The notes: generated by a model not told the origin, from the sequence alone. Shown: positions 1 to 64,000, counted from the stretch's first letter. The stretch: DNA of 64,000 nt from Atopobium sp. (GCA_015259155.1 JABZGY010000002.1:6697-70696), one strand, 5' to 3'. Translations and numbers: made by a program.

Positions 1-59
1 ATAGTGTCAGGCGGAACTTGCGTGCTCAGGTTTGTAGATACGTCAATCGTTCGTTCCAT
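1..59 (-). CDS. 5' end of an unknown gene running off the window (MERTIDVSTNLSTQVPPDT...)
   Basis: ATG at 59-57 on the minus strand, preceded by an AAAGGAA RBS; frame open to the window edge. Confidence 0.6.
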   Translation of the reverse strand, partial: MERTIDVSTNLSTQVPPDT

Positions 60-156
60 AGTATGTTCCTTTCAGAGATGTTAGAGAAAAAATCAGCCGT
101 TTGAACAGGTAATTTATTTCTCATCGTTGAATAATCATAGGTTCAAAAAAGATTTT

Positions 157-180
157 GAGTGTCCAGTGTAATGGACACTC
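157..180. promoter_or_regulatory. Palindromic operator GAGTGTCCA-gtgtaa-TGGACACTC (putative WYL-regulator site 1)
   Basis: 9-6-9 perfect inverted repeat; same core at 24760-24777 and 26222-26239; minus-strand TATGAT (139-134) lies 20 bp from the core. Confidence 0.6.
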
Positions 181-275
181 ATATAGTGGGTAGTAACTGA
201 TATTAACCAGGTGAAATGGCTTATTATTAGTGTCATGGGAGTGCGGCTAACAATCACCGCGCAGGAGAGGGACAC

Positions 276-1028
276 ATGATTTTGTATTTTTCTGCAACCG
301 GTAATTGCAAATATGTTGCCGAGCGAATTGCCGCGGAGTTTAATGACACCGCAGTCTCGATTGAGAAATCAAACGGCCAGGTAAATCTTTCAGAAGATGA
401 GATGCTTGGCATTGTGACGCCAGTTTATAACTGGGAGCTCCCCATTACGACTCGTGAGTTTTTGCAGAATCTCCAGGTTACTGGTGCTTCTGCGCCGTAC
501 ATGTTTATTGTGACAACGTACGGAACAACGGCTGGTTGTACGTTTGTTGACGCAAAAAAGATTCTTGCTAGCAAAGGACTAGAGCTCAACGCCGGTTTTA
601 GCGTCAAAATGCCTGATACTTGGACTCCGATTTTTGATTTGAGCGACAAGGCAAAAGTTCAGCAAATTAACAACAATGCCGAGAGCTACATTGACGCTGT
701 ACTAAGCGGAATCAAAGAGCGAGCTGTTGGTAATCATATGCAGGGCGTTGTCCCGTATGCAGTGAGACTTTTTATGGATCCCATATACAACAATGAAAGG
801 AAGACACAGCACTTCTCAGTTTCAGAAAAGTGCATCGGATGTAGTCTTTGCGCACGAAAATGCCCTGTTCAGGCTATTGAGATGAAGGATAAGAAGCCTG
901 TGTGGGTTAAAGACCAGTGTGCCGCGTGCCTTCGTTGTTTGCATCATTGCCCTACGTTTGCCATTCAGTATGGTAAGGGGACAACAAACAAACATGGACA
1001 ATATAAAAATCCGCACGTCAAGGTGTAG
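276..1028 (+). CDS. EFR1-family ferredoxin (flavodoxin-like N-terminus + 2x[4Fe-4S] domain)
   Basis: YFSATGN flavodoxin start; CIGCSLCARKCP and CAACLRCLHHCP motifs; GGAGAGG RBS. Confidence 0.9.
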   Translation: MILYFSATGNCKYVAERIAAEFNDTAVSIEKSNGQVNLSEDEMLGIVTPVYNWELPITTREFLQNLQVTGASAPYMFIVTTYGTTAGCTFVDAKKILASKGLELNAGFSVKMPDTWTPIFDLSDKAKVQQINNNAESYIDAVLSGIKERAVGNHMQGVVPYAVRLFMDPIYNNERKTQHFSVSEKCIGCSLCARKCPVQAIEMKDKKPVWVKDQCAACLRCLHHCPTFAIQYGKGTTNKHGQYKNPHVKV

Positions 1029-1096
1029 TTTAGGTGTAAACTTTATGGCGTAGTTCACTTAGGCTAACAAAGTGCTAACCGAACGGAGCTTAACAA

Positions 1097-1597
1097 ATGC
1101 CTGATCAGAACGAGAAGAACGATCACCTTCCGGTGCTTGGTGTTGGCCCCGCTTATGTGATTGCCATTACGATGCTGACGGTCGCGTGCATTGCCTTGTC
1201 TAAGCTGGGATTTCTTCCGTACCTTCGCATTCGAGCCACGGTCGGCGTGATGCACACCGTGGGCACGGCTTTTCTGATTGTGGGCATCTGGCTGTGGGTT
1301 TCCGCTGCCATAAAAGAAAAACTTCGCGAGAAAATCATCGCAAATCAGCTGGTGACCACTGGTGTTTATGCGCTGGTCAGAAACCCTATCTACTCCGCAT
1401 TTGCGTTTGTCATGTCGGGCGCGGCTTTGCTTTCAAGCAACCTTTATCTACTGCCGCTGCCTCTTGTGTTCTGGGTGCTTTTAACTGTGATGATGCAAGC
1501 CACGGAGGAGAAGTGGCTTCTCGAGCAATTTGGCGATGAGTACAGAGAGTACTGCAAGCGAGTTAATCGCTGCATTCCGTGGTTTCCCAAGCGCTAA
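1097..1597 (+). CDS. Isoprenylcysteine carboxyl methyltransferase (ICMT/Ste14)-family membrane protein
   Basis: LVTTGVYALVRNPIY and EEKWL..FG.EY..Y...V.R.IP motifs; several TM segments. Confidence 0.85.
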   Translation: MPDQNEKNDHLPVLGVGPAYVIAITMLTVACIALSKLGFLPYLRIRATVGVMHTVGTAFLIVGIWLWVSAAIKEKLREKIIANQLVTTGVYALVRNPIYSAFAFVMSGAALLSSNLYLLPLPLVFWVLLTVMMQATEEKWLLEQFGDEYREYCKRVNRCIPWFPKR

Positions 1598-1637
1598 CGT
1601 TTAACGTGAATATAAACGTGACCATTTGCTTTTATTC

Positions 1638-1672
1638 GAGCCCCAGTTCCATAGGTGAGCTGGGGCTTATTT
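1638..1672 (+). terminator. Probable intrinsic terminator
   Basis: GAGCCCCAGTTC/GAGCTGGGGCTT stem followed by T-rich tract. Confidence 0.65.
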
Positions 1673-1817
1673 GATTTTCTCGCTATATAAATACTTTTAC
1701 GAAGCGGCTATGATATACATACGTCCGCAAGGCATAATTGTGTCATGCCTGCACTATACACGCCACGCCAGTTTGTCAGTGCTTGTACCTGCTGCTTCAT
1801 GAGAAACGAGAGATGCG

Positions 1818-3749
1818 ATGCTGGATATTCGTCGTGTTTTGGCAAGCGCGCCTAAAAAGCATACGGAGGAAACGCTCAATCCTTTGACGACTGTTTGGGG
1901 AGAGGCGCTTGACCCGTCGAATGTGTTGCCTGAGCATCCGCGTCCTCGCATGCAGCGCGACGAGTATGCGATGTTGAACGGTGTGTGGAAGTATGCGATT
2001 GCACCGGTAGATGGCGAGGTGGACGTAGAAACCCTCGCACAACAGGAGATTCCTTCCCGTTGGGACGGACAGATTGTGGTGCCGTTCTCGCCAGAAGCTC
2101 CGTTATCTGGGGTTGGTCGTACAGTGCAGCCGAGTGAACTTTTGTGGTATAAGCGCAAAATTGAACTATCTAAACTAGCCGATGACCAGCGACTTATTCT
2201 GCATTTTGAAGCGGTTGACTGGATGTGCGCATGCTTTGTGAATGGCAAGCTTGCTGGTACACATACTGGCGGTTACCTGCCGTTTTCTTTTGACATTACG
2301 GATCTGCTTGGCTCGGCCGAGGTGGGAGAGAGTGCGACGACGGGAAAGGCTGGGGTGGCAACCGCGGCTGAGGTGGCGGACGCAGCTGAGCTCGTGCTTT
2401 GCGTTTGGGATCCAAGCGATACCGGCTCTCAACTGCGAGGTAAGCAGCGACTTTTGCGCGGCGACATATGGTACACCGCTCAGAGTGGCATTTGGCAGAG
2501 CGTTTGGTATGAGGTTGTTTCTGCAACTCACCTTGAGTCGCTGACGTTTAAGGGCGACATGTTTGGCACACTTGAAGTTAAGGCGAACGTGCAGGTAAGC
2601 GGACCAGCAAGCGCGCAGCCGAGCGCGCTGGAGCTGGAACTTGCGCTCAAGGATGAGCTTGGGCAAGACGTTCTTCTCGCCAGGCTTCCGGTGGGTGAAG
2701 CAGGGAAAATTTGTACGAAGCTGCAGATAGATGACCCGCAGTTGTGGTCGCCGGAGAGACCGTACCTCTATTCCGTGGAGGCAACACTTTGGCAGGATGG
2801 TGCGGCGATCGATTTTGTTCGGAGCTATTGCGCGTTTCGTACCGTTGAGGTGAAGCCTGACGAGGCTGGTGTACCAAGGGTGCATTTGAATGGAGCGCAG
2901 TATTTTGTGCGTGGCGTGCTGGATCAGGGCTATTGGCCTGATGGATTGCTGACGGCGCCATCCGACGATGCGCTGGTATATGACGTAGAGGCCATGAAGT
3001 CGGCTGGTTTTAATACGCTGCGAAAGCATATCAAGATTGAAAGCGAGCGTTGGTATTACCACTGCGATCATATTGGCATGCTAGTTTGGCAGGATTGCGT
3101 TTCGGGAGGTAGCGCGTATAGTCCTTGGCACACGAGTCAAAAGCCGACGCTATTCAGCTTTACCTGGGGAAGATTTGACGATACAACGCCAAGGCATCAC
3201 GAGGCTTTATCTGCAGGTGACGAAGGCTATCGCAAGGAGTGGACAGAAACTTGTCAGGAAATGGTCAAGCTTTTGGACGGGCATCCTTCGATTGGATTTT
3301 GGACGCTCTTTAACGAGGGTTGGGGACAGTTTGATGCTTGCGCAGCTACTGAGGCTGTTCGCGCCTTGGATGCGACACGTCCAATCGATGCGACGAGCGG
3401 TTGGTATGACCAGGACTGTGGTGATTTTCTGAGCATTCACAATTACTTCCGACCACTTCGCGCAGGTTGGAGCGGGAAGCAACGGGAGAATCGAGCTGTG
3501 ATAATCTCTGAGTTTGGTGGCCTCGCGCAAATGACGCCAGGTCACACGTCACTTGACCATTCGTATGGATATGGGGATTTTGTCACAGTTGAGGATTGGC
3601 GAGGAGCTGTCCAAAAGCTGCTCTCAGAGGCGGAATCGCTGCAGGTCGAAGGTCTTGCAGGATACGTTTATACCCAGGTATCTGACGTTGAGGAAGAGGT
3701 AAACGGCCTGCTCACTTACGATCGAAAGATCAACAAGTTTGAAGGGTAG
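1818..3749 (+). CDS. Glycoside hydrolase family 2 (beta-galactosidase/glucuronidase-like)
   Basis: LHFEAVD, SGIWQSVW, LDQGYWPDG, RKHIK, WTLFNEGWGQ (acid/base) and ISEFGG (nucleophile) motifs. Confidence 0.9.
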   Translation: MLDIRRVLASAPKKHTEETLNPLTTVWGEALDPSNVLPEHPRPRMQRDEYAMLNGVWKYAIAPVDGEVDVETLAQQEIPSRWDGQIVVPFSPEAPLSGVGRTVQPSELLWYKRKIELSKLADDQRLILHFEAVDWMCACFVNGKLAGTHTGGYLPFSFDITDLLGSAEVGESATTGKAGVATAAEVADAAELVLCVWDPSDTGSQLRGKQRLLRGDIWYTAQSGIWQSVWYEVVSATHLESLTFKGDMFGTLEVKANVQVSGPASAQPSALELELALKDELGQDVLLARLPVGEAGKICTKLQIDDPQLWSPERPYLYSVEATLWQDGAAIDFVRSYCAFRTVEVKPDEAGVPRVHLNGAQYFVRGVLDQGYWPDGLLTAPSDDALVYDVEAMKSAGFNTLRKHIKIESERWYYHCDHIGMLVWQDCVSGGSAYSPWHTSQKPTLFSFTWGRFDDTTPRHHEALSAGDEGYRKEWTETCQEMVKLLDGHPSIGFWTLFNEGWGQFDACAATEAVRALDATRPIDATSGWYDQDCGDFLSIHNYFRPLRAGWSGKQRENRAVIISEFGGLAQMTPGHTSLDHSYGYGDFVTVEDWRGAVQKLLSEAESLQVEGLAGYVYTQVSDVEEEVNGLLTYDRKINKFEG

Positions 3750-3900
3750 TAGCTGCCGAATGATGTGGGATGTCGTTGGACAACGTTAGATGGCCTCGGT
3801 AGTGCTCGATGGTGTCCGTTAGTCAAGCGATGAACAGTTGAGTGAAAGATGCCCAGTTGATTGAGTGGTATCCAGTAATACCGAACGCTGATTTTTGCCA

Positions 3901-4137
3901 AAGTGGTAAAAAATGCGTTTAGTTGGGGTTTCATTTTTCTGTATATCGTGTTTTCGCAGATAAAAAATTGCAACGGTGGTAAAAAAATCGTCTTAGTTGG
4001 GGATAAAAATCACTTTTTAAAGATTTGATCCCCAACTAAACGGGTTTTTTACCGTTTTAGCCCCTAAATTTTGAGCTCGAAAATTGATTGATACGTAAAA
4101 TTGAATATTCGAGTATAGATATTCACATAAATGAATA
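3901..4137 (+). repeat. Three-armed intergenic repeat family A, copy 1
   Basis: Direct arms GGTAAAAAATGCGTTTAGTTGGGG (3905) and GGTAAAAAAATCGTCTTAGTTGGGG (3978); inverted arm ATCCCCAACTAAACGGGTTTTTTACC (4028-4053); trailing TATTCA-N6-TGAATA (4120-4137); homologous to 12504-12708 and 39317-39521. Confidence 0.85.
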
Positions 4138-4174
4138 CATCTCTAGCAAGAATAGAAATTTTGTAACTTAATAC

Positions 4175-4213
4175 AAAAACTCGCCTTCCAGAGATCTATT
4201 TCTGGAAGGCGAG
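4175..4213 (-). terminator. Intrinsic terminator of the apbE-FMN reductase operon
   Basis: CTCGCCTTCCAGA/TCTGGAAGGCGAG stem with A-run on the + strand (U-tract on the minus strand). Confidence 0.75.
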
Positions 4214-4334
4214 GGTAGTGTATCACTTCAGTTGTGCATCATTATGCTTGGTCACACGTAGGTGCAGGTAGACGCGTCAAGCAGCGTATCGCGGCCGCGC
4301 GGCGCGGTCGCGCGTCGCGGCGCGTAGCTGCACG

Positions 4335-5552
4335 TTAAGCGCTTGCACCCGAGGTAGCATCTACGCCTGCACTTGGTGCGGGAGCACCAGCAGCAGGGGC
4401 GGGAGCGCCAGCTGGTGGAACAACTGCGCCGCTAGCGCTTACGAGGCGCTGACCTGTGGTTTGTAGGTACCAATCCAACCATGGCTTGAAGTTGAAGACA
4501 ATCTCGTTGATGCCTGCATACGAGCCATCGGGGTAGTACATTGCCTGGTAGTTATGGGTGTTGATAATGTCGGCTGGTGTACCTGGGACAATGGTGCGTA
4601 CGTATTCTTTATCGCCGTTTCGAAGTACGCCGATGACAAACTCAACATTCTTCATGCGACCCTCTGGAAGAGAGCTGTGAACTGTGGAAAGACGGTCACC
4701 CGACTGCTCAGGAACGCGTTTTGCCAGCATAGTGTCTGGGTTGTCGTGAGCGTTGTTGTAGTAAAGGAACTGGTTGTTGTCGTCCGCGTAAGTTAGCTCA
4801 AATGGCATTGCCTTCAGGAACATGTCAATCTGGTTGACTGTCAAAATGCCGTGGTCAAGCTTAACGTATGTGTCGCCCGAGACCGCGCCCACAAGCTCGG
4901 CGGCCTTCTCGACCCAATCAGGATCGTCGGGATCAATGCCCTGGATAGTGGTGGAAATTGAGTTGGTTACGTCCAGATCCTCTGGCGCGATTGGCTTTGG
5001 CTTCTTCAATTTAGAGACCACCTCTACGTATTTGACAAAGTTATCCAGGCAAAGACCCAGGAAGCTGACGGTGCGCTCGTCGATAATGTTGCCCTCCTCG
5101 TCAAAAGCCTGCTTGGCCTTTCCAAGAAGGAACTCGTTACCAGGTAAAACGTATGCGTTTACGCCCGGAGCATCCATAATCTTGCGCAGATGTACTTGCG
5201 CGCGAGAAGTTCCCTGGTCGTAGTAAGAAGCTCCGACAATCATGACAGGCTTGTTCTCAAATGGATGCACATCGTAGGAGAGCCACTCGATGACGCTCTT
5301 AAGCGCAGGTGAGATGGTATGGTTGTGTTCGGGCGTAGAAATAATGACGCCGTCAGCACGGGTAATCTTGTTGTACAGAAGGCGGAGCTGGAAGTTCTCG
5401 TCCCACTTGAGGTCCTGGTTGAACAGAGGGATGTTATCGATCTCAAGGATCTCAAGCTCAAACTGCTTGGCAAAGTGCTTTTTGATGAAGTGCAGAAGCT
5501 TTCGGTTATAGGAAATCTCCGCATTTGAACCGACGATTCCGACAAATTTCAT
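4335..5552 (-). CDS. NAD(P)H-dependent FMN reductase fused to a PAS-like domain, with C-terminal DATSGAS flavinylation motif
   Basis: VGS..SYN and STPEHNH..S..LK motifs; MPFELTYADDNNQFLYYN PAS-like segment; Pro/Ala linker ending in DATSGASA. Confidence 0.85.
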   Translation of the reverse strand: MKFVGIVGSNAEISYNRKLLHFIKKHFAKQFELEILEIDNIPLFNQDLKWDENFQLRLLYNKITRADGVIISTPEHNHTISPALKSVIEWLSYDVHPFENKPVMIVGASYYDQGTSRAQVHLRKIMDAPGVNAYVLPGNEFLLGKAKQAFDEEGNIIDERTVSFLGLCLDNFVKYVEVVSKLKKPKPIAPEDLDVTNSISTTIQGIDPDDPDWVEKAAELVGAVSGDTYVKLDHGILTVNQIDMFLKAMPFELTYADDNNQFLYYNNAHDNPDTMLAKRVPEQSGDRLSTVHSSLPEGRMKNVEFVIGVLRNGDKEYVRTIVPGTPADIINTHNYQAMYYPDGSYAGINEIVFNFKPWLDWYLQTTGQRLVSASGAVVPPAGAPAPAAGAPAPSAGVDATSGASA

Positions 5553-5572
5553 AGTAGTAGTTCCTTCCAGGC

Positions 5573-6184
5573 CTACAGGTTTTCCCAGTCAAAGTTCTCG
5601 GCCTCTTTGCGGAGAAGTTCGCGCGATGCGGCCATTTTCTCGTTGAGTTTCACAAACAGACGGAAATCGTCAAAAAGCAGGTCAAGCTTCTTGACGGTAG
5701 CTTTGTCCTTCAAGTTGCCCTTCTCGTCAAATGCCTGCTGGGCGCGACCAAGAAGGAACTCGGAGCCTGGCATGATTGCGGCTTTGAGCTCGGGAGCGTC
5801 CAGAATTTGGCGGAGCTGAAGCTGCGCGCGAGAAGATCCGAGCGTGCCCAGGGACGCGCCGACAATCATGACTGGCTTGTTGACCATAGGGAAGATGCCG
5901 TAGGACAGCCAAGCAAGCGCGTTTTGCAGGACCGCTGGAATGGAGTGGTCGTACTCTGGTGTTGCGATGATGACGCCGTCGGCGGCCTCAATTTTCTTTG
6001 CAAGCTCTGAGACAACCTCGGGGACCTTCATCTTTGCGGGCTTGTTGAACAGGGGAATGTTGTCGATTTCCACCAGCTCAATGGAGGCCTTGTCGGCAAA
6101 GTGCTTCTGCATAAACTGCAGGAGTCTTCGGTTATTGGACTCTTTTGAATTGGTGCCAATGAGGCCAACAAAGTTAAGCATCAA
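5573..6184 (-). CDS. NADPH-dependent FMN reductase
   Basis: GTNS..SNN, IATPEYDHSIPAVL, KPVMIVGAS.G..GSSRAQ motifs. Confidence 0.9.
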   Translation of the reverse strand: MMLNFVGLIGTNSKESNNRRLLQFMQKHFADKASIELVEIDNIPLFNKPAKMKVPEVVSELAKKIEAADGVIIATPEYDHSIPAVLQNALAWLSYGIFPMVNKPVMIVGASLGTLGSSRAQLQLRQILDAPELKAAIMPGSEFLLGRAQQAFDEKGNLKDKATVKKLDLLFDDFRLFVKLNEKMAASRELLRKEAENFDWENL

Positions 6185-6198
6185 ACTTCCTTTCTGAA

Positions 6199-7197
6199 TT
6201 ACGCAAGGAGCTCAGGCGAGATCCCCGACGAATAATATACGCGATTATCAGTGGTTACTATGAGCGCTTCGATGTCTTTTTCTTGTTCTACACGAGCAAG
6301 GAGCTGACGGGGTTTCTCGCCATAAAGGCGCGTGGTCCAAATTTCTCCATCAAGCGAGTTGTCCGAGATAATCGTGATGCTCGCCAGTTGCGTGTCAACT
6401 GGATAGCCTGTCTTGCGGTCAAGAATGTGGTGGTAGGTGTGCCCGTTTACCTGCAGTTTCCTTTCATAGGTACCGGAGGTCACCACGGACTGGTTGCAAA
6501 TAGGCAGCGCAGCAAGGTTGGTGCCTCGTGGTTGTCGCGGATCCTGGATGCCAATCTGCCACGGCCTACCCGCGAGCACATTGTCGCCAATTGTCTTAAT
6601 GTTACCGCCAAGGTTGATAAGGGCGGAAGTGACGTGCTGACTTTTCAGATAATCTGCAATTTTGTCAGCGATGTAGCCTTTGGCCAAGCATCCCAGGTCC
6701 AGCTTCATGCCCTCTTTGGCGAGAAACACGGTGCAGCTCAGAGGATCCAATTCAATGAGTTGTGGATCAGTAAGCGAAAGCGCGTGCGCAACCTCGGCGT
6801 TATTTGGAATGCGAGCGTCAGAAAAGCCGATTCGCCAGGTTTGTACCAAGGGGCCAAGTGCAATGTTTAAATGACTTGCAGGTAGAAGACTTTGTTCTTT
6901 GCCAATTTGAATGAGCTCAAACAGCTCGGGGTCAACGGGGACAGGATGTTTGCCTGCTGCATGATTGATCTGCATAAGCTCGGAATTGGCGTCGTTTGCG
7001 CTAAACCGCTGGTTGTAGATGTTAAGGAGTTCAAAGACGTTATCAAGAAGCTGCTCTGCAAGGCAGTCCGCCTTTGAGTTTTGTAGCTCCTCTGCAGTGC
7101 GTTCTGCCTGCGCATTATTGGAAGGCGGCAATAAAGAGATGGTGATAGTCGCGCCCATCAGGTGAGTTGATCTGGAAATGTAGGCTCGTTCTGACAC
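6199..7197 (-). CDS. apbE: FAD:protein FMN transferase, no signal peptide (cytoplasmic)
   Basis: LMGAT, SEL..IN, LDLGCLAKGYIAD, INLGGN, VVTSGTYER, YHHILD.KTGYP motifs; GTG start. Confidence 0.9.
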   Translation of the reverse strand: MSERAYISRSTHLMGATITISLLPPSNNAQAERTAEELQNSKADCLAEQLLDNVFELLNIYNQRFSANDANSELMQINHAAGKHPVPVDPELFELIQIGKEQSLLPASHLNIALGPLVQTWRIGFSDARIPNNAEVAHALSLTDPQLIELDPLSCTVFLAKEGMKLDLGCLAKGYIADKIADYLKSQHVTSALINLGGNIKTIGDNVLAGRPWQIGIQDPRQPRGTNLAALPICNQSVVTSGTYERKLQVNGHTYHHILDRKTGYPVDTQLASITIISDNSLDGEIWTTRLYGEKPRQLLARVEQEKDIEALIVTTDNRVYYSSGISPELLA

Positions 7198-7776
7198 GAC
7201 TCTCCCATAGTGTCCAACAGCAGTTTGTTCAATTTTACCTGCAGATTGCTTGGCAGTAACTCTATTTTACGTTTGTTTGTTACAGTCATTTGTTGTATCG
7301 ACAACATTTTGACGAGAAACTCTACAGCTTTGGTTGCTCGCTAAAGCCCGCTCTCAGCTCCAAACGTGAAGAAAACTGTGGAGTTAATTTGATTATTTAT
7401 GCATAGGGATGTCTGTTTATTGTTGATATGTACTTATTCCAGTATCATTTTTTGCAGAAAGTACTGACCGATGATTGATTCTTGGCTGACGCGTATACGC
7501 CAGCCAATTTTTTTGAAGGAGTATGAAGGAAATGGAAAATAAGATGGCGGGATATTTCTGATTTTTCTCGCTAGCAGAAATGAAGTTAAATCTACGCACT
7601 TAGTAGCATTAATTGTGTGCAATAGAGTCTGATTTCAAAGTCTTTGTCCAAGATTCAAATAAAAAAATTTATTTGAACACAATATTTCTTTAGAAATTAG
7701 GTCAAAAACCATTAGTATGTTTAATGGAGCTATGTATATCTCCAGGGGTACGTTCGATAGGAAAGATGGGGTTGAT

Positions 7777-10700
7777 ATGAGCAACTTTAAGAAGTCGTTT
7801 GCAACTATGTTTGCAGCAATAATGATGCTCACCGGTATCATTATTTTAGGTACAAGCACTGTTGCAAAAGCAGTGACATATCCGTTGACGCAGAACATTG
7901 ATTTTGGCGCTGACGGACAACTTACTGTTAACCTTAAGCCCACTTCTCCTACAACGGTTAAGGGCAGCGCAAATATCTCCACAGGTATCGAGATTGACGC
8001 AACTGGTCTCCATAAGCCAATCGACGGTCTTTACCTGGAGATCGAGGTAAACACCAAGCAGTCCGCAACGGACATTAACAATACCAACAACATTACTCCT
8101 AACACCTATCTTGATAACTTTGCCACTCCAGCAGCAGCTACTCAGCCTATTATCAAGCGCGAGGAGACCATCGTTACCCCTGATGGTAAGACCATTAAGC
8201 GCCTGTACCTCAATACTATCGATACCACCGTTAAGCTGGAGCTCCCTTATGTTATGAGCTTCAGAGACATGGTTACCCCAGCAGATTTCCAGCTCAAGCC
8301 AGTTGTTCGTGTGTACAATGCAGACGGCACCGAGCTTGCTAACATGCCAGACCAGACCTACTCCATCACCTACGACAAGCCTTGGCTCATGAAACAGGTC
8401 GCAGGTGAAGAGACTAACGATCAGCTCCTGTACGGTGGTATTAATGCCCCAGGTGATTCGTCCGCTCTTTCCAACGATAAGACTGCAGACGTCATCTTCA
8501 ACTTTAGGCTTTACCAGTACTATCGTGCTTATCGCTCCATCATCATTACTGATACCCTTCCTACATACGTAAACGCAGCAGGTCAGACCGTTACCGCTCA
8601 CTTTGACCCAGCTAAGAACCCTAACTGGACGCTCAGCCCAGACGGACGTACCGTAACCCTCAAATTTGATATTCCTGCAGGAACAACCATTCTCAACGAT
8701 TACATCAGAGATAACCTTCCTGCGTATTCACAGCTCAAGCTTTCCTTCCCAGGCGCTCGCTACCTCAACGGCACTAATCGCGTAGTCTTCAACAACACTG
8801 CAACGGTTCAGGGCATCCCTTACAACCCAAGTGCTGCAGAAGAGACCGTGGGTCAGGTCCCTGGCAACGAGCACAACTTTGACGACGATACCAAGCAGTT
8901 CCGCCTTGCCGGTAATGACTTCAGCGGCAACGGTATGCTCAGCAAGCGCGGTCCTGTAACTATCCAGTACGACAAGAACGGCCTTGCTGTTAGGAAGCTT
9001 GACTACACCATCAAGCTGGTTAACAAGCTAGACACCCCACTCACTGACATCGAGTTCATCGAGGATGTTGCCAACACCGACAACCGCCTCTTTATGACCG
9101 CACTGACTGGCAACCTTGTTGCAGTTGGCCAGCGAGTTGGACTCAATATGGACCAGATTGAGGTCCGTGGTTACAAGGCTGATGGCAGTTACGACATCAT
9201 TCCTACCAGGAATAACGGTGCAAACTGGCTCTATCGCGCTGACATGAACTCGGCAAGCCAGCAGCAACTGCAGTCCTACCTGGACCAGATCAACCAGGGC
9301 ACGCTTGATCCATCCAATGCTGCCGCTGTGTCTCCTCAGTACAGGAAGATTGGTATTTACTTCAAGAATGTAACCCTGCAGCCAACCAGCAACATTGACT
9401 TCAATATCCAGATGATGTTCATGAATCCATTTGGCGAGGTCTACAGCGATAGGCCAATCACCAACATCATCAAGGTCAATGCCAACAAAGTTAATACCGA
9501 CGGCACTAAGACTCCAATGAACTTCTCCGCAAATTGGGATACTCGCTTTACTCCATTTAGCGAGAAGGTCTGGCTGTCCAAGTCCTCTTGGTACCAGCGC
9601 GTTGGTATGCCTGGCGAGCGCTTTAGTGCTCGCGTGGGCTTTGCGCTGACAGAGCTTTCACCTGCTCGTTACCTGAAGAATCCAACCTTCGTCGATCTTC
9701 TCCCTGCAGGCGTTTCTTATGACGCGAACACCACGGTTTCAGTGATTGCTGACTCGCTGCAGCCTGAGAAGGTTGAGTACATCAGGAATTATAACGAGAC
9801 CGGTCGCAATGCAGTCAAGATTACCCTTCCATCTGGATACGTGTATCAGTACGGATCTATGGGTTATGAGATTAGGAACCTGGTAATCAATGACGACATC
9901 ATTCCTTCTAAGGCCGAGAATGACGTTCTGAACAACAATAATGACGTCTACTTCTATGCAACGAACTGGACTCACGGTACTCCAGATGATTTCTCTGGTA
10001 TGTACAACGCTAGCAACTTTGTTAAGGATGACCTCGACATCAACATGAATGGCGTCACTGACGAGACTATTTTGAAGGCAACTGCAAAGGTTCTTGGCAA
10101 CAACGTTGAGAGTATCCAGTCCGACAAGCACATCCGTAGTCTTGAGCCAAACATTGCTGGCGGCGGTACATTCTACGGTAGGGCATTTACCTCGGCTACT
10201 ATCATGACTGACTTTGCTGGCGTCACCGATACCAGCGGACTCTTCCAGTATCGTCTGAGCATTCGTAACTACTACAACACGCCAATGAATAAGATCCTTA
10301 TGTACGACGTGTTGCCATATGTGGGCGACGGCAGAAACTCTGCTTTCAGCAATACACTTCAGGGTCCTATTGAGCTGAAGATTGGCTCAACTGACGTCAG
10401 CTCCCAGTACGATATTTACTATCGTACTGATGAACACCCAGCTCAGAACGATATCAACGAGATTAACAGCCCAGAGTGGACTAAGACTCCAGCTGACTAC
10501 ACCAAGGTAACGGCAATCAAGATCGTTGGTAAGGATGGCACTATTTTGCCTCCATACACCGTTCTGTCTGCGGTTCTTACCATGAAGGCACCACTGTATG
10601 ATCCAAACCTCTCCGAGGCTCTTGCATACAACGACATGAGCGTTATCTACAACAACGAAGCAGCTATGCGCCGTACCGAGAAGGTCGCAAACCAGCTTGT

Positions 10701-12312
10701 TGACATCATGGATGTCAAGGTAGAGAAGAAGTGGCTTGACGCTGACGGCAACGCAATTGCCCAGCCAGACGCTACCTCCATTACCGTAAAGCTTCTTGCC
10801 GACGGCGTAGATACTGGTAAGACACTTGACCTTACCGCAGCCAACAACTGGACTGCTTCGTTCACACACCTTCGTAAGTACACCATTGAGACTCACAACG
10901 ACGGTACCAGCACAAAGACTCCTATCGTCTACACTCTTGAAGAGGTAGGCACAGACGCTAATGGCATGGTCACTTACAATGGCAAGAAGTACAAGGTGAC
11001 TGCTACTTCTGGTCAGGCAGATGAGAATTCACCAAACGATTCCGTTGCACTGAGTGTTACCAACCAGCTGCAGCAGGAGAAGGTCTCCGTCTCTGGCAAG
11101 AAGCTCTGGGACGACTCTAACAACAATGACGGTAAGCGCCCAGCTTCCATTGTTGTCAGGCTTCTCGCAGATGGCGTTGAGGTTCAGCACAAGACAGTAA
11201 CTGCTGCGGATAACTGGGAGTACACCTTCTCTGACCTGCCTAAGTTCAATGGCAATGCAGAGATTACCTACACCGTTTCTGAGGACGCAGTACCTGACTA
11301 CACCACCAGCATCAACGGCTATGAGATTACAAACCAGCACGCTCCTGAGGCTTTAAGCATCCCAGTCAAGAAGGTTTGGGTTGACGATGAGAACGCTCAG
11401 GGTCTGCGTCCTGCTAGTGTCCACGTCAGGCTCTATGCTGACGGCACTCAGGTGGATGAGTTTGACCTGAATGCAGGCAATAACTGGTCCCACATCTTCA
11501 ACGGCCTGCCACGTTACACCGCTGGTCACGAGATTGAGTACACCGTCAAGGAAGACCCAATTGCTCACTACACTACTTCCTATTCTGGCTCTTCAGCTAC
11601 TGAGCTCACGGTTACCAACACCATTGAGGGCAAGGTTTCTGTTCCAGTAACAAAGAAGTGGATTGGTGCACCTGCTGATAGCGTAACTATTCACCTGCTC
11701 GCAGATGGCGTTGAGGTACAGAGCGCAACTCTGACCGCTGCTGATAACTGGCAGCACACCTTCAGCAACCTTAACCAGTACAACAATGGTGCGCTGATCA
11801 ACTACACCATTACTGAGGATGCAGTTGATGGCTACACCTCTCAGATCACTGGCGACGCTACCAACTACGTGGTAACCAACACCAACATGAAGACTCGCGA
11901 CATTCCTGTCACCAAGGTTTGGGAGAACCAGGAAGGCGATTCTGCTGAGATTGTCCTGTATCGTGACGGTGTTGAGGTTGATAGGGTAACCATCACCAAG
12001 GCTGACGACTGGAAGCACACCTTCAGCAACCTGGAGTTCTACGACAAGGCTGATGGTCACGAGTACGCATACACCATCTCCGAGACTCCTATCTCTGGCT
12101 ACACAACCCAGATCACAGGTAATCAGGACGACGGTTTCACAGTGACCAACACTGCTCCTGTTGTTCCTCCAACTACACCTCCTACCACCCCAGAGCCTAA
12201 GAAGCCAGGTCTTCCTTACACTGGCGACGCTTCAGGTATTGCTTCAATCGTTGGAGCTGCAGCTCTGTCCTTGAGTGGTCTTGGTATTGCTCTTAGAAGG
12301 AAGAACAGCTAA
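7777..12312 (+). CDS. Large sortase-anchored adhesin with tandem Cna B-type domains (LPYTG)
   Basis: Signal peptide (MSNFKKS...AKA); about 5 CnaB repeats (V.K.W.D...RP.S..V.L.ADG...NW...F..L..Y); Pro-rich stalk, LPYTG, TM, RRK tail; start moved to ATG 7777. Confidence 0.9.
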   Translation: MSNFKKSFATMFAAIMMLTGIIILGTSTVAKAVTYPLTQNIDFGADGQLTVNLKPTSPTTVKGSANISTGIEIDATGLHKPIDGLYLEIEVNTKQSATDINNTNNITPNTYLDNFATPAAATQPIIKREETIVTPDGKTIKRLYLNTIDTTVKLELPYVMSFRDMVTPADFQLKPVVRVYNADGTELANMPDQTYSITYDKPWLMKQVAGEETNDQLLYGGINAPGDSSALSNDKTADVIFNFRLYQYYRAYRSIIITDTLPTYVNAAGQTVTAHFDPAKNPNWTLSPDGRTVTLKFDIPAGTTILNDYIRDNLPAYSQLKLSFPGARYLNGTNRVVFNNTATVQGIPYNPSAAEETVGQVPGNEHNFDDDTKQFRLAGNDFSGNGMLSKRGPVTIQYDKNGLAVRKLDYTIKLVNKLDTPLTDIEFIEDVANTDNRLFMTALTGNLVAVGQRVGLNMDQIEVRGYKADGSYDIIPTRNNGANWLYRADMNSASQQQLQSYLDQINQGTLDPSNAAAVSPQYRKIGIYFKNVTLQPTSNIDFNIQMMFMNPFGEVYSDRPITNIIKVNANKVNTDGTKTPMNFSANWDTRFTPFSEKVWLSKSSWYQRVGMPGERFSARVGFALTELSPARYLKNPTFVDLLPAGVSYDANTTVSVIADSLQPEKVEYIRNYNETGRNAVKITLPSGYVYQYGSMGYEIRNLVINDDIIPSKAENDVLNNNNDVYFYATNWTHGTPDDFSGMYNASNFVKDDLDINMNGVTDETILKATAKVLGNNVESIQSDKHIRSLEPNIAGGGTFYGRAFTSATIMTDFAGVTDTSGLFQYRLSIRNYYNTPMNKILMYDVLPYVGDGRNSAFSNTLQGPIELKIGSTDVSSQYDIYYRTDEHPAQNDINEINSPEWTKTPADYTKVTAIKIVGKDGTILPPYTVLSAVLTMKAPLYDPNLSEALAYNDMSVIYNNEAAMRRTEKVANQLVDIMDVKVEKKWLDADGNAIAQPDATSITVKLLADGVDTGKTLDLTAANNWTASFTHLRKYTIETHNDGTSTKTPIVYTLEEVGTDANGMVTYNGKKYKVTATSGQADENSPNDSVALSVTNQLQQEKVSVSGKKLWDDSNNNDGKRPASIVVRLLADGVEVQHKTVTAADNWEYTFSDLPKFNGNAEITYTVSEDAVPDYTTSINGYEITNQHAPEALSIPVKKVWVDDENAQGLRPASVHVRLYADGTQVDEFDLNAGNNWSHIFNGLPRYTAGHEIEYTVKEDPIAHYTTSYSGSSATELTVTNTIEGKVSVPVTKKWIGAPADSVTIHLLADGVEVQSATLTAADNWQHTFSNLNQYNNGALINYTITEDAVDGYTSQITGDATNYVVTNTNMKTRDIPVTKVWENQEGDSAEIVLYRDGVEVDRVTITKADDWKHTFSNLEFYDKADGHEYAYTISETPISGYTTQITGNQDDGFTVTNTAPVVPPTTPPTTPEPKKPGLPYTGDASGIASIVGAAALSLSGLGIALRRKNS

Positions 12313-12344
12313 GAGCTAGAGTTCCAAACTCGCTGATCGCGATT

Positions 12345-12379
12345 AAAACAGGCTCCTGGTAAAACCAGGAGCCTGTTTT
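12345..12379. terminator. Intrinsic terminator (symmetric)
   Basis: AAAACAGGCTCCTGGT/ACCAGGAGCCTGTTTT perfect stem. Confidence 0.85.
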
Positions 12380-12503
12380 GCGTAGCGCGTGGAAGGCCGC
12401 CAAAGCCGCCAGTCTGTCAAAGCCACCGTATGTGCGGCGCAGAATTATCCCGTCGTATCGCTATCCTGGTGTTTTGTAAAGCTTCTGTATTTGCCACAGC
12501 GCC

Positions 12504-12708
12504 AAGTGGTAAAAAATGCGTTTAGTTGGGGATTACATTTTTCTGCATACGCATTTGCCCAGGAAAAACTTTTAACTATGGTAAAAAATGCGTTTAGTTG
12601 GGCTTCAAATAACGAAATTTCAATTTTCATCCCCAACTAAACGGCTTTTTTACCTTTTTGGGCACTAAAATCAGTACCCTAAAATTGCGCTATTCACGAT
12701 TATGAATA
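12504..12708 (+). repeat. Three-armed intergenic repeat family A, copy 2
   Basis: Direct arms near 12508 and 12580, inverted arm 12629-12654, TATTCA-N6-TGAATA at 12691-12708. Confidence 0.85.
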
Positions 12709-12887
12709 AACAGATTCCATTATGCAGAAATCAAATTGCTCTAACGATTTTGACGGCTCTACCAACGCCAAGTTGTCTTCATCCGCCGAAAAATTAACGT
12801 GTACCAAAGAATTATCCAGCAACACGATATAATTTTAGGTAGTTCCTAGTTATTTCTTGTACTGCAAAACGTGGAGGTAAAAGGCAC

Positions 12888-13664
12888 ATGAGAAGCATTT
12901 TTGATGACCGTCAGGTATCTATTAAGTGCGACGATAAGTATTCTTATACCGTTACAAAAGATGGTCTGGCTTATGTTCCAGGTAATGGAAAGCCAGAGGT
13001 CAAGGTTTTGTTTTCAGAGGTCGGTTCAATCTTCTTACTGAACTATTGCAGCTCAAACGGCCCTTACGAGATTACCTTTAAGGACAACGAAGGCCACAAC
13101 CTCGTAAGCATTGACACAGATCTAAAGCTCCGCGAATTTGGACATAATATCCTGGATACCAAGACAATCATCCTCGCTTTTGCAGCTAATAAGCTTACTA
13201 CCGAGTTCCCCAATAACCTTGATACGTTAAACACCAAGCTCGGGTTTAGCCTTAAAGAGAAAAAGATTACTATCGCAAATGGCGTGATTTCTGGCGCAAA
13301 GCATCAGGTCAAGCTTTCTGACATTCGCCGAGTTCAGTGTGTCGCAGGTGGTGCACTCAATAACCTCTTTGTATTCACTAAAGAAAAGGGCGGTCTCTTT
13401 GATAGGGCAGATATTGTAGTTCCTGTTAATGAGCTCACAGTACCTATTCTTGAAGCAGCAATGAGAAGAAATACTGGTCACGGCATTGATTTCAGTAGAG
13501 GCAACGGCTTCGACCAGCCAAACAGCAACTTCATTATTATTCGTTATTTGGACTCTAGCTTCTTCGAGACCGCTCCTGGCGTCTTCAAAGAGGATTGGCA
13601 GAAGGACGCCTATGAGTTTGTTAAGTCCTTCGGTTATGACCTACAAACCATGCTAGGGGAGTAA
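12888..13664 (+). CDS. Hypothetical protein (258 aa, soluble)
   Basis: GGAGG RBS, long ORF, followed by terminator; no family recognised. Confidence 0.75.
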   Translation: MRSIFDDRQVSIKCDDKYSYTVTKDGLAYVPGNGKPEVKVLFSEVGSIFLLNYCSSNGPYEITFKDNEGHNLVSIDTDLKLREFGHNILDTKTIILAFAANKLTTEFPNNLDTLNTKLGFSLKEKKITIANGVISGAKHQVKLSDIRRVQCVAGGALNNLFVFTKEKGGLFDRADIVVPVNELTVPILEAAMRRNTGHGIDFSRGNGFDQPNSNFIIIRYLDSSFFETAPGVFKEDWQKDAYEFVKSFGYDLQTMLGE

Positions 13665-13693
13665 TCTCTGGCGAGAAAAACGTCTGGTCCTAG

Positions 13694-13732
13694 AAAAACA
13701 GCCGCCCTCAATAAGAAGGCGGCTGTTTCTTT
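13694..13732. terminator. Bidirectional terminator between convergent genes
   Basis: AAACAGCCGCC/GGCGGCTGTTT stem. Confidence 0.75.
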
Positions 13733-13764
13733 GCTGGCGAGAAGATCGCTCTAGTAGCTAGATC

Positions 13765-16700
13765 TTACTTCTGCTTGCGAGCCCTTAGTGCAAAGCCGAG
13801 AGCGGTGATGCCAGAGGCGACCATTCCAACAGAAGCAATCATAAGCTCAGCAACGTCGCCAGTGTCTGGCAGAACGCGCTTCTTCTTAGTCTTAGAAGGC
13901 TTGTGTGGATCAGAGCTAGGAGTTGGCTCAGGCTCAGGTGTTGGCTGAGGCTCAGGCTCTGGATAGTCGTTGGTGAAGACCAGAGGAGGTGTGCTGTTGC
14001 ACTCACACTGGTCAACCTCAGTGACAGTTCCATCTTCGGCAGTCTTAGTAATGTGATAGGTGAAATCAAGCTCGCCATCATCATTCTTGAAGACAGTGTA
14101 GGTGAGGGTGTAGACGGACTTGTCGTAAGTAACCCTCTGGTTGGTACCAGTGACCTCTTTGATGGTATAGACATAGGTGCCAGGCTGCGTAAAGACTAGC
14201 TCACCGAAGTTATTATCGCCAGAAACTGCAACAGAAGTCTCAACGCTATCTGTTGTTGCGTTGTTTGGCATTGGGTAAGAAGGATCGTTGCGGGTGAGCG
14301 TGAACTTGAAGATATCCTGAGTTGTTGCAGTGCGTGGGTTGCCACCGTTATCGTCAGGAAGGACTGATGGATAGTCGGTTGGAGTATCTGGAGCATCACC
14401 AGTAACAACCTTCTGGATAACTGGATAGTCCCTAGCAGGAAGTGGATCAGGATAGACGTTAGTAAAGACGGCCCCTGGTGCATCGTTATACTCGCCAAGG
14501 TCAACGGTGGTAACGTTTCCGTCCTCGTCAGTCTTGGTCATAGTGCGCGTTGCCTCAAGCTGGCCAGTGCCATCGTCAGTTACGTGGTAGGTAACGGTGT
14601 AGACGCTCTGATCGTACTGGATGTTCTGGGTGCCGGTGACCTCTTTGATAGTGTACACGTAGGTGCCAGGCTGAGTGAACGTGATGTTGTGGAATACAGC
14701 GTCGCCGCCGAGAAGTCTGCGGGTACGAGCGGTGTTGCCGGTGGTTCCCTCAGGCATTGGGCTGGATGGGTCGAGGCGCGTCATCTCAAAGATAAAGACG
14801 TTAGGAGCATCGCCCTCGTCTTCTGAGCCATTTGCCAAGAAATTGTTGATCAGGCTCTCAGCAAGACTGTCACTTATGATGCCGTCGGCGCTTGTGGCGC
14901 TTGCAGTACCCGCTGCGCTAGCTGCGCTTTCAGAGCTTGTATGCAGGAACGAGTCAACCAGAGACGCAGGTGAAGGCCCTCCAGGTATAGGAACAACTGG
15001 GTAATCGCCTTCGACAATCTTGGTAACGGATGGCGTCACAATGGTAGGCCTGACATTGTAGACATTTACCAGCGACTGAGTGGTGGTGTACTGCTCAACG
15101 CCAGAAATACTACTTCTAGTTGAAACGTAGGAATTAGGAACGTTTTCGGTGATGGTGTACGAAACAGTATCAGCAGCAGTATTGTCTACGTACTTACGAA
15201 GGCCCTTGTAGACGATGGTGTAGGTGTTATCGCCATTATCGGTAACCTCAGGCGCAATGGTGTGGGTATCAAGGTGCTTATCGTTAGAGAGAACCAGATT
15301 GTTAGCACCAAAATCAGCTGTGGATGGGCGCTTACCAGCTGCATTGTTGTTATCGTCCCAGACCTTATTGATCTTGAGGTCAATGCCTGCATAGCTCAGA
15401 GCGTGAGTGGAGAGGGTACGAGTGGAGTGGTTACCAGCAATGTCGTAGTCAAGAACGCTGCTGAATACACTGCGCTTACCGTCGTAGGAAGCATCTACGT
15501 TATCGGCAACCTTGTACGTGACGTCAACAAAGCCGCCGCTATTTGCAGCAAGTGCGTGCGTTGAAGTAAACAGCACCATGTCGGCCTCAGCAGGATTGGT
15601 GACTACGGTGTAGTCGCCAGGCTGTGGAGCATGGTTTGCAGTGTAGGTAACACCAGGGTTCAGCTTGATGTACTGGTAAGAGAAGTTGGAAGAAGAGCTT
15701 ACGCCCTCAAGTGTCAGAGGAAGCTGGGTTGCACCTTCTGGATTGATGCCAGCGCCACGGTTTACAGACTTGGAAAGCAGTGGAACAAACAGCTGTGTGG
15801 TATTTGCGGTGTTACCCGTGTTATTGCGGACAGCAATGTGAACAGTTGCGGTGTCATCGCGCTGCATAACAGGGGTAGTTGCGCCTGGATTAGCGGAGTC
15901 GTACGTGTAATCAGTTACGGTTCCAGAGACGGCATCCTTTACAGAAAGGGTAGATGCAGCAGCAATGGCAGATGCCTGAGCAATGTTGATACCAGGGCGC
16001 TCGGAGAGAGAAACCATGGTCTCGCCAGAGTTGACGCTGTTGCCAAACAGGCTGGTGTACTGGGAAGTGTTCCAGTTGCTGCGGTCCCAGTGCTCAGACT
16101 TAATTTGAGCACCAATCTCCTTGAAGTCTTTGGTGGTAATGCCAACAAAATCGTTGATGTGGTAGATACCCTTGCCTGCAAGATCAGTGGTGTGGACATC
16201 CATGCTCAGAGTCATGTTCTTGCTGGTAAAGTCTGGCTGATACTGGCCGCGAGTCTCGTCGCCAACATCAATGGTGTACTTCCAAACCTTAACAGCCACG
16301 CCGTCCTTATCGTACGTTCCTACAAACTCTGGAGCGCTGAGCGTGCCGTTAGAAACGGTGAGGTTACTGTAGGTAAAGCCCTCAGGCATGATGACGTAGA
16401 GCACTGGCTCCTGAAGAGGGTTCCAGTCCCAGTTAGCGTCGTCAATGCGGCCAGAAATCTTGAAGGTCTCGCCGCCGTTAATCTGGGTCTTATCGATGCT
16501 ACCAACACCGTTAAGAACCTTAGGTGCGCCGGACTTAGCGGTCAATGTAACGCCTGCGTCAGGAGTGGTACCGGTGTCGTAGAGCTTGACGTTAGTGACA
16601 ACGTCGGCGTTAGTGCCCTTCTTCCAAGAGCCGTAAACGCCGTTGGAGATGTAGCTCCAGCCATAGTACTCGTCAGTGACATGCTTGTTGTTTGGATTCC

Positions 16701-18198
16701 ATGTATCGAGAAGATCGCTCATTGGCCTAATGCCATCGTATCCGCCAAGAATTGGACCAAGGTCAACCTTGATGGAAGTGATGGAGGTATTGATATCAAG
16801 ACCAAGAGCAGTGTTGGTGATGAGGGCAGAAACACCAGATTTGCGCAGAATGCTTGGATCAGCAGTTCCGCTCGTACCGTCCGATGCAGTCCAGTGGATT
16901 GGACCATAGGTCATACCTTCCTTGTAAGGGATGGTGACGCCGCGGATGATAGCGGTCTGGTTCTGATCGATGGTCATCTCGAGCGTCTTTGGAGCGGTGT
17001 CTGTAGAGAGCTCGTTCTTGATGAGGTAGGTACCAAGACGAACGTTGTAGGTATCGTTTTTCTTGTATGCCCAGTTAGGAGCTGTGTCGACAAGAGCGTG
17101 TGTGGTAAGACGCTCTGGGTTAAGGCCGTCAATTACGGTAACCGTAAGCGTAGAAGAAGCGTTTGCAGAGGTACGGTTGACGTTTGGAGTGTCATTCCAA
17201 ACGGACATAGTGAGGTTCTTAATGGTGACGTTAAAGGTTGAGTTGTTAGGTCTGGTGCTTGATGCAGGAACCTTAATCTGTGGCTTAAAGGTTGGGGTAC
17301 CTGCGTAAGAGCCTGGCTCGTTCCACTCAACCGTTGCGGTCTTGTTAGTGCCATCATCGGTGGTAGAAACAATGGTACCTGCGGTGTTGTAGAGGCTGGT
17401 CTCGTTGACACCAACTAGCTCCATATCGCTTGGGTAGACAACCTGAACCGTAGTCTTGCTGTTTGCCTCGGTGAGTACCTTAGAGCCTGTGGTAGAAACC
17501 TGCAGGGTAGAGGTGGTGCCACCTTTTGAGAGAACTTCGGTAGACTGATCAGCCCAGAAGCCGTAGGTCATGGCATCAGCTGCAGTAACAGATGAGGTAT
17601 GTGGATCAATGTTTTGTGTTGCAGCGGTGCTCAAGCTAACACGAATTGCATTTGCAATAACCTGGCTTGCGCTCTGGTTCTCAACAGCGTCATCAAGCTT
17701 GAACTGAATTTCTCCCCTGGAAGAAACCTGGGTAAGGCCGTTATTGGTCATGTAGACCAAATCACCACTGCGGTTCTTCTCGGAACTTGCGCCAGGATAG
17801 CCGTAAGGAAGGGTTCCCGTTCCCGTAGGTGTGGTAACCAGGTCAGAGAAGCTGGTGTTTGAGATGCCACCAACGGTAAACGTTGCACCTGGAAGACCTG
17901 TGACATAGAGTCCGTCTCCAAACCTCACGTTGAGGTACGTTGGAGAGAACTGCAACGATGCAGGAATTGTGTAGCCAACATTCAAGGCGTAGGTGACTCC
18001 CGCCTTAAGAGCAGGAGTTTGACCTGCAAGAAGGTCAGCAACTTGGGCGTGAGTTGACGCATCTTCAATGCTTAGAGCATTGATTTGAAGACCTGTAGTG
18101 TCTTCTGCGTAAGCCACGCTAAGGTTGGGCAGCAATGCTGCGACGAATGCAACGGCAGCTAAAAGCAACCCCGCTACAATCCTTGCCTTACTTTTCAT
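13765..18198 (-). CDS. Large sortase-anchored surface protein (LPDTG) with CnaB-like and two Spy0128-like pilin/isopeptide domains
   Basis: Signal peptide (..VAYA); two FTQPGTYVYTIKEVTG..YD.SVYT repeats; PEP stalk, LPDTG, TM, basic tail. Confidence 0.88.
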   Translation of the reverse strand: MKSKARIVAGLLLAAVAFVAALLPNLSVAYAEDTTGLQINALSIEDASTHAQVADLLAGQTPALKAGVTYALNVGYTIPASLQFSPTYLNVRFGDGLYVTGLPGATFTVGGISNTSFSDLVTTPTGTGTLPYGYPGASSEKNRSGDLVYMTNNGLTQVSSRGEIQFKLDDAVENQSASQVIANAIRVSLSTAATQNIDPHTSSVTAADAMTYGFWADQSTEVLSKGGTTSTLQVSTTGSKVLTEANSKTTVQVVYPSDMELVGVNETSLYNTAGTIVSTTDDGTNKTATVEWNEPGSYAGTPTFKPQIKVPASSTRPNNSTFNVTIKNLTMSVWNDTPNVNRTSANASSTLTVTVIDGLNPERLTTHALVDTAPNWAYKKNDTYNVRLGTYLIKNELSTDTAPKTLEMTIDQNQTAIIRGVTIPYKEGMTYGPIHWTASDGTSGTADPSILRKSGVSALITNTALGLDINTSITSIKVDLGPILGGYDGIRPMSDLLDTWNPNNKHVTDEYYGWSYISNGVYGSWKKGTNADVVTNVKLYDTGTTPDAGVTLTAKSGAPKVLNGVGSIDKTQINGGETFKISGRIDDANWDWNPLQEPVLYVIMPEGFTYSNLTVSNGTLSAPEFVGTYDKDGVAVKVWKYTIDVGDETRGQYQPDFTSKNMTLSMDVHTTDLAGKGIYHINDFVGITTKDFKEIGAQIKSEHWDRSNWNTSQYTSLFGNSVNSGETMVSLSERPGINIAQASAIAAASTLSVKDAVSGTVTDYTYDSANPGATTPVMQRDDTATVHIAVRNNTGNTANTTQLFVPLLSKSVNRGAGINPEGATQLPLTLEGVSSSSNFSYQYIKLNPGVTYTANHAPQPGDYTVVTNPAEADMVLFTSTHALAANSGGFVDVTYKVADNVDASYDGKRSVFSSVLDYDIAGNHSTRTLSTHALSYAGIDLKINKVWDDNNNAAGKRPSTADFGANNLVLSNDKHLDTHTIAPEVTDNGDNTYTIVYKGLRKYVDNTAADTVSYTITENVPNSYVSTRSSISGVEQYTTTQSLVNVYNVRPTIVTPSVTKIVEGDYPVVPIPGGPSPASLVDSFLHTSSESAASAAGTASATSADGIISDSLAESLINNFLANGSEDEGDAPNVFIFEMTRLDPSSPMPEGTTGNTARTRRLLGGDAVFHNITFTQPGTYVYTIKEVTGTQNIQYDQSVYTVTYHVTDDGTGQLEATRTMTKTDEDGNVTTVDLGEYNDAPGAVFTNVYPDPLPARDYPVIQKVVTGDAPDTPTDYPSVLPDDNGGNPRTATTQDIFKFTLTRNDPSYPMPNNATTDSVETSVAVSGDNNFGELVFTQPGTYVYTIKEVTGTNQRVTYDKSVYTLTYTVFKNDDGELDFTYHITKTAEDGTVTEVDQCECNSTPPLVFTNDYPEPEPQPTPEPEPTPSSDPHKPSKTKKKRVLPDTGDVAELMIASVGMVASGITALGFALRARKQK

Positions 18199-18242
18199 AG
18201 CACATCCTAACTAGAGCGATACAGAACCAATCACTTTCTTTC

Positions 18243-21200
18243 TTACTTATTCTTACGACGCTTAGTAATGCCAAGTGAAGTCATTACAGCGGTCATACCA
18301 GCGAGAAGTGCAGCAAGAGGTGCTGCAGCAGAAGCATCTCCGGTGTATGGAGTCTTCTGCTTCTTTTTCTTAGATGGCTTAGTTGGAGTAGAAGGAGTCT
18401 CTGGAGTCTCATCTTCTGCAACAGTAATGGTTAGCTGGATTGTGTCGTTATCAGTTGCAACGGCGTCCTTACCATCTGGCCACTGAACACCATTCCAGGT
18501 GAACGAGAAGACCTTGCGGTTGCCAGCTGCGGAATCAGCAATAGCGCTGAAGGAGCCGGTAACGGTGCCGACAGCGGTGAGCTGGGTGCCTGCAGCAACA
18601 TTGGAGTCAATGGTGACGCCAGGAATGGTGAGCTTCATCCAGCCATCGTTTGCACTTGCCTCATCAACAATGCGCTCGAGGTCAGAGTACGTTCTAATGG
18701 AGGAAGGATCGCTGAGTTCAAAGGTGACGGTAACCGTACGACCGTTGACCTGAACATCGCTGACCTTAAAGCCGCTGCCAAAGTTGGAAGCCTGGATGGT
18801 GTTGGCATCAAGGTTGCTTGGAAGTGTCATTCCCTCAGGAACAGTCAGAGTTGCTGTGAACTTGAACTTCAGGTTGCTCAGCGTAATGGTGTCATGGTTG
18901 GTATTAGGGTAGGCGCGCTCAATGTTGTTCATCTGCTCCTGGATAGAGGAAGCAAGAATTGAACCGGTGAGGTTAAAGGTAGAACCTGCCTTCATAGTGA
19001 TGACCTGGTCATGCTCGGTATTCTCGTCAGCAAGCATATCTGCAGGAAGGTTCATCTCAATTGGGTTGTTCACAATCAGAGTCTGCTGAATGCCGGTACC
19101 ACGAGGGTCTCTGCTCGCAGCAATCTGAACGCCGTTCCAAGAAAGTTCGAACTTCTTGGTGACGTTGGTGACGGTGTTCTTTGCAAAAGACTCAAAGGTG
19201 CCAGTAAGAGTACCTGTAGCGGTGAGCTCCTGACCATTGGTAACCTGAGTTGGGTCAAGTGTGAGACCATCAACAGTTACAGTAAGAGGTCTTGCAATCT
19301 CTGTGGTAGCTGCGTCGTCTTTGCCAACTGTCTCGACAGCGTCTTTGAGCTGCTTGTAGTTGGTGTAAGTGCCCTTAAGCTTCAGGGTAACGGTAACTTC
19401 CTGACCGTTGACGGAAACGTTTGTAACCTCAAAGAGATCACCAAGGCCAGAGGTAGTTACTGTTGGATTAGCTGGGACAACAACGCCAGCAGGAAGCGTG
19501 AGCTTTGCAGTAAAGGTAGAAGTTGTGCCAGAAAGCGTAATCTTGGTTAGGTCGTCGAGGCCGCCAGCAATGCCATTCTCAAAAGCGCTCATCTGATTAA
19601 TGACGGAAGTAGCGTCAATAGCACCAGTAAGGCTAAAGCTCTTATCGTTAGAAACTTCCTTGATCTGAGTGGTGTTGCTCTGAGAGTCACTCCACATATC
19701 AGCAGGAAGATCGCTAGTAAGCTCTACTCTCTGGATGGAAGGATCTTCCTTCCACTTGAGGTAATAGGTGACATCGTTGGTAAGCGTTGCTCCACCGTTG
19801 ATGGTTGCAGGGGAGTTACCTGCAGCGTCGGTGAACCAGTAGTGGTAGTTGTGACCAATAACAATGCCAAAGAAGGTCATTGGATCATCCGCGTTGTCCA
19901 GAATGTGGTTCTCAAAAGTTGCAATATTTGTGTAGGCAGTATTGGTGTTAGAGCTGGTAGGACTTGCAATTCCAGCAGTTGTAGTGCTAAGGGTGTTGCC
20001 GCTGAGGTTTTGAAGCAGTGCATTGATATTGGTCTGCTCAGCAACAGTTGGGTGAGTCTTGATAGTTGCAACTTCTCCGCCGTTTGCATCGGTGGTGATG
20101 TCAAAGACATTTGGATTCTGCTTAAAGACGCTGTTTGCCGAGAAAGTACCACCATTTGCCGAGAAGGACACGGTAAGGTGCTGCTCTTCCCACTCTGCAT
20201 ACAGATCAACAGTATCAGTACCTGCAGGAACAGCAAGGCTGGAATTAGCCGCTACCTCATCGCCAGCGCCGTTTGCCTGAGTGGTCCAGCGCTTGAAGGT
20301 TTTACCTGCAATGTTGAAGTTGCTGTCGCGATTGTTAACGTCAGTGTTAGAAAGAACGTTAACGGTGCGACCAGCGTTTGTAGCAACGCGTTCAATAACG
20401 GTAACGCCGTTGCCGTTGTGATACCTGACATAGAGCCAAGCAGTGTTGGCCTTCCAATGTGGATAGACTGTCATGTCAGAGGTGACCTGGGTATCAGCGG
20501 TGAACTGGTGCTCGGTACCAGCAGCGTCGGTGTAGTACCAGCCGTCAAACTCCTGACCACTTGCATAAGGATCTGCAGGTAGGGTAGTGGAGCCTTCTGC
20601 TACAGAAGAAGCAGTTGCAAGAGAGTTACCGCGCATAGCAAGAGCAGTCTTGTTAGCAGTAGTGCCGTCAGCAAATGTTGGGTTGACGCCGGTAACACCT
20701 GGAGTATTGAGGTCAAAAGTAACGGTTGCAGCAGGTGCCCAAACGTGCTTCTGGCCATCGCTTGAAGCGTTAGCAACTGGGTAGGTATAGGTTGCTCCGT
20801 TAGCATTAATGAGGCTCAGAGAGTTAGTTGATGGGTCAGCAAGGGTAAAGAGCGAGAGAACCTCATTGCCGTTAGCTGCACCGTTTGTAGGGATAGTGCT
20901 ACCAAAGCCACTGTTGTAACTTGGTGCGTATTTGAGCAAGTAAGAGCCGCCAACAACGTTGTAGTTCTGACGAGTCTGGCCAGCACCGTTATCAGAGTTC
21001 TTGGTAGCAGGGGTTTCTACCAGGCTGTTTCCGGTGAATTGGATGGAACCGTTGGTCTGGGCTCCAAAGAGGGCGCCAGAGTTACGACCATCTCCCTTAA
21101 TCGTGGAATTGTTAATGATGACGTCACCAGTGTTGACGTTAAGGCCGCCAGTTCCACCGTTAGTGAAGTTAAGGGTTGAGTTAGTAACGTTTACTGTTCC

Positions 21201-22271
21201 ACCAGCTACACCAACAGAAATGCCAGAAGTTGAGCCAGCATTTGCGTTGATGGTGGAGTTAACAATATTGGAAGTTCCCTGGATGGTCATGCCCGTCTGG
21301 CCCCAGAAAGATGGGTTAATGGTTAGGGTGGAGTCATTCATGTTGAGCTGGTTGACGTAGAAAGTCTGACCAAAGCCTTCAACGGCAAGGTCTGTGTTCC
21401 TAAGGTTGAGGTTGCGAGCGTCATTCCAGGTACGAGCCTGTGAAGTTACTTTGATAGTAGCGTTTTCAAAGGTGACACCAGACTCAAAGAAGTTTGTATT
21501 GCTCTTATCGTCTGCGGTGATGGTAACGCTGCTCTTGTTGGTGCTGCCGCTAACGGTTCCGCCAAGAGAAATACCGCGCGAGCCGCTTGCACCTGCGTTG
21601 TTCCTGAAGACATAAGTACCATCAGTGATGGTAGACCCATCCTGTGCGGTTAGTGCTGTCTTGAAGCCAGACATGGTAAGAGTGCCCGTGCCGGTCAGCG
21701 TTGAGCCAGGTGATAGAACCAGACCGTCAATGCTGTTTCCAGTGCCAGTAAGCGTTGCGCCCTCAGATTCAATCTTGAGTGTAAGACCAGAAGGAATGGT
21801 AACCGTAGAGGTCAGATTGAGGTTGCCTTTAAGATGAATGGTGTAGATTGAAGAAGTTTCTCCCCACAGCTCCAGTGCTTTCTCGAGAGATTTAACAGGA
21901 TCGGAGCTGGAGCCCTCGTTAGTATCGCTACCGTTGGTTCCGTCTACCCAGAGCTCAGTTGAGATGTAAGAAAGGCTTCTTGTAACACGGCGAGAAGATC
22001 TATCTGCAGGAGCAGTAGTCTGCTCAGAAGTCTGCTGGTTGGAAGTAGACTCTGCGGTAGTGGTAGCCTCAGTAGAGCTCTCTGCAGTTGCCTCCGAAGT
22101 TGAGGCAGTTGCATCACTTGTTTGAGCTGCTGCAACTTCTTGCGTCTGAGTTACTTCTTGAGTGCTAGCAATTTCTGCTAACGCTGAAGAAGGGACCAAA
22201 GAGAGCGCGAGTACCAAAGACATAGCTGTCTTTGCCCCTTTGCTTGCAAAGTTCTTGTTTTTTCTTTCCAT
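18243..22271 (-). CDS. Large cell-wall surface protein: beta-helix-like N-region, InlB B-repeat-like domains, TPYTG sorting signal
   Basis: Signal peptide; WVDGTNGSDTNEGS..P.KSL motif; F.GWY...FTADTQVTSDMTVYPHW repeats; two internal LPADM repeats; TPYTG-TM-KRRKNK; ATG 22271. Confidence 0.85.
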   Translation of the reverse strand: MERKNKNFASKGAKTAMSLVLALSLVPSSALAEIASTQEVTQTQEVAAAQTSDATASTSEATAESSTEATTTAESTSNQQTSEQTTAPADRSSRRVTRSLSYISTELWVDGTNGSDTNEGSSSDPVKSLEKALELWGETSSIYTIHLKGNLNLTSTVTIPSGLTLKIESEGATLTGTGNSIDGLVLSPGSTLTGTGTLTMSGFKTALTAQDGSTITDGTYVFRNNAGASGSRGISLGGTVSGSTNKSSVTITADDKSNTNFFESGVTFENATIKVTSQARTWNDARNLNLRNTDLAVEGFGQTFYVNQLNMNDSTLTINPSFWGQTGMTIQGTSNIVNSTINANAGSTSGISVGVAGGTVNVTNSTLNFTNGGTGGLNVNTGDVIINNSTIKGDGRNSGALFGAQTNGSIQFTGNSLVETPATKNSDNGAGQTRQNYNVVGGSYLLKYAPSYNSGFGSTIPTNGAANGNEVLSLFTLADPSTNSLSLINANGATYTYPVANASSDGQKHVWAPAATVTFDLNTPGVTGVNPTFADGTTANKTALAMRGNSLATASSVAEGSTTLPADPYASGQEFDGWYYTDAAGTEHQFTADTQVTSDMTVYPHWKANTAWLYVRYHNGNGVTVIERVATNAGRTVNVLSNTDVNNRDSNFNIAGKTFKRWTTQANGAGDEVAANSSLAVPAGTDTVDLYAEWEEQHLTVSFSANGGTFSANSVFKQNPNVFDITTDANGGEVATIKTHPTVAEQTNINALLQNLSGNTLSTTTAGIASPTSSNTNTAYTNIATFENHILDNADDPMTFFGIVIGHNYHYWFTDAAGNSPATINGGATLTNDVTYYLKWKEDPSIQRVELTSDLPADMWSDSQSNTTQIKEVSNDKSFSLTGAIDATSVINQMSAFENGIAGGLDDLTKITLSGTTSTFTAKLTLPAGVVVPANPTVTTSGLGDLFEVTNVSVNGQEVTVTLKLKGTYTNYKQLKDAVETVGKDDAATTEIARPLTVTVDGLTLDPTQVTNGQELTATGTLTGTFESFAKNTVTNVTKKFELSWNGVQIAASRDPRGTGIQQTLIVNNPIEMNLPADMLADENTEHDQVITMKAGSTFNLTGSILASSIQEQMNNIERAYPNTNHDTITLSNLKFKFTATLTVPEGMTLPSNLDANTIQASNFGSGFKVSDVQVNGRTVTVTFELSDPSSIRTYSDLERIVDEASANDGWMKLTIPGVTIDSNVAAGTQLTAVGTVTGSFSAIADSAAGNRKVFSFTWNGVQWPDGKDAVATDNDTIQLTITVAEDETPETPSTPTKPSKKKKQKTPYTGDASAAAPLAALLAGMTAVMTSLGITKRRKNK

Positions 22272-22806
22272 ACCTACCCCTAACAAATAGTGAATACCCC
22301 AACAAAATTTGCAATTAAAGCTTGTGCCAAAAGTGATAAATCACGATAAGCACGATGGAGACAAATGACACATATTCAGAGCATTTTTTGTATAGATAAT
22401 TATCTATTATTTTGGTAAAAATTGTTAGCTCAACCAGCGATTTTTATAGTTTGAACACATTTCAAAAAACGTCTTGAACTCATGTTATATAAATAATTTA
22501 ATCAAAATATTTGGTACGTTGAAAAATAGCATTTAAATTGCTCTATTTTTAACGATTTTCTCGACATTTGTCATAAACGTGCAACGGATAAAAATTGTAA
22601 TAGAAATGTATTAAATTTTAAGACAAATGTGAGTTATGCGGAAACTGAATAGTGGAAGCTGGATAGTTAACAATTTCATGAAATTTGAGCTTCAAAATTC
22701 TGAAGCAAGAGGGACTGTGTACACTAAGAAAAAGGCAGTTAAGAGGATGCACAATCTGCGCAAATAATGCGTGAGAGATACGTTTGAATGTGTTGAGCGG
22801 GGAGTT

Positions 22807-23451
22807 ATGGACTCAAAAATTATCGATGACGCTTTGAACTTTGTAAAAGAGGTTTTCTCCACAGATTTTAGTGGCCACGACTACTTCCACACATTGCGTG
22901 TGTACAAAATGGCTGTAAGAATTGCGCAAGAGGAAGGGGCAAATCAAGAGATTGTTGCCCTTGCTGCGCTTTTGCACGATGTAGATGACATCAAGCTTTC
23001 TCCAGAGACGCATGAGCATAAGGATAGGGCCGTTGGTTTTCTGCGCCAGTATGCTGTCGATGAGGTCACTATCCAGGCAATTTGTACCGCAATCGATGAG
23101 GTTTCTTTCTCGGGAACAGACTCGGTAGTTCCTTCAACGCTTGAGGGTATGTGTGTTCAAGATGCAGATCGCCTGGACGCGCTTGGTGCTGTTGGCATCG
23201 CACGTACCTTTGCCTATGGCGGAAGTCATGGCCGCGGTATGTATGACCCGGATGAACCACCAACTCTCAACATGGGCGGCGAGGAGTACCACTCACACAA
23301 ATCAACGTCGTTCAACCACTTCTACGAGAAACTCTTTTTACTGACAGACATGATGAATACGCGCAGTGGCAAAGAGCTAGGAAAAGCTCGCGAGAAGTAC
23401 ATGCGTGAGTATGTTGACCAGTTCTTAGATGAGTGGAACGGTAAACGTTAA
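22807..23451 (+). CDS. HD-domain phosphohydrolase (YedJ-like)
   Basis: GHDYFHTLRV, AALLHD, VQDADRLDALGAVGIAR, HFYEKL motifs; GGGAG RBS before ATG 22807. Confidence 0.9.
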   Translation: MDSKIIDDALNFVKEVFSTDFSGHDYFHTLRVYKMAVRIAQEEGANQEIVALAALLHDVDDIKLSPETHEHKDRAVGFLRQYAVDEVTIQAICTAIDEVSFSGTDSVVPSTLEGMCVQDADRLDALGAVGIARTFAYGGSHGRGMYDPDEPPTLNMGGEEYHSHKSTSFNHFYEKLFLLTDMMNTRSGKELGKAREKYMREYVDQFLDEWNGKR

Positions 23452-23552
23452 GATATAGGTTTTAGCTATATGAATTAGTTAAGTATTTGTATTTCACAAG
23501 TGAAGTGCTGATTGTCATACTGGTTTCTCGTAAGCAGTTCTAAGGGGTCATT

Positions 23553-24680
23553 ATGGCAATCAAAAATGATAAAACTACTCCACATCGCTTTGATGTTGTT
23601 GGTAGCTTTCTTCGTCCAGAGAAACTTAAGCAGGCTCGTATTCAGTTTGAAAAAGGTCAGATTGATTCGCATGAGCTCAAACAAGTAGAGGACAAAGCTA
23701 TTACAGAGCTTATCCAAAAGGAGAAACAGGCAGGCCTTAAAGTCATCACTGACGGTGAGTTTAGGCGTGCAACCTGGCACCTTGATTTTATGTGGGCGTT
23801 TGAAGGTATTGGCCATGCGCCAACTAATACTGGACTTCCTTTCCATGATGAGACTGCAGAGATTGACGACACCTTCCTCGTAGGAAAAGTGGAGCTCACC
23901 AAAGAGCATCCCTTTATAGAGCACTTCCGCTTTGTTCAGCAGTTTGAGGACGAGACAACCGTTGCTAAGCTTACTATTCCTGCACCTGCACAGTTTATTG
24001 AGCAGTTCATTATGCCTATGAACCGCGAGCAGACTAACAAGTACTATGCCAACGACCAGGACCTTCTTGAAGATATTGTTGCTGGCTACGGTGCGTTTAT
24101 TAAGCAGGTATATGCTGCAGGCTGTCGTAATCTTCAGCTTGATGACTGCTCATGGGGCGTGCTGGTTGACCCACGTGCAGAGCTTTTCTTTGGTGCTAAC
24201 CAGGAAGGTCTTAAGAAGATTAAGGCACTACTCTTGGAGATTAATAACCGCGTTCTTGATGCTGCTCCAGCTGACTTGACTATTAACACGCACGTTTGTC
24301 GTGGCAACTTCCATAGTACCTGGGCTTGCGAGGGCGGCTATGACGATGTGGCCGATGCTCTTCTTGCTCAAGAGCACGTAAACGCTTTCTTCTTAGAATT
24401 TGATGATCATCGCTCCGGTGGCTTTGAGCCCCTGGTTTCTGTTCCAGCTGGTAAAAAGGTTGTGCTTGGTCTGATCACCACCAAGCACGCCCAGCTGGAA
24501 GAGAAAGCCAAGGTTATTGAGCGTATTCATGAGGCGGCTCAGTACGTACCTCTGGAGAATCTCTGCCTTTCTCCCCAGTGCGGCTTTGCAAGCTGCGAGA
24601 TTGGTAACAAGCTTACTGAAGATGAGCAGTGGGCAAAGATTGCGCTTGTGAAAGAAATTGCCGAAGAGGTTTGGGGCTAA
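23553..24680 (+). CDS. Cobalamin-independent methionine synthase II-family protein (catalytic half only, YxjH-like)
   Basis: DVVGSFLRP, ITDGEFRR..WH.DF, HVCRGN, FLEFD, LSPQCGFAS Zn-binding motifs. Confidence 0.9.
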   Translation: MAIKNDKTTPHRFDVVGSFLRPEKLKQARIQFEKGQIDSHELKQVEDKAITELIQKEKQAGLKVITDGEFRRATWHLDFMWAFEGIGHAPTNTGLPFHDETAEIDDTFLVGKVELTKEHPFIEHFRFVQQFEDETTVAKLTIPAPAQFIEQFIMPMNREQTNKYYANDQDLLEDIVAGYGAFIKQVYAAGCRNLQLDDCSWGVLVDPRAELFFGANQEGLKKIKALLLEINNRVLDAAPADLTINTHVCRGNFHSTWACEGGYDDVADALLAQEHVNAFFLEFDDHRSGGFEPLVSVPAGKKVVLGLITTKHAQLEEKAKVIERIHEAAQYVPLENLCLSPQCGFASCEIGNKLTEDEQWAKIALVKEIAEEVWG

Positions 24681-24754
24681 ATATCAGTTGGTAACGGTTC
24701 GTCTGCGACTTACATGCCGTTTACCGAAGAGTTTCTGACCATACGTTCTTCTCG

Positions 24755-24787
24755 ACTCCTGTCCACTAAAATGGACAGGAGTTTTTT
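24755..24787. promoter_or_regulatory. Palindrome ACTCCTGTCCA-ctaaaa-TGGACAGGAGT (putative WYL site 2; may double as terminator)
   Basis: 11-6-11 inverted repeat followed by a T-run; TGGACA-18 bp-TAGACT (24796-24801) resembles a sigma-A promoter for the WYL gene. Confidence 0.55.
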
Positions 24788-24812
24788 ATTGGAGCTAGAC
24801 TTCGGAGGCAGT

Positions 24813-25805
24813 ATGCCAAGCGAGAAGACCCGCTGCTTGCACCTCGTAAAAATTTTCGAGGAAGAAACTGATGACGATCATGGTCTGAGCACGCCTCAGC
24901 TTATTGAAAAGCTGGCAGAGCGCGGGCTAAGCGTGGAACGTAAAACACTTTACGATGACATCAAATCGCTGCAGAATTTTGGTTACGACATCCAGTCTTA
25001 TCAGCGTCATCCTGTTGAATACGGCCTGGCTACCAGGAAGTTTCAGGCTGAGGAGCTCATGTTGATGGCAGATGCTGTGCAGTCGTCAAAGTTTTTGACA
25101 GAGCGCAAGGCAAATAACCTGGTGAGTCTTATCGGTGAGCTGGGTGGAAAGTCTACCTCTGACACGCTGAAGAAGCGCATCCATGTTGAGGGTCGTATTA
25201 AGTCGCAAAATGAGTCTGTGTTTTATGCACTCAATGCTATTCAGACAGCACTCTTGCAGAAGAAAAAGGTCTCGTTTAAGTATCGCAAGAAGGGCTTTAA
25301 AGATAAGGTTATTGAAGAGCTTCCTGTAAGAGAAGAAACGCCTGTTCAACTCACGTATATTGACGATTTTTACTATCTTATTGTGTGGAACGATAAGCAT
25401 CAAAACTTTGTCAATTATCGCGTGGACCGCATGTTTAGACTTGAGGTCTCTGATGCTGATGCCACGGTTAACGAGCAAATCAAGCAGTTTGATATAGACA
25501 AGTATCAAGAGCGTGTCTTTGGCATGTACTCGGGCGAGGTTGTTGAGGTCACGCTTCGCGTCAATGAGCGCGTGATGTGCTCGGTGTACGACCGCTTTGG
25601 CAAGAACATTATTTTGAACAATCCTAGTTCTGATGGAAGTACAGCTGACGTGCATGTTTCTGTAATGGAAGCACCAACGTTTTACGGCTGGCTTGCAACC
25701 TTTGGAACAGATATAGAGTTAGTAGCTCCAAAGAAGACCAGACAGAAATACCAAGAGTATCTGAGCGGGATTCTTCAGAGCTACCAATCACAGAAAGATG
25801 ATTAG
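24813..25805 (+). CDS. WYL-domain transcriptional regulator (wHTH-WYL-WCX, YafY/PafB-like)
   Basis: N-terminal HTH (VERKTLYDDIKSL); WYL core (PVQLTYIDDFYYLIV...NYRVDRM); WCX-like C-terminus; GGAGG RBS before ATG 24813. Confidence 0.9.
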   Translation: MPSEKTRCLHLVKIFEEETDDDHGLSTPQLIEKLAERGLSVERKTLYDDIKSLQNFGYDIQSYQRHPVEYGLATRKFQAEELMLMADAVQSSKFLTERKANNLVSLIGELGGKSTSDTLKKRIHVEGRIKSQNESVFYALNAIQTALLQKKKVSFKYRKKGFKDKVIEELPVREETPVQLTYIDDFYYLIVWNDKHQNFVNYRVDRMFRLEVSDADATVNEQIKQFDIDKYQERVFGMYSGEVVEVTLRVNERVMCSVYDRFGKNIILNNPSSDGSTADVHVSVMEAPTFYGWLATFGTDIELVAPKKTRQKYQEYLSGILQSYQSQKDD

Positions 25806-25843
25806 CTAAACCAAATCAAAACAAGTAGTCTTTCTCGCGCCAA

Positions 25844-26167
25844 TTAACGAGCATCAATGACGTAAAGGCCTGCTTTAACTAGAAGATGACCATGGTGATC
25901 ACTGAGCTGTGTAATTTTGCAGGTAATAATGTTTTGATGTCCGTAGAAGAGCAGAGTACTCCAGAGAGAATTGCTTTCTCTAGGAACAAAGCCCAGCTTG
26001 TGGTCATTAGAGTACAGAGCAAGAGCCTCTGGGTCGTAAGGGTTATCACGTTCAGAAACAATGGTTAGATCTGAGCCAAGTTTGAGCTGGTCAAAGACAA
26101 GAGGAGCGTCGTAGTAGGGAAGACCGGAAATAACAAAGGAATCAACGAGTTTTGTAGGACTGTACAT
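25844..26167 (-). CDS. Stand-alone HIRAN-domain protein
   Basis: ISGLPYYD, ERDNPYDPEALALY, KLGFVPR motifs typical of HIRAN; AAGGAGG RBS. Confidence 0.85.
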   Translation of the reverse strand: MYSPTKLVDSFVISGLPYYDAPLVFDQLKLGSDLTIVSERDNPYDPEALALYSNDHKLGFVPRESNSLWSTLLFYGHQNIITCKITQLSDHHGHLLVKAGLYVIDAR

Positions 26168-26221
26168 AAGAGCCTCCTTAGAAGATGTTGAGAATAGAAT
26201 ATGGATTTGTTAAAGAATGAG

Positions 26222-26239
26222 TGTCCAACAGATTGGACA
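26222..26239. promoter_or_regulatory. Palindrome TGTCCA-acagat-TGGACA (putative WYL site 3)
   Basis: Between divergent HIRAN and GNAT genes; minus-strand TATTCT (26201-26196) lies 20 bp from the core. Confidence 0.6.
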
Positions 26240-26302
26240 GTAAAAATAGCTGAAAGACAAAACAGTAAGAGACAGAGACAAAGAGTTTCAAAAGGAGTTT
26301 GG

Positions 26303-26851
26303 ATGATTACCACTAAGAGATTGTTTCTTATTCCATGGCATGCATCTGATGCTGAAGAGCTCTATGAACTAGCAAAAGATCCAGAGATCGGACCACTTTG
26401 TGGCTGGGAACCGCACAAGACTCTGGAAGATTCCAAGCAGGTTCTTGCAAATGTATTGTCCGAGAAGTTCTGTTATGCCGTAAAGGATATGAAAACCGGT
26501 CATGTAATTGGCTCGATGTCATTGGACTTTAAAGAAATTCCTGATCCAAAAGATTCCTCAAAGCAGTTATATCAGGCAGAAATTGGCTATTGGATTGGCC
26601 GTCCTTATTGGGGACAGGGATTGGCATCTGAGGGTACTCAAGCTCTTACTACCTATGCATTTGAAGAGCATGGCGTTGACCAGGTGATTATTAGATATCT
26701 TGAGCGTAATAAGAGGTCTGCTTCAGTGGCTCAAAAGTGTGGCTTCACAGAAGTAGAAATCTTTACAGACTTGAATAAATATACAGGCAAAGAAGAGCAG
26801 TTTGGTATCTCAGTACTCACAAAAGAGGACTGGGAACGTGTTCAAAAATAG
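26303..26851 (+). CDS. GNAT N-acetyltransferase (RimJ/RimL-like)
   Basis: T.RL.L.PW, EIGYWIGRPYWGQG, N..S..V..KCGF motifs; AAGGAG RBS before ATG 26303. Confidence 0.9.
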   Translation: MITTKRLFLIPWHASDAEELYELAKDPEIGPLCGWEPHKTLEDSKQVLANVLSEKFCYAVKDMKTGHVIGSMSLDFKEIPDPKDSSKQLYQAEIGYWIGRPYWGQGLASEGTQALTTYAFEEHGVDQVIIRYLERNKRSASVAQKCGFTEVEIFTDLNKYTGKEEQFGISVLTKEDWERVQK

Positions 26852-26996
26852 CAGTTCTTCTTGCTATTTTGTGTGTTGTTTTTAAATGTTGCATAAGGCA
26901 AACTCATATATGTAACGGCAGAACTGCATGTAAAGTAAGTAAAACAGTTAGTGGATTAAAGATTCTGCTTGTAAGAAAAGCGAAAGAAGTCTGCAT

Positions 26997-28733
26997 ATGA
27001 TGATTAATAAACGCCTCATTGCCCTCATTGAGGAGAGTAAAAAATACATTGGCTTGACCGTGCTTTACCAGTGGCTTGCGCTGCTTGCCAATATTGTATT
27101 TATGTACTCTCTGGCAAGAATGATAGAAGCTTTGTTCATGAATTATTTTGTCTTTGAAGAACAGCTGGTGTTTATTGCATTCTGCCTTATTGCTATTGTG
27201 ATCAGGTATTTCTGCAAACTTGCTCAGCACAAGACAAGCTTTTACGCAGCAAAAAGGGTTAAAAAGACCCTTCGCGAGAAAATCTATCAGAAGCTTTTAG
27301 AGTTTGGTCCCTCGTATAAAAATTCATATGCGACCAGTGAGATTGTTCAGTTGGCAGTTGAAGGCGTTGACCAGCTAGAAACGTATTTTGCGCAGTATTT
27401 ACCACAGTTCTTCTATGCTGTTTTAGCTCCACTCACACTTTTTCTTGTTTTGCTTCTTATTAGTTCGGTAGTTGGCATTGTTTTGCTGGTATTTGTTCCG
27501 CTTATCCCCATGACCATCGTTCTTATCCAGAAGTTTGCAAAGAAGCTTTTGTCTAAGTATTGGGGCCAGTATACGCAGCTTGGCGATACGTTTTTGGAGA
27601 ACCTGCAAGGCCTTACTACAGCAAAGATTTACAAGGCTGACGATTTCAAGCACAAGCAGATGAACGAGGAAGCCGAGCACTTTAGACGTATTACCATGAA
27701 GGTTCTAACCATGCAGCTCAACTCCATAACCGTGATGGACGTGGTTGCATTTGGCGGAAGCGCGCTTGGTACAATTCTTGCAATTCAGCAGGTAAATGAC
27801 CGGTTCCTCTTTATGTGGGAAGGCATCTTTGTCATTTTGATTTCGGCTGAGTTCTTCCTGCCTATGCGTCTTTTGGGCAGTTATTTCCACATTGCCATGA
27901 ACGGTATGGCAGCGTCGGACAAGATCTTTGACCTGCTTGATATGCCTGTTCGAGAGCAGGGTACCAAGACCGTTCCCGAGTCCAACGATTTGACACTGCA
28001 CAATGTCTCTTTCTCTTACGACGGCGAGAAACCCGTCTTGGTGAATGTTTCTTTTGGAATGCGCGCTAACTCTTTGAATGCCCTGGTAGGAGAGTCGGGC
28101 TGTGGCAAATCAACAATTGCCGCACTTCTGACAGGAAAGCTTCGCTCGTATTCTGGCGATGTTCTGTTTGGAAATACCAGTTTGTCAGACATTTCTGACC
28201 AGAATTTGCTTCAAAACGTTACGTATATTGGTCATCAAGCACATCTCTTTATGGGAAGCGTTCGCTCTAACCTTGCCATGGGTAATCCAGAGGCAACTGA
28301 AGAACAGCTCTGGCACGCCCTTGAACAGGTCAATCTTGCTGAGTTCGTAAAGTCTTTGGGTGGACTTGACGCACCAGTTGCCGAGAAGGGCTCCAACTTG
28401 TCTGGTGGTCAGCGTCAGAGATTAGCACTGGCCAGAGCTCTGCTTCACAATAGCCAGATGTACATCTTTGATGAAGCTACTTCAAATATTGATGTTGAGA
28501 GTGAAGACGTTATTATGCAGCAGGTTCACCAGCTTGCTCACTCAAAGATGGTGCTGGTAATTTCTCACCGCTTAGTAAACGTTAAAAATGCTGATCAGAT
28601 TGTTGTTATGCAGCATGGTCGCGTTGTTGGAAGCGGTACGCACCAAGAGTTGCTTGCAACAAATGACGAGTACAAACGAATGACGCAGGCCCAGACCGAG
28701 CTTGAGAATTATGTGAAAGGAGTTGAGGCGTAA
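26997..28733 (+). CDS. ABC exporter ATP-binding/permease, CydD-like subunit
   Basis: TM domain plus GESGCGKST, LSGGQRQR, FDEATS. Confidence 0.9.
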   Translation: MMINKRLIALIEESKKYIGLTVLYQWLALLANIVFMYSLARMIEALFMNYFVFEEQLVFIAFCLIAIVIRYFCKLAQHKTSFYAAKRVKKTLREKIYQKLLEFGPSYKNSYATSEIVQLAVEGVDQLETYFAQYLPQFFYAVLAPLTLFLVLLLISSVVGIVLLVFVPLIPMTIVLIQKFAKKLLSKYWGQYTQLGDTFLENLQGLTTAKIYKADDFKHKQMNEEAEHFRRITMKVLTMQLNSITVMDVVAFGGSALGTILAIQQVNDRFLFMWEGIFVILISAEFFLPMRLLGSYFHIAMNGMAASDKIFDLLDMPVREQGTKTVPESNDLTLHNVSFSYDGEKPVLVNVSFGMRANSLNALVGESGCGKSTIAALLTGKLRSYSGDVLFGNTSLSDISDQNLLQNVTYIGHQAHLFMGSVRSNLAMGNPEATEEQLWHALEQVNLAEFVKSLGGLDAPVAEKGSNLSGGQRQRLALARALLHNSQMYIFDEATSNIDVESEDVIMQQVHQLAHSKMVLVISHRLVNVKNADQIVVMQHGRVVGSGTHQELLATNDEYKRMTQAQTELENYVKGVEA

Positions 28734-30433
28734 TGAAGACAGAAGTTAAGAACAGCGCCACAACTGCACGTACTTCTCGCCGTAGTGCGCTCACCATTAT
28801 GTTGAGGCTGGTGGGGCTGGTTCGTCCGCTGGCTGGCTTTATGATACTTGCAATTTTGATGGGAGTCTTGGGTAACCTTGCCGCCACGTTCATCAGCATT
28901 TTTGGAGCATATGCGCTGCTCAGTGCTATGGGCTTTGCTTCATCTTCTCCTATGGCGCTGCTTTTTGGTGGCATGCTTTTGTTTGCTCTGGTCCGCGGTC
29001 TGCTGCGTTATGCCGAGCAGGAATGCAACCACTTTATTGCGTTTAAACTGCTTGCGCTTATTAGAGACCGTGTGTTCACGGCGCTCAGAAAGCTTGCCCC
29101 TGCAAAGCTTGAGGTCAAAAATAAGGGCAACCTGATGAGTGTTATCACCTCAGACATTGAACTGCTTGAGGTGTTCTACGCACACACTATCTCGCCTATC
29201 TGCATTGCGGTTGTGTTCTGCATTGTAATGGTGTGGTTTATTGCGGGCAGCACCAACTGGATTTTGGGTGTTATTGCACTTGTTTCTTACCTGGTAGTTG
29301 GCGTGGCAATTCCGCTTGCTATGTCTAAACGCTCCGAGCAAGACTCTGCTGAGGCAAGAGATCTTGCTGGTAACCTTTCTACGGTTACCCTTGATAACCT
29401 GCGTGGTCTTGACGAGATTCTGCAGTACAACACGGGCACTCAAATGCTTGAGAGCTCCAGTAAGCTTGCTGATCAGTTAAGCGACAGACAGCAGGCAGTT
29501 AAGAAGGCATTTGGTGTCAACGATGCGATTACCTCAACGGTTATTTTGCTCTCTGGCCTTATTATGTTCTTTAGTTCGTTCTACCTGGCCTATCACCAGC
29601 AGATTCTTATGAATGAAGCTTTCATTGTTACCATTGCATTGATGAGTTCGTTTGGGCCTGTTGTGGCTTTGGCAGCACTTGGTACAACCCTGACCAGTAC
29701 GTTTGCTGCAGGCAACCGTGTTTTGGATATTTTGGACGAGCAGCCCCTGGTTAAAGATGTAGTGGGTCAAAAAGACATCTCCTATGAAGGCGTGCGTGTT
29801 TCTGAGCTCTCATTTGCGTATGATAACGAGCAGATTCTAGACAACATTTCCGTGGATATTCCTACCGATAAGATCGTGGGAATTGTGGGAAAGAGCGGCT
29901 CAGGCAAGTCTACGCTGCTAAAACTTTTGATGCGTTTCTGGCCAGCAACGCCTGGTGCCATTGAGATTTCTGGAACCCCTTTGGAGCAGATTAATACCTC
30001 TAACCTGCGTGATCTTGAGAGCTACATGACGCAGGATACGCATCTGTATCACGATTCCATTAAGAACAATCTCCGCATTGCAAAGCTTGATGCAACGGAT
30101 GAAGAGATTGTTGAGGCGTGCAAGAAGGCTTCAATTCACGAGTACATTTCCACGCTGCCTCAAGGTTACGACACGCCCGTTGCAGAGCTTGGTGACTCGC
30201 TTTCTGGTGGAGAGCGCCAGCGTATTGGTCTTGCTCGCGCATTCTTGCATGACGCGCCACTCATGTTGCTTGACGAGCCAACCAGCAATCTGGACAGCCT
30301 AAACGAGGCAATTATCTTGCGCTCGCTTGATAAAGAAACTGAGCGCAAATCCGTGGTTCTTGTCTCTCATAGGGCTTCTACCATGGGAATTGCAGATGTT
30401 GTTTACACCGTTGATGGGGGACGAGTGAGCTGA
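28733..30433 (+). CDS. ABC exporter ATP-binding/permease, CydC-like subunit
   Basis: RYAEQ..NH..AF, GKSGSGKST, LSGGERQR, LDEPTS; TAATG coupling to upstream gene. Confidence 0.9.
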   Translation: MKTEVKNSATTARTSRRSALTIMLRLVGLVRPLAGFMILAILMGVLGNLAATFISIFGAYALLSAMGFASSSPMALLFGGMLLFALVRGLLRYAEQECNHFIAFKLLALIRDRVFTALRKLAPAKLEVKNKGNLMSVITSDIELLEVFYAHTISPICIAVVFCIVMVWFIAGSTNWILGVIALVSYLVVGVAIPLAMSKRSEQDSAEARDLAGNLSTVTLDNLRGLDEILQYNTGTQMLESSSKLADQLSDRQQAVKKAFGVNDAITSTVILLSGLIMFFSSFYLAYHQQILMNEAFIVTIALMSSFGPVVALAALGTTLTSTFAAGNRVLDILDEQPLVKDVVGQKDISYEGVRVSELSFAYDNEQILDNISVDIPTDKIVGIVGKSGSGKSTLLKLLMRFWPATPGAIEISGTPLEQINTSNLRDLESYMTQDTHLYHDSIKNNLRIAKLDATDEEIVEACKKASIHEYISTLPQGYDTPVAELGDSLSGGERQRIGLARAFLHDAPLMLLDEPTSNLDSLNEAIILRSLDKETERKSVVLVSHRASTMGIADVVYTVDGGRVS

Positions 30434-30750
30434 TGACACCTGAAGAAATTGCGCAGAAACGTCAAAAAGAAAAAGATCTTATTTCGCTCATGATTCGTTT
30501 TTATTGCGAGAAGTACCATCGCACCAAAGCCCATGAACCTCTGTGCGACGAGTGCGCTGAGCTTGAGAAGTATGCGCATACGCGTGTGGACCGCTGTCCT
30601 CACATTGAGACAAAGACGTTTTGCTCAAAATGCATATCGCATTGCTACAACAAAGAGATGCGAGCTCGAGTCAAAGAGGTCATGAAATCTTCGGGTCCAC
30701 GTCTTTTGCTGCACCACCCAATTCTTGTGATTAAGCACGCGCTTCAGTAA
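30433..30750 (+). CDS. YgbA-family (nitrous oxide-stimulated promoter family) Cys-rich protein
   Basis: MIRFYC...LCDEC..L..YA..R...CP....KTFCSKC..HCY...MR..VM..SGPR.L..HP. Confidence 0.85.
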   Translation: MTPEEIAQKRQKEKDLISLMIRFYCEKYHRTKAHEPLCDECAELEKYAHTRVDRCPHIETKTFCSKCISHCYNKEMRARVKEVMKSSGPRLLLHHPILVIKHALQ

Positions 30751-30952
30751 CGCAGTCCTGGTTGATCTGGTACACCTTTGACATCTGCGATTTTCTCGCC
30801 ATTTCACGGTCTTCTCGCCAAAAGTGAGAAGACCGCATTTTTTTTGAATCTTTTTCATTTGAAACATAACTGTTAACTCTGAGAATTACGTATTTTTGTC
30901 GCGGCGCGCTAGGTTTACAGTGACCTCTCGCTTTACAGAAGGAGGCACTGCG

Positions 30953-31612
30953 TTGATTAAATCTAAGAAAGCGTCATTTATTTTTAAGCTATTTATTGCT
31001 GTGATTGGCACCTTTGTACTGTGTGATTCTGCGGGCGTCTTCCGAATGAACTTCCGCGTTTCTTTCTTGTACTACTTCACTAACATTTCTAACGTGCTGC
31101 TTGTTGCCTATTTCTGGGGCGCGCTGTTCCAAGCTTACAAGCATCCCGAGACCGCTCAGAAACCATGGATGCCAACGGTTAAGCACACACTTATGCTGGG
31201 TATTACGGTAACCGGCCTGGTAGCTTACTTCCTGCTTGACCACGGCGAGGTCTTTGTAAATGGCGTCTTTAAGTTCAATAATTTTATCCTGCACGATGTG
31301 ACTCCAATTTGCGCCGTTTTGGACTGGCTGCTCTTTGACGAGAAGCCAACTATGAGCTTTAAAGAGCCTCTGATCTGGCCTTTATATCCGCTCACGTATT
31401 TTGCGTACATCATTGTCTTGGTCCTGGGCTTTGGCGTGCAGATTAAAGAGAAGTCTCGCTGGCCTTATGGATTTATGGACTTTGACAAGCTGGGAGTCCC
31501 AACGGTTGCTCTGACCATTGTGATTTTGATTGTTGTCTTTGTTGCCCTGGGTTACCTCTACGTCGTCATTGACAAAAAACTTGGCGAGAAGATCAAGAAG
31601 GCTGAAAACTAA
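30953..31612 (+). CDS. Pr6Pr/FAR-17a-like integral membrane protein
   Basis: YFTNISN, ILH.VTP..A.LDWLLF, WPLYPL.Y, PYGFMD motifs; AAGGAGG RBS before TTG 30953. Confidence 0.8.
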   Translation: MIKSKKASFIFKLFIAVIGTFVLCDSAGVFRMNFRVSFLYYFTNISNVLLVAYFWGALFQAYKHPETAQKPWMPTVKHTLMLGITVTGLVAYFLLDHGEVFVNGVFKFNNFILHDVTPICAVLDWLLFDEKPTMSFKEPLIWPLYPLTYFAYIIVLVLGFGVQIKEKSRWPYGFMDFDKLGVPTVALTIVILIVVFVALGYLYVVIDKKLGEKIKKAEN

Positions 31613-31704
31613 TTCGAGCTAGGTTACAAGCCGCGATAACTGCAACGTTAAACCTAGTGTGTTGAGGAGAAAACCACAATTGATTGCAAAGTGCCTGACA
31701 TTCG

Positions 31705-32166
31705 TGAACTGCCTCCCATTTCTTGGACACGAGAAATAGGAGGCAGTTCAAAACACACCTAAGTCAGATAATCTGTCAAAAAGACGTATACATAACGCAG
31801 AAATTACCACAAACATGCAGATTATCTTCATTAGGTGTGTAATTTGCCCACAATTGTGCAGAATATCTGTCATAGGTGTGTTCCCTAGAAGCGGAATTTA
31901 CCTATAGTTAGATTTTTTATATTTCGCAATTCATTTTCAAGCATATTAAGTTAAGTTTATGCATAGAGATGCATATCAGGTAGTGCGACCGCCTAGCTGC
32001 CTGGCTATCTTGATTAAGAACATGTCGATTCTTCGGCAGAACCTACCAAAGCTGCGCTATTTTGTGCGCCAGGCCTAAAAGCCAACGCTAACACGCTACA
32101 GAATCATAATCACCCGCATATGAACTGCCTCCCATTTCTTATGTCCAAGAAATGGGAGGCAGTTCA
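31705..32166. mobile_element. Non-autonomous MITE-like element, 462 bp, IS3-like TG...CA ends
   Basis: Perfect 25-bp terminal inverted repeats TGAACTGCCTCCCATTTCTTGGACA (31705-31729 / 32142-32166); CATTCG direct repeat on both flanks (31699-31704, 32167-32172); no transposase. Confidence 0.85.
31752..31882 (-). repeat. Three-armed repeat family B, copy 1 (inside the MITE)
   Basis: AACACACCTAAGTCAGATAATCTG plus two inverted arms (31817-31840, 31858-31882); inverted homolog of 60868-60998. Confidence 0.8.
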
Positions 32167-32262
32167 CATTCGTCAGGCGCTTTTTTATGCCGTTTACGGG
32201 AGTACATTTGGAACGCGGCGTGTGTGCTGGTAAAATATTAAAAAGTTGATGAAGGAGGTACT

Positions 32263-32499
32263 ATGTCACTGTATCGTCATCTACGTGCTAGTTTAGGATC
32301 AGCCCATAAAATTGTGCTTGCTATCAGCACTTTTGTAATGGCAACCGTGATTCCTGTTATAGCAAAAGCTGATGTTATTGATGCGCCAAGAGTTGGTCCA
32401 GCTACTTCTCATGTAAGTACTTCTTATGTAAGTTTGATTGCAGTCATTGTTCTTGTGGCTGTAGTCGGATTTATCATGATTAGAAGGCGTAACAGGTAA
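32263..32499 (+). CDS. Small exported/membrane peptide (signal peptide, ~20-aa ectodomain, C-terminal TM + RRRNR)
   Basis: AAGGAGG RBS; AKA|DVID cleavage-like site; hydrophobic C-terminus with basic tail. Confidence 0.75.
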   Translation: MSLYRHLRASLGSAHKIVLAISTFVMATVIPVIAKADVIDAPRVGPATSHVSTSYVSLIAVIVLVAVVGFIMIRRRNR

Positions 32500-32503
32500 T
32501 AAT

Positions 32504-33787
32504 TTGCCTACAACACAGGAACTTCTCCCCAAAAAAGAAGTCACTACCTTTGCGTATGCACTTTGTCACTTTGTAGTTGACTTTGCATGCGTATCTACCA
32601 TGCTCTGTGCCGTAAGCCGAGTGTTGGGCGAGTCTGGCCAGGGTTCGATGGAAGTTGTTGCGCTCAGTATTTTACTGTATGACATAGTTGCCTTTACCCT
32701 GCAGCTCCCTATAGGCATTGCGCTGGATCAGCTGGATAAGAACTCATATGCCGCCTTACTTTCGTATGCTTTAGTGGGCGCTGGAGTTATTCTTTCGCTG
32801 GTCCCTATAGCCCTTCTCGAGTGGCCTGCGATTCTTTTGCTTGCGATTGGAAACGCACTCTTCCATAGTGCAGGCGGACTGAGCGTCCTTAATATCTCGC
32901 AAAAACATGCAGGACCTTCGGGAATCTTTATTGCAACTGGTGCAATTGGAGTCTTTTTAGGTACACAAAGTGCTCAAATGGGAAGACTTCAGATTGCGTT
33001 TTCCCTGCTTGTGCTGTTGTTCTTATGCGCGCTTATCACGCTTGTAGTACAAAAGGTTAACAAGAAGTACTGGAACGTGCATAACGTTTCGTTTGACATT
33101 CCTAGGTTTTCGTCCAATACATTGCTTGCGATTGCGCTGCTGAGCCTTGTGGTGGCGCTGAGAAGCTATGTCGGCATGGTTATGGCATTTCCTTGGAAGA
33201 GCGAGATGCTCTTACTGGCATTAAGCATCCTTGGTGTATTTGCAGGTAAAGCGCTTGGTGGAGTGGTTGCTGATCGTATTGGCTTCAGGACTACAGCTAT
33301 CTTTTCGCTCATTGTTGCAGCCACCTTGTTTGTGCCCTCATGGGAGATACCGGTTATGGGCCTTCTGGGTGTACTTTTCTTCAACTTTACTATGTCCATT
33401 ACGTTGGCATCTCTGGCAAATATCTTGCCTAACGCAAAAGGCACCGCATTTGGACTGGCCAGTTTCTCACTAGCTGTAGGTGCGTTGCCTGCGCTCGCAG
33501 GATTCCGTATTGAACATCCTGCAATGCTCTCTGGTATCAGTTTGGTCTCGGCACTTGCGTTGGGCGTAGGTCTTACGTTAGTCAAAGATTCCGTGGCTAC
33601 AGGGCCATTTGGACATGAGCGCATGCTTCAAGCAGCACAGGTTGCTGAGACTGCAGAGGAAGATGATCTAATCGCAGAGCTATCTGATCAGGTTGATGAG
33701 CTTGCGGTTGAAGATGCGCTTGCAGCTAAAGACTATCTTGTTGCTGAAGACTATCTTGTTGCTGAAGACAAACAAGTAGAAGACTAA
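32504..33787 (+). CDS. MFS-like multi-pass membrane protein
   Basis: About 12 TM segments; HFVVD, GNALFH.AGG, GGVVADRIG motifs; TTG start uncertain; acidic tail with 18-bp tandem duplication at 33731-33766. Confidence 0.8.
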   Translation: MPTTQELLPKKEVTTFAYALCHFVVDFACVSTMLCAVSRVLGESGQGSMEVVALSILLYDIVAFTLQLPIGIALDQLDKNSYAALLSYALVGAGVILSLVPIALLEWPAILLLAIGNALFHSAGGLSVLNISQKHAGPSGIFIATGAIGVFLGTQSAQMGRLQIAFSLLVLLFLCALITLVVQKVNKKYWNVHNVSFDIPRFSSNTLLAIALLSLVVALRSYVGMVMAFPWKSEMLLLALSILGVFAGKALGGVVADRIGFRTTAIFSLIVAATLFVPSWEIPVMGLLGVLFFNFTMSITLASLANILPNAKGTAFGLASFSLAVGALPALAGFRIEHPAMLSGISLVSALALGVGLTLVKDSVATGPFGHERMLQAAQVAETAEEDDLIAELSDQVDELAVEDALAAKDYLVAEDYLVAEDKQVED

Positions 33788-33791
33788 TGAC

Positions 33792-34169
33792 ATGGATGAC
33801 CAATTATTTTTATTGCCGTATTTGATAACCATTATTCCGATATTTGCGTTTTGTCTGATTCTTACTATTACTGTTGAGCTTATTGTCGCAAAATCGCTTG
33901 GCGTTAAAGACAATCATGCGCTGCTGATTGTTGTGGCTGCACAGGTGCTTACCAATCCAATCGCTGTTTTTATCACAAGTGTCCTTGTTAATGTGGTTGC
34001 TAACGACGCTCAATATTGGGCGTGCGTCATAGCGGTTGAGCTGGCCGTTATTGCTGTTGAAGGTCTCATTTACAAGGTAAAAAGAGTAAGCGACGCTCCA
34101 TGGACACTTTCAATCTTGTCTAACCTTGCATCGGTGTCTGTGGGTATTCTCGTTCAAACACTTATATAA
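33792..34169 (+). CDS. Hypothetical 4-TM membrane protein
   Basis: Hydrophobic ORF with polar intramembrane residues (T..VE, LTNP, E..V..VE, SN..S). Confidence 0.75.
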   Translation: MDDQLFLLPYLITIIPIFAFCLILTITVELIVAKSLGVKDNHALLIVVAAQVLTNPIAVFITSVLVNVVANDAQYWACVIAVELAVIAVEGLIYKVKRVSDAPWTLSILSNLASVSVGILVQTLI

Positions 34170-34240
34170 AAATTTAGCGAGAAACCCTTTGAATAGGAGG
34201 GAGTTTCTCGCCAAATCTGGGTGATTTATGAGATGAAGCC

Positions 34241-34381
34241 TTAATGGACAATTGCAATAAGAAGAGCTCCGATCATAAGACCAATGGATGTTCTTAATGC
34301 CGCGGATGCTTGCCTGTGCAAGAGCTTTTGCGCACGAGTTGTGTGAGTAAGTTGGGCTTTTGAGGTGTTAAGTGTATGCAT
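34241..34381 (-). CDS. Small 46-aa membrane peptide absent from the ORF track (MHTLNTSKAQLTHTTRAQKLLHRQASAALRTSIGLMIGALLIAIVH)
   Basis: AAAGGAGGA RBS just before ATG 34381, 13 bp after the permease stop; TAA at 34243-34241; C-terminal hydrophobic helix. Confidence 0.6.
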   Translation of the reverse strand: MHTLNTSKAQLTHTTRAQKLLHRQASAALRTSIGLMIGALLIAIVH

Positions 34382-34394
34382 TGGTCCTCCTTTC

Positions 34395-35231
34395 TTAGTT
34401 CTTGTCTAGTATATGCCCAAAAGTAAACCTAGGCAAACTCTTTAGTATAAAAATGATGCAAAAAACCACGCCGAGGGTCAGTCCAATCATGCCTCCAGAA
34501 GAGGCATCTAGGTAATAACTGCCTGTTATTCCAATTAAAACGCTGACCGTAGCAATGAGTGGAGAAATCCAGAGCATATGGCGCATCTGATTAGTAAGAA
34601 GTCTCGCGCAGGCGCCTGGAACAATAAGGAGCGAAACGGACAGAATAACGCCAACTGCCTGGAGTGATATGACAATCGCGAGGGCTAGGGCAACAAGTAA
34701 GAGTGAAGTGAGAGTTTTGGTGGAAAGGCCAATTGCCTGGACCTGCGTGGGATCAAATGAAAGCAAGGTCAGGTCCTTGTTTTTAAGGATAAGCAGAATT
34801 GCAATAGGCAGACCAATGCAAAGAACTTGCAGCATATCGGGAGTGGTTACTCCTAAAAGGTTGCCAAAAAGTATGTGCGATAAGTTGATCTGGCTTGGAA
34901 CTTTTGATATGAGAACTGTTCCAAGTGCAAAAAACGTTGTAAATACAATGCCAATAGCAGTATCAGGTCGCACAATTTGGCTCTTTTTGACTTGTCCGAC
35001 CAACACCACGGTAATAAGGGCAAACACCAGCGCTCCCACCAGATAGGGAAGTCCCAGTAGGTGAGCGATAACTACGCCCGGAAGAATAGAGTGGGAGATG
35101 GCGTCGCCCATGAGCGACCATCCCATATGAGTGATCCAACAGCTCAAAAGCCCGCAGACTATGGCGGTTGCAATTCCGGTGATGAGGGCTCGCTGCATGA
35201 ATGCGTATTGGAGAATATCCACCTCAGGCAT
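34395..35231 (-). CDS. Mn/Zn/Fe ABC transporter permease
   Basis: SLMGDAISHSILPG, DTAIGI, ILFGN, QAVGVIL motifs; ATG 35231 overlaps the ATPase stop. Confidence 0.92.
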   Translation of the reverse strand: MPEVDILQYAFMQRALITGIATAIVCGLLSCWITHMGWSLMGDAISHSILPGVVIAHLLGLPYLVGALVFALITVVLVGQVKKSQIVRPDTAIGIVFTTFFALGTVLISKVPSQINLSHILFGNLLGVTTPDMLQVLCIGLPIAILLILKNKDLTLLSFDPTQVQAIGLSTKTLTSLLLVALALAIVISLQAVGVILSVSLLIVPGACARLLTNQMRHMLWISPLIATVSVLIGITGSYYLDASSGGMIGLTLGVVFCIIFILKSLPRFTFGHILDKN

Positions 35232-35976
35232 GGAGCACCTCCTCAATGTGGGTATCTTCAGAAATTCCAAGGTTCTGCAGGAGGGCATCTCCAGAAAGAA
35301 TTTCTTTTGAGGGACCCTGCGCGGTGATGGTTTTATTGATGACCAGGCAAAGCGGGAATTTTTGCTGAGCTAGGTTGATATCGTGAATTGAAACAAGCAA
35401 TGTTTTGCCTTCTTTACTGAGGTTATTGAGCTGTTCGGTAATGATGGCCTCAGAGCGAGCGTCTACTCCCGCAAACGGTTCGTCAAGAAACATCAGTTCA
35501 GCGGCTTGTGCAATTCCGCGTGCTACAAAAACACGCTTTCTTTGTCCGCCCGAGAGTTGGGCAAGTGGTCGATCTGCAAGGTCGGCCAAGTTGACGCGTT
35601 CGAGTGCTTGGGCAACCAGCTCTTTGTCCTGAGCGGATGGTATGCGCATCCAACCCTGATGGACGTATCTACCCTGCATAACAACGTCTTTTACAAGCAG
35701 CGGAAACGTTGCGTCAATCGTTTCAGTTTGAGGGACGTACGCGATTTTGCCCTGCTTACGTGCTTGCGAAAGAGGTTGCTGACCCCAAGTGATGGAACCC
35801 TCGCATTCGATGGTGTCCATCAGGGCCTTGAAGAGCGTAGACTTGCCGGCACCATTTACGCCTACAAGTGCGCAAAGATCTCCTGTTGAAAGCGAGAAAT
35901 TCACGTCGTGAATGATGGGTTTCTCGCGGTCTTTTTTCTCGTACCAGGCGCAAAGTTGTGAAACGCAAAGATTCAT
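35224..35976 (-). CDS. Mn/Zn/Fe ABC transporter ATP-binding protein
   Basis: GVNGAGKST, AYVPQ, LSGGQRKR, LDEPFAGVD. Confidence 0.92.
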   Translation of the reverse strand: MNLCVSQLCAWYEKKDREKPIIHDVNFSLSTGDLCALVGVNGAGKSTLFKALMDTIECEGSITWGQQPLSQARKQGKIAYVPQTETIDATFPLLVKDVVMQGRYVHQGWMRIPSAQDKELVAQALERVNLADLADRPLAQLSGGQRKRVFVARGIAQAAELMFLDEPFAGVDARSEAIITEQLNNLSKEGKTLLVSIHDINLAQQKFPLCLVINKTITAQGPSKEILSGDALLQNLGISEDTHIEEVLHA

Positions 35977-35984
35977 TGAGAACG

Positions 35985-37007
35985 CTACCTTCCCATAAGA
36001 CCAGATACGATTGCGTCCGTGTCGTGTTGTAGCAGGTCAAGATAGGTGGGCACGGGGCCGTCGGCTTCCGAGAGGGAGTCTACGTACAAGATGTTCTTCT
36101 CGTCAGTTTTGAGGACAGCGCCCGTCTCGTCAGCTACCTGCTGCATTGCCTTGGGGCTTACCGTGGATTCGCAGAATACTGCGGGGATTTGCTGGGCTTT
36201 TACAGTTTCGACAACCTTGGCAATCTGCTGCGGAGTGCCTTCATCAGCGGCGTTAACGGCCCAAAGGTAGAGTTCCTTCATGTTGGTGTCGCGGCACAGG
36301 TACGAGAACGCTCCCTCGCAGGTCACAAGCGTGCGCTGGCTCTCCGGCAGGGTGCTAAGCTCCTCAATCAGGTGAGAGGAGATGTTGTCGAGCTCCTTTT
36401 TGTATGCGTCGCCGTTGGCTTCGAAGTCTTTGGCGTGGTCAGGGACAAGGTTGCTGAGCGCGCGGACGATATTCTCGACATAGATCTTGCCGTTTGCGGG
36501 CGACATCCACGCATGCGGATTGGCCTGACCCTGGTAGTCACCCTCGGCGATGGGGATGGCGGTGATGCCTTCGCTGAGGTCGGCGCGTTGAGCAGGCGAG
36601 TCATCGACGAAGCGCTCAAACCAGCGCTCAAGCCCCAGTCCGTTGTTGAGGATGAGCTGGGCTTTTTGCGCGCGCTTGAGGTCGTCGGGCGTGGGCTCGT
36701 AGTCGTGGATTTCGGCACCAGCCTTGGTGATGGACTCTACCTGGCAAAACTCGCCTGCAACGCGAGAAGCCATGTCCTGGATCACGGTGAAGGTGGTCAA
36801 GACGAGGGGAGCCGAGGAGTTTTGGTTTTGCGCGGAGCTTGAGTTGGCTGCAGAATCGCGTGGACTACATGCGGCGAGAAAAGCGATTGCTGCCGCAGAG
36901 CTTGCGCCAATCAAGGTGAGTGCTGACCTGCGGGATAGGAGAGGGTTGCAGGTGAGGCGCGATTGTGGGTTTGCGACTGTCGAGATATGCGTGCAGCGAT
37001 GTTTCAT
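35985..37007 (-). CDS. Metal ABC substrate-binding lipoprotein (PsaA/SitA/MntA family) with twin-arginine lipoprotein signal
   Basis: SRRSAL...LAAC; IHDYEP, NPHAW, TCEGAFSY, YVDSL (His/His/Glu/Asp Mn/Fe-type ligands). Confidence 0.92.
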   Translation of the reverse strand: MKHRCTHISTVANPQSRLTCNPLLSRRSALTLIGASSAAAIAFLAACSPRDSAANSSSAQNQNSSAPLVLTTFTVIQDMASRVAGEFCQVESITKAGAEIHDYEPTPDDLKRAQKAQLILNNGLGLERWFERFVDDSPAQRADLSEGITAIPIAEGDYQGQANPHAWMSPANGKIYVENIVRALSNLVPDHAKDFEANGDAYKKELDNISSHLIEELSTLPESQRTLVTCEGAFSYLCRDTNMKELYLWAVNAADEGTPQQIAKVVETVKAQQIPAVFCESTVSPKAMQQVADETGAVLKTDEKNILYVDSLSEADGPVPTYLDLLQHDTDAIVSGLMGR

Positions 37008-37124
37008 AGCGACTTCCTTCAAAGAGTTGAGAGCAGGTAGCTACGGGACTGAAAGCAAGAAACTGATAGCGTGAAGCCAAGAGTTAGGAGTTTGGAGCTA
37101 CGAGCTCAACTGGTTTCTCTCCCT

Positions 37125-37159
37125 ATTGTATTCCTAAAAGTTAGCTTTGTCTAACTTTT
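37125..37159 (-). promoter_or_regulatory. Promoter (-35 TAGACA, 17 bp, -10 TACAAT) overlapped by a DtxR/MntR-type operator AAAAGTTAG-ctttgt-CTAACTTTT
   Basis: 9-6-9 palindrome 37136-37159 with TTAG-N6-CTAA core directly upstream of the metal ABC operon. Confidence 0.7.
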
Positions 37160-37388
37160 GAAATTTACGAGGAAAGAAAAATGGTTAGATTTGCAGACAA
37201 ATGTCCAAAAGATTGAACATGAAATTTAATGTGTCATTTATGTCGCATTTTAAGCAAATTATTTTCCTTTGGCTTATTTACCATAGGATTTGTGAAACAA
37301 AAATAATTTTTCTATAGCAAATTATGTGAATATGGCTAGAATTTATTTTGTTTCCTAATGGTTTGTGCTCGTTAAAAAAGGAGAGAGC

Positions 37389-38141
37389 ATGGCATTCGAT
37401 TTTACAGGTAAGCTGGTTCTGGTTACAGGCGGAAGCGCTGGTATTGGCGCTGAGATCTCCAAGGGTATTGTTGCTGGAGGTGGACATGTAATCGTTTGCT
37501 CTCGTCACGAGGACACTGGCCGCAAGTTTGTCGAGGAGCTCGGCGAGGGTAACTTCTTCTACACAATGGACATTGCAGATGCCGAGGGCGTCAAGAAGAC
37601 CGTTGCTCAGATTCTTGAGGAGTGCGGCGACGTCAACGTTCTTATCAACTGCGCTGGTCGCATCAGCTCCGTTCCTTTCACCGAGGTTGACGACAAAGAG
37701 TGGAACAACACTATCAACACCAACCTCACCGGTACCTACAACGTAACTCACGCTCTCTGGCAGCACTTCATTGATCGTGGTGGCGCTCGCATTGTCAACG
37801 TTTCTTCCGTTGCAGGCAAGATTGGCGGCGGCCTCCTTGGTACTGTTGCTTACGCATCTTCTAAGGCTGGTATGAACGGCTTTACCAAGGCTATCGCTAA
37901 AGAGGGCGGCAAGTACGGCATTTCTTGTAACGCTGTTTGCCCATCCTTCACCATTACAGATATGACCACTGCACTCTCCAATGATGAGGAGAAGTACAAG
38001 AAGGTCGTAGGCATTATTCCTCTTGGCCGTCCTGCACAGGCATCTGAGCCTGCACAGATGGTACTGTTCTTTGCTTCCGACGCTGCAAGCTTCGTCAACG
38101 GTGAGGTTGGCGACTGCGACGGCGGCATCGTAATGGACTAG
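37389..38141 (+). CDS. SDR-family oxidoreductase (FabG-like)
   Basis: TGGSAGIG, INCAG, NVSS, YASSK motifs; AAGGAG RBS. Confidence 0.92.
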   Translation: MAFDFTGKLVLVTGGSAGIGAEISKGIVAGGGHVIVCSRHEDTGRKFVEELGEGNFFYTMDIADAEGVKKTVAQILEECGDVNVLINCAGRISSVPFTEVDDKEWNNTINTNLTGTYNVTHALWQHFIDRGGARIVNVSSVAGKIGGGLLGTVAYASSKAGMNGFTKAIAKEGGKYGISCNAVCPSFTITDMTTALSNDEEKYKKVVGIIPLGRPAQASEPAQMVLFFASDAASFVNGEVGDCDGGIVMD

Positions 38142-38151
38142 GTGATTGTTG

Positions 38152-39147
38152 ATGGCTACAAAAGAACCAATTTCTCTTCAGCACCCATTTAAGGCATTGG
38201 GCCGCATCCCAGGTGCAAACATTCTGATTCCTCTGCTACTTGGTGTTTTTATGAACACATTTTTCCCAGAGGTATTCCCAACGCTCGGTAGCTTTACCGC
38301 AGCAATGACCGTTAAGGGTACTGCTGCTCTGGTTGGCGCTTTCATGCTTTGCGTTGGCGCAACTATTTCGTTCAAGAGCGCACCAAAGGCTGCACTTCGC
38401 GGCGCGATCATCATCATTTCTAAGGTTGTGTTCTGCGTTGCTCTTGGCCTTGCTGTTCTGTTCTTCCTGAACGACAACCTGCTTGGTCTTTCTTCTATGG
38501 TTATCCTTGCTGCTTGCTCTGGTGCAAACAACTCCATGTACGCAGGTCTGATGGCCGACTACGGTAACGAGTATGAGCAGGGTGCAGTTGCAATTACTAC
38601 GCTGGTTGTTGGCCCTCCAGTTACCATGCTTGCTCTTGGTGCAACTGGTCAGTCACCAATCAACTGGTCTTTGCTTGGTGCAGTTCTGCCAATTATTATT
38701 GGTATTCTGCTTGGCAACTTCTTCCCATCCATGAAGAAGATGCTGACCAGTGCTCTGCCAGCAATTATTGTTATGACCTTCTTTGCTATGGGAACTACTA
38801 TGAAGTTTGATTCCCTCATCATGGCTGGTCCTGCAGGTATTCTGCTTGGCGTTATCTGCTCCGTTTGCGGTGGCTTTATCAACTACTTTGTTGATCGTGC
38901 AACTGGCGGAACTGGTATCGCTGGTGTTGCTATTTCTTCCTGCGCAGGTGCAAATGCACTTACACCTGCTGCTATGGCAGAGGCTAACCCAGCTCTGTAT
39001 GGTGGAGCTGCTCTTGCAACAGCAAACGCACAGGTTGCAGCTGCAGTTATTGTTACTGCAATCCTGACTCCTTTGATCACTGGTTACGTTGCTGAGCACT
39101 TTGCTAAGAAAGACAACGCTTCCGAGGAAGTTGTCGAGGCTGCTTAA
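38152..39147 (+). CDS. kdgT: 2-keto-3-deoxygluconate permease family transporter
   Basis: IPG...IPLLLG...NTFFP, N..MY..L...YG, G.AG.A.SS.AG, QVAAAVIVTAILTP motifs. Confidence 0.8.
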   Translation: MATKEPISLQHPFKALGRIPGANILIPLLLGVFMNTFFPEVFPTLGSFTAAMTVKGTAALVGAFMLCVGATISFKSAPKAALRGAIIIISKVVFCVALGLAVLFFLNDNLLGLSSMVILAACSGANNSMYAGLMADYGNEYEQGAVAITTLVVGPPVTMLALGATGQSPINWSLLGAVLPIIIGILLGNFFPSMKKMLTSALPAIIVMTFFAMGTTMKFDSLIMAGPAGILLGVICSVCGGFINYFVDRATGGTGIAGVAISSCAGANALTPAAMAEANPALYGGAALATANAQVAAAVIVTAILTPLITGYVAEHFAKKDNASEEVVEAA

Positions 39148-39169
39148 TCGCCCTTAAAGTTTCAAGTGC

Positions 39170-39203
39170 AAAATCCCAGCACCTTCGGGTGCTGGGATTT
39201 TTT
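39170..39203 (+). terminator. Intrinsic terminator with UUCG loop
   Basis: AAAATCCCAGCACC-TTCG-GGTGCTGGGATTTT + T-run. Confidence 0.9.
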
Positions 39204-39316
39204 GTGGCTCACGCGCCGTTGATTTCTTGTAGAGACGCTCGAAGCATATCGATAGGCGGCTGATGAGGGAGCAGCGGATGCCTCAGATTCTTCGCAAACC
39301 GCTCAAATAAGTCTTC

Positions 39317-39521
39317 AAGTGGTAAAAAATGCGTTTAGTTGGGGTTTTCATTTTTCTGCATACAACGTTTGCCCAGATAAAAGTTTTTTGCGCGGTAAAA
39401 AATCGTCTTAGTTGGGGATAAATCGGCCAATTTTAAGTTTTCATCCCCAACTAAACGGGTTTTTTACCTTTTTCGGCACATAATTTTGAGGGCAAAAATT
39501 ACGTATTCATAGAATTGAATA
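39317..39521 (+). repeat. Three-armed intergenic repeat family A, copy 3
   Basis: Direct arms at 39321 and 39394, inverted arm 39443-39468, TATTCA-N6-TGAATA at 39504-39521. Confidence 0.85.
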
Positions 39522-39536
39522 TAACAACCTGATTAT

Positions 39537-39573
39537 GCAAAAAGGGTCAGAACGGAACGTTCTGACCCTTTGC
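39537..39573 (-). terminator. Terminator of the AraC gene
   Basis: AAAGGGTCAGAAC/GTTCTGACCCTTT stem. Confidence 0.75.
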
Positions 39574-39617
39574 TTTGTGACTAAAAAGACTGCAGTTTGC
39601 TGTTTTGTAAACGACAC

Positions 39618-40427
39618 CTACTTAATCAGGACGTTTCCTTCATAGCTGTCATGAACATCCTGAGGCGTGACGCCCATGTGCTTCTTATATAGTCTGCTGA
39701 AATAGAACGGATCGCTATAGCCAACCGCCTCGGAAGTCTCTCGCACAGAAAGACCAGATTGAAGTAGCTGTTGAGCATGATCAAGACGCTTTGCAATAAT
39801 GAATGTCATTGGGCGAACGCCAAATGTTTGGACAAAATTGTTGGAGAAACGTTGAGTGCTCATTCCGCAACGTTTAGCCAGGCCAGGGATGGTAATTGGA
39901 TCTGCAAAGTGGAGCTCAATATACGTGCGAGCCTCGGCCATGCTCTCCTGAACCTTTTGGCTGTTGGTGAGTAGAAACATAGACTTGATGAGCTCGGTGC
40001 CATTGACAATCTGAGCAACACGATTGTCCAGCGATGGGGTGGTGTTAAGTTTTTCCAGGTCAAGCACCTTATCAAGAATGCGGTCGAATCCCTGAGGATC
40101 AAATGCATAGGCATTGAAGATTGGGCTGGTGACATCGCCCTGAATGCCATCATAGTAGATGTTTACATGGTCAAACGAACGTCCGTAAAGGGTTCGATAC
40201 GTTACGGTCTGACCTGCAGGAACATGTACAACCGTGGTTCCTTCACAGACAAATTCATTTCCACCAATAGTAATTTCGGCAGCTCCAAAAACAGGAATGA
40301 TGAAAACAGAATGAGCAAGCGAAAAGGTAACTTGGGAGTCAGCAATCTTCTGTTGGCGGTTGATTGAAAACACACTATACGTCTGCCGCGAATAGGTCTT
40401 TTTTAGTTCTTGCAGATTAGCCTGCAT
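39618..40427 (-). CDS. AraC-family transcriptional regulator
   Basis: C-terminal double HTH (LAKRCGMS..FS..F...FG..P...RL..A..LL...VGYSDPFYFSRLYKK.MGVTP). Confidence 0.92.
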   Translation of the reverse strand: MQANLQELKKTYSRQTYSVFSINRQQKIADSQVTFSLAHSVFIIPVFGAAEITIGGNEFVCEGTTVVHVPAGQTVTYRTLYGRSFDHVNIYYDGIQGDVTSPIFNAYAFDPQGFDRILDKVLDLEKLNTTPSLDNRVAQIVNGTELIKSMFLLTNSQKVQESMAEARTYIELHFADPITIPGLAKRCGMSTQRFSNNFVQTFGVRPMTFIIAKRLDHAQQLLQSGLSVRETSEAVGYSDPFYFSRLYKKHMGVTPQDVHDSYEGNVLIK

Positions 40428-40863
40428 AGAATCTCCTCATTTCACAAGCGTCCTACCATACTGAATATAAAAAATGACATGGAGAGTATTTTAGTCAGCA
40501 GAGCAGCGATTGCAACCCAAAATAAAAGAAAAAATACCATTTCAGGGGTTAATTTTTGATTAACGAGAAAGACAATTGCCTACGTAACTTTTATAGAATG
40601 ATTTTAAAAAGAACAATTTATGAATAAATTTTGTCCATTTAAATTAAAGATTTTACATTTTGATTGTTCGCTTTAAACTGCCGATAAATAGCGTTTTTTG
40701 ATACCATGAATTAGTTATGCACAAATGGTTTCTTCAGGTTAACTTTAGATACTGCAAACTTCATTGAGATGTCGTAGCTTTCTTTTAGTTTGCCATGAAT
40801 TCCATTGGTTTTAGGTTTAGGTTTTGTTGGCTTCTGTAGAGGTTTCTCGTAGAAGGTTTGTAT

Positions 40864-42900
40864 ATGGAGCAGCTTGCACACGTTTTTTCACTTATCGTTC
40901 AGCCCGCATACGACTTGACCGGCAGTTGGTGGGCGGCAATCTTCCTTTTTACTCTTGCGACTAAAATCATCCTGATGCCCCTGGCACTTTGGACGCAACA
41001 AAATTCTATTGTTATGGTGCGCCTTATGCCCGAGACCTTCCGCTTAAAGACTCGCTACTTCGGCGACAGGGAGACCATCGAGGAGCGCTCCAACGAGCTC
41101 AACAAAAAGGCAGGCTATCACCCGCTATTGAGTCTTATTCCTCTGGCAATCCAGGTAGTCATCCTGTTCGGCCTAGTTGACGTTATCCATGGCATCACCG
41201 ATTCTGGTGCGCCTGGCACAGAGTTTTTGGGCATGACCCCAATCATCGATGGCGGTATCACCTGGATTATGCCACTGGCAGCAGCTTTGTCCTCGGTTGC
41301 TCTTGGTCTTGCTTCCAACAAGCTGAATCCGCTTCAGCGCGAGCAGTCTCGTGCAGAGAAGAACACCACAAACGGCCTTTCTATTGCAATGTCGCTGGTA
41401 CTTGCAGTCTACGTTGTCTGTGGCATGGCATTCTATTGGGTTTGCTCAAACCTTCTCTCAATCCTGGTCCAAATTGTCTGCAACATCATCATCGACCCTC
41501 GTAAGCAGGTTGATTACGACGATCTCAATGCTGCTCGCGACGAGTTTGAGGCAATGGACGCAGCAACCAAGTCCACTCACAAGTGGTTCCAGCGCGATCC
41601 TCATGCCGCTCGCGAAAAAGAGGACTACAAGCGCTTCTTTGACACCATCGGCAAGCACCTGGTCTTTTACTCCGAATCAAGCGGTTTCTACAAGTACTTC
41701 CAGGGCGCCATCGAGTGGCTGCTGGCAAACTCTGACATTCGTATCCACTATGTCACCTCTGACCCTAACGACCAGGTCTTTGAACTGGCAAAACAGCAGC
41801 CTCGCCTGATTCCGTATTACTTGGGTCAGCGTCGCCTTATCACGCTTTTCATGAAGCTCGACGCTGATGTTGTGGTAACTTCCCTCGGCGACCTGGAGAG
41901 CTCCTACATGAAGCGCTCCTACGTGCGCAAAGACGCTGAATACATGTATATGTGTCACCATATGACCTCCATGACGGTCACCTCAACGCGCAACGAGTAC
42001 ACCTACTACGACGACGTCCTCTGTGTTGGTCCTCACCAGCAGCACGATCTTGAGCTGGTCGAGAAGTACTACGGCACGCCATCTAAGAGAAAGCCTGCTA
42101 TTGGCTACGATCTTCTCGACAGGTCAATCAAGAACTACCAGAAGCAGAATCTGGGCCAGCGTAAACCTGGCGAGAAACCCCTGTTGCTGATTGGTCCTTC
42201 GTGGCAGTACGACAACTTGATGGATAGCTGCCTTGACGGCCTGCTTGAGCAGCTCATGGGCCGCGGCTGGCGCATTGTGGTCCGCCCACACCCAGAGTAT
42301 TTGAAGCGCTATCCTGCCCGCATGGAGGAGATTCTTGCTCGCTACGCTGACGCGGACCCAGAGGAGCTCTCCTTTGAGACTGACTTCAGCTCCAACACTT
42401 CGGTTCTCTCGGCTGATCTGCTGTTTACTGACTGGTCGAGTGTTGCTGAGGAGTTCTCATTTACCACGCTCAAGCCGTCGGTCTTCATTGATACCGCGAT
42501 GAAGGAGAATAACCCCGACTGGAGCAAGATTCATTCGGATCCATGTGACATTACGCTCAGGAATGAGATTGGCCGCAGCTTTGATCCTAAGGACCTTTCG
42601 GGCCTTGGCGACGCGGTTGCGCAGATGCTTGAAGAGACCGATAGCTGGTCGCACAAGATTGAAGAGATTCGTAACAACATGATCTTTAATCTCGGCCACG
42701 GTGGAGAAGCCGCAGGTAAGTTCATCCTCGAGCGCGTTTTGGCGCACCAGGAAGAGGCTGCCGCTGAGGTTGCAGACAACGCTACTACCAAGAAGAACGC
42801 TGCTGCGGACGCTGCAGACGATGACGAGAAAAGCGACGCCGTCAGCTCCACTAAAGACGCCACAAAGACAACTGATGAGGACGGTGTTTCTCGTGACTAA
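40864..42900 (+). CDS. YidC/Oxa1 insertase domain fused to a CDP-glycerol:glycerophosphate transferase (TagB/TagF-like) domain
   Basis: WWAAIFLFT...K..L.PL, P...L.PL..Q and FYW..SN...I.Q YidC motifs; C-terminal IGPSW, VRPHP, DLLFTDWSSVAEEFSF...KP.VF motifs. Confidence 0.82.
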   Translation: MEQLAHVFSLIVQPAYDLTGSWWAAIFLFTLATKIILMPLALWTQQNSIVMVRLMPETFRLKTRYFGDRETIEERSNELNKKAGYHPLLSLIPLAIQVVILFGLVDVIHGITDSGAPGTEFLGMTPIIDGGITWIMPLAAALSSVALGLASNKLNPLQREQSRAEKNTTNGLSIAMSLVLAVYVVCGMAFYWVCSNLLSILVQIVCNIIIDPRKQVDYDDLNAARDEFEAMDAATKSTHKWFQRDPHAAREKEDYKRFFDTIGKHLVFYSESSGFYKYFQGAIEWLLANSDIRIHYVTSDPNDQVFELAKQQPRLIPYYLGQRRLITLFMKLDADVVVTSLGDLESSYMKRSYVRKDAEYMYMCHHMTSMTVTSTRNEYTYYDDVLCVGPHQQHDLELVEKYYGTPSKRKPAIGYDLLDRSIKNYQKQNLGQRKPGEKPLLLIGPSWQYDNLMDSCLDGLLEQLMGRGWRIVVRPHPEYLKRYPARMEEILARYADADPEELSFETDFSSNTSVLSADLLFTDWSSVAEEFSFTTLKPSVFIDTAMKENNPDWSKIHSDPCDITLRNEIGRSFDPKDLSGLGDAVAQMLEETDSWSHKIEEIRNNMIFNLGHGGEAAGKFILERVLAHQEEAAAEVADNATTKKNAAADAADDDEKSDAVSSTKDATKTTDEDGVSRD

Positions 42901-45046
42901 AACAACAACTTCTACCATGAGAAACTCTTGCAGCGCCGCTATTCAAAGCAGCGCGTCCTTCCTTCATGGAGCGTTTTTTGTCGCAGTACTGACATTTGTA
43001 TGGTGGGCACTTCTACCAGCAACAGCTCAGGCTTACGTTGACCCGTCAGTTATGACCTACACCATCCAGGCATTGGCAGCAGTTGTAGTTGCGCTCTCTG
43101 CGGTCCTTGGCGTTGCGTTTAGGCGTTCTCGTAAGGTGCTCTTCCGTCTGCTTAAGATTGATGAGAACGCCAATAAGATTGTCGAAGGCAAAGTTCACAA
43201 GATTGACGCCAAAGGTGCAGAAGCTGCAAATACTCAGATGAAAGAAATCCTTGCAGCAGAGGCCGTCCGTCTCAAGGAACAAAAAGAGGGAACCCTCAAA
43301 CCTAAGGGTCGCATTGGTGTCGCATTTCTTGTCTCTTTCTTTACTGTCTTTACTATCTTGGTTGTAGCCCCACTTGAGCTGGTAGCAAGCAATGCGCGAG
43401 ACCTTTCTTTCAACCTCAATGATGTTGCAGGTCCCGTTATTATTGCAGGCCTTATTATTACGATCATTCTTACAGTGTTTCTATCGCTCCTGCGTAAGCG
43501 CGTGTTTAACGTTGCCATTGCGTTTGTGGGGGCCATCGGTGTGGCGTCGTACGTTCAGGCTGTATTCTTGAACGGTGGTATGCCACTTGCTGATGGTCAT
43601 GAGGTTATTTGGTCCAACTTCACAACTCAAATGATTGTCTCCGGCCTCATTTGGCTGGCAATCATTGCAGCTGCAGTGACCTTCTCGCTCCTAAAAGCAC
43701 GTCAGCTCCGAACGGGCCTTTTGGTAACCGCAACCGCTCTTATCATTGTCCAGACAGTGGGCGTTGCAAGTCTGTGGGGACCAGCAATTGCAGCGTCGAT
43801 AGATGCTCATGCCGAACACCAGCAGGTTATCGCAACGCGCGAGGGCCTCTACAGCGTTTCCTCCAAGAAGAACGTCGTGGTGTTTGTCCTGGACACTACC
43901 GATACTGCCTTTGTCCAGAAGCTTTACGATGAGTATCCAGAGACATTTGCGCCTCTTACCGGCTTTACCTGGTACAGAAATTCCGTAGGTTCCATGATTC
44001 CAACGCGCTACGGTGTTCCATCGCTGCTCTTTGGCTCTCGTCCTCAGCCTGGCGAGAATTTCAACGATTTTGTCTACAACTGGGCACAAAGTGATCAGTA
44101 CCTCAAGGATATTCAGAATGCTGGATATCAAGCAGGTTTGTATACGGATCAGTTGAACTACTCTCACTACAGAGACACTGCGCAGAAGTATTCCATCAAC
44201 TACCATGAGCCTCGTGGTCGTGGTATAGATAACCAGCTAGACGTGCTAGGTGCGCTGCGCATTCTCTACAAGACGGCATTCTGTAGGGACATGCCTTGGG
44301 TATTTAAACCTCGATTCTGGTATTACACCGAGGATCTCAATATGCGTATGCGCAGACCAGTCAATATGGACGAGGTCGATCTTTCTTCTCAGCCTTTCAC
44401 CGAGGATGACCTCAAGTATTACCAGGAACTTCAACACTACGGCCTCTCGATTGACGACAGCGCTGGCCAGAAGGGCTCGTTCCGCTTTATCCACCTTTTT
44501 GGTTCACACCCACCTTATACGCTTGATCGTAACGTTGAGCCTACCAGCGATCCAAGCAAGCAAAACGTTGAAGAGCAGACTATTGGCGCGTATAGGATTG
44601 TTGCGCAGTATATTGCTGAGCTTAAACGTCTTGGTGTGTATGAAAACACGTCTTTTATTATTACCGCAGATCACGGTGACTGGTATTTGACTGATTCCGA
44701 CATCCAACAGCCTTCCGCTCCAGTCATTATGTATAAACCAGCTGGTCAGACCCCTGAAGAGGCCGCGCAGCCTATGCAGATTTCTGACGCGCCTGTCTGG
44801 CACTACGACATCTTGGCGCAGACGCTGAAGGACATGGGCGTTGACCAGCAGACGCTTTCTAACTACACCACGCCGCTTGATGAGTCTTATGAGGGTGAGG
44901 TACGTCCTCGTTACTACATTGAGACCATTTCAAACGGCAAGCACGACATCTTTGTCAGGGAGTTTGTCATTAACGGCGACGCCAATGACATGAAGAACTG
45001 GAGTCTCACGGGCAACGAATGGCCTGTTGAACCATGGCATGACTAA
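42893..45046 (+). CDS. Membrane-anchored sulfatase/alkaline-phosphatase-fold protein (LTA synthase-like)
   Basis: AQAYVDP N-terminal segment, ~5 further TM helices, NVVVFVLDT, FIHLFGSHPPY, IITADHG motifs; start (GTG 42893 or ATG 42917) uncertain. Confidence 0.8.
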   Translation: MTKTTTSTMRNSCSAAIQSSASFLHGAFFVAVLTFVWWALLPATAQAYVDPSVMTYTIQALAAVVVALSAVLGVAFRRSRKVLFRLLKIDENANKIVEGKVHKIDAKGAEAANTQMKEILAAEAVRLKEQKEGTLKPKGRIGVAFLVSFFTVFTILVVAPLELVASNARDLSFNLNDVAGPVIIAGLIITIILTVFLSLLRKRVFNVAIAFVGAIGVASYVQAVFLNGGMPLADGHEVIWSNFTTQMIVSGLIWLAIIAAAVTFSLLKARQLRTGLLVTATALIIVQTVGVASLWGPAIAASIDAHAEHQQVIATREGLYSVSSKKNVVVFVLDTTDTAFVQKLYDEYPETFAPLTGFTWYRNSVGSMIPTRYGVPSLLFGSRPQPGENFNDFVYNWAQSDQYLKDIQNAGYQAGLYTDQLNYSHYRDTAQKYSINYHEPRGRGIDNQLDVLGALRILYKTAFCRDMPWVFKPRFWYYTEDLNMRMRRPVNMDEVDLSSQPFTEDDLKYYQELQHYGLSIDDSAGQKGSFRFIHLFGSHPPYTLDRNVEPTSDPSKQNVEEQTIGAYRIVAQYIAELKRLGVYENTSFIITADHGDWYLTDSDIQQPSAPVIMYKPAGQTPEEAAQPMQISDAPVWHYDILAQTLKDMGVDQQTLSNYTTPLDESYEGEVRPRYYIETISNGKHDIFVREFVINGDANDMKNWSLTGNEWPVEPWHD

Positions 45047-45128
45047 GCTGGGTGCTTTGACGCGCCTGGCGAGAAACCCGGCGTGCCCACTGCCGAGAAA
45101 CCCGGGGTGCGAGAAACCCATCTACAAG

Positions 45129-45159
45129 AAAAGCCGTGTCCAAACGACACGGCTTTTTT
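45129..45159. terminator. Bidirectional terminator
   Basis: AAAAGCCGTGTC/GACACGGCTTTT stem between convergent genes. Confidence 0.8.
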
Positions 45160-45210
45160 GGTGACCAGTTATACGAGCAGCTCTGTTACGAGCCCATCTG
45201 CGAGCTTGGA

Positions 45211-46947
45211 TTACTGTGGCAAAATCCAGCTAGGAAGGCCGTCAGAGAAGATACGTGCAAGTGGATACGCTTCTTCAATGGTTAGCGCTGCAACAACGTG
45301 ATAAGGGCCCTCTGCTGATGCATCAAATACCAGCGCAAGGGGTTTCTCGCCATCAGAGGTAGGAAGTGCAAGGTAGACGCAGTGCTTGGATGGATTGTAG
45401 AGCTCAACGGCCATGCGCCATCCATGCTTGGCAGCTCGCAGGGCATTCTGTACCAGAGGCGAGTCGTCATCAAATCCGCGCTCGGGATCAAAGAGCAGGG
45501 GCGCGACACCTGGAACGGGAAGCGAGAAGTCAGCGTCAGTATGCATGAGCTGCTGCTCGTTCTTTCTGTAGACATACGCTGCGGAAAGACAAGCCTGTGC
45601 AGCCTGCAACGAAGGCGCGTCGCTCAGATAGGTGGTGCTAAGCGCATTCCAATCGGAGACAGGAGCCTCGTTCATGACCACGTCAACAGGGTTTATGGAC
45701 AGCTGCTTTTCTGCGGCGGGCAGCTTCTCCCATGAAGCGATACCAGACTTAGGCAGACCGCGAAGCACGTCAACTGCCTGATCCTGCAGCTCACTTGCAG
45801 AAACGCTAAGCTCCAAGAGCGTCCAAGGACGCAGAGCTCCGCGTTTTGACTTGCGGATGGTAGCGGTAATTACCTCGTCTGTCTGCGGTTTCTTGTAACG
45901 CGTGTTAAACGTAAACGTGCCGCCCTTGGAAATGAGCGCGCGAGAAGACACTGCAAGTTTGAAGTCTTCCTCCAGCTGCTTGAGGACGTTGGCGTCAACG
46001 GGAGCCATCTGATACAAAATGCCGAGAAGCTCGTTGTTGACGTGGAGGTCTTCCTCAAAATCGGCTGGGTATGTTGGGGCAGGGGCAGGAGCTTCATTCT
46101 GATTGATTACCTGCGTAGAAGTTTGGGATTCAGAAGCTGTAATGCTAGAGGCAGAACTTGTTGCACTCATTGCCTGCTGCAATACTGAAGGAGCAGCTTC
46201 AAGCGTCTTCTCTTCATCGGAGCCGTCGTAGGGGTTATAGGTTACGGTAAGCGAGATGGTTGGCTCAGGCACTACAGGTTCGGGCACTGTCGGCTCAGCA
46301 GTTTTAGACTCTGGAGCTGGCGTTTCGGTCTCGTCAGGTTCTGGAGATGCGTCATCAGCGGTTCCAGCGGGCTCTGGAGTGACATCATCGGCAGATTCTT
46401 GCTGGAAGTCTTCTTCAGGCGCCTCTGCACAAGGCGTTGCTACAACAGGTGTCCCAGCAGCAGATTCCTCTGTGACTAGTGCTGTTTCTGCAGCTGACAG
46501 TTCCTCCGAGCTCTCCGTGACAGGTAGCTCCTCTGGCTCCGTCAACTCTTCCTGTGCAGGAAGCTCCTCAACTTCAGGTTCCGCTTCAACTACTAGGTGC
46601 TTTGGCTTGAGTGCGCGAATGGACTTTGCTCCACGGCGGCGTTTCCATGGTTTACCGTTGCTTTGGGGCTCGACGTTTTTCTCGCCAGCTACAAGGGCAG
46701 CCTCAAAGATGTCAAAAGTCAAAAGCGTTGCGTAGACGTAACCCTTTTTGAAGGCTGTGATCTTAATGAAATCGGGGCACGCCTCCATGAGGGCGCGGAT
46801 GTCGTCAAAGCCAAAATCCTGCGGTGCAAGGTCGTCTTCAATGAGCACGCCCTCAACGGTAGAGAGGGGAGTCTGCTTAGAGACGCCAATGGTTGCTTTG
46901 AGTAGTTTATACAGGTAGAGAGCGTGTTCTTGTTTTATAACAGCCAT
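45211..46947 (-). CDS. Hypothetical protein with acidic Pro/Glu-rich linker (possibly DUF3825-like C-terminus)
   Basis: Long ORF with AGGAG RBS; globular N- and C-terminal parts; family call tentative. Confidence 0.7.
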   Translation of the reverse strand: MAVIKQEHALYLYKLLKATIGVSKQTPLSTVEGVLIEDDLAPQDFGFDDIRALMEACPDFIKITAFKKGYVYATLLTFDIFEAALVAGEKNVEPQSNGKPWKRRRGAKSIRALKPKHLVVEAEPEVEELPAQEELTEPEELPVTESSEELSAAETALVTEESAAGTPVVATPCAEAPEEDFQQESADDVTPEPAGTADDASPEPDETETPAPESKTAEPTVPEPVVPEPTISLTVTYNPYDGSDEEKTLEAAPSVLQQAMSATSSASSITASESQTSTQVINQNEAPAPAPTYPADFEEDLHVNNELLGILYQMAPVDANVLKQLEEDFKLAVSSRALISKGGTFTFNTRYKKPQTDEVITATIRKSKRGALRPWTLLELSVSASELQDQAVDVLRGLPKSGIASWEKLPAAEKQLSINPVDVVMNEAPVSDWNALSTTYLSDAPSLQAAQACLSAAYVYRKNEQQLMHTDADFSLPVPGVAPLLFDPERGFDDDSPLVQNALRAAKHGWRMAVELYNPSKHCVYLALPTSDGEKPLALVFDASAEGPYHVVAALTIEEAYPLARIFSDGLPSWILPQ

Positions 46948-47092
46948 GATGCTCCTGAGATAGTAGTTAGTGGACTACATACTACTCGATTTTGAACAGA
47001 CAAAGATACTGATTACGCACAGAAAGTCGCAATACGTAGCGAAAAAGCGAGAACTGGACTGATAGAATAAAGCTAGATTGAAGGGAGCTTAC

Positions 47093-48496
47093 ATGATTGG
47101 TCGTTTTATTAAGAGAGCTGCAGTTAGAGCTGCAGGTTTAGCAATTACTCAGTATGCCGCAAAGGCAGCACTTCAATCCGAGGCTGGAAGAAAGCTGCTT
47201 GCTACAACGGCTTCTAAAGCTGCCAACTTAGCTGGCAATATCGCAAAAGAGCAGATTACCGCTGGGTTTAATGCTCATATTAGGCCAGCACTGCCAAGCG
47301 GCGATGCCATTCAGTCATCAGTCGCTCGTGCTCAGTCTGCGCTTCGTTCGGCTCAGACTTCAGTTTTGGCTGCTCAGACCCAGCTTCAGTCTAATCTAGA
47401 AAATCGTTTTTCTCGCCCAAAGAACAAGCTTTCAAAGCAACTTGCAAGCACTGCAGAGTCGCTTGAAGAGATGGGGGAGACCCTGGCCGAGCACCAGGAT
47501 GCTGCTGCAGATATCGCAGTTGCAGATGTTGCTGAGGAAATTGCTGCTCAAAGCGGACAGGATTCCGACGCTCTGCTAGCCTCTACCAAGAAGCGTAAGT
47601 CGTTTAGAAATGCGGCAATTGCTGGTGGCGTTGTGGCTGGTGCTGCTCTTGGTTTGGCTGCATACGGTGCTTATTCTATTGCTCCTCGCAAGCAAAATGA
47701 TCGCCTGCTCCTGGAGCGTTGGCACGAGATTGCTCGTCATCGCTATGCTCACCGTGGCCTCTACAACAACGAGGCAGGCATTCCAGAGAACTCCCTGCTT
47801 GCTTTCCGTGCAGCTGTCGAGAAGGGCTTTGGCTCCGAGGTTGATGTTCACCTGACGGCAGACAACAAGCTGGTTGTTGTTCATGATTCAGCACTTGATC
47901 GCCTCTGTGGCGTACAGAAGATTGTTGAAGAGTCCACGCTGGAGGAACTTCGTGGTCTTAGGCTTCTTGCTACCGACGAGCAGATTCCAACGTTTGAGGA
48001 AGTCCTTGAGGTCTATGCATGGAGTGGTTCCGGTGAGCTACCTGCACCTTTGATTATTGAGGCTAAGACACGCAACAATAACGCTGAGCAGCTGACAGAA
48101 AAGATTATGCAGGCTCTTGATCTTCGTCCCGTTCGTGCATGCATCGAGAGCTTTGATCCTCGCGTTTTGCAGTGGCTGCGTCAGAACCGTCCTGAGATGC
48201 TTCGTGGCCAGCTCTCAGAGAATTTCCTGGTTGACCGCCAGACCAAGCACATGAACATTGCTACACGAGCTGGTGCTACAGCTCTCTTTGGTAATTCTGT
48301 TGGTCGTCCAGACTTCATTTCTTACAAGTTTGAAGATCGCAAGAATCCCTTTGTTAAGCTGGCTTGCAATACCATGGGCGCACATCTCATTACCTGGACC
48401 GTTAGGAGCGAGGAGGACATGATTGCCTCCGAGCTTGAAGGTGCGCCTGTCATCTTTGAGGGATTTATCCCAACCCCTGCGTCGCTGATTAACTAG
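47093..48496 (+). CDS. Glycerophosphodiester phosphodiesterase with long N-terminal helical extension and TM anchor
   Basis: YAHRG, PENSL.AF, E.DVHLTAD...VV.HD, IPTFEEVL, IESFDP, WTV motifs. Confidence 0.88.
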   Translation: MIGRFIKRAAVRAAGLAITQYAAKAALQSEAGRKLLATTASKAANLAGNIAKEQITAGFNAHIRPALPSGDAIQSSVARAQSALRSAQTSVLAAQTQLQSNLENRFSRPKNKLSKQLASTAESLEEMGETLAEHQDAAADIAVADVAEEIAAQSGQDSDALLASTKKRKSFRNAAIAGGVVAGAALGLAAYGAYSIAPRKQNDRLLLERWHEIARHRYAHRGLYNNEAGIPENSLLAFRAAVEKGFGSEVDVHLTADNKLVVVHDSALDRLCGVQKIVEESTLEELRGLRLLATDEQIPTFEEVLEVYAWSGSGELPAPLIIEAKTRNNNAEQLTEKIMQALDLRPVRACIESFDPRVLQWLRQNRPEMLRGQLSENFLVDRQTKHMNIATRAGATALFGNSVGRPDFISYKFEDRKNPFVKLACNTMGAHLITWTVRSEEDMIASELEGAPVIFEGFIPTPASLIN

Positions 48497-48632
48497 CTTT
48501 CCAATCGGTGAGAAGACCAATTGGCGAGAAGAACGTTTGGCTTAAACTACGGCCAAAATTTATAGGTTTATCTGGGACTCCACGGGTTTCTCGCCCGCGG
48601 AGTTTCTTGTGAAAAGTTCCTTAAGATTATTG

Positions 48633-48650
48633 TATGAATATATGTACATA
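48633..48650. promoter_or_regulatory. Putative ArsR/SmtB (CzrA/CadC-like) operator TATGAA-tatatg-TACATA
   Basis: Imperfect 6-6-6 palindrome upstream of a heavy-metal P-type ATPase. Confidence 0.5.
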
Positions 48651-48699
48651 TATCAATTTAAGGAGTAGACTAGGCATAACAACAACCCAAGGAGGAGCC

Positions 48700-50595
48700 A
48701 TGAGCTCAAAGACAAAGGTGAAAATTGCTCGCATTGTCTGTTCTGCTGTTTTGCTAGGTATTGCTTACGCGGTTGAACACGCATTTGACCTGCAGCTCTG
48801 GCAGGCACTGCTGCTTTACTTGTTGCCTTACGCTGTTGCGGGATACGATGTTGTTCTAGAAGCATGGGAGAGCATCACTGAGGGTGAGTGCTTTAACGAA
48901 GACTTGCTCATGACCATTGCTACTGTTGGTGCCTTGCTCATTGGCTTTGTGCCTAACGGTTCTCCTATGTTTGATGAGGCCGTCTTTGTCATGCTGTTCT
49001 TCCAGGTAGGAGAAGTGTTTGAACACCTTGCTTCCGATAACAGCAAGAAATCTATTGCCAAGCTTATGGATATCCGTCCTGACAGCGCAACGGTTGAACG
49101 TGACGGACAGCTGCTTACTATCTCTCCAGAAGAAGTTGGGCTAGGAGAGATTATTGTGGTCAAACCCGGCGACCGTGTCCCTGTTGACGCAGAGATCGTC
49201 GAGGGTTCTACCAGTCTTGATACCGTTGCTCTTACTGGTGAGAGCGTGCCTCGTGACGCAACGGTGGGAGACAATATTATCTCGGGCTGCGTAAACCTTT
49301 CTGGCGTGGTTCGTGCTCGCGTTACCCACCTCTTTGAAGACTCTACTGCTTCCCGCATCATTAAGCTGGTAGAGAGCTCAAACCAAAACAAGTCCAAGAG
49401 CGAGAGGTTTATTCGTCGTTTTTCTCGCGTGTATACTCCAGCAGTTGTTTACAGTGCCATTGCGCTGGCATTTTTGCCACCACTGCTCTCGGGAGACTTT
49501 GTGGGCAACGCATCAATCTGGATTGTAAGAGCACTGACCTTCCTTATTGCCTCATGTCCTTGTGCGCTGGTAGTTTCCGTGCCACTGGCCTTCTTTGGCG
49601 GTATTGGCGCTGCTTCGAAGGAGGGCATCCTGATCAAGGGCTCTGCGTACATTGATATGCTTTCTACCCTTGATACCGTTGCCTTTGACAAGACCGGTAC
49701 GCTGACCGAGGGTGTTTTTGAGGTTCTTGCTGTTCATCCTCAGGCTATTGGCGAGAAGGACCTTCTGCACCTAGCTTCTCACGTTGAGATGCACTCCACG
49801 CACCCAATTGCTGCAGCTCTTCGTGCTGCTTATCCAAGTGAGGACGATGACTGTGTTATCACGGACATCAAAGAAATTGCTGGTCAGGGCATTTGCGCTA
49901 ACGTGAATGGTAAGAGCGTTGCTGTTGGCAACTGCGCACTTATGGAGAGCGTAGGAGCTTCTTGGAAAGCGTGCGAGAACCACGGAACCATCATTCACGT
50001 GGCTGTTGATGGGACCTACATGGGCCACATTGTTATTTCTGACCGCGAACGAGCTGATGCTCCAGCAGCAATCGCTTCCCTCAAAAATGTTGGTGTTTCT
50101 AAGGTTGTTATGCTCACGGGCGATAAACGCGACGTTGCAGAAGAGATTGCTGCTCAGATGGGCATTACTGAGGTTCGTGCTGAACTGCTTCCACAGGATA
50201 AGGTTTCTGCCGTTGAAGGCCTTCTCGCCCAAAAGACAGCTGGTAAGTCCCTTGCTTTTGTCGGTGACGGCATCAATGATGCACCCGTTCTTGCACGCGC
50301 TGATGTAGGCGTTGCTATGGGCGGTTTGGGGTCTGATGCTGCTATTGAGGCCGCCGACGTAGTTCTTATGGACGACAAGCTTTCTAAGCTCTCAAAGGCC
50401 GTAAAGATTGCTCGTCATACCCTGGGTATTGCAAAGCAAAATATTGTGTTTGCTATTGGCGTTAAGGTTGCTGTTTTGATCCTTGCAGCCTTTGGTTTGG
50501 CTCCCATGTGGCTAGCGGTCTTTGGAGACATAGGCGTTATGGTGCTTGCAGTTCTTAATTCCACTAGAGCTTTGAATATAAAGTCGATCAAGTAA
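48700..50595 (+). CDS. cadA: Heavy-metal (Zn/Cd/Co) translocating P1B-type ATPase
   Basis: TGES, SCPC, DKTGTLT, HP, GDGINDAP motifs; GGAGGAG RBS before ATG 48700. Confidence 0.9.
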   Translation: MSSKTKVKIARIVCSAVLLGIAYAVEHAFDLQLWQALLLYLLPYAVAGYDVVLEAWESITEGECFNEDLLMTIATVGALLIGFVPNGSPMFDEAVFVMLFFQVGEVFEHLASDNSKKSIAKLMDIRPDSATVERDGQLLTISPEEVGLGEIIVVKPGDRVPVDAEIVEGSTSLDTVALTGESVPRDATVGDNIISGCVNLSGVVRARVTHLFEDSTASRIIKLVESSNQNKSKSERFIRRFSRVYTPAVVYSAIALAFLPPLLSGDFVGNASIWIVRALTFLIASCPCALVVSVPLAFFGGIGAASKEGILIKGSAYIDMLSTLDTVAFDKTGTLTEGVFEVLAVHPQAIGEKDLLHLASHVEMHSTHPIAAALRAAYPSEDDDCVITDIKEIAGQGICANVNGKSVAVGNCALMESVGASWKACENHGTIIHVAVDGTYMGHIVISDRERADAPAAIASLKNVGVSKVVMLTGDKRDVAEEIAAQMGITEVRAELLPQDKVSAVEGLLAQKTAGKSLAFVGDGINDAPVLARADVGVAMGGLGSDAAIEAADVVLMDDKLSKLSKAVKIARHTLGIAKQNIVFAIGVKVAVLILAAFGLAPMWLAVFGDIGVMVLAVLNSTRALNIKSIK

Positions 50596-50616
50596 AAGAG
50601 TCAGGGCTGCTGGCCT

Positions 50617-50644
50617 AAAAAAGAGCGCTCGCAAAGGAGCGCTC
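50617..50644 (-). terminator. Probable terminator
   Basis: A-run + GAGCGCTC/GAGCGCTC stem between convergent genes. Confidence 0.55.
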
Positions 50645-50696
50645 CTACAAAGGTTGTTTTCACAAACGGCTGTTTCTACACAGAGCCAATTACAAA

Positions 50697-51524
50697 TTAC
50701 TGAGCCTTCTTACGAAGTCTACGAGCACGGTTTGCAAGATTGCGGACCGTGCTTTCCATTCCATGAGGAACGTAGGCCAGCGATTCTAAGTCTTCTGGAA
50801 GGTAGTCAACAAGACTGACAGGCTCTGTGGGTGTGAAATCTGCTGGTACAGGACCTGGAGCAATCAGGTAGGCATGAACCTTAGCGCCCTGGGCGCCAAG
50901 TTTTTGTTCGTACTCACTAGGAACATCGTGAGGAAAATCGGTCTGTGCATCTCGCGTTTTCCAAATAAAGTTGTAACCAGCAACTTCAACTTGCTCAAGA
51001 GAAAAATCAAAAAGTGGCTGACTGTCCGTTTTAAGACGAACAACACCCTCTTTAGCCAAAACATTTCTATACTGCATAAGACGCTCAGCATCAGTGAGGC
51101 GCATCTTTGCCTGTCTGATTCGAGGAAATGGTGCAGGGAAGTTGAGATAAATAACAGAGACTTCTTCTGGCGAGAAGTACTCATCAATCTTCATGCCGGT
51201 ACCAGGTACTACGATGGCGTTAGGCACTCCTGCTTCATAAATTGTTTTAGCAGCATATGAAATACAGATAGGTTCTGTATCAATGGCTACAAAAAGCACG
51301 TTAGGATTTGCCTTAGCTTGCGTGGCAGTAAAAGATCCCTTACCGCAGCCAAGGTCTACACGGACCTCAGAGAAGGGGACATGTCCCTCAGCAGTAATTG
51401 GCGCACACGCAGAAGCCCACGTACCTCTCAAAGCCTCTGGATGAGGCTCAATGACGCTGGAATACGCCTCTAAGCGCTCTTCCAGAACAAAGTTTTTAGG
51501 CAAACGTGCATGTAGTGCGCGCAA
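50697..51524 (-). CDS. trmB: tRNA (guanine-N7)-methyltransferase
   Basis: DLGCGKGSF, A.ANP...F.AID, YLNFP.PFP......RL, LKTD, SEYE.K motifs. Confidence 0.85.
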   Translation of the reverse strand: MRALHARLPKNFVLEERLEAYSSVIEPHPEALRGTWASACAPITAEGHVPFSEVRVDLGCGKGSFTATQAKANPNVLFVAIDTEPICISYAAKTIYEAGVPNAIVVPGTGMKIDEYFSPEEVSVIYLNFPAPFPRIRQAKMRLTDAERLMQYRNVLAKEGVVRLKTDSQPLFDFSLEQVEVAGYNFIWKTRDAQTDFPHDVPSEYEQKLGAQGAKVHAYLIAPGPVPADFTPTEPVSLVDYLPEDLESLAYVPHGMESTVRNLANRARRLRKKAQ

Positions 51525-51561
51525 AGCAACTCCTCAACAAGTGGGCAAAATCAGCGTTTCT

Positions 51562-52179
51562 TTACAGAAGCTGATCAAGCGTTTCTCCGTACGAAGGTAG
51601 GAATTCTGTCATAAAATCGCGCACTTCTGGAAGAGAATCTGCTAAATCTTCAACAACTCCACGAGTTGAGGCTTCAGCGGTAATAAATTCTGAGTTTCCA
51701 GACTGAGCCTCCTCAATACACTTAATAAGTGCTGCAATCTTATCTGCAGCTTTAATAAGCTTTCTAAGATAAGCTTCACTCTCTGAAGCCTCAGTGCTGT
51801 GAGTAAGCACCTGAGCATAGGCATCTTGCAGGTCTTCTGGCAGTGTGGAGAGAATGGTTTTCTCGGCACGTGCCTCTACCTGATGATAGGCATCTCTAAT
51901 CTCTGAATTAGCATACTTTACAGGCGTGGGCATATCTCCGGTGATAATCTCTGATGCATCGTGATATATACCAATAAGAGCTGCACGATCTGCATCAAGA
52001 TTTCTGTGGTAGCGCACATTTGCAATAGTTGCCAGACAGTGAGAAATAACGGCCACGTCAAGGGCGTGTTCAGCAAGACTCTCTGAGCGAGAATTGCGCA
52101 TAAGCGACCAGCGCTCAATGTAGCGCATGCGAGATATAAGTGCAAAAAAGCTGGACTGCGACGAAGAATTCTGAGACAT
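51562..52179 (-). CDS. yfbR: 5'-deoxynucleotidase (HD family)
   Basis: RMRYIERWSLMRN...ESLAEH, YHDASEIITGDMPTPVKY, K.ADKI.ALIKCIEE...GN.EF. Confidence 0.92.
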   Translation of the reverse strand: MSQNSSSQSSFFALISRMRYIERWSLMRNSRSESLAEHALDVAVISHCLATIANVRYHRNLDADRAALIGIYHDASEIITGDMPTPVKYANSEIRDAYHQVEARAEKTILSTLPEDLQDAYAQVLTHSTEASESEAYLRKLIKAADKIAALIKCIEEAQSGNSEFITAEASTRGVVEDLADSLPEVRDFMTEFLPSYGETLDQLL

Positions 52180-52459
52180 TGCCCCTCCTTAATTTGTTTT
52201 CTCAACCTTACCACGGATACCGGACAAAAACTGTTTTGACATAACTATGCAATGTAGTCATAGCAAATATGAAGTAATCAAATACTTTAGATGTTTATAT
52301 GAAATTATTGATATCTGAACATCCGTTCATGGGTATTTTTGCTCCGCTTACCGGCAACCATGGCTAACTTATTCCAAAGGAGTTAACCCGGGCTTACTAT
52401 GCAAGTAAACCTCGTCCGTTTAAAAGAAGTGAGCGGACAACAAAGGAAGGATGGGAAAC

Positions 52460-53707
52460 ATGAGTAAGTATGCTTTTGTAGGCGGCAAGCTCGTTGACGG
52501 TACTGGCGCTGCACCAGTTGAGGACTCCCTTGTCCTTATCGATGACGACAAGATTACCTATGCTGGTCCTCGCAAAGAGGTCCCAGAGGGATATGAGGTC
52601 CGTGACGCATCCGGTCATACCGTAATGCCTGGTCTTGTTGATACACACCTGCACTTCTCCGGCAACCTGACCGACAACGATAACGACTGGGTTATCGAGT
52701 CCGTTGCTCAGAAGCAGGCATGTGCTGTCAAGCAGGCTTATGACGCTCTTACCCACGGCCTCACCACTGTCGTTGAGATTGGCCGCAATGGTATTGCTAT
52801 CCGCGACCTCGTTAACATGGGCATTATGCAGGGTCCTCGTATCTTTGCTACCGGTCTTGGCCTTTGCCGCGTTGCTGGTCACGGTGACTCTCACCACCTG
52901 CCACTGCAGATTTCCAAGGACGGACACCCTTGGGGCGACCAGGTAGACGGTCCATGGGAGCTTCGTAAGGCAATCCGCCGTCGTCTTCGTGAAGAGCCTG
53001 ATGGCATCAAGATCTGGGCAACCGGTGGCGGCATTTGGCGCTGGGACTCCGACCGTCTGCAGCTCTTCTGCACCGAGGAGATCAAGGCAATTGCTGACGA
53101 GTGCGCACTGGTAGGCATTCCTCTGTACGCTCACTCCTACAATAACTTTGACGCTGCATACGACTGCGTCCGCTTTGGCTGCAAGCAGCTCATTCATGGC
53201 TTTGAGCTTGACGAGCGCACCATGAAGCTTATGGCTGAGCAGGGAACATACTTCACCCCAACCATCGGCTTCCTGCCAACTTGGTACGGAACTTATCCAC
53301 CAGACTGGACTCCAGAGCTTGACGCATTCCCAGGCGAGACTGTTGTCGAGAAGGGCCTTGCACGCACCTACGCCAACCTGCGTAAGGCTTATGACATGGG
53401 TATCACCATTACCATCGGCTCTGACTCCTTCAGCTTTGTCACTCCTTACGGCTACGTCACCATCGATGAGATGTATGACTTTGTCGAGAAGGTTGGCATC
53501 TCCATCCTTGATACTGTTGCAGCTGCTACTTACAACGGCGCAAAGATGCTTGGCAAGGAAAACGAGTTTGGTGCTGTCAAGGAAGGCCTCTCCGCTGATA
53601 TCCTTGTAGTCAAGGGCGACGTTGCTAACAATATCCGCGACCTCACGCCTGAGAACATGGACGTCATCATGAAGGAAGGCAAGATTATTGATCGCGGTAG
53701 CTTCTAA
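52460..53707 (+). CDS. Metal-dependent amidohydrolase (prolidase/ochratoxinase-like subgroup)
   Basis: MPGLVDTHLH, GHGD, IKIWATGG, AH, HG, GSD, ADILVV.G motifs. Confidence 0.9.
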   Translation: MSKYAFVGGKLVDGTGAAPVEDSLVLIDDDKITYAGPRKEVPEGYEVRDASGHTVMPGLVDTHLHFSGNLTDNDNDWVIESVAQKQACAVKQAYDALTHGLTTVVEIGRNGIAIRDLVNMGIMQGPRIFATGLGLCRVAGHGDSHHLPLQISKDGHPWGDQVDGPWELRKAIRRRLREEPDGIKIWATGGGIWRWDSDRLQLFCTEEIKAIADECALVGIPLYAHSYNNFDAAYDCVRFGCKQLIHGFELDERTMKLMAEQGTYFTPTIGFLPTWYGTYPPDWTPELDAFPGETVVEKGLARTYANLRKAYDMGITITIGSDSFSFVTPYGYVTIDEMYDFVEKVGISILDTVAAATYNGAKMLGKENEFGAVKEGLSADILVVKGDVANNIRDLTPENMDVIMKEGKIIDRGSF

Positions 53708-53740
53708 GCTTCCAGCTCGATAATTTGTAACGCGAAGGTT

Positions 53741-53766
53741 GGGCCCTGACTCACTTAAGCGTCAGG
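53741..53766 (+). terminator. Intrinsic terminator
   Basis: GGGCCCTGAC/GTCAGGGCCC stem + TTTT. Confidence 0.75.
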
Positions 53767-53831
53767 GCCCACTTTTACAGGCAAGAAGTTTATTCTTTGA
53801 TATAAAAGTTTGACATTTGAAGGAGCTCACT

Positions 53832-54977
53832 ATGTCTGAACCAAAGCAGGTGAAAATTGTGCTGCTTACCGGCTATTTAGGCGCAGGTAAGACCACTATT
53901 TTGAACCACATTCTCTCTAACACTGAAGGTATTCACGCAGCAGTCATTGTCAACGACATTGGCGAGATTAACGTTGATGCTGGTCTTATTAAAGACGGCG
54001 GCTACGCTAAAGAAGGCGACGTTATTCCTCTAACTAACGGTTGCCTCTGCTGCACCCTTTCTAATGACTTGGCACTTCAGTTGGGTGATTTGGCCGATAC
54101 CGAGGAGTTTGACTACATCATTATTGAGGCTTCGGGCATCTGCGAGCCAATCCCCATTACCTATAACATTTCTGCATTCTGCAATCAGAGCCAGCATGCA
54201 ACTAATCACTCTCACCTCAACCTTGATAACATCGTCGCAGTTGTTGACTGTGCTCGCATGTTTGAGGAGTTCCACAACGGCGCCGATCTTCTCGACCCAG
54301 ATATTGAAGAGGACGACATCGAGAACCTGCTTATTCAGCAGATTGAGTTCTGCTCTACGCTGGTGCTCAACAAGACCGATCTGGTTACTCCAGAGCAGCT
54401 CCACGAGCTTAAGGCGCTTGTTCGCGGCCTGCAGAAAGACGCCGTTATTGTTGAGGCGGTCAACGGTGACATTCCAATGAGCGAGCTTATCAATACGGGC
54501 CGTTTTGACTTTGACAAAGCCTACGCCTCCGCTGCATGGATGGATGCAATGGAGCACCCTGAGGAGCACGAGGACCCAGAGGTTTTGGAGTACGAGATTA
54601 CCACCTTTGTGTATCGCCGCCGTCAGCCATTTGACCTGGACAAACTTAACCAGTTTGTGGCTAGCTGGCCAAAGAATATCATCCGCGTCAAGGGTAGCAT
54701 CTGGACTTCGCAAGACCCTGAGATGAGCTACGTATTTGAGCAGGCCGGCAAGCAGGTCCAGTTCTACGAGAATGGCATGTTCTACGCATCGCTGCCAGAG
54801 GATGAGCGAGAAACCCTTCTTGACGAGAAACCCGAGCTACGTACAGAATGGGATGATGAACTGGGCGATCGTCAAACAAAGCTGTGCTTCATTGGCCGTC
54901 ATATGAACCATGAGGAAATTGAAGCCGGTCTGGATGCATGCCTTACCGAGTATGTTCCAGACGAGTTTGATTACTAG
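53832..54977 (+). CDS. COG0523/CobW-family G3E metallochaperone GTPase
   Basis: GYLGAGKTT, NGCLCC, EASG, NKTD motifs and CobW_C domain. Confidence 0.92.
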   Translation: MSEPKQVKIVLLTGYLGAGKTTILNHILSNTEGIHAAVIVNDIGEINVDAGLIKDGGYAKEGDVIPLTNGCLCCTLSNDLALQLGDLADTEEFDYIIIEASGICEPIPITYNISAFCNQSQHATNHSHLNLDNIVAVVDCARMFEEFHNGADLLDPDIEEDDIENLLIQQIEFCSTLVLNKTDLVTPEQLHELKALVRGLQKDAVIVEAVNGDIPMSELINTGRFDFDKAYASAAWMDAMEHPEEHEDPEVLEYEITTFVYRRRQPFDLDKLNQFVASWPKNIIRVKGSIWTSQDPEMSYVFEQAGKQVQFYENGMFYASLPEDERETLLDEKPELRTEWDDELGDRQTKLCFIGRHMNHEEIEAGLDACLTEYVPDEFDY

Positions 54978-55012
54978 CGTTTTCAGCGCCAAGAGCTCCG
55001 GCGCTTGAGACG

Positions 55013-55042
55013 AGGGACCCAGTTTATCCGGGTCCCTTTTTT
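55013..55042 (+). terminator. Intrinsic terminator
   Basis: AGGGACCC/GGGTCCCT stem + T-run. Confidence 0.7.
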
Positions 55043-55058
55043 AGGTTAGAGGTGCCTA

Positions 55059-55910
55059 ATGACCAAGATTGAGCAGCTTAAAGACTGGATTCAGTCGTCA
55101 GATAACATTGTTTTCTTTGGTGGCGCAGGTGTGTCAACAGAAAGCGGTATTCCTGATTTTAGGGGTACCAACGGTCTGTATCGCCAGGGCGGTATCAAAG
55201 TAGAAAACATGACCATAGGTTTGGGCCAAGATGGCTATGACATGGGAAAAGAAGCCTACGACCTGGGAAATGGCGTAACGGTTGACCCCGATAACGAAGA
55301 GTCTTTTGCCTACAGCAAGGCGCCAGACTTTACGCTTGAAGAGATCTTCTCGCTTGATGTGTTTTTAGATTACCCCGCAGCGTATTACACGTATTTTAGA
55401 AACTCTCATCATTTGGGGGAGGCTCAGCCAAACATTGCTCACAAGTGGCTGGCAGACTTGGAAGCTGCGGGAAAGTTGCGCGCGGTGGTGACGCAAAACA
55501 TCGACGGACTACATCAAGCTGCTGGTAGCAAGCGTGTGTTTGAGCTCCACGGCAACGAGACGCGTTTTTATTGTCCCGAGTGCGGCCACACCTACACGCT
55601 TGATCAGATTGAAGAGCAGTCGTCTGTGGTGCCGCTCTGTCAATGCGGCGCAGTTATTAGGCCTGATATCGTCTTTTACGGAGAGGGCCTTGATATGGAC
55701 ACGGTCTACGGCGCGCTGAATGCTATCTCTCAAGCGGAGGTCCTTGTAGTTGCAGGGAGTTCGCTGGTAGTACAGCCTGCCGCCGGTCTTCTCGATTATT
55801 ACGAGGGCAACAAAATGGCCATTATCAACGACCAACCTACGCCGTACGATGGTCGCGCCAATCTGGTGATCAGAGACAGAATTGGCGCCGTCATAGAACA
55901 GCTCCTGTAG
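55059..55910 (+). CDS. cobB: NAD-dependent protein deacylase (sirtuin)
   Basis: GAGVSTESGIPDFRG, TQNIDGLHQ.AG, ELHG, CxxC..CxC, RPDIV.YGE, GSSL.V.PA. Confidence 0.9.
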   Translation: MTKIEQLKDWIQSSDNIVFFGGAGVSTESGIPDFRGTNGLYRQGGIKVENMTIGLGQDGYDMGKEAYDLGNGVTVDPDNEESFAYSKAPDFTLEEIFSLDVFLDYPAAYYTYFRNSHHLGEAQPNIAHKWLADLEAAGKLRAVVTQNIDGLHQAAGSKRVFELHGNETRFYCPECGHTYTLDQIEEQSSVVPLCQCGAVIRPDIVFYGEGLDMDTVYGALNAISQAEVLVVAGSSLVVQPAAGLLDYYEGNKMAIINDQPTPYDGRANLVIRDRIGAVIEQLL

Positions 55911-55945
55911 AAAAACGCCTACCCGCGAAAGCGCAGGTAGGCGTT
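55911..55945. terminator. Terminator between convergent genes
   Basis: AACGCCTACC.GCG/CGC.GGTAGGCGTT stem with flanking A-run. Confidence 0.75.
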
Positions 55946-56004
55946 ATCATTTCAATCAATGGCGAGAATCACACGATGCGCGAGAAACCCGAGAACCCCG
56001 TGAA

Positions 56005-57669
56005 TTAGTTGGCTTCCTCGGCGAGCGTCTGAAGCGTTGCCATGAGAGATGGAACAACCTGCTTCTTACGGCTGACAACACCTGGAAGAACAGCAATGTT
56101 GCCATCAACCTTTACGTTAAAGGCGCGCTCGATAACATTGGCAGCATTTGCGCCGTAGAAGAGCATCTCGGTGACCTGGCTCTTTACGTCGGTGAACATG
56201 TAGAAGACCATTGGGAGCTCTTCGGACTTAGCAGCGGTCTCCAAGAATGGTCCAACAAGTTCCTCTGCAGCCTTGCGACTGGACTCGGTCATGAAGGATC
56301 CCTGGCCAACGCCAAACTTTACGCCGCCACGGCTGAATACCTTGTAGTCACCGTGGAAGACTTCTTCTGCAGTACGACCAGTGAGGTCTGCGCCAGCGTC
56401 AAACATTTGCTCAGAGTAAGCGTCAATGTCTTCTCCGCAAATCTCTGCAAGCTTTTTACCAGCAACAATGTCGCGCTCGGTGCAGGTAGGGGAGCGGAAT
56501 GCAAGGGTGTCGGAAAGAATTGCAGAGAGCATGAGGCCAGCAATATTCTTTGGAATCTCGATGCCGTACTCGTGGTAGAGGCCATAGATGATGGTGCAGG
56601 TGCAGCCAACAGGGACGTTTCTAAAGGTAATTGGGTTAGAAGTCTCAATGGAGCCGATGCGGTGGTGATCAACAATCTCCATGATCTCTGCCTGCTCAAG
56701 ACCATCAACTGCCTGAGTGCGCTCGTTGTGGTCAACAAGAATGACATGCTTCTTGCGAGGGTTCAAAAGACCAGGACCGCTGATAAGACCTGCAAAGGTG
56801 CCGTTCTCGTTGATAACAGGGAAGAAGCGGTGCCTTGAGTTGGTCATTTCCTTACGAGCATCATCAATTGCGGTGTTGACGCTGAACTTAAGGATGTCGT
56901 CAGTGAGCATCTTCTCACGTACAGGCATAGACATGATAAGCAGACGAGCTACCTCAAAGGTATCGCGAGGAGTGCTGATAATAGCGCAATTACGCTTTTT
57001 AGCCAGGTCAATAACGTCCTGAGCAATTGGAGCATCACAAGAGACAATAAGGCAGGAAGCACCGTGCTCAACTGCGATAGTCTGGTTTTCATGGTTGCCA
57101 GCAACAACAATGATATCGCCAGCATCAACAATCTCTGAAAGGGCGGAAGCGCTGGTACCAACGCGAATATTGCCCTGCTTAACAACGCCCTGAGGATCAC
57201 CAAGAACCATGGTGCCGCCAAGCGTAGAAACGATATTTTCATAGCTTGTCTTAGCCTTAGAGAGCAGGTTTGGCTCGGAAAGACTCATGTTTGCATTTGC
57301 AATATCTTTAACGGCAATCAGGCCGGTAAGCTCTTCTTCCTCATCAGTAACGCAGAGTGTATCAAGCTTAACGTCCTGCATAAGCTGCCAAGCAGCATAG
57401 AGGCTCATTCCAGCATCAACTTTTGGCTGAGCCTGAATCTCTGCATCTTTGATCTGAGGAGTAACCGTAGTAATAAGCTGCGGCTCTTCAAAGCCAAAGT
57501 GATTTAAAACAAAGGCGGTCTCACGGTTGAGTGAGCCAGCGCGACGAGCTTCATAGATAGGGTTGTCAATCTGATTTTTGAGATACGTATAAGAAATTGC
57601 AGCACAAATGCTGTCTGTATCTGGGTTCAAATGGCCAATGATATTTACTTTACGAATTGCTTCTGCCAT
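56005..57669 (-). CDS. ppaC: Manganese-dependent inorganic pyrophosphatase with CBS and DRTGG domains
   Basis: GHLNPDTDS, LVDHNE, VDHHR, AILSDT, VSRKKQ motifs with CBS-DRTGG insert. Confidence 0.93.
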   Translation of the reverse strand: MAEAIRKVNIIGHLNPDTDSICAAISYTYLKNQIDNPIYEARRAGSLNRETAFVLNHFGFEEPQLITTVTPQIKDAEIQAQPKVDAGMSLYAAWQLMQDVKLDTLCVTDEEEELTGLIAVKDIANANMSLSEPNLLSKAKTSYENIVSTLGGTMVLGDPQGVVKQGNIRVGTSASALSEIVDAGDIIVVAGNHENQTIAVEHGASCLIVSCDAPIAQDVIDLAKKRNCAIISTPRDTFEVARLLIMSMPVREKMLTDDILKFSVNTAIDDARKEMTNSRHRFFPVINENGTFAGLISGPGLLNPRKKHVILVDHNERTQAVDGLEQAEIMEIVDHHRIGSIETSNPITFRNVPVGCTCTIIYGLYHEYGIEIPKNIAGLMLSAILSDTLAFRSPTCTERDIVAGKKLAEICGEDIDAYSEQMFDAGADLTGRTAEEVFHGDYKVFSRGGVKFGVGQGSFMTESSRKAAEELVGPFLETAAKSEELPMVFYMFTDVKSQVTEMLFYGANAANVIERAFNVKVDGNIAVLPGVVSRKKQVVPSLMATLQTLAEEAN

Positions 57670-57920
57670 CTTCGCCTCCCTGGTAATGTCGATGATGTAA
57701 CTTTCTAATTAGAACACACTTTAGTAAGCACATTTTGTTTCTTTTTTAATACCACCCTGTAGTGTACCCCTCTCTCTTTTTACTTAGAACAGAAAATCGC
57801 AGAAAAACAGCGGGCGTACCTGTGAATCTGGTAAATGTGTATAGGACAAATGACAATTCAAAAGTTGAAGGAAATTAGTACAATGAAATAGTTAACAAAT
57901 CGATTGAATTGGAATACCTA

Positions 57921-58751
57921 GTGAGTTCTCCTACGCGTTTTTCTGCTAAAAAAAGAAACGCTCGTCATATGGTTAAAGCAGCGCACGTCCCTGAGCCTTC
58001 ATCTGAGGCAAGGGAAGTTGCACCTGTAGAAGCACCTCAGGCTCCCGTAGAGAAGGCTGATACTACGGCAAGCCCAGTAGCCTCTCTGCAGATCGCTTCT
58101 GAGCAGCTTTCATCTGCTTTTGCGTCATTTACGCAGCGCAAACCTGCTGCACAGCCTGCAGCTCAGCCTGCGGAAAAGCCTGCTGCACAGCCTGCGGAAA
58201 AGCCTGCAGTAAAGCCTGCAACACAGCCTGCAGACAACATGCGATCTAAGGTTGCGCCAGAAAAAAAGAGACGACAGAAAACGCCTCTATCTTCACGTAA
58301 AAACATTCGTGTGGAGAAGCGCCATCGCAATCAAGCAGATCCTGAGCCAGAACAGCGTCCTTCTCGCCCCGTGAGTGCGAGTAGAAAAAGGCTGGAGCTG
58401 GTAAGTGTTGTTGCTATTTTGGTGCTCGCGGTCCTCTCGATTGTTTTGGTTAACCGACCAAGCACAAAAACGCTGGTATTTGGCGACAATCAGGTGACGT
58501 ATACCGGCACCACCATTCAGGGAAAGATGAATGGACAAGGCAAGATGACCTTTGAAAACGGCGATACCTATGAGGGAGAATTTGTCGACGGGTATTTCCA
58601 AGGAACCGGAACGTACACCTCAAAAGACGGCTGGACGTACGAAGGTCAATTTGTAAAAGGCCAGGCAGATGGCCAAGGAAAGCTCACTACGCAAGATAAC
58701 ATTGTGTACGAAGGAACTTTTAAGCAAGGGATTTATCAAAGTGCGAATTAA
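57921..58751 (+). CDS. MORN-repeat membrane protein with disordered N-terminus
   Basis: Single TM then YTG..G.MNGQG...F.NGD.YEG.F..G repeats; start uncertain. Confidence 0.8.
   Translation: MSSPTRFSAKKRNARHMVKAAHVPEPSSEAREVAPVEAPQAPVEKADTTASPVASLQIASEQLSSAFASFTQRKPAAQPAAQPAEKPAAQPAEKPAVKPATQPADNMRSKVAPEKKRRQKTPLSSRKNIRVEKRHRNQADPEPEQRPSRPVSASRKRLELVSVVAILVLAVLSIVLVNRPSTKTLVFGDNQVTYTGTTIQGKMNGQGKMTFENGDTYEGEFVDGYFQGTGTYTSKDGWTYEGQFVKGQADGQGKLTTQDNIVYEGTFKQGIYQSAN
58143..58232 (+). repeat. 12-bp degenerate tandem repeat (about 7.5 units) encoding PAAQ/PAEK
   Basis: CCTGC recurs every 12 bp. Confidence 0.85.
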
Positions 58752-60552
58752 ATGGTTTTCGCTTGTACGTATAACAGGACTTGTTCTGGTCCTTATATAT
58801 CACTTTTTTAAGGAAGCACTTCCAGGTGGCTTCATTGGCGTCGACGTATTCTTTACGTTCTCGGGCTATCTCATCACGGCTCTTTTGATTGACGAGTTTG
58901 CTCGCTTTAGATCCATTGACGTCATTGGGTTCCTACGCAGGCGTTTCTACAGAATTGTGCCGCCGCTTGTGTTTATGGTGCTCGTGTGCACGCCGTTTCT
59001 TTTACTTGTGCGAACCGAGTTTATTGCCGGCATTAAGTATCAGATTGCCGCAGCTCTTGGCTTTGTAACTAACTACTTCGAGATTGTTCTGGGCAACAGC
59101 TACGAGAACCAATTTGCTCCTCATGTGTATCTGCACACCTGGAGTCTTGCTGTTGAGATGCACTTTTATGTGCTTTGGGGCCTGTGCGCTTGGCTGCTTG
59201 CGTGCCTCAGCAAAACAATCAGAAGCTATAAGGTAAAGATTGCCGGAGCTTCTCTGGTACTGCTGGTTGCTACCTATTTGGCAATGGCCACCGGCGCCCA
59301 AAACTCCACGAATCTTTCTATTCAATATTTCTCGACGCAAACGCACGTGTTCCCCTTCTTTATCGGCGCGCTTTTATCGTGTGTTGCAGGAATTGCCCAG
59401 ACAGGCGAGCTCTTTGACCAGCTTGAGCAGAAGCTTTCTACTCAGCTAACGCTTGTGGGCCTTGTGGCATGCTGCGGCGTTCTTGTCTTCCTGAGCGTCT
59501 TCATGCACTTCGAGGACCTCTTTACGTACACCTTTGGTTTCCTTTTTGCCTCGCTCGCAGCTGCCACAATGATCTTCTTTGCTCGCATGTTGCATCAAAA
59601 AACCGAGGGCGTCCAAGAGCCCGGAATTGTTTCTTTTGTGGCAGATACCAGCTACGGCGTGTACCTGTTCCACTGGCCTTTGTACATTATTTTTGCCGAG
59701 AAGACCAATCCCGTCCTAGCTGCACTCTTAACCTTGGTGCTTTCGTTTGTGTTTGCAAGCTGCTCGTTCTATGTGCTTGAGCCTGCGTTGGCAGGGAAGT
59801 CTCCAGAGATTTTCTCGCGCATTAAGCTTGATGGTCAGAAGGTTTTGCGAGGTACTGGCCTTACACTCATTCCATTTGCTGCGGCTGTTGCCTTTATCGC
59901 ACTGACCGCTCCACAACTCAGCGATTTCCAGAACGACCTGCTGCTCAACGCTTCGTTGCAGGAGCAGAGTGCTATGACCATGACCCGCAAGCACGCGGAC
60001 ACCTCGCAGGCAAGTAATTACAACGTTGTTGAAGGCGTCACGTATATCGGCGACTCTGTTTCGCTTCGTGCCCGTTCTTACCTGCAGGATGCTCTGCCCG
60101 ATGCTCAAATCGACGCTTCGGTTAGTAGAAACGTGGCAATGGGCGTAGATTTGCTACAGTCTGCAATCGACAACAATACGCTCTACCAGGACGTTGTTGT
60201 AGCCTTGGGTACCAATCCTGTTGGTGGTTCCGATGCAGTCGACAAGATTGTAGACATGCTGCCACGCGGCCATCGCTTGATCTTTGTGACCCCATACGAC
60301 GGCAGAAACTCTGATCCAAATGCTGGTGCAAATGCCATCCGTGCTCATGAGCTTGAGCTTGCTCAGCAGTACGACTTCATTACCATTGCGGATTGGGCAC
60401 AGATTGCTCAGGATAATCCTGACATTTGGGCAGGTACTGATTACGTTCACTTTGGCTCTGATTCAGATTCCATTAATCGAGGCGGTACCCTGTACGCGCA
60501 GATGGTCAAAGACGCCGTAGATAAAGCAAACCAGGGCCACGTAAAACCATAA
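58741..60552 (+). CDS. oatA: Acyltransferase-3 + SGNH domain O-acetyltransferase (OatA/Adr-like)
   Basis: GGFIGVDVFF, RRFYRI.P, HTWSLAVE, SYGVYLFHWP, IGDSV, D.VH motifs; GTG start 58741 (MRIKWFSLVR). Confidence 0.85.
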   Translation: MRIKWFSLVRITGLVLVLIYHFFKEALPGGFIGVDVFFTFSGYLITALLIDEFARFRSIDVIGFLRRRFYRIVPPLVFMVLVCTPFLLLVRTEFIAGIKYQIAAALGFVTNYFEIVLGNSYENQFAPHVYLHTWSLAVEMHFYVLWGLCAWLLACLSKTIRSYKVKIAGASLVLLVATYLAMATGAQNSTNLSIQYFSTQTHVFPFFIGALLSCVAGIAQTGELFDQLEQKLSTQLTLVGLVACCGVLVFLSVFMHFEDLFTYTFGFLFASLAAATMIFFARMLHQKTEGVQEPGIVSFVADTSYGVYLFHWPLYIIFAEKTNPVLAALLTLVLSFVFASCSFYVLEPALAGKSPEIFSRIKLDGQKVLRGTGLTLIPFAAAVAFIALTAPQLSDFQNDLLLNASLQEQSAMTMTRKHADTSQASNYNVVEGVTYIGDSVSLRARSYLQDALPDAQIDASVSRNVAMGVDLLQSAIDNNTLYQDVVVALGTNPVGGSDAVDKIVDMLPRGHRLIFVTPYDGRNSDPNAGANAIRAHELELAQQYDFITIADWAQIAQDNPDIWAGTDYVHFGSDSDSINRGGTLYAQMVKDAVDKANQGHVKP

Positions 60553-60867
60553 TTCAGCTGCGTTTATCCGGGTCTACCTGCGCTTAGTTGCGTCCAGATG
60601 CACCTAGCTGCGCCGTTATTTCCCCGGTCTGGTCGTGACGGTGTTCTTGCTGGTGACATATGGCGTGATTACGCTGGATATCTAGGAGATTTGGACCCTT
60701 TGCGGTGAGTTGTTCGGCGCAAGTCGTCTGGTATGAGGCATCTGACACAAGCTATGATCAACGATTTATGGGATGATTCATTTCTGCGTATAAACATGGT
60801 CTAATATACGGAATTATGAATATCATCATATAAATAATTTAACTACTGCTATTTTCAAGCCTTCAAC

Positions 60868-60998
60868 AACACACCTATGTCAGATAATCTGCTAAATCCG
60901 GGGCGAAAAACACACCTAAGTCAAATAATCTGCAAGATATAGAGGTTTTGGGTGCAATGTATACGCTTTTTGAGCAGATTATCTGCCATAGGTGTGTT
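60868..60998 (+). repeat. Three-armed repeat family B, copy 2
   Basis: Direct arms AACACACCTA(T/A)GTCA(G/A)ATAATCTGC at 60868 and 60909; inverted arm 60974-60998. Confidence 0.8.
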
Positions 60999-61163
60999 TT
61001 CGCATCCGTGTCTCGCACCCGCGCGCCTCGTGACGCGCTCGCGCACCCCGCAGCGCACCCGCGCGCCCTCTTTTCCTGCTCCTTCTGCGGTGGAGTCCTT
61101 TCAATATTTCATTAGAATGGACTATGTGAATATTTCATCTGACAGCCCCTTAAGGAGGAGCAC

Positions 61164-62843
61164 ATGGCAGAGTTTGTCTATCAGATGTACAAGGCCCGCA
61201 AAGCTGTCGGCGAGAAGGTCATCCTTGATGACGTCACCGTCGGCGTGTACCCTGGCGCAAAGATCGGCGTTGTGGGTCCAAACGGCATGGGAAAGTCCAC
61301 CCTGCTCAAGGTTATTGCCGGCATGGAGGACGTCTCTAACGGCGAGGCAAAGCTCACCCCAGGTTACACCGTTGGCCTGCTCCAGCAGGAGCCGCCGCTA
61401 GATGAGACCAAAACGGTCAAGGAGAACATCGAGCTTGCCTTCGGTGACCTGCTTGCCAAGATTGCGCGCTTCAACGAGATTGGCGTCGAGATGGGCAATC
61501 CTGACGCCGATTTTGACGCGCTCATGGCAGAGATGGGCCAGCTCCAGACCGAGATCGACGCAGCTAACGGCTGGGACCTGGACAGCCAGCTCTCTCAGGC
61601 AATGGATGCGCTCCAGTGCCCTGATCCAGACTCTCCCGTCACCCACCTTTCGGGTGGCGAGAAACGCCGTGTAGCCCTGTGTCGTCTCCTTCTCGAGGCT
61701 CCTGACCTGCTGCTTCTTGACGAGCCCACCAACCACCTTGACGCGGAGTCGGTGCTCTGGCTTGAGAAGTTCCTGCATGATTACCCCGGTGCTGTCATGG
61801 CCGTCACGCACGACCGCTACTTCCTCGACGACGTCGCTGAGTGGATCTGCGAGGTTGACCGCGGACAGCTCTATCCTTACGAGGGCAACTACTCAACCTA
61901 CCTGGAGAACAAGGCTGCGCGCCTTGAAGCTCAGAACCAGCAGGACGCCAAGCGCGCAAAGAAAATGCGCGCTGAGCTGGAGTGGGTTCGTTCGTCTCCT
62001 AAGGCTCGCCAAGCTAAGAACCGCGCGCGTCTTGATCGCTATGAGCAGATGGAAGCAGAAGCTCGTGCATCCAAGAAGCTCGACTTCACCGAGATCCAGA
62101 TTCCTGTGGGCCCGCGTCTGGGCCAGAAGGTCCTGGAGGCCGATCACATCCACAAGGCCTTCGGCGACCGCGTTCTTATCGACGACCTCTCGTTTAGCCT
62201 GCCAAGAAACGGTATTGTTGGCGTGATTGGCCCTAACGGTGTTGGTAAGTCAACGCTGTTCAAGGCTATTGTTGGCCAGGAGGAGCTCACTTCCGGCACG
62301 CTTGAGATTGGCGAGACGGTTCAAATTTCTTACGTTGACCAGCTCAGGCAGGGAATCGATCCAGACAAAACTATCTGGGAGGTTGTCTCCGACGGCAATG
62401 ATTTCATCAAGGTGGGAGACACCGAGATTCCAAGTCGCGCTTATGTGGCCAGCTTCGGCTTCAAAGGACCTGACCAGCAGAAACGCGCTGGCGTCCTTTC
62501 TGGTGGCGAGAGGAACCGTCTAAACCTTGCTCTTACGCTCAAGCAGGGCGGAAACCTCCTGCTTCTGGACGAGCCTACCAACGACCTCGATATTGAGACG
62601 CTGGAAAGTCTTGAGGATGCACTTGAGCGCTTCCCAGGATGCTCGGTGGTTACCAGCCATGACCGTTGGTTCTTGGATCGTATTGCTACGCACATCCTTG
62701 CGTGGGAGGGCGACGATGAGAACCCAGGCAAGTGGTTCTGGTTTGAAGGCAACTTTGAGGCTTACCAGGCCAATCGTATCGAAAGACTTGGTCAGGAGGC
62801 TGCTCGTCCTCATCGCATTCACCGCAAGCTCACCCGCGACTAA
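61164..62843 (+). CDS. ettA: Energy-dependent translational throttle protein (ABC-F)
   Basis: MAEFVYQM start, two ABC domains, ELEWVR...KARQAK..ARL linker, WFEGNF..Y...R.LTR end. Confidence 0.95.
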   Translation: MAEFVYQMYKARKAVGEKVILDDVTVGVYPGAKIGVVGPNGMGKSTLLKVIAGMEDVSNGEAKLTPGYTVGLLQQEPPLDETKTVKENIELAFGDLLAKIARFNEIGVEMGNPDADFDALMAEMGQLQTEIDAANGWDLDSQLSQAMDALQCPDPDSPVTHLSGGEKRRVALCRLLLEAPDLLLLDEPTNHLDAESVLWLEKFLHDYPGAVMAVTHDRYFLDDVAEWICEVDRGQLYPYEGNYSTYLENKAARLEAQNQQDAKRAKKMRAELEWVRSSPKARQAKNRARLDRYEQMEAEARASKKLDFTEIQIPVGPRLGQKVLEADHIHKAFGDRVLIDDLSFSLPRNGIVGVIGPNGVGKSTLFKAIVGQEELTSGTLEIGETVQISYVDQLRQGIDPDKTIWEVVSDGNDFIKVGDTEIPSRAYVASFGFKGPDQQKRAGVLSGGERNRLNLALTLKQGGNLLLLDEPTNDLDIETLESLEDALERFPGCSVVTSHDRWFLDRIATHILAWEGDDENPGKWFWFEGNFEAYQANRIERLGQEAARPHRIHRKLTRD

Positions 62844-62880
62844 CGTATAGGTGGCGCAAGCGTAGCAAGTTCAAACAGAA

Positions 62881-62905
62881 GATAAAAATAGTAACTATTT
62901 TTATC
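62881..62905. promoter_or_regulatory. Perfect 12-1-12 AT-rich palindrome upstream of ferritin (Fur/PerR-family-like operator)
   Basis: GATAAAAATAGT-A-ACTATTTTTATC. Confidence 0.55.
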
Positions 62906-63018
62906 GGTAAGATTTTGTGCAATCTGTTTAAGAGACTAACAACTGGGTATTAAAAATGAGAAGCCAAAGAGCTTCTCATTTTTTATGAGAAAACATTGTT
63001 ATGAGGAAAGAGAAGAAC

Positions 63019-63534
63019 ATGGCACTTGACACAAACGTTGGTAACATCCTTACTCAGCAAATCAACAAAGAGTTTTATTCCGCATATCTCTATCTGACCT
63101 TTGCAGATTTCTATGAGGAGCAGGGCCTGAAGGGCTTTGCAAACTGGTATGTTATTCAGTCTCAGGAAGAGCTTGCTCACGCACGTATTCTTCGTCGCTA
63201 CCTGCTTGATAACGATTGGACTCCAACCATGGAGGCAATCGCAAAGCCAGACCTTACCTTCTCCAAGGTAGTTGAGCCAATCAAGGCAGCGTACGAGCAT
63301 GAGCAGTTCATTACTGCAAGCATTAACGAGTGCTATGCCGTTGCTCAGAAGGCAAACGATTTCCGCACTATGCAGCTGCTTGACTGGTACGTTAAGGAGC
63401 AGGGTGAGGAAGAGGCAAATGCTTCCGATCTTCTCAAGGCAGTAGAGATCTTTGGTGGAGATCCAAAGAACCTGTATGACCTTGACCGCGAGAACGCCGC
63501 TCGCGTCTTTGTCGCACCAACTATGCCAATGTAA
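63019..63534 (+). CDS. ftnA: Non-heme ferritin
   Basis: QINKEFYSAYLY, GFANW...Q..EE..HA, HE..IT..I, L.WYVKEQ.EEE ferroxidase residues. Confidence 0.92.
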   Translation: MALDTNVGNILTQQINKEFYSAYLYLTFADFYEEQGLKGFANWYVIQSQEELAHARILRRYLLDNDWTPTMEAIAKPDLTFSKVVEPIKAAYEHEQFITASINECYAVAQKANDFRTMQLLDWYVKEQGEEEANASDLLKAVEIFGGDPKNLYDLDRENAARVFVAPTMPM

Positions 63535-63610
63535 GTAGCGGCTTAAGCGCAGCTCGTTCGTGGCAGCAGCTTAAACGTGACTCGCACGCGGCTGCGCAGC
63601 TTCTTAGACG

Positions 63611-64000
63611 CTAAAGCGGAGTTTCAATAGCCTCTGATTTGTTTGAAGAGGAACCTGAAAGCTCAGCAAAGATGGCACCGCCTATGATGCAGGCGGTGCC
63701 TATTATTTTGAGAAGACCAAAAGGCTCGCCAAGGATAAGTGCCGAGAAAATAACTGCAGATAGTGGCTCAAGGTAGCCAAAGACTGCCACACGCTGAACT
63801 GGAATCTTGGTAAGTTGCGGGAAATACAAAAATGATCCAAGGCCTGTGTTAAAGAGGCCGATGGTCAAAACGGCAAGCCAATTTACCGATGCTGGATCCG
63901 CGGGCAGCTCAATGCCATGGAATACAACAGTAACCAGAGCAACAATAGCGCAGCCAATGCCCAGCTGAATGCTGGTACCTTCAATACCAGAAACATCTTT
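63611..64000 (-). CDS. DMT/EamA-family transporter, 3' part (truncated by window)
   Basis: GLFNTGLG..LYF, AVFGYLEPLSAVIFS.LILGE motifs; stop at 63611. Confidence 0.85.
   Translation of the reverse strand, partial: KDVSGIEGTSIQLGIGCAIVALVTVVFHGIELPADPASVNWLAVLTIGLFNTGLGSFLYFPQLTKIPVQRVAVFGYLEPLSAVIFSALILGEPFGLLKIIGTACIIGGAIFAELSGSSSNKSEAIETPL

Follow-up and report, generated by a model that had tools for sequence, protein, structure and literature searches.

A WYL regulator encoded beside a stand-alone HIRAN gene in Atopobium sp. and its putative operator, TGTCC-N8-GGACA, at two distances from the -10 box in Coriobacteriia and Clostridia

Introduction

In a 64,000-nucleotide stretch of an Atopobium sp. 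genome (hereafter the window), a gene for a WYL regulator converges on a stand-alone HIRAN gene, and the same palindrome, TGTCCA-N6-TGGACA, lies upstream of both. This raises the question of whether the palindrome is the operator of the regulator, which genes it controls and which signal it transmits. The first-pass annotation had proposed a LexA-independent damage or anti-phage response, in which the WYL protein activates HIRAN and distant targets and regulates itself. SOS-independent WYL activators of damage responses are already known from Caulobacter, Acinetobacter and mycobacteria. What is at stake here is a readable operator and a target list for a large WYL subfamily of Coriobacteriia and Clostridia, which opens to testing the function of stand-alone HIRAN proteins in bacteria, a LexA-free induction of recA, CRISPR-Cas, restriction and CBASS genes in gut anaerobes, and how the docking of an activator may shift by one helical turn while its operator stays unchanged.

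Results

The palindrome is overrepresented and phased to predicted -10 boxes

The three palindrome positions and the convergent gene pair were reproduced by a scan of the window and by Pfam searches, with the following features:

24813..25805, plus strand: regulator of 330 aa with wHTH, helical linker, WYL and WCX (Pfam WYL 1.5e-13, WCX 2.3e-10)
25844..26167, minus strand: stand-alone HIRAN protein of 107 aa (Pfam HIRAN 1.1e-10)
26222..26239, read on the minus strand: putative operator copy before HIRAN, perfect palindrome
26196..26201, minus strand: predicted -10 box TATTCT of the HIRAN promoter, starting exactly 20 bp after the operator
160..177, read on the minus strand: putative operator copy before the SIMPL/DUF541 gene, perfect palindrome
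134..139, minus strand: predicted -10 box TATGAT of the SIMPL/DUF541 promoter, starting exactly 20 bp after the operator
1..59, minus strand, running past the window as L001:6066-6755: 5' end of a 229-aa SIMPL/DUF541 gene (PF04402, 1.3e-12)

The third perfect copy in the window (24760-24777) precedes the wyl gene, which is a single gene between a MetE-like gene and the HIRAN gene. The whole assembly used for the counts (G000, 1.26 Mb, 48.6% GC, with the window at G000:C22:6697-70696) contains four perfect copies with a half-site spacer of 6, compared to 0.073 expected, while none of the 15 other spacers between 0 and 15 gave more than 1 copy. The fourth copy, at G000:C3:2757, is followed by TAnnnT 20 bp downstream and by a gene for a 284-aa protein, and a TAnnnT box thus begins exactly 20 bp downstream at three of the four copies (HIRAN, SIMPL and 284-aa genes). 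This distance had been described before for the HIRAN and 160-177 sites together with the CTCA at the start of both gaps on the minus strand, and both details proved correct. Across all perfect cores in this genome, TAnnnT occurred at 20 bp in 3 of 10 strand-readings and at most once at any other gap between 10 and 30 bp.

Relaxing the core to one or two mismatches revealed no further targets in this genome (TAnnnT at 20 bp in 1 of 55 and 2 of 812 strand-readings, respectively, without a peak), and a fifth TGTCC-N8-GGACA at C14:13419 lacks TAnnnT at 20 bp. The same applies on both strands to a one-mismatch copy at 37202-37219, which is probably outside the regulon; its surroundings are AT-rich and intergenic, and the ORF downstream is dehydrogenase-like. 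Rfam had no match between 24600 and 26400.

Within the genus, the WYL protein is 97-100% identical in 31 of 36 genomes and the perfect 18-mer occurs in 34 of 36, with two to seven copies each, whereas the near-complete genomes G028 and G227 have neither the protein nor the pattern. The HIRAN promoter gap is 20 bp throughout, despite three different gap sequences. Other strains of the genus have more targets: one is a DUF5067 protein whose N-terminus looks like a signal sequence, the other a small Cys-rich ORF that precedes an HTH-Fic gene. The palindrome described at the outset is confirmed, but the putative conserved operator core is TGTCC-N8-GGACA.

The regulator resembles DriD

The WYL protein has the class A layout (HTH-WYL-WCX, with an N-terminal wHTH followed by WYL and WCX), and its AlphaFold2 model reached a pLDDT of 93 with an 82-row alignment. 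The top Foldseek match of the model was DriD (8tp8, E 2.3e-15, 20% identity over the full length), followed by PafBC, CapW and BrxR, the latter two at E 2e-7 to 3e-8. NCBIfam has no family for either the WYL or the HIRAN protein, and the named homologues are from Coriobacteriia.

Placing the published DriD numbering (PMC9186387) on a phmmer alignment by our own mapping, we found that DriD Y168, R178, Y192, W206, R207 and Y240 align to Y157, R173, Y188, Y202, R203 and Y239, whereas K202 and R204 align to N198 and V200 and are not conserved. Thus, in the DriD set described for the ssDNA pocket (Y168, R178, Y192, K202, R204, W206, Y240), five positions are kept or similar and two are not.

The copy before the wyl gene is also a predicted terminator

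The sequence between the MetE-like gene and wyl has the following features:

23553-24680, upstream of wyl: MetE-like gene (Meth_synt_2)
24754..24790, plus strand: 12-bp stem-loop and T-run around the operator (-20.3 kcal/mol), predicted intrinsic terminator
24760..24777, both strands: off-register operator copy before the wyl gene, right half resembling a -35 hexamer
24796..24801, plus strand: predicted -10 box TAGACT of the wyl gene, 18 bp after the operator in this genome

The hairpin lies 74 bp downstream of the MetE-like stop codon. The 24760 copy is best described as a predicted terminator with an off-register operator inside; the copy probably doubles as the terminator of the MetE-like gene and may give weak or negative feedback. 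The half-site had been read as -35-like with an 18-bp spacer to TAGACT, which is correct for this genome, but among 31 genomes of the genus (two duplicate loci removed) the gap was 16 bp in 2, 17 in 5, 18 in 19, 19 in 3 and 20 in 2, its length varying through the T-run. Self-regulation as such gains support from ten Coriobacteriales genomes with the canonical geometry before the wyl gene itself, although the local copy is off-register and also forms the terminator.

The terminator raises the possibility that all copies are hairpins or chance palindromes without a bound protein. Besides the stem and T-run behind the MetE-like gene, a HIRAN site in G135 is likewise an extended hairpin with a T-run. 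However, the spacer of the core is fixed at 8, the distance to the -10 box is fixed, sites lie between divergent genes, the HIRAN copy of the window folds only weakly (-7.7 kcal/mol) and the copies co-occur with one regulator family (see below). From this we conclude that a hairpin or chance origin, which we find barely credible for the sites as a whole, is disfavoured for every copy except 24760.

A second question is whether the protein bound there would activate or repress. It could repress in the manner of BrxR and CapW until ssDNA releases it, the spacing then reflecting no more than an overlap with the -35 region. BrxR and CapW are indeed among the structural matches, the right half-site overlaps a -35-like hexamer at the wyl gene, and several of the closest orthologues outside the genus (L035, L038, L041, L042, L043, L046, L049, L056) have a TGT(A/C)CA half-site starting 2 bp after the -10-like box of wyl, a position typical of autorepression. 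At the target promoters, however, there is no conserved -35 hexamer and the gap length is kept while its sequence changes, phasing to one base would be needless for repression, and the match to DriD is far better than those to CapW and BrxR, which makes repression improbable as the general mode of action. If the operator does belong to this WYL protein, activation is likely.

Pattern and regulator co-occur in Coriobacteriales

We scanned 301 Coriobacteriales genomes, 131 of which encode the WYL subfamily at E <= 1e-40, for TGTCC-N8-GGACA-N20-TAnnnT. The pattern was present in 59 genomes, compared to 3 matches of the reversed control, and it occurred in 57 of the 131 WYL-positive but only 2 of the 170 WYL-negative genomes; outside the own genus, the respective numbers were 38 of 111 and 1 of 167. 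Since these genomes are kin, the Fisher p-values overstate the co-occurrence. In one exception, G304, the contig breaks across the locus, and the other, G180, has a family member according to the profile (E 1e-55). The co-occurrence of the motif with this WYL subfamily in relatives is thus supported, and both exceptions are explained. The perfect pattern is absent in 74 of the 131 WYL-positive genomes, the right half-site is degenerate at the most similar orthologues from other genera (51-58% identity), and in family f13 the pattern was found in none of 81 genomes and the protein in just 8.

Allowing up to one mismatch, 26 of 171 Coriobacteriales strand-readings had TAnnnT at 20 bp, 9 at 21 and 3 at 10. 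A pattern with a gap of 10 gave 23 matches in 22 of the 301 genomes, and 9 of the 10 in the own genus were palindromes already counted as 20-bp sites.

We examined flanks of at most about 2.5 kb (shorter where a contig ended) at 78 more distant WYL loci and found 17 HIRAN genes, 15 of which have a site, allowing up to 3 mismatches in the 10 core bases, with TAnnnT at 20 (11) or 21 bp (4) and none at 9-11 bp. The motif is thus kept upstream of most linked HIRAN genes, as would be expected from the original proposal, but it is degenerate in its right half in the nearest orthologues outside the genus. Two HIRAN genes with a site lie on other contigs than the WYL gene (L111, L138). Among the pattern sites examined for targets (30 automatic loci and 40 regions), HIRAN is the commonest first gene, in 12 genomes outside the near-identical genus set, followed by wyl in 10. 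Single cases included Cas9, HsdM, a SMODS cyclase, an RNA ligase, a DUF4011 helicase, a NERD nuclease and NrdD; targets were assigned by a first-downstream-ORF script, some of them 130-300 bp from the site.

A Clostridia branch uses the same core at another distance

Among 1.84 billion representatives, a profile search recovered 838 proteins with E <= 1e-30. In the more distant group, 80 loci belong, by title, mostly to Oscillospiraceae, Lachnospiraceae and other Clostridia, and the recognition-helix pattern ERK-x-x-Y-x-DI is common to the Coriobacteriales and Clostridia clades. In the Clostridia loci the core is again found with a spacer of 8 (6 perfect copies, compared to no more than 2 for other spacers), but here the -10 box comes 10 bp after the core: with up to one mismatch, 28 of 219 strand-readings had TAnnnT at 10 bp and 2 at 20. 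In a draw from the class, the 10-bp pattern occurred in 19 of 39 WYL-positive versus 9 of 81 WYL-negative genomes, and the class-wide total of 44 matches compares with about 28 of the reversed control by hand count, which limits the signal to WYL-positive genomes. A pattern with a gap of 20 gave 12 matches in 12 of 121 Clostridia genomes, below its reversed control, and a de novo count of palindromes in the 300 bp upstream of 79 Clostridia wyl genes showed no enrichment. In the G330 family, 36 of 61 genomes have a refined pattern (6 control matches), namely 30 of the 42 with the WYL protein and 6 of the 19 without it. This comparison is partly circular because the pattern was derived from WYL-flanking sites.

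Genes behind Clostridia sites include RecA (5 genomes), LigA, UvrD (2), RadC, AddB, exonucleases, Cas5 (2), Cas3, HsdM, a retron RT, IrrE-like peptidases, HIRAN (5) and wyl itself; other listed targets look like chance matches or unannotated genes. Among the best-scoring 30 of 60 Clostridia recA loci, 24 are from WYL-positive genomes, 7 of them with a site directly upstream of recA, and none of the 6 from WYL-negative genomes has one (p=0.29). Our patterns detected no SOS box within 260 bp of recA in these 30 loci. LexA is encoded in all five Clostridia genomes in which we looked for it. Seven IMG/VR viral contigs (L145-L151) encode relatives of the Clostridia-type regulator, one of them (L147) with a 10-bp-type site before the regulator gene.

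With the first base of the -10 hexamer taken to be -12, the centre of the site falls near -31.5 in Clostridia and near -41.5 in Coriobacteriia, where the site ends near -33. In a midpoint-rooted tree of 79 Coriobacteriales and 39 of 78 Clostridia proteins the two groups separate (support of the Clostridia clade 0.83), except for one Coriobacteriales protein, from G078, which falls inside the Clostridia clade. Of the four sites in G078, two have a gap of 10 (TATACT, TAGACT), one of 20 and one of 22 bp. As a single case, G078 gives a hint that the phase goes with the protein. Among the residues that distinguish the clades are three charged positions of the helical bundle (83, 106 and 108), the region that is described as contacting the polymerase in DriD (PMC13004042), although ancestry alone could explain them. 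Taken together, we tentatively propose, as a reading slightly less likely than not, one widespread WYL subfamily of gut and oral anaerobes with one operator and two phases: Clostridia would use the 10-bp gap, the DriD position, for a recA damage/defence regulon without SOS boxes, and Coriobacteriia a gap of 20-21 bp through another polymerase contact, the phase going with the protein rather than the host and the stand-alone HIRAN protein being the conserved effector.

One of the 10-bp sites of G078 lies before a small gene divergent from lexA, beside SOS boxes. In this region (L424:1022-1250, G078:C75), a small hydrophobic ORF is located between lexA and an nrdR-like gene, and its promoter contains both the 10-bp-type operator and the GAAC-type SOS boxes. 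The ORF resembles a division inhibitor, and dual control by WYL and LexA is possible.

The circuit would run beside the SOS response

The Atopobium genome encodes LexA, and its recA promoter carries a GAAC-N4-GTTC box and no WYL-type palindrome; a GAAC-type box is present at lexA, too. The idea of a response that replaces LexA/SOS therefore has to be given up for this genome, in which the WYL circuit would be parallel to SOS.

With LexA and two more WYL genes in the genome, one might ask whether another regulator (an alternative sigma factor, an activator, LexA or the additional WYL pair) binds the site and wyl is merely a target. The additional genes overlap in tandem, encode WYL proteins of 337 and 330 aa and have an exonuclease-domain gene as neighbour (G000:C55:13812-15801, L463:4813-6802); a phmmer search of one of them against the PDB returned nothing, and the label PafBC-like therefore refers to their tandem layout only. 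The occurrence of wyl behind a site in ten genomes is also what would be seen for any regulon member. On the other hand, the pattern tracks the WYL subfamily, including the joint scarcity of both in family f13, the gap changes with the WYL clade, and lexA and recA carry GAAC-type boxes instead, all of which makes another regulator quite improbable. We consider it very likely, from co-occurrence and phasing, that TGTCC-N8-GGACA is an operator linked to this WYL subfamily.

Targets in this genome and the inducing signal

The predicted output in this genome is small and consists of the HIRAN, SIMPL and 284-aa proteins. The 107-aa protein is a HIRAN domain by sequence (PF08797, 41.7 bits over a cut-off of 24.7) and by its structural match to 3k2y. 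Eukaryotic HIRAN domains of the HLTF type bind 3' ssDNA ends. For bacterial HIRAN proteins, such binding is described as "predicted" (PMC11706625). A homologue of the SIMPL/DUF541 protein is found behind the same site geometry in G268 (L071), and the 284-aa protein had no Pfam or PADLOC family, just unnamed Atlas clusters. Apart from HIRAN, none of the three is a known repair or defence gene, and no defence operon adjoins the WYL gene within the window. Accordingly, a role in damage or defence rests on the relatives, in which repair and defence genes do lie behind the sites.

This leaves room for a WYL protein that activates via the site in response to another signal, perhaps RNA fragments or a cyclic nucleotide, with a regulon devoted to general stress in the genus. 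The SIMPL and 284-aa proteins, the DUF5067 lipoprotein and the Cys-rich ORF before HTH-Fic are not repair genes, the DriD residue R204 is not kept, and a c-di-GMP-sensing WYL factor has been described (PMC11880434). However, sites in the Clostridia sister clade precede recA, ligA, uvrD, radC and addB, a G078 site lies next to lexA and SOS boxes, and the R-x-D-R arginines needed by SiwR are kept. We therefore regard another signal as unlikely, though worth keeping in mind, and ssDNA or damage as the rather likely signal.

Taken together, TGTCC-N8-GGACA is probably the operator of the adjoining WYL protein, a predicted DriD/DdaA-like activator that is probably activated by ssDNA. In the proposed mechanism, a WYL homodimer would take up ssDNA, the presumed inducer, in its WYL-WCX pocket; the loaded protein would bind the palindrome directly, centred near -41.5, and would recruit RNA polymerase to promoters with a -10 but no -35 box. 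The Coriobacteriia branch would dock one helical turn further upstream than its Clostridia relatives, and the induced HIRAN protein may cap or protect 3' DNA ends. The early reading of the palindrome as an operator of this WYL subfamily before HIRAN and distant genes is thus supported by co-occurrence and by the fixed, activator-like distance to the -10 box.

Comparison with known WYL regulators

DriD of Caulobacter crescentus (PMC9186387, PMC13004042) shares the wHTH-helical bundle-WYL-WCX fold. Its sites are described as lying at one fixed distance from the -10 box, over the -35 position of promoters without a -35 element (PMC13004042), with a centre near -31 by our count from the didA promoter. 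The palindromic site at a fixed distance, the promoters without -35 and a site in the regulator's own promoter are common to DriD and the present protein, and several ssDNA-pocket residues align. In contrast, identity is only 20%, the targets differ, the DriD operator is ATACGAC-N7-GTCGTAT instead of TGTCC-N8-GGACA, and the DriD position is matched by the Clostridia branch only, the site in Coriobacteriia lying 10 bp further upstream.

DdaA of Moraxellaceae (Proteobacteria; PMC12392091) is described as a palindrome-using WYL activator of recA as well as RM and CRISPR-Cas genes. This mix of repair and defence targets is seen in the Clostridia branch, but not in the Atopobium genome with its SOS box at recA. 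The DdaA motif, CGWCA-N5-TGWCG, differs and is placed about 50 bp upstream of the start site, and the word HIRAN does not occur in the main text of that paper. Since operator and position differ, the WYL protein works like DriD and DdaA, as far as the predictions go, but belongs to neither.

SiwR of Mycobacterium smegmatis (PMC10693628) is reported to be a homodimeric actinobacterial WYL activator with an imperfect 19-bp palindrome and a conserved GGA at -26, and the Clostridia geometry also puts a GGA near -26. Unlike the regulator studied here, SiwR controls one dinB-like operon from a site that spans -35 to -10, whereas the site in the window ends near -33. PafBC of mycobacteria (PMC6789036, PMC13004042) is a WYL-WCX activator of an SOS-parallel damage response in Actinobacteria; it is described as a heterodimer from tandem genes with a non-palindromic site at -26, as opposed to a single gene and a palindromic site here. 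BrxR and CapW share the wHTH-WYL-WCX fold and a link to defence genes, but are described as local repressors (PMC13004042), whereas the present sites are dispersed and phased to the -10 box and the structural match is weaker.

A search of open-access running text yielded no paper on this WYL subfamily, on the motif or on WYL-HIRAN regulation; the SiwR operator is given in a figure. Systems of this kind are already known, and what is new is the 20-bp geometry of Coriobacteriia.

Additional observations

The window also encodes an unrelated 1347-aa secreted-type protein (18243-22286, minus strand) with repeats and, by eye, a C-terminal sortase-like anchor. In G007, identical operators at L103:1900 and 3648 (G007:C23) flank an inserted block of three ORFs, one of which resembles an AbiEi-type antitoxin by eye; the twin operators suggest a duplication at the insertion site. 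A conserved stretch of about 130 nt without a clear gene lies behind a perfect operator with TAGTCT at 20 bp (L140:584-720, plus strand), and the same element is present in L139 and L116, with the three genomes (G212, G323, G297) offering two different gene contexts. It folds into a long hairpin (-34.3 kcal/mol, z -3.5), has only chance-level Rfam matches, and is a candidate for a WYL-controlled small RNA or a small mobile unit. Finally, targets of 80-115 aa, without a Pfam match where scanned, recur in Clostridia (L245, L351, L360, L363, L370, L271, L344) and Coriobacteriales (L121, L123, L126); several of those in Clostridia share a VIDL/VVDL-x-x-YR stretch, and these small proteins are candidates for damage-induced division inhibitors.
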